Source: Promethearchaeia archaeon
Lineage (GTDB): Archaea; Asgardarchaeota; Lokiarchaeia; Sigyniarchaeales; SOKP01
Direction: 5' to 3'
NCBI GenBank assembly: GCA_046497275.1
Contig: JAWOFX010000085.1
Span: 1 to 12,304, forward strand
Length of the DNA: 12,304 bases
Shown: positions 1 through 12,304 of the stretch, piece by piece
Layout of the letters: every line of letters begins with the position of its first letter
Position numbering within the stretch: the stretch's first letter is position 1
Notes under the pieces: model-generated
Told to the model about the DNA's origin: nothing
Seen by the model: the letters and a program-made list of their open reading frames with translations, nothing else
Databases searched by the model: none
Position numbers and translations under genes: made by a program

Positions 1-106
1 GGATTAAAATAATCGTTGAATCGCAGAGAAGATAAATCAAACAAATTTTAATTTCCATTTTATTAAAGAATCTATGAAATATGTCGTTTGAAAAATTAAT
101 ATAAAT

Positions 107-115
107 AAAAAAAAA
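107..115 (-). terminator. Putative archaeal oligo-T terminator of the MFS gene
   Basis: A9 run on + (T9 on -) about 12 nt past the MFS stop codon; oligo-U tracts are typical archaeal terminators. Confidence 0.4.
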
Positions 116-126
116 GAATTTTTTAA

Positions 127-1416
127 TTATTTTTCTATTTCTAATGTTTCTTTCACAATTAAAAATAGCGGTATAGATATTAGGAAAAATATTGCCCCTA
201 CTATAAAAATATAGTCTCGACCGAAGGTATCGGAGATAAGTCCACCAACAATTCCGCCTATAATTTGTGGAATAGTAAATGTGATATTGAAGATTCCGTA
301 AAACTGCCCTTTTTTTCCTTCTGGTAATGTATCTTGAGCCCATGTATTTATTATTGTGTTTAAACCAAGTAATCCAAGTAGCATAAATGGAGTTACTATT
401 ACAAATAATATCAAATTAGCAGAAGAGCTCGCGAAAGGTACGAAGAAAAATGCTAATGCGATTAAAAAGATCACTATAGGCATGAATTTTTTCCTTCCAT
501 ACTTATCAGCTAATCTTCCTAATAATATAACACACGGAAATAAAAATAAAAATCCCACTCCTATTGCAATTAATAATTCTGTCATTCCAAATGGAATATC
601 TTCAAGGAGCCATGAAAAAAGCAATGCCATCACAGATCCAATACCCGTCTGATACAGAGAAGATGCTAAAATTACTCTGAAAAAATTTTTTTGTTCTCTT
701 AAAAGAGAAATATCCAATAATTCCTTAATTTCTGTTGAAAATTTCTTTTTTGGAGGTAATTCAGATGGTGGTTTTTCTTTGATAAATACGAAACCTATAA
801 TCCCTGACACCAAGTAGACTATTCCGCCAATTATTAAAACCAATATATGCGTATTTAATGCTACAGTTTTGTCTGCTGAACCCAGATCGTCAAAGAACAT
901 TAAAAATATAACTAAACCAAATATTAAACCTAGATATGAGACCGCTTGAACGATTCCATTTGCTCTTCCACGTTTTTCTAACTCAGACACATCAGGTATA
1001 AGAGCTCTTGAGGCAACAGATACGGCGTTTGCTGTAATACCAATTAATAGTACATCAAAAATAACACATAAAACATAATTATTTGAAAAAGCATATAAGA
1101 CCATTCCGATACCTGCGAAAATAGAAAAGAGTAGAAATGGTCTTCTTCTCCCATATTTCGATCTAGTATTATCGCTGAAAATTCCCCATACAAAATTCAT
1201 TATCAGACCGACGGTTGCTGAAAGTGAGACCATAACAGCGACCCATATATCATCGTAATCTAGAACCTGGGTGATATATGTGTTGAAAATATTTTGCTCA
1301 AAAAAATAGAAAAACGTATCTGCCAGCCACAATATACCAATAATAATCACTTGGAAAAGAATAAATCGACTAAAATCTTTTAGTTCTTCCTTACCTTCTA
1401 TTAAATCTTCAGTCAT
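127..1416 (-). CDS. MFS transporter (GPH/sugar-cation symporter-like)
   Basis: 429 aa with about 12 hydrophobic helices. Loop motifs GIFSDNTRSKYGRRRPF and GRLADKYGRKK are the MFS motif A repeats. Upstream on -: AGTGA + 6 nt + ATG. Confidence 0.9.
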   Translation of the reverse strand: MTEDLIEGKEELKDFSRFILFQVIIIGILWLADTFFYFFEQNIFNTYITQVLDYDDIWVAVMVSLSATVGLIMNFVWGIFSDNTRSKYGRRRPFLLFSIFAGIGMVLYAFSNNYVLCVIFDVLLIGITANAVSVASRALIPDVSELEKRGRANGIVQAVSYLGLIFGLVIFLMFFDDLGSADKTVALNTHILVLIIGGIVYLVSGIIGFVFIKEKPPSELPPKKKFSTEIKELLDISLLREQKNFFRVILASSLYQTGIGSVMALLFSWLLEDIPFGMTELLIAIGVGFLFLFPCVILLGRLADKYGRKKFMPIVIFLIALAFFFVPFASSSANLILFVIVTPFMLLGLLGLNTIINTWAQDTLPEGKKGQFYGIFNITFTIPQIIGGIVGGLISDTFGRDYIFIVGAIFFLISIPLFLIVKETLEIEK

Positions 1417-1654
1417 TTCAAATCACTTTTTTTAAATTATTTAATTTTAATTGGACTTTATACTTTATAAGAATTCTGATTACTTCTAGCTTATATATAA
1501 ATCTAAATATATTTAAGACAAATATTGATATTTTCTAAAAACATATATAGATATTCTTGATTATAGAGGATTTGGAAAAATTAACGAATAGGAAATATTA
1601 TTATCCAATATTAATTAAATGAAGATTAAATAATTCCATATTTAACTCTTCTCA

Positions 1655-2569
1655 ATGAGGAATAAGCATATTTTAATTTCCGCTAAGTGCGATATACCGT
1701 TAATAAAGAATATAATAAAAAAATTAGAAGATATAAATGGACTTAGGTTGGATTATCATGATCCTATTAAAGATTCCATAAACTTAAAAGGCTTTTACCA
1801 AAAATTGAAAGACTATGATTTAATTATTACTAAAGTGGGAGGGGAATCCTCCATTGATTTGCTGTATATGGCGAAATTATTTAATATTCATACTATTAAT
1901 AACTTATCATCAATATTACTATGTAAGAATAAAATAGCTTTAGATAGCGCTTTAAGGAATGCATTTGAAAAGCATAAAAAAGACATAAAAGATTTTAATC
2001 TCCCAAATTCTTGGATACATCCATCTCCTCTTAAAGATTTGAAACATTTTAAGGATTGGGCAACTCCAAAATTGCCACTTGTTTTTAAAAGCCATGATCA
2101 ACATAATGAGTTCTTTAGATTTAATTTTTTAGCAAGAGACCGAAATGAAATTGACGATTTTATTTTATCTAAAAAAGATTTTCTTTATTTCGACTTATAT
2201 ATTCAAGAATTTATTGAGTGTGATGGGATAGATCGAAAAGTATATGTTATTGGAGATAAAATGTATGGGGTTCAGAGAGAAAATCCAATTTATATATACT
2301 TGAGAGAGAAGCCTGAATCTATTAATGTGGAGGAGATTGAGAGAAAATCATTCATATTAGATGATAATATAAAAAATTTAAGCAAAATCCTATCGAAAGA
2401 ATTAAATCTCAATATTTTCGGTTTTGATCTAGTCAAACCTCTCCATAAAACTGGATACTATTTACTTGATTTAAATGATTTTCCAGGATTTAGAGGGATA
2501 AAAGGCATAGATCAAGTAATCGTAGAATATATTCTAGATTATTTACAAGAACTTGAAAATAAAAAGTAG
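1655..2569 (+). CDS. ATP-grasp protein, ITPK1 (inositol 1,3,4-trisphosphate 5/6-kinase)-like; RimK-like ligase is the alternative
   Basis: 304 aa. Motifs DLIITKV, PLVFKS, IQEFIECDGIDRKVYVIGD, QRENP and NIFGFDLV...YYLLDLNDFPGF. The D-x-N-x-FPG and K-V-Y-V-I-G motifs fit ITPK1 better than RimK (E-V-N; D-I-R). No SD, so possibly leaderless. Confidence 0.7.
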   Translation: MRNKHILISAKCDIPLIKNIIKKLEDINGLRLDYHDPIKDSINLKGFYQKLKDYDLIITKVGGESSIDLLYMAKLFNIHTINNLSSILLCKNKIALDSALRNAFEKHKKDIKDFNLPNSWIHPSPLKDLKHFKDWATPKLPLVFKSHDQHNEFFRFNFLARDRNEIDDFILSKKDFLYFDLYIQEFIECDGIDRKVYVIGDKMYGVQRENPIYIYLREKPESINVEEIERKSFILDDNIKNLSKILSKELNLNIFGFDLVKPLHKTGYYLLDLNDFPGFRGIKGIDQVIVEYILDYLQELENKK

Positions 2570-2582
2570 ACCGAATCTAAAT

Positions 2583-3431
2583 CTAAAAAACTATTAAGAA
2601 AGGTAAAATGATTAAAAAGGCTATTAGGCCATATCCTATACAGAAATAACCAAAATTAATCTTTTTTGCTAGTCCTAATAGTATCTCAATTGTCAGATAT
2701 CCTACTATAAAACTAACTATTGTTGAGATTAATATTGTAAAGATATCTAAAGTTCCAAAAACGGACCCACTTCCAAAAAGAATATCTGCTCCGATTGAAC
2801 CTAGAACTGCTGGTACAGAAATAAGAAAACTTAATTTCAATGCTTCGTCTTGGTTATATTTTTGAAATAATAGTGAAGACACCGTTATTCCTGATCGAGA
2901 CACACCTGGCAATATAGATATCCCTTGTGCTAAACCTGTAATTAAACTTTCTGAATGAAAAAAATCCTCTGAGAGTTTATATAATTCTTTTTTTCCAGTT
3001 TGTTTTTTAGCAATAAGGATTATTATACCAATAACAATTAATAGCCCCGCAATAATCAACGTTAATATATCTCCTTGAGTTGAATTAAAATAATTTTCTA
3101 AAACTATTTTGAAAATGAAGTAAAGAGGGAGTGCAGTGAGTGCAGTTCCAATAGTAGCTAAAATTACCCAATTTCTTTCTATGATAGTATCAGATTCTAT
3201 TTCTCGATTTTTATGAGGGATCAACGATCTAAATATCTTATAATAGTTATTTCGATATCTAAGTATCACAGCAAACATCGTTCCTAAATGTAGCCAAATA
3301 GCTAAGCTAAATGCTTCATTAGAACTGATTCCAAATAAATTAATGGATATAATCATCACCTGACCCGAGGAAGATATGGGCAACCATTCGAACAAACCCT
3401 GTAAAATCGCAATTATAATATATTCTATCAT
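2583..3431 (-). CDS. uppP: Undecaprenyl/polyprenyl-diphosphate phosphatase (BacA family)
   Basis: 282 aa membrane protein with both BacA signatures: QGLFEWLPISSSG and AQGISILPGVSRSGIT. Confidence 0.92.
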   Translation of the reverse strand: MIEYIIIAILQGLFEWLPISSSGQVMIISINLFGISSNEAFSLAIWLHLGTMFAVILRYRNNYYKIFRSLIPHKNREIESDTIIERNWVILATIGTALTALPLYFIFKIVLENYFNSTQGDILTLIIAGLLIVIGIIILIAKKQTGKKELYKLSEDFFHSESLITGLAQGISILPGVSRSGITVSSLLFQKYNQDEALKLSFLISVPAVLGSIGADILFGSGSVFGTLDIFTILISTIVSFIVGYLTIEILLGLAKKINFGYFCIGYGLIAFLIILPFLIVF

Positions 3432-3469
3432 GAACTATTCTATTCCTATATTTTTGATGGCTACAACTA

Positions 3470-3967
3470 TCATAAATCATCTGGAAACCATTTTCTCAAT
3501 CCTTTTAAAAGACAATCCTTTATCTCATCCCTTGCTTTTCTAAATCCTTCTATTCCTTTCATTGAGGGATCTTCGATATCTCCATATTCTCCCGCAAATT
3601 CTTTTAAAGTAAAAATATCTCCATCGTATTTATCTAACAATCCATTAAGATCATATAGTTCTTTCTTATGATTTTGAGTAAGTGTCAAAATTAAATCTGT
3701 ATTTTCTACTATTTTTGGATGTTTCTTTAAATCAATTGATTTAGAGTCTTCGGGTAAATGTATGCCCTCCTCTTTCATAACTAACTTCGCATCAAGAGAA
3801 ATTAACATTCCATCCCGGGCATTAGATGAAATACCGCACGAATTAACCTTAATATCTAAGGAAAGTAGGGTAGAAAAATGTGATAGATATCCTTTTGCGA
3901 TTGGACTTCGTGCCGTGTTTACACTACACACAACTAAGATTGATTTATAAGGGAAATTTCCTACCAT
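3470..3967 (-). CDS. Low-molecular-weight protein phosphatase (LMW-PTP / YwlE-like)
   Basis: 165 aa. P-loop VCSVNTARSP (C-x5-R-S), DLILTLTQNHK segment, and the general-acid DIEDP motif. Confidence 0.85.
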   Translation of the reverse strand: MVGNFPYKSILVVCSVNTARSPIAKGYLSHFSTLLSLDIKVNSCGISSNARDGMLISLDAKLVMKEEGIHLPEDSKSIDLKKHPKIVENTDLILTLTQNHKKELYDLNGLLDKYDGDIFTLKEFAGEYGDIEDPSMKGIEGFRKARDEIKDCLLKGLRKWFPDDL

Positions 3968-4084
3968 TTAGATAATTCTCAAACATTAATTTAAAATTCA
4001 ATTCTCTTAATTTTAGATAAAAGTAGCTTAAAAAATAAATTTGTCATCCAAATTTTAGGGAACAGAGAGAATTGATCGATAAAA

Positions 4085-4100
4085 TAAAAAATAAAAAGAA
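4085..4100 (-). terminator. Putative T-rich terminator of pncA
   Basis: A-rich tract on + (TTCTTTTTATTTTTTA on -) about 20-35 nt after the pncA stop. Confidence 0.35.
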
Positions 4101-4121
4101 GTTTTAAACAAATTCATTTTA

Positions 4122-4805
4122 TTATTTAAAAAAACTTGTTGTATTAAGAAATTTGACGCCTATATTATCCATATCTTCTAATGCGTTTGAAACACTTCCT
4201 TTTGGGTCATCTATTCCTTTTGTTAAATCTAATATCAAAAAGACCTCAAACCCAAATTCTATTGCATCGATTGCAGAATAATAGCAGCAATAATCCAACG
4301 CTAACCCCGAGATAAATACTCTTTTTATCCCCAGATCTTTTAATAATCCTTTTAAGCCCGTTTCTTTCTTCTTAAGCTGGTCTCTAAATGCAGAATAAGA
4401 ATCTACTTCAGGATCCATGCCTTTTCGTATTATCGCTCTAGCTAACTTTATATCTAAATCCTTATGAAATTCTGCTCCTTTTGTTCCTTGAACACAATGA
4501 TCAGGCCAAAGAACTGGACCAATTCCCTCTCCATGAAATTCATCTCCAGGCTGTTTTCCCGGGTGATTACTTGCAAATGATTTATCATTTGAAGGATGCC
4601 AATCTTGAGTTTGAATTATAGATGCTCCCTTTTTATCGAAAAGATTACCTATTTCATTTATCCCACTAATAATCTCGTCTCCGCCTTCCACAGCCAATGC
4701 ACCTCCAGGGAGGAAATCATACTGCATATCAACTATAATAAGAACATCATCTTTTGTAATTTTAATGTTTTTTTTAATTTCTACATCATTAATATCCAAT
4801 TTCAA
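4122..4805 (-). CDS. pncA: Nicotinamidase/pyrazinamidase (isochorismatase family)
   Basis: 227 aa. Motifs IVDMQYDFLPGGALAV, QDWHP, LWPDHCVQGT, IRKG...DSYSAF and GLALDYC (catalytic Asp/Lys/Cys). The start is TTG at 4805, or the second TTG at 4799, which is better spaced from GAGGT. Confidence 0.92.
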   Translation of the reverse strand: MKLDINDVEIKKNIKITKDDVLIIVDMQYDFLPGGALAVEGGDEIISGINEIGNLFDKKGASIIQTQDWHPSNDKSFASNHPGKQPGDEFHGEGIGPVLWPDHCVQGTKGAEFHKDLDIKLARAIIRKGMDPEVDSYSAFRDQLKKKETGLKGLLKDLGIKRVFISGLALDYCCYYSAIDAIEFGFEVFLILDLTKGIDDPKGSVSNALEDMDNIGVKFLNTTSFFK

Positions 4806-5098
4806 GACCTCAGATTTAATTTATAATTATCTATTAACTAGCATTATTTTCTTATAAATAGATTATTCCTTTTAAAACTAAAATCTTTATCTTTAAATTT
4901 ATAAATTAAAAATAGAAAAAGCACATATTTTAACAATTTATTAAAATTTTTTGCATTAGCATATAAATTAAAGATTGTTATTTCCTTTGATTAATATATC
5001 TCTCTGAAATGCTTAAAATTTATTAAAATAAAGTATTTTTATTATTTAATTATCAATATAGATCATAACACTACATAAATAAGAGAAAGTGTATTAAA
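4806..5098. promoter_or_regulatory. Divergent promoter region for pncA and the ATPase operon
   Basis: 293-bp extremely AT-rich intergenic region between divergent genes, with several TATA-like elements (e.g. TTTATTAA at 4937 and 5019). The exact promoters are not resolved. Confidence 0.5.
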
Positions 5099-5443
5099 TT
5101 GAATGGAAAAAAAAAATTTTATTTATTATTAGCAATATTTCAAGTATTTTTGGCTTTTTCGGTATTTTTTTCGGTGGACGGAATAATAAATTTTGTAGCG
5201 GCTCAAGGAGAAACTTATGACTCGATGACAATTTCCGTATTCGCAATTTCCGCAGCTATTGCTGTTAGCTCAGCTGTTTTAGGAAGTGCTTGGGCAATAA
5301 GAACAACTGGAACAGCAGCAATCTCTGCCTTGTCAGAGCGAGAGGGTTCCTTTTTCCAAGCATTTTTAGTTGTAGCGCTTTGTGAAGCATTAGCGATTTA
5401 TGGACTAATTATAGCTATTTTGTTATGGACTAAGATACCATAA
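5099..5443 (+). CDS. atpK: A/V-type ATP synthase subunit K (c, proteolipid), single hairpin with N-terminal leader
   Basis: 114 aa. C-terminal helix FLVVALCEALAIYGLIIAILL carries the ion-binding Glu. Extra hydrophobic N-terminal segment ends in VAA-Q. TTG start 6 nt after AGTGT. Confidence 0.92.
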   Translation: MNGKKKFYLLLAIFQVFLAFSVFFSVDGIINFVAAQGETYDSMTISVFAISAAIAVSSAVLGSAWAIRTTGTAAISALSEREGSFFQAFLVVALCEALAIYGLIIAILLWTKIP

Positions 5444-5490
5444 GCCTCTTTTAAAAAAGATTTAAAAATTAAATTATCTCTTAAAACATT

Positions 5491-5495
5491 GGTGA
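5491..5495 (+). promoter_or_regulatory. Shine-Dalgarno (GGTGA) of atpC
   Basis: Perfect GGTGA core 6 nt upstream of an in-frame ACG at 5502. Confidence 0.7.
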
Positions 5496-5501
5496 AATCA
5501 T

Positions 5502-6560
5502 ACGAGTAGTGCGATTATTGTTCCTTCTTACGCGTACACATATGTCAAGATTGGATTTTTAAAGAAATTGATTATGGAATCCTCTGTCTTAGATAAATTG
5601 GATAAAATAAATGATATTCGAGACTTTATTAATGAAATTAAACCTTATTATCCCGATTTAGATATAAAACAATACACTATTGAAGAAATTGAGAAAAATC
5701 TTTACAATATTTATATCAATTTAATTGGTAGGATTATCTCGTACTCTCCTGAGAATATGGGAAATTTCTTAAAAGATTACTTAATAAAATATGAAATCCT
5801 TAACTTGAAACAAATTATATTAGGGTCAATAATTGGATTAACTAAAGAAGAAAAAAAACAAAATGTAAATTTTTTAGTTCAAAGATATTTAGAAAATGAA
5901 GATTTCATGAAGGATTTAGTAAAAGTCTCTTCTTTAGATGAGATAAGATTATCTTTAAGAGATACACGCTACTATAAAGCTGTCAGGGAAGGCATACTAT
6001 ATTTTAGGAATAATAATGAAATCTTTGTATTAGAATCTTTCTTAGATCAACTATATTATAAAAATCTTGTTAAAAAGCGTAAAAATCTTAATAAATATGA
6101 AGAAAAAATGATTGGTTTATTTACAAAATATATTACTGAAATCTATAATATTAATATGATTTATAGAGGTATTATAAATAATATTGATAAAAAGCTGCTG
6201 TCCCAATTTCTAGTAAATAGTTATCTTTTTTTAGATTCTAAGTTAGTAGAAAATTTATTAGCTCAAACAGAAATTATAGATTTTTTTGATTATCTAAATT
6301 CTATTTTATCAAAATCAAATGATATAAAACATTTATATAAGAAACTTTCCAATGATATGGACCATCCCATTTGGGAATTAGAAAGGATTTATCAAAAATT
6401 CTATTTTAAAGAATTTGAACTACAAATAGATAATATAGATTATTCAACAATATATCGGATTTTTGAAGTAATTATTAAAAAGGAGAAAGAAATTAAATTT
6501 GAAATTCTGCCTAATATAGTTAGGATTATTCATAAGAAATTTCAAATATTTGAAAAATAA
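5502..6560 (+). CDS. atpC: A/V-type ATP synthase subunit C (V0 d-like); proposed ACG start, 352 aa
   Basis: The frame is open upstream of the ORF-track TTG (5568) and reads (M)SSAIIVPSYAYTYVKIGFLKKLIM, resembling the subunit C N-terminal YAY.NAR....K.KL motif. Also contains YEILNLKQII and EIYNINMIYRG, and the operon position fits. Confidence 0.82.
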   Translation, partial: TSSAIIVPSYAYTYVKIGFLKKLIMESSVLDKLDKINDIRDFINEIKPYYPDLDIKQYTIEEIEKNLYNIYINLIGRIISYSPENMGNFLKDYLIKYEILNLKQIILGSIIGLTKEEKKQNVNFLVQRYLENEDFMKDLVKVSSLDEIRLSLRDTRYYKAVREGILYFRNNNEIFVLESFLDQLYYKNLVKKRKNLNKYEEKMIGLFTKYITEIYNINMIYRGIINNIDKKLLSQFLVNSYLFLDSKLVENLLAQTEIIDFFDYLNSILSKSNDIKHLYKKLSNDMDHPIWELERIYQKFYFKEFELQIDNIDYSTIYRIFEVIIKKEKEIKFEILPNIVRIIHKKFQIFEK

Positions 6561-6582
6561 ATCATAAAGATGGGTTAAAAAA

Positions 6583-6894
6583 ATGAGTATTTTTAATTGG
6601 GTAAAAGATATAGAGGAAACTTATGATGAATTAATAGAAAAAACACAAGATGAGAATGAGTCTGAACTCAACAAATTAAAGGAGCAAGAAGAAACAAATC
6701 TTAAACAAACATTAGATGAGAAAAGAAACTTTATAGAAAGAGTTTTAAATGAATTAAAACAAGATATAGATTTTAGGATTTCAAATTTTAAGCAAAAAAT
6801 AGATAAAGAAATAGAGAAAACTGAAAAGGATTATAAGAGTAACCAAGACCAAATTATAAAACAAGTCTTATCAGATATAGGAGTTGATTTTTAA
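6583..6894 (+). CDS. atpH: A/V-type ATP synthase subunit H (G-like peripheral stalk)
   Basis: 103 aa, highly charged predicted coiled coil, with the size and position expected for the stalk subunit. Little motif-level evidence. Confidence 0.7.
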   Translation: MSIFNWVKDIEETYDELIEKTQDENESELNKLKEQEETNLKQTLDEKRNFIERVLNELKQDIDFRISNFKQKIDKEIEKTEKDYKSNQDQIIKQVLSDIGVDF

Positions 6895-7217
6895 TGTCTG
6901 AACAAGGAAAAATACATATAATAGGTTATGATGAATTGGTTATTTTGATGGGCCTTTTAGGAATTGAAGGAACGCTAGTTGATGATTCCAATAAATTTAT
7001 GGACATTTTTGAAAAATTGACTCAAAACCCAGCAATAAGTGTTATATTAATTGCTATGGATTTACCTGATGATATAATTGATTATTTAATAGATTTTAAA
7101 ATAAATACATCTAAACCATTTATTTATCTTATACCAGATATTTTCCAGAAAGGAATTGATGAAAGGAGTGTATTTTTAAAAAAAATTTATAAACAGAAAG
7201 GTAAATTATTGCCTTAA
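6894..7217 (+). CDS. atpF: A/V-type ATP synthase subunit F
   Basis: 107 aa. KIHIIGYDELVILMGLLGIEG resembles the KIAVIGD...GF.LAGI motif, and PFIYLIPD is present. GGAGTTGA + 6 nt + ATG; TAATG overlap with atpH. Confidence 0.85.
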   Translation: MSEQGKIHIIGYDELVILMGLLGIEGTLVDDSNKFMDIFEKLTQNPAISVILIAMDLPDDIIDYLIDFKINTSKPFIYLIPDIFQKGIDERSVFLKKIYKQKGKLLP

Positions 7218-7955
7218 TTGGTGATTAAAATTTCGGATAAAAAAATAAATCTAAAATCTCAGTTTGGGAAGTTAGGAATGCATTTAATTGACCAAGCAAA
7301 AGATAAAATAAAAGATCTAAATCAAGAAATGTTATTCCGTAAGGCAGAAATAAAGAAAAGGTATAGAAATCGATTAGATTTAAAATCCGATCAAATTAGA
7401 AAGGGATTTATTGAGGATTACAATAATAGTTTAAATAAAAATTTATCTTCAACTCTTTTAGAATCAAAAGAAAGGATATTAGAATTAAAAAACAATTTAA
7501 TTAAATTATTTATTAAAGATTTAAGAGAAGAAATTAAGAAAAGGATAAATAGTAATTACAAAGGTTATGTTCAATATCTCTTAGATATAATTGATAATAT
7601 TAAAAATAAGGATAATTTACCAAAAAATTCAATTCTTTATTTTAATGAAAGAGATATGGATTACTTTCGAAAAAATATAGAGAAAATAAAAAATATTGTG
7701 AATAATGAATTTCAAATTAAAAAAGAACTAAAAATTGAGATTGGTGGATTTATTTTAGAACAAGATGATGGAGAAATTTCATTTGATTACACTATTGATA
7801 ATACTATAGAAGAAAACTATTCTAAAATTGAGATGAACTTTTCAAATATAATAAAAGATACAGAAATAAAAAAGCTCCAAAAAGAATTCGAAGAATTTGT
7901 TAATCAGAAAAAAAAAAATATAGGAGATTATTTGATTGACTATGACAGAATCTGA
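7218..7955 (+). CDS. atpE: A/V-type ATP synthase subunit E
   Basis: Helical N-terminal half, then a globular domain with IGGFILEQDDGEISFDYTID (typical GG.I......I..D.T motif). The start is TTG 7218 or possibly ATT 7230. Confidence 0.85.
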   Translation: MVIKISDKKINLKSQFGKLGMHLIDQAKDKIKDLNQEMLFRKAEIKKRYRNRLDLKSDQIRKGFIEDYNNSLNKNLSSTLLESKERILELKNNLIKLFIKDLREEIKKRINSNYKGYVQYLLDIIDNIKNKDNLPKNSILYFNERDMDYFRKNIEKIKNIVNNEFQIKKELKIEIGGFILEQDDGEISFDYTIDNTIEENYSKIEMNFSNIIKDTEIKKLQKEFEEFVNQKKKNIGDYLIDYDRI

Positions 7956-9780
7956 AAAAAATAATAAAGGATATATCTCTGAAATTAATGGATCATTAAT
8001 CACAGTTAAAGGTTTAGAAGATCAAGTTAGACTTCATGATTTAATTAAAGTAAATAAACAAAATCTAATAGGAGAAATAATACAGATCTATAGTGATAGG
8101 ATAAGTGTTCAATGTTTTGAAGCTACAGATAATTTAAAATTAAAGGAGGAAGTTACCTATTTAAAGGAACCCTTATCAATGGAATTAGGTCCTGGGTTAC
8201 TTTCAAATATTTTTGATGGAATCCAAAGACCTTTAGATAAAATTTTCGAGCTCGAAAAATCAGGTTTTATTCCCAGAGGGATTGATATTTCCGCATTAGA
8301 TAGAGAAAAGAAATGGCATTTTACTCCTACTAAAAAAGTTGATCAAGAAGTAAATGCTGGAGATGTGATCGGAGTGGTACAAGAAACTCCAGCAATCTCC
8401 CATTTTATAATGGTGCATCCTTCTATTAATGGGACTCTTTCTTTTATCAAAAAAGAAGGAGAATATACTGTAGATGAAGATCTTTATAAAATAGACGTAA
8501 ATGGTAATGAAAAAACATTTAACATGATACAAAAATGGTCTGTAACGAAAAGCCGACCTTTTTTCAAGAGATTAACTCCCAATGAACCTTTAATTACAGG
8601 ACAACGAGTGATAGATTTATTATTTCCAGTCGCCAAGGGAGGAACAGTTGCGGTTCCAGGAGGTTTCGGAACAGGGAAAACTGTGCTTCAGCAGTCTATA
8701 GCTAAATGGTCTGATGCAGATATAATAGTTTTTGTTCATTGTGGAGAAAGGGGAAATGAAGTTGCTGATTTATTAAGACAATTTCCTGAACTCGAGGATC
8801 CACGAACAGGAAGACCTTTATTAGAAAGAACGATCCTAATTACGAATACATCTAATATGCCCGTTTCTGCTCGTGAAGCAAGTATCTTTTCTGGTATAAC
8901 AATAGCAGAATATTATAGAGATATGGGATATAATGTTGCTTTACAAGCAGACAGTACTTCTCGATGGGCAGAAGCTCTCAGAGAAATATCTGGCCTATTA
9001 GAAGAGATGCCCGCCGAGGGTGGTTATCCTGCCTATTTAGCTTCTCGCCTCTCGAGCTTTTTTGAAAGAGCTGGAGTAATTGAGGTTATAGGAGAACAAG
9101 AAAATAAAAAGAGTAAATATGGTTCTTTAACAGTTATTGGTTCAGTTTCTCCTCCAGCAGGAGATTTTAGTGAACCCGTTACTTCAAATACTAAAAGATT
9201 TGTTCAAACTTTTTGGGCACTTGATGCTGAATTAGCATATGAGAAACATTACCCAGCAATTAACTGGCTTGAGTCATATTCAAACTATCCAAGTTATATT
9301 AGAAAATGGTGGAATCAAAACGTTAAAATCGATTGGTCCGAAATAGATATCGATTGGTTTAAATGTAGGAATAGAGTAAATCAAATATTATCACGAGAAA
9401 ATGAACTAAAAAATATGACTCAATTAGTGGGTGAGGAAAATCTCCCCGAATTACAACAACTTGATCTCTTTATTGCTAATTTGATTAAAGAAGCTTTCCT
9501 TATTCAGAATGCTTTTGATGATATCGATAATTTTACTTCTACAGAAAAAAATATTGCCCTTATTAAACTCATTCTTCTTCTCCATCAAGAGGCGGAGGAA
9601 TTGATAACACAAGGTTATATTATCAAAGATATTAAGGATTTAGAAGTTATCGATAAAATAAAAAGAGTAAAGAATACCATATCTAATGAAGATATAAATG
9701 AAATCGAAGATATCAAAGATAAGTTATTAAATCAAATAGATTCCTTAAAAAAATCTTATGGAGTCGTGAAAAGTTATTGA
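7942..9780 (+). CDS. atpA: A/V-type ATP synthase catalytic subunit A
   Basis: Walker A GGFGTGKT, CGERGNE, NTSNMPVSAREASI, DSTSRWAEALREISG, EEMPAEGGYPAYL and SPPAGDFSEPVT. No intein. ATG 7942 is preferred; TTG 7936 is possible. Confidence 0.97.
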   Translation: MTESEKNNKGYISEINGSLITVKGLEDQVRLHDLIKVNKQNLIGEIIQIYSDRISVQCFEATDNLKLKEEVTYLKEPLSMELGPGLLSNIFDGIQRPLDKIFELEKSGFIPRGIDISALDREKKWHFTPTKKVDQEVNAGDVIGVVQETPAISHFIMVHPSINGTLSFIKKEGEYTVDEDLYKIDVNGNEKTFNMIQKWSVTKSRPFFKRLTPNEPLITGQRVIDLLFPVAKGGTVAVPGGFGTGKTVLQQSIAKWSDADIIVFVHCGERGNEVADLLRQFPELEDPRTGRPLLERTILITNTSNMPVSAREASIFSGITIAEYYRDMGYNVALQADSTSRWAEALREISGLLEEMPAEGGYPAYLASRLSSFFERAGVIEVIGEQENKKSKYGSLTVIGSVSPPAGDFSEPVTSNTKRFVQTFWALDAELAYEKHYPAINWLESYSNYPSYIRKWWNQNVKIDWSEIDIDWFKCRNRVNQILSRENELKNMTQLVGEENLPELQQLDLFIANLIKEAFLIQNAFDDIDNFTSTEKNIALIKLILLLHQEAEELITQGYIIKDIKDLEVIDKIKRVKNTISNEDINEIEDIKDKLLNQIDSLKKSYGVVKSY

Positions 9781-11159
9781 GTGTCAGCTATAAAAAGATT
9801 ACACAAATAATAGGACCTCTTATTTTTTTAAAAAACCATCATGATGTTCAATATGGTGAAATGGTAAAAATAAGAATAGATGAGGGGGAGACAAGAAATG
9901 GGGAAGTCATTCGAATGGATGAAAATGTAATCCTTATCGAGGTATTCGAAGATACTAAAGGGCTCTCCGCAGTTAACTCAGAAATAAATTTTACCAAGGA
10001 TACTTTTAAATTAAAAATTTCAAAGGATATGTTTGGAGCTACCTTTAATTCATTCGGAAAACCTATTGATATTGAAACTAGAAAAATTTTGAAAAACGAT
10101 ATTTTACCCGAAGTTAAACGTGATATTAATAGTATTCCTATTAATCCTTATGCTCGAGATTACCCCACAAATATTATCCAAACGGGGATTTCTGCTATTG
10201 ATGGATTGTTTACATTGATTAGAGGACAAAAATTACCAATCTTTAGTGGACAAGGACTTAATCATAATGAATTGGCAGCTCAAATTGTTACTCAGGCGAA
10301 AGTTTTAACAGAAGAACCATTTCTCATAATTTTTTGTGGTATAGGAGTAATTCAAGATCAAGCAATTTCATTTATTGATCGCTTTAAAGAAAGCGGAAAT
10401 ATACAAAACATAATTTCTTTCATCAATTTTGCTGATGATCCAGTAATGGCGAGATTAATGATCCCTCATGTTGCTTTAACTACCGCAGAATTTTTTGCAT
10501 TCGAAAAAGATATGCATGTGTTAGTAGTTTTAGTCGACATAACTAACTATGCCGAAGCCTTAAGAGAACTTAGTTTAGCAAAAGAAGAGATACCAAGTAG
10601 AAAAGGATATCCGGGACATATATATACAGACTTTGCAAAAATCTATGAAAGAACGGGATTAATAAAAGGAAAAAGTGGGTCAGTTACTCAAATCCCGATT
10701 TTAACAATGCCAAATGATGATATAAGTCATCCTATACCAGATACTTCAGGATATATTACAGATGGACAGCTTGTGTTGGACCGTGATCTTTATAAAAAAG
10801 AAGTCTATCCTCCATTTGAAGTTTTAGCTTCTATTTCTCGATTAATGAAAGATGCGATTGGAAAGGATACAACAAGAGAAGATCATGCTGATGTAAGTTC
10901 TCAGTTAATAGCATCTTATTCTAATGCTCTGGATGTTAGAGATTTAGTCTCAATCGTAGGAGAAGATAGTTTAAATAATGATCAAAGATCCTTACTTAAA
11001 TTTGCTGATGCGTTTGAAAATAAATTCATAAACCAAGGTTTGGAAGAAGAAAGAACTTTTGAAGATACTTTCTCCATTGCATGGGAAATATTATCAAAGT
11101 TAGATAAAAATCAGTTAAGTAGGATTCATCAAGAATATATAGATAAATATTATGTTTAA
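9777..11159 (+). CDS. atpB: A/V-type ATP synthase subunit B
   Basis: 460 aa. TGISAIDG..TLIRGQKLPIFSG, DITNYAEALRE, RKGYPG, QIPILTMPNDDISHPIPD and SISRLMK. TTG start overlaps the atpA stop. Confidence 0.97.
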   Translation: MSVSYKKITQIIGPLIFLKNHHDVQYGEMVKIRIDEGETRNGEVIRMDENVILIEVFEDTKGLSAVNSEINFTKDTFKLKISKDMFGATFNSFGKPIDIETRKILKNDILPEVKRDINSIPINPYARDYPTNIIQTGISAIDGLFTLIRGQKLPIFSGQGLNHNELAAQIVTQAKVLTEEPFLIIFCGIGVIQDQAISFIDRFKESGNIQNIISFINFADDPVMARLMIPHVALTTAEFFAFEKDMHVLVVLVDITNYAEALRELSLAKEEIPSRKGYPGHIYTDFAKIYERTGLIKGKSGSVTQIPILTMPNDDISHPIPDTSGYITDGQLVLDRDLYKKEVYPPFEVLASISRLMKDAIGKDTTREDHADVSSQLIASYSNALDVRDLVSIVGEDSLNNDQRSLLKFADAFENKFINQGLEEERTFEDTFSIAWEILSKLDKNQLSRIHQEYIDKYYV

Positions 11160-11160
11160 A

Positions 11161-11165
11161 GGTGA
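11161..11165 (+). promoter_or_regulatory. Shine-Dalgarno (GGTGA) of atpD
   Basis: Perfect GGTGA one base after the atpB stop and 6 nt upstream of an in-frame ACG at 11172. Confidence 0.7.
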
Positions 11166-11171
11166 AATTGA

Positions 11172-11822
11172 ACGTCATTTCGGGAAATAAAACCAACAAA
11201 AAGTAATTTATTAGATTTGGAAGATAAATTAGATTTTGTAGAAAAAGGAAAAGACTTTTTAGATTATAAAAGAACACAACTAGTTGATCAGATACGAAAT
11301 ATCTGGACGAATTATAAAAATCAACATAAGAAATCTTTTGGAATGATTCAAGAAGCCATGTCTAATTTAAATGAATCATACAAGGAACAAGGAAAACAAA
11401 GTGTAAATCTAATTAGTATGATGGGAAGAATTCAATATAAACCTAGGATTGAGTTAAAGTATTCGAAAAAAATGGGAATCGCAATACCAAGACTTGAATT
11501 GGAATTTGAAAAAGAAGAAAAATTACCTCCATATTCATTTACTAATACAAGCAAACATTTAGATAACTTAATGAGAATTTTAAAAAATATGTTTGAACAA
11601 ATGATATTATTAGCAGAAACTGAGGATGTATTAATAAAATATGCCTTCAATTTCCAAAAAGTAAATAGGAGGATACAAGGATTAAAGAATGTGATTAAGC
11701 CTCAAATAGAATCTGATATTAAAAAAATTGAACGAATTTTAGAGGAAACTGAACGTGAGAACTTTACACGCTTAAAGAAAACCAAAGATATGATTAAAAC
11801 CAAGGAGAAAAATATATGGTGA
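11172..11822 (+). CDS. atpD: A/V-type ATP synthase subunit D; proposed ACG start, 216 aa
   Basis: Upstream of the ORF-track TTG (11217) the frame reads (M)SFREIKPTKSNLLDLEDKL..., matching the conserved subunit D N-terminus (xKPTRxxLxxLK...G.xLL..KR). C-terminal KVNRRIQGLKNVIKP...LEETERENFTRLKKTK. Confidence 0.9.
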   Translation, partial: TSFREIKPTKSNLLDLEDKLDFVEKGKDFLDYKRTQLVDQIRNIWTNYKNQHKKSFGMIQEAMSNLNESYKEQGKQSVNLISMMGRIQYKPRIELKYSKKMGIAIPRLELEFEKEEKLPPYSFTNTSKHLDNLMRILKNMFEQMILLAETEDVLIKYAFNFQKVNRRIQGLKNVIKPQIESDIKKIERILEETERENFTRLKKTKDMIKTKEKNIW

Positions 11823-11831
11823 AAATAAGAT

Positions 11832-12304
11832 ATGGCTAAAATGACTTTGTTTAATATAATCATACAAAAAATTCTCAAAGATAGCATTTTAATGAATTTA
11901 GCAAATCAAAAAATAGTTCATATAAAGGAAAAAGAGAAAGAAAAAATAAAAGAAGAAAAAGAGGAATATAAAGAGAATATTAAAGATTTACGCCAAAATT
12001 TAGAAGATCTCTTTAAAAAATTAAATATAGCAAAATCCGAATTCCAAGCTTTACATTTAGAAAAGGATGAGAAAAAGGAATTCAGGGTGAAAGATTTATA
12101 TGAATTAATTCACCAAGTTACAGATGAAATTAATTTCTATATGAATCGGATTAATGAATTAGAGCGATATATTAATAAAGCAACTCTAGAATTAGAAAAT
12201 ATTAATGAAATCAATTCAGCTTATACATTCTTAAATAAATATGAATTTAATCGAAAACATTTACGTTATTTTGATGAGTTAGATATAAAAACTTATATCA
12301 CTTA
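11832..12304 (+). CDS. atpI: A/V-type ATP synthase subunit I (a), N-terminal part; runs off the window
   Basis: Not in the ORF track. My translation: MAKMTLFNIIIQKILKDSILMNLANQKIVHIKEKEKEKIKEEK... with no stop to the window end. It matches the subunit I start pattern (M.KM...I.....D..L..L.....VHI) followed by coiled coil. GGTGA at 11818-11822. Confidence 0.85.
   Translation, partial: MAKMTLFNIIIQKILKDSILMNLANQKIVHIKEKEKEKIKEEKEEYKENIKDLRQNLEDLFKKLNIAKSEFQALHLEKDEKKEFRVKDLYELIHQVTDEINFYMNRINELERYINKATLELENINEINSAYTFLNKYEFNRKHLRYFDELDIKTYIT

Follow-up and report, generated by a model that had tools for sequence, protein, structure and literature searches.

A deep-branching ITPK-like kinase gene under purifying selection in an Asgard archaeal genome without detectable inositol-3-phosphate synthase

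The open reading frame (ORF) at 1655..2569 on the forward strand of the 12,304-nucleotide stretch of Asgard archaeal DNA analyzed here (hereafter, the window) probably encodes an ATP-grasp kinase for inositol phosphates, of the Asgard LcIK type, that has lost its genomic partners. The protein is a member of the ITPK (PF05770) ATP-grasp superfamily and not a RimK/LysX ligase. Its gene is under purifying selection (dN/dS about 0.14), and profile and tblastn searches of the genome that carries it found no inositol-3-phosphate synthase (MIPS). An earlier sequence-only reading of this DNA had proposed an ITPK1-like kinase and noted that ITPK1 homologues were known from Asgard archaea; they are (PMC6900528), and the family, its Asgard presence, and its linkage to MIPS have all been published (PMC6900528; see also PMC8024741 and the 2026 preprint 10.64898/2026.05.08.723234). 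What we add is modest: the kinase is an orphan in a genome without MIPS, its clade branches deeply, and a nucleotide-contacting His is replaced by Cys family-wide.

The case for soluble inositol-polyphosphate synthesis predating eukaryotes rests mainly on the ITPK homologues of Asgard archaea. The copy described here adds no new family to that case. It does provide a natural experiment, in which a kinase without its synthase and its paralogous partners is still under selection, and the apparent place of its clade between RimK/LysX and the eukaryote-type ITPKs is useful for reconstructing the origin of the kinase.

The gene, which belongs to a clade that we label ‘ITPKo’ (hereafter, the own clade), is an open frame of 304 aa plus a stop codon. 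All the motifs quoted in the sequence-only reading are found in its translation: LIITK (residues 56-60), CKNK (90-93), PLVFK (141-145), QEFI (184-187), KVYVIGD (195-201), QR (207-208), FGFD (255-258), and DLNDFPGF (272-279). The closest relatives in databases are about 400 proteins, and those with an organism name come from Asgard archaea, namely Promethearchaeota/Lokiarchaeota together with some Hermod- and Odinarchaeota. Their annotation is mixed (‘inositol 1,3,4-trisphosphate 5/6-kinase’, ‘RimK family ligase’, or hypothetical), and the NCBI name ITPK is already attached to the orthologue of a congeneric genome (79% identity).

The sole Pfam match of the protein is PF05770 (Ins134_P3_kin), which scores 48.6 bits (gathering score 23; E 9.6e-13), with the best stretch limited to residues 237-295. 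Pfam gave no match at E <= 1 to PF17927, the N-terminal pre-ATP-grasp profile, but hhalign does align the N-terminal domain, including Lys60 with Lys59 of human ITPK1, and the model of the kinase superposes on residues 4-327 of 2QB5. The best NCBIfam match, on the other hand, is rimK_fam (TIGR00768), which would point to an ATP-grasp ligase of the RimK/LysX type, attaching glutamate or a different amino acid to proteins, peptides, or cofactors, as would the RimK family ligase annotation carried by many orthologues. The score of that match (51.2 bits) is far below the cut-off of 143.4, whereas the two true RimK/LysX genes of the same genome reach 248.9 and 226 bits, and PF08443 (RimK/LysX) was not reported for the kinase protein in the Pfam search.

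Profile comparisons speak to the same choice. A search of all PDB sequences with a profile built from 39 family members returned ITPK1, ITPK4, and PPIP5K chains only. With hhalign, the family aligned at full length (287 columns; probability 99.8%, E 2.4e-28) to 18 canonical ITPKs, among them Quercus ITPK1 and a metazoan-type ITPK1, versus 268 columns (99.1%, E 9.9e-19, still significant) for 19 Asgard RimK/LysX proteins. These E-values place the kinase family clearly closer to ITPK than to RimK/LysX, which agrees with the sequence-only reading. Canonical ITPKs and RimK/LysX aligned to each other over 247 columns (98.3%, E 1.8e-14); the RimK/LysX profile is thus nearer to the kinase family than to the canonical ITPKs.

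The phylogeny that had been suggested as a check was computed by maximum likelihood. Its 58 proteins represented the own clade (8 sequences), canonical ITPKs (15), a second Asgard clade (8), a clade of MIPS-linked paralogues (4), other short ATP-grasp proteins (11), and RimK/LysX (12). The branch parting the four ITPK-type clades from RimK/LysX and the others has a UFBoot of 98 and an SH-aLRT of 97, and the protein lies inside the ITPK superclade. Its own clade is supported at 100/100 and is the first branch within that superclade (88/86). Weaker support (83/60) joins the canonical ITPKs and the second Asgard clade as sister groups, and the own clade is not sister to the eukaryotic ITPKs in this tree. 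Because it branches first and its profile is the nearer one to RimK/LysX, the own clade appears to be an intermediate between RimK/LysX ligases and eukaryote-type ITPKs.

We also considered the fold as a means of telling an ITPK from a ligase and set it aside. The AF2 model has high confidence (pLDDT 93.3), but comparison of folds does not separate the two families. The top Foldseek match is ArgX, and VIA-align gives Z scores of 23.9 for human ITPK1 (rmsd 3.3 Å over 272 residues), 23.7 for ArgX, 23.6 for LysX, 23.2 for RimK, 23.0 for synapsin, and 22.9 for PPIP5K2. Taken alone, the first place of ArgX in Foldseek and the tie of ArgX and LysX with ITPK1 in VIA-align would favor a ligase; since the top matches all fall within one Z unit, the structure says ‘ATP-grasp’ and no more.

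To compare individual residues with human ITPK1 (Hs), we mapped them through the hhalign alignment and an alignment of a metazoan-type ITPK1 (P0177) to the human chain 2ODT, with conservation counted over 120 family members and residue roles in ITPK1 taken from PMC6900528 and PMC7614388. The ATP and Mg2+ ligands are all present, each in 120/120 members: Lys145 (Hs Lys157, ATP), Gln184 (Hs Gln188, hinge), and the Mg2+ ligands from Asp258 to Asp272-Leu-Asn274 (Hs Asp281, Asp295, and Asn297), encoded at 2426..2476 (+). Gln184 lies in the segment QEFIECDGIDRK (2204..2239, +), together with Cys189 and Lys195. Human ITPK1 makes its proximal contacts with inositol phosphate through His167, Lys199, and Arg212 (PMC6900528). 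By alignment, these contacts are matched by Lys195 (Hs Lys199, 120/120) and by Arg208 (Hs Arg212, 120/120), the latter in Arg208-Glu209-Asn210 at 2276..2284 (+), with Arg155 (119/120) one alignment column from His167, which has no exact equivalent. The distal contact Hs Lys59 corresponds to Lys60 (codon 1832..1834, +; 120/120), His150 to Hs His162 (118/120), and position 11, beside the equivalent of Lys18, is Arg or Lys in 106/120 members. The basic residues by which human ITPK1 contacts inositol phosphates are kept as far as sequence conservation goes; the sequence-only reading had counted the lack of a basic pocket as an argument against its proposal. His147 is also kept in 120/120 members, and Gly278 (Hs Gly301) is Gly in 83 and Ser in 37.

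Aligned in this way, the family as a whole departs from canonical ITPKs at three positions. Cys189 (Cys in 115 members, Ser in 5) occupies the position of Hs His193, which is invariant among the 18 canonical ITPKs and contacts the nucleotide (it is equivalent to ZmITPK1 His192; PMC7614388). The second departure is Arg155 near His167, and the third is Asn210, which replaces the invariant ITPK Ser214 in 120/120 members. The differences on which the sequence-only reading had based a suspicion of altered specificity (Thr for His in the IITK motif, and CKNK) are indeed there, but they deserve little weight: the Thr59 position is variable (Val in 89/120 members), and Lys93 (Lys in 113, Arg in 7) is a conservative replacement of Hs Arg106.

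Positions that are invariant in RimK/LysX are, in the same alignments, either absent from the kinase or in the ITPK state. Opposite the GSxGxG loop, D-I-R, R...N...G, and E-V-N of the ligases, the kinase reads SHDQHNE, D-R-K, no N...G after the conserved Arg, and D-L-N; the Gly-rich loop is replaced by the segment KSHDQHNEFFR from Lys145 to Arg155 (2087..2119, +). D-I-R and E-V-N had been named by the sequence-only reading as usual in RimK ligases, and in the 19 Asgard RimK/LysX proteins Asp184/Arg186 and Glu257/Asn259 are in fact invariant, aligned with Asp193/Lys195 and Asp272/Asn274 of the kinase. With these residues, the low rimK_fam score, and the 98/97 split of the tree all standing against it, a glutamate- or other amino-acid-adding ligase is a reading to which we give hardly any credence.

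The inositol-phosphate kinase that we favor would be a soluble ATP-grasp phosphotransferase of a deep-branching clade of the ITPK superfamily. ATP would bind between the central and C-terminal subdomains, held by Lys145 and the Gln184-Glu-Phe-Ile hinge, with Cys189 at the place of the nucleotide-contacting His of eukaryotic ITPKs, and Asp258, Asp272, and Asn274 would hold two Mg2+ ions. The gamma-phosphate would then pass to a hydroxyl of a phosphorylated inositol, with Lys195, Arg208, Arg155/His150, Lys60, and the basic side chain of position 11 holding this substrate. As for substrate and regiochemistry, which we infer, the native substrate is likely Ins(3)P or a low inositol phosphate, because in most relatives the gene lies beside MIPS and a second ITPK-like paralogue; the enzyme may serve a lipid-independent route to higher inositol phosphates.

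Genome counts were taken over 121 genomes of the class, each at least 85% complete. One Asgard family contributes 106 of them, and 90 of these have a single copy of the own-clade gene; searches of the other 15, from other families of the class, gave no copy. Within this sample, the own clade is confined to a single family of Loki-type Asgard archaea. Of the 90 carriers, 87 have MIPS, versus 10 of the 16 non-carriers, a comparison that is descriptive only, as related genomes are not independent. One type of MIPS lies on the same contig as the own-clade gene, at most 11 kb away, in at least 24 genomes. MIPS directly adjoins the orthologue in two of the loci that we compared in detail (L011 and L023) and is 5.5 kb away in a third (L022). 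On the 2.27-Mb Promethearchaeota contig of L011, the order is HAD hydrolase, ATP-grasp protein, 271-aa protein, ITPK-like paralogue, MIPS, orthologue, BacA, low-molecular-weight (LMW) phosphatase, and an isochorismatase-family protein, the last being the counterpart of the nicotinamidase in the window. L022 and L023, genomes of the same taxonomic family, share this core; an insertion in L022 places a 936-aa protein, an alcohol dehydrogenase, and an MFS transporter between MIPS and the orthologue. The HAD hydrolase, the ATP-grasp_3-like protein, and the 271-aa protein are encoded at L011:899-3490 (-), and none has an orthologue in the window's genome. The 271-aa protein weakly matches RimK and the kinase ORF, which makes it a fourth ATP-grasp gene of the cluster.

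The window itself is A+T-rich (22-35% G+C). Upstream of the kinase gene, an A+T-rich divergent intergenic region (1417..1654), which from its sequence we presume to hold the promoter, leads to an MFS transporter gene in the opposite orientation (127..1416, -; 429 aa; PF07690, 161.7 bits). This divergent neighbor sits on the side where relatives have MIPS and the paralogous kinase, and an MFS gene likewise adjoins the orthologue in L010 and L022. We rejected the assignment of this gene as an inositol importer: the protein matches no specific NCBIfam transporter family, and its gene is truncated in the closest relative, L028, so we treat it as a variable passenger. In L028 (9205-9819), the MFS protein is cut to residues 185-405 at 95% identity, compared with full length in the window, and the gene there is probably a decaying passenger.

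On the other side, the kinase gene faces a convergent block of UppP/BacA (2583-3431, -), an LMW phosphatase/ArsC-like protein (3470-3967, -), and the nicotinamidase PncA (4122-4805, -). This block is convergent to the kinase in each relative examined (L010, L011, L022, and L028), down to 48% identity. Beyond it, an A/V-type ATP synthase operon runs from 5099 to the end of the window (+). Its A-type subunit A (7936-9780) has 614 aa and no intein, whereas the subunit A of L028 (16289-19750) has 1153 aa and includes intein-splicing and LAGLIDADG domains. An open-ended ORF after atpD (11832-12302, +) has weak coiled-coil matches and no other family match.

The window's genome comprises 3.85 Mb in 188 contigs and is 98.9% complete, with a single PF05770 gene. 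The search for inositol-3-phosphate synthase that the sequence-only reading had called for came back empty in this genome, both with the Pfam profiles PF01658 and PF07994 and with tblastn using both MIPS types. Genome-wide searches likewise found neither the paralogous kinase nor the other ATP-grasp genes of the cluster, and IPK-family kinases (PF03770) were also absent from the genome. Two IMPase-family proteins remain, as do two archaetidylinositol-phosphate-synthase-like candidates, whose scores of 162 and 133 bits are below the equivalog cut-off of 180. With no MIPS in the genome, the presumed substrate of the kinase has no endogenous source; given the loss of the synthase and the cluster partners, inositol phosphates, if they are still the substrate, must come from uptake or salvage.

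We considered whether a gap in the assembly could account for the missing synthase. MIPS is present in 5 of 6 congeners, and in two of them (L020:6977-8122 and L021:7076-8257) it lies between a gene of about 125 aa and one of about 790 aa. The orthologues of these two flanking genes are adjacent in the window's genome, at 106461-106808 and 106940-109339 of contig C118, 131 bp apart. As this contig is unbroken, an assembly gap is rejected as the cause for the unlinked MIPS, and the absence is a clean one. Upstream of the window, a gap could still hide a synthase, since base 1 of the window is the start of its contig, C139, only 126 bases from the MFS gene. Against such a hidden synthase, tblastn finds none genome-wide, and the closest relative, L028 (89% identity), has an FKBP-type gene, a small ORF, and the truncated MFS gene on its upstream side, with no MIPS among them.

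Loss of the inositol pathway seems to be under way within the genus, and the kinase gene could then be a functionless relic of the cluster on its way to loss. The genus lacks the cluster partners (the linked MIPS, the kinase paralogue, and two further ATP-grasp genes), the unlinked MIPS is missing from the window's genome as well, and the kinase gene is wholly absent from two congeners (G001 and G006), one of which also lacks MIPS. The state of the gene itself argues otherwise. Its reading frame is intact, and it keeps 41/41 invariant positions of a 39-sequence family alignment. Against the 89%-identical orthologue of L028, its dN/dS is 0.135-0.19, the same as for neighboring housekeeping genes (BacA 0.10, LMW phosphatase 0.20); values against more distant orthologues were set aside, with synonymous sites saturated. 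A relic on its way out is therefore very unlikely.

The main rival to an inositol-phosphate kinase with lost partners is an ITPK-fold kinase whose substrate does not come from the cell's own inositol synthesis, such as a different polyol, sugar, or head-group in phosphorylated form, or scavenged inositol phosphates. That the gene persists intact and under purifying selection although its genome, 98.9% complete, has no MIPS is what this reading would lead one to expect, and two further carriers, the only others without detectable MIPS, fit it as well: G013 (100% complete) and G052 (89% complete, 720 contigs). The deepest branch of the superclade, the changes at three canonical invariants (H193C, S214N, and Arg155 beside His167), and a profile that lies nearer to RimK/LysX than that of the canonical ITPKs also count in its favor. 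Yet MIPS accompanies the gene in nearly all carriers and often adjoins it, the proximal phosphate-binding residues are as in ITPK1, and the loss of MIPS in the window's genome may be too recent for dN/dS to register. On balance, we think a substrate from outside the cell's own inositol synthesis unlikely. A broader version, to which we would likewise assign a small chance, is that this deepest-branching ITPK clade is independent of the cell's own inositol synthesis, acting on scavenged inositol phosphates or on another phosphorylated polyol, and may preserve the activity through which the kinases of eukaryotic inositol-polyphosphate signalling emerged from RimK/LysX-like ancestors.

Three known groups of proteins bear comparison with the kinase. 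The RimK/LysX/ArgX alpha-L-glutamate ligases (TIGR00768; 3VPB, 3VPD, 7QYS) resemble it in their ATP-grasp fold (Z 23.2-23.7), their size, and the ATP lysine, Gln hinge, and Mg ligands common to both, but the kinase has none of their Gly-rich loop, D-I-R, E-V-N, and N...G, and it falls in a separate clade. The eukaryotic ITPK1 enzymes (human 2QB5/2Q7D/2ODT; maize 7TN5; potato 8OXE) have the same three-subdomain ATP-grasp fold and a full-length profile match, and the kinase has equivalents of their K59, K157, H162, Q188, K199, R212, D281, D295, N297, and G301. It differs from them in its low identity (about 16-20%), its shorter length (304 aa) with the variable insert after R212 nearly absent, its Cys for His193, Arg155 near His167, Asn for Ser214, and Lys for Arg106, and the lack of conservation of K18 in the archaeal family.

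Closest to the kinase in setting are the four Lokiarchaeum ITPK1 homologues LcIKA-LcIKD, which flank IPS genes (Desfougères et al. 2019, PNAS, PMC6900528). LcIKC, the only LcIK tested, partially restored InsP6 in plc1-delta yeast (PMC6900528); this result may not carry over to the own clade. The kinase described here differs from the LcIK proteins in being detached from its cluster, in a genome without MIPS and the paralogue. In common with them, it is an Asgard ATP-grasp protein of PF05770 that keeps the ATP-proximal contacts K199 and R212, and in relatives of the window's genome the orthologue and the paralogue flank MIPS exactly as described for Lokiarchaeum.

Follow-up and report, generated by a model that had tools for sequence, protein, structure and literature searches.

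Two A-ATPase genes of a Lokiarchaeon, atpC and atpD, are probably translated from ACG codons by near-cognate initiation, a reading inferred from sequence comparison without RNA, ribosome-profiling or N-terminal peptide data for any of these genomes. Most likely the ACG serves as a weak start that escapes gene finders. The preliminary description of this DNA had favoured ACG initiation and considered editing of the transcript less likely, and its preference is supported by every comparison that we ran. The window, that is the whole stretch analysed (12,304 nucleotides), is an entire contig from a genome of Promethearchaeota (Lokiarchaeia, Asgard); the Asgard archaea are the nearest prokaryotic kin of eukaryotes known. 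It carries an A-ATPase operon with the following features:

5099..5443, plus strand: atpK (proteolipid c subunit), TTG start; PF00137, E 5.6e-14
5491..5495, plus strand: Shine-Dalgarno GGTGA of atpC, predicted to pair with the 16S tail ..GAUCACCUCC
5502..5504, plus strand: putative ACG start codon of atpC; aligned codon across 80 species
5502..6560, plus strand: atpC (A/V-ATPase subunit C, eukaryotic d), 352 codons; PF01992 and family alignment
6583..6894, plus strand: small coiled-coil subunit (H/G-like), ATG start; assigned by operon position, a Pfam search having given no match over the cut-off
6894..7217, plus strand: atpF, ATG start; PF01990
7218..7955, plus strand: atpE, TTG start; PF01991
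7936..9780, plus strand: atpA, start at TTG 7936 or ATG 7942; PF00006, PF16886, PF22919
9777..11159, plus strand: atpB, TTG start overlapping the atpA stop; PF00006, PF22919
11160..11165, plus strand: Shine-Dalgarno AGGTGA of atpD, directly 3' of the atpB stop TAA (11157-11159)
11172..11174, plus strand: putative ACG start codon of atpD; orthologue codons, kept in two diverged metagenome contigs
11172..11822, plus strand: atpD (central-stalk subunit D), 216 codons; PF01813 over residues 12-205, PDB 3a5c_G aligning from residue 5
11832..12302, plus strand: 5' part of a probable atpI (a subunit), ATG start; follows atpD and runs off the contig, orthologues start with ATG, no match of the 157-aa fragment in a Pfam search

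The two ACG sites

Both sites have the context that had been claimed for them, including eight upstream bases in common (GGTGAAAT): in atpC, GGTGA (5491-5495) is followed by AATCAT, ACG (5502) and AGT, and in atpD, GGTGA (11161-11165) is followed by AATTGA, ACG (11172) and TCA. The frames are closed upstream by an in-frame TGA at 5493-5495 in atpC and at 11169-11171 in atpD, the latter with a second TGA at 11163-11165. The first in-frame ATG, GTG or TTG is TTG 5568 in atpC and TTG 11217 in atpD, again as described, and a canonical start is absent for 22 and 15 codons after ACG, respectively. A near-cognate start calls for the absence of ATG, GTG and TTG from the stretch that separates the in-frame stop from the conserved N-terminal codons downstream, and this is the case in both genes. 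GGTGA is an archaeal Shine-Dalgarno (SD) element that can pair with the 3' end of the 16S rRNA, GGATCACCTCCTA, and the GGTGA-N6 arrangement places a ribosome-binding site at functional spacing before both ACGs. The preliminary description reported the same 6-nt gap before several canonical starts of the contig; this stands for the MFS gene (AGTGA-N6-ATG) and for atpK (AGTGT-N6-TTG), and fails for atpF and for atpA ATG 7942, where a GGAG core lies 10 nt and 15 nt upstream of the start, respectively. For atpA, TTG 7936 fits the spacing better than ATG 7942.

The identity of the two proteins is supported by PF01992 for subunit C/d (E 1.4e-22; 80.9 bits vs a cut-off of 29; residues 30-332) and by PF01813 for subunit D (E 4.7e-36; 124.9 bits; profile positions 1-195). 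Residue 5 of atpD aligns to residue 3 of subunit D from Thermus (PDB 3a5c_G), and atpC found no match among PDB sequences, even using the family profile. The N-terminal segments that a downstream TTG start would skip had been called family-conserved, which they are, with mostly synonymous changes: atpC codons 2-24 differ from a 93%-identical strain by five synonymous changes and one non-synonymous change, atpD codons 2-11 from the closest relative, G002, by five synonymous and no non-synonymous changes. Judged by these substitutions, the skipped segments are under selection at the protein level. Gene callers shorten atpC, as had been foreseen: entries in NCBI, JGI and Logan comprise 328 aa, starting with MESS or MDPS, and public annotations cut about 23 residues from these proteins or place the start inside the SD.

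The atpD ACG is kept in two metagenome contigs in which 5-7% of bases differ from the window, and the atpC ACG in one of these and in a Logan contig of that strain. An assembly error is excluded on the assemblies compared, because the ACGs persist in diverged independent contigs and, for atpC, in 64 other species.

Several other readings of the sites were rejected. Reading TGA as Trp or Gly under an alternative genetic code finds no support, as table 11 leaves atpA and atpB uninterrupted and the opened TGAs reveal no upstream start. The GTG within the SD (GTG 5492, GTG 11162) lies in another frame, with a stop after 5 and 14 codons, respectively, and nothing supports its use as a start followed by a frameshift. 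A BHB mini-intron or a hairpin at the start is not supported either, as predicted folding there is no stronger than in shuffled controls (z +1.26 and +0.12).

Start codons among relatives

An alignment of atpC orthologues from 80 named related species bears out the proposal that ACG occupies the start position: the codon is ACG in 64 species, ATG in 11, TTG in four and unclear in one. ACA, ACT and ACC were never found at this position in the 80 species, and ACG accounts for 10.4% of the threonine codons genome-wide. The atpC gene tree implies 11 changes between ACG and canonical codons, at least nine of them forced by well-supported branches. Also kept in the 80 loci is an element, either GGTG-type or rich in purines, that precedes the start by 6-7 nt, and a stop codon stands immediately 5' of the start codon in many relatives. 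By this comparison the ACG of atpC is old and family-wide.

The alignment also bears on the possibility that initiation takes place at neighbouring ATT or ATA codons (ATT 5514 or 5517 in atpC, ATA 11187 in atpD), with ACG merely the first sense-like codon past the stop. Such codons are the commoner near-cognate starts in the genome and are present 4-5 codons past both ACGs, but they lie 18-21 nt from the SD, compared with 4-8 nt for all other SD-led starts examined. Nor are they conserved, as several relatives read ACG AGT GTT CCA GTT, without ATT, ATA or ATC, whereas ACG is invariant and the ATG or TTG of other species aligns exactly with it. We regard initiation at these downstream codons as improbable.

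The start position of atpD has a different history. Among 20 genomes of the same family the aligned codon, often directly preceded by an in-frame stop, is ATG in seven, ATT in nine, ATA in two and ATC in two, and more distant genomes of the order possess ATG or GTG. In the assemblies examined, ACG is limited to the window's genome and the two metagenome contigs, which represent strains 93-95% identical; by this comparison the ACG of atpD is recent and species-level. Its confinement to a species-level clade among the genomes searched, together with the ATG of the closest relative (G002), could also mean that ACG arose from ATG lately, as a slightly deleterious mutation, or that the gene is decaying, in place of an adapted start. 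However, the gene is intact and its differences from G002 are synonymous, ACG is fixed across three assemblies that diverge by 5-7%, and the site has weak codons (ATT, ATA or ATC) in 13 of the 20 family members anyway. Mutation or decay is very unlikely for atpD, and the explanation is inapplicable to atpC.

Putative near-cognate starts elsewhere in the genome

The genome scan that had been suggested for further ACG and ATT starts gave a positive result. Where GGTGA lies 6 nt upstream and the TGA within it closes the frame, long ORFs start with ATG (15), TTG (14), ATT (17), GTG (5), ATA (5) and ACG (3). This spacing is enriched genome-wide for ATG, TTG and ATT, and ATT occurs only 1-4 times at other in-frame spacings from GGTGA. 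A scan with all SD variants was too noisy for ACG, the one clean class being GGTGA-N6 with the TGA of the SD as the closing stop. When orthologues were paired with those of the closest relative, about 9 of the 146 pairs required a near-cognate start (ATT, ATA, ACG), preceded in every case at 4-8 nt by an SD. The first pass of this comparison (G000/G002) had flagged 87 pairs, mainly antisense shadow ORFs and conserved promoters, and the final pair set was subjected to a length filter and to hand curation. Two additional starts lie outside the 146-pair sample: a third ACG (C118, 25580, minus strand), which aligns to AGGTGA-N6-TTG in G002 and to ATG elsewhere, and a CTG (C69:112380), which aligns to the ATG or TTG of its orthologues. 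A candidate ACG at C69:112386 was discarded, the aligned start being the CTG two codons upstream, as was an 'ATA start' of RNase HII, which is an exon following a mini-intron. The gene for aIF1 starts at ATT, and its start is ATT or ATC in nearly all family members, with a preceding in-frame stop in most. On the strength of these alignments, ACG is one of several putative near-cognate starts in this lineage, together with ATT, ATA, ATC and CTG.

The variety of these codons bears on RNA editing, in which C-to-U conversion of the mRNA would, as known from plant organelles, turn ACG into AUG, and the ribosome would meet a normal start. In favour of editing, the genomic ACG is kept strictly at the start position, and its exchange with ATG takes the single transition that editing would make. 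Under editing, however, non-ATG starts should be confined to editable ACG, which is not the case: ATT, ATA, ATC and CTG are found at the starts of atpD, aIF1 and other genes, in the same genes and genomes, and cannot be converted to AUG by C-to-U changes. Near-cognate initiation is therefore required anyway. Furthermore, no conserved structure or flanking motif besides the SD was seen at the ACG sites, and we know of no C-to-U editing of mRNA in archaea. Editing can be given hardly any credence.

A dedicated reader of ACG, either a second initiator tRNA (anticodon CGU) or an alteration, particular to this lineage, of aIF1, aIF2 or rRNA by which ACG becomes fully cognate, would suit the unusually strict retention of ACG in atpC across a long divergence. 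Yet a pattern search for initiator-type anticodon arms (GGG/CCC stem) recovered one initiator-type tRNA with anticodon CAT and none with anticodon CGT. ACG is also rare compared with ATT (3 vs 17 in the GGTGA-N6 class), as expected of a tolerated mismatch and not of a second cognate codon. A special initiator tRNA cannot be strictly excluded, because tRNA detection in the genome is incomplete (ARAGORN 19, Rfam 26; many tRNAs carry introns). We attach only minimal weight to a dedicated reader.

A proposed mechanism for ACG initiation

We read ACG as the start because it is aligned with the ATG or TTG of orthologues, lacks synonymous variation, and has the same SD spacing as canonical and ATT starts. 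In the mechanism that we infer, the SD would hold the small subunit such that the P site contains ACG, which the usual initiator Met-tRNA (anticodon CAU) would accept despite the mismatch at the middle position. The proteins would begin with Met-Ser, probably trimmed to Ser, with the predicted N-termini (M)SSAIIVPSYAYTYVK for atpC and (M)SFREIKPTK for atpD. Initiation would be weaker than at AUG, resulting in a low subunit output relative to the operon neighbours; for atpD, the ACG of which lies 12 nt after atpB, just-terminated ribosomes may help initiation. In contrast to C and D, the only subunits that carry weak codons, K, H, F and I retain an ATG start in some 20 relatives (atpK orthologues: ATG in 17/20, TTG in 2/20; H/G-like orthologues: ATG in 17/20). 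That weak starts limit the output of C and D is plausible and untested, and the argument is incomplete, as the single-copy subunits F and I use ATG. The lineage seems tolerant of AUU, AUA, AUC, CUG and ACG starts behind strong SDs, and the AUU start of aIF1, the proofreading factor for start codons, suggests a feedback on stringency.

Comparison with known systems

Near-cognate initiation at ACG is known from eukaryotes and their viruses, for example from VP2 of AAV and C' of Sendai virus. Likewise, Met-tRNAi there takes a codon with one mismatch, output remains below that of AUG, and context and proofreading of the eIF1/aIF1 type govern the choice. However, the Asgard codon would be placed by a Shine-Dalgarno 6 nt upstream within a polycistronic operon, whereas eukaryotes use scanning and Kozak context, and the Asgard ACG would be the sole start of an essential housekeeping gene, conserved family-wide. 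In bacteria, ACG is not among the established starts, to our knowledge. Bacterial infC (IF3) has an AUU start with translational autocontrol, and pcnB also starts with AUU; the cases resemble each other in a weak start conserved for dosage control and in a weakly started gene for a fidelity factor (here aIF1, with ATT). Unlike IF3, to which it is unrelated, aIF1 is the homologue of eIF1, and its feedback is only inferred. In plant organelles, C-to-U editing creates AUG from ACG (psbL, ndhD), and these genes share with the Asgard case a genomic ACG at a conserved start that is ATG in other species. The Asgard case differs in that neither editing machinery nor RNA evidence is at hand, and in the co-occurring ATT, ATA, ATC and CTG, which C-to-U changes could not repair.

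ACG is not established as a start codon in archaea. A review of the archaea lists AUG, GUG and UUG as the only starts (PMC7531240). In Haloferax volcanii, ribosome profiling placed about 30% of the harringtonine-mapped alternative sites at near-cognate codons, ACG not being named in the main text (PMC7261190). These sites are likewise putative archaeal near-cognate initiation, but they are secondary, were set aside by the authors as possible false positives, and are not conserved sole starts of core genes (PMC7261190). ACG is not listed as a start in NCBI table 11 or in the searchable archaeal literature, and none of our literature searches turned up ACG or AUU starts described for Asgard archaea. 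The ACG of atpD with the ATT/ATA/ATC series at the same position, the tree-based count of switches, the frequency in the sample (9/146) and the difference from K, H, F and I are new here.

Implications

If true, a conserved sole ACG start of an essential ATP-synthase subunit would extend the rules of archaeal initiation. About 6% of the genes in the sample studied would be mis-called likewise, and such mis-calls affect structure prediction, the prediction of N-terminal signals and pangenome statistics of Asgard MAGs. A cultured member of the ACG-bearing family was not apparent in the data accessible to us.

A broader hypothesis, which we offer tentatively and consider somewhat likelier to fail than to hold, is that this family of Lokiarchaeia has a relaxed and tunable start stringency. 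A few percent of the genes, always led by a strong SD, would use ACG, AUU, AUA, AUC or CUG; aIF1 would set its own level via AUU, and weak starts would set subunit ratios within operons such as that of the A-ATPase. Eukaryotic near-cognate initiation and eIF1 autoregulation would then have a counterpart in prokaryotes, which might even be their forerunner. The putative ACG starts fall in the nearest kin of eukaryotes, and in eukaryotes ACG is a classic near-cognate start; in combination with an ATT-started aIF1 they provide a testable hypothesis on the evolution of start-codon stringency control.

Start contexts of atpC and atpD

The genome under study (G000; 3.85 Mb, 188 contigs, 30.4% G+C), of which the window is one complete contig (C139), carries an A/V-type ATPase operon on the plus strand of the window:

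5099-5443, +, atpK (Pfam)
5502-6560, +, atpC (Pfam)
6583-6894, +, small H/G-like gene
6894-7217, +, atpF (Pfam)
7218-7955, +, atpE (Pfam)
7936-9780, +, atpA (Pfam)
9777-11159, +, atpB (Pfam)
11172-11822, +, atpD (Pfam)
from 11832, +, probable atpI, beginning only

Related contigs in the species-representative collection all belong to named Promethearchaeota (Lokiarchaeota) MAGs, isolate BC3 being the closest, which places the organism among the Asgard archaea and not the bacteria. The 16S rRNA of G000 has the 3' end GGATCACCTCCTA, and GGTGA is therefore the usual archaeal Shine-Dalgarno (SD) sequence. The preliminary description, which proposed that atpC and atpD begin at ACG, proved correct letter for letter at both sites: GGTGAAATCAT-ACG-AGT at 5491-5507 for atpC and GGTGAAATTGA-ACG-TCA at 11161-11177 for atpD. 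The frames are closed upstream by in-frame TGA (5493 in atpC; 11169 and also 11163 in atpD), and the earliest in-frame ATG, GTG or TTG is TTG 5568 in atpC, 22 codons on, and TTG 11217 in atpD, 15 codons on. The segments skipped by these canonical starts are real coding sequence, because changes in them are mostly synonymous and the N-terminus of atpD aligns to structures: codons 2-24 of atpC show five synonymous changes and one non-synonymous change relative to a 93%-identical strain, all five changes in codons 2-11 of atpD relative to the closest genome (G002) are synonymous, and in solved structures of Thermus subunit D, residue 3 is the counterpart of atpD residue 5. The 6-nt gap said to precede canonical starts as well holds only loosely: it is found ahead of atpK and the MFS gene, where the cores (GTGA/GTGT) are weaker, but not ahead of atpF or the atpA ATG at 7942. 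Folding gave no more structure in either start region than in shuffled controls.

Two other features of this region were observed. A 304-aa protein encoded at 1655-2569 (+) of the window has an inositol 1,3,4-trisphosphate 5/6-kinase-type ATP-grasp domain (PF05770, E 9.6e-13), a kinase family known chiefly from eukaryotes. In strains 93-95% identical, atpA contains a 1.6-kb in-frame insertion with intein hallmarks (Cys first, His-Asn last; Pfam Intein_splicing and LAGLIDADG_3 in the called product), which is absent from the window atpA; the matching window position is ~8678, and the retrieved loci are:

L193 (reverse complement), ~4171-5793, atpA intein-like insertion
L194, ~2543-4165, atpA intein-like insertion
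L246, atpA intein-like insertion

Start codons in related genomes

Nucleotide-level alignment of atpC orthologues revealed an alternation of ACG with ATG and TTG. Among 22 genomes of the family, G000 included, the codon aligned to ACG 5502 is ACG in 15 or 16, ATG in five and TTG in one, often with TAA, TAG or TGA immediately before it or one or two codons further up. In 80 named species retrieved by the family profile it is ACG in 64, ATG in 11, TTG in four and unclear in one; ACA, ACT or ACC occurs at this position in none of the 80. Of the Thr codons in G000, ACG is the least used (10.4%), and the adjoining codons do vary synonymously (AGT/AGC, CCT/CCC/CCA). Related genomes are non-independent samples, and the number of switches on a tree is a fairer statistic than species tallies: a maximum likelihood protein tree, with the first codon left out, yields 11 switches between ACG and canonical codons, at least nine of them forced by well-supported branches. 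The next family of the order, including a 4.4-Mb single-contig genome, has ATG. The exchange with ATG and TTG and the lack of synonymous Thr codons argue that the atpC ACG acts as a start rather than a threonine codon, an inference from sequence alone, without RNA, ribosome or peptide data. From the alignments, this ACG is old, retained while the proteins diverged to ~50% identity.

At atpD, all 30 loci share the conserved xSFREIKPTK N-terminus from codon 2 onward, and many have an in-frame stop no more than three codons upstream of codon 1. Opposite the ACG, relatives show ATG (7), ATT (9), ATA (2) or ATC (2) in 20 genomes of the same family, and ATG or GTG in more distant genomes of the order; weak start codons thus occupy this site in most of the family anyway. 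Among the assemblies examined, atpD has ACG only in G000 and in the metagenome contigs Ga0209918_1000051 and Ga0102944_1000177, which differ from the window at 5-7% of bases and still carry AAAGGTGAAATTGAACGTCA at atpD. One of the two, together with a Logan contig of the same strain, retains the atpC ACG with an altered spacer (GGTGAAAGCAA-ACG). Assembly error as the source of ACG is ruled out, because contigs diverged from the window keep it. The distribution of codons shows a recent change from ATG to ACG in atpD, fixed in a species-level clade.

Probable near-cognate starts beyond the two genes

Across some 20 genomes of the family, ATG is the start codon of atpK, the H-like gene, atpF and atpI apart from a few TTG or GTG, and among the subunits compared near-cognate starts (other than ATG, GTG or TTG) are confined to C and D. 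The genome as a whole holds more of them. A scan of G000 for long ORFs opening 6 nt past GGTGA, in frames that this GGTGA itself closes through its TGA, gave ATG 15, TTG 14, ATT 17, GTG 5, ATA 5 and ACG 3; at other in-frame spacings ATT occurs only 1-4 times. In a hand-curated comparison of one genome pair (146 orthologue pairs, each 150 residues or longer, from 391 kb of the closest relative), nine genes need a near-cognate start in G000: two ACG (atpC and atpD), six ATT and one ATA. For three of the nine, the aligned codon of the relative is ATG; all nine have a GGTGA/GGAGG-type SD 4-8 nt upstream, usually with an in-frame stop just before.

Outside this sample lie a third ACG start and a CTG start:

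G000:C118:25095-25580, -, start 25580, third ACG-started gene (locus L221)
G000:C69:112380, +, CTG-started protease (locus L197)

The former (AGGTGA-N6-ACG; a small Cys-rich protein of 162 aa) is aligned to AGGTGA-N6-TTG in G002 and to ATG in other relatives. The latter, an HExxH membrane protease of ~824 aa with AGGAG-N6 upstream, has its CTG opposite ATG or TTG in relatives, while in G002, whose codon is likewise CTG, TAA immediately precedes it. Four further near-cognate starts all have GGTGA upstream and an in-frame stop just before:

C180:28798, +
C127, ORF 20435-21515, -
C127:39494, +
C59, ORF from 8817, +

In two of them, one a small GTPase-like gene, ATT stands opposite ATG of G002; the remaining two, one ATT and one ATA, have the same codon in both genomes. 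Separately, the 5' end of a C59 ORF (8293-8824, +) is identical in G000 and G002 and opens right after a stop, apparently in the middle of an ABC-ATPase domain and 32 codons ahead of the first canonical codon; a gene split in two, recoding or a mini-intron could account for this.

The family atpC database proteins are bimodal: the N-terminal YxY motif is missing from 37 of the 120 listed, among them the NCBI entry of BC3 and the JGI and Logan entries of the 93%-identical strain (328 aa, starting MESS/MDPS), bearing out for atpC the expected truncation by gene callers. Another 26 of the 120 start upstream, most at GTG or TTG inside the SD, and the remainder have true ATG starts (MS(V/I)IVPSY). 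A review of initiation gives AUG, GUG and UUG as archaeal start codons and describes SDs as not prevalent in the cultured Lokiarchaeon (PMC7531240). In Haloferax, ribosome profiling assigned ~30% of the putative alternative initiation sites to near-cognate codons, but these were set aside (PMC7261190). Our literature search found no published account of Asgard genes that start at ACG or AUU.

Initiation, editing and aIF1

C-to-U editing, which would turn ACG into AUG, is formally possible for ACG. However, it cannot explain the ATT, ATA, ATC and CTG starts in the same genes and genomes and is therefore unnecessary, in keeping with its lower initial ranking. Initiation might instead occur at ATT or ATA downstream of ACG; this is unlikely, as such codons, 18-21 nt away from the SD, lack conservation, and it is with ACG itself that the ATG or TTG of other species aligns exactly. 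Near-cognate initiation guided by the SD is the most economical reading, still without support from transcripts, ribosomes or peptides: the SD would direct initiation at the near-cognate codon, which the normal initiator tRNA would read. One initiator-type tRNA was found in G000, with anticodon CAT, a GGG/CCC anticodon stem and an A1:U72-type acceptor end; none with anticodon CGT was found there, and tRNA detection is incomplete. In the initiator-type tRNA (G000:C34 ~10990-11075, +; 3' end CCCCGCTACCA) no D-arm can be recognised immediately 5' of the anticodon stem, probably owing to an intron at a non-canonical position or a split tRNA.

If initiation is weak, C and D would be made in smaller amounts than the products of neighbouring genes in the operon. 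Such low output would fit their single copy per complex; it would not explain ATG in the single-copy F and I. The start-codon proofreading factor aIF1 (SUI1) is itself affected, its sole gene in G000 opening with ATT-AGT three codons past an in-frame TGA:

G000:C118:66911-67231, +, aIF1/SUI1 (locus L143)

The earliest canonical codon would cut its CPVCG zinc knuckle. Nearly all of 21 genomes from the family carry ATT or ATC at the aligned position, most with an in-frame stop upstream, and in neighbouring families the codon is TTG, GTG, ATG or ATA. The ATT start of aIF1 may represent autoregulation of start-codon stringency.
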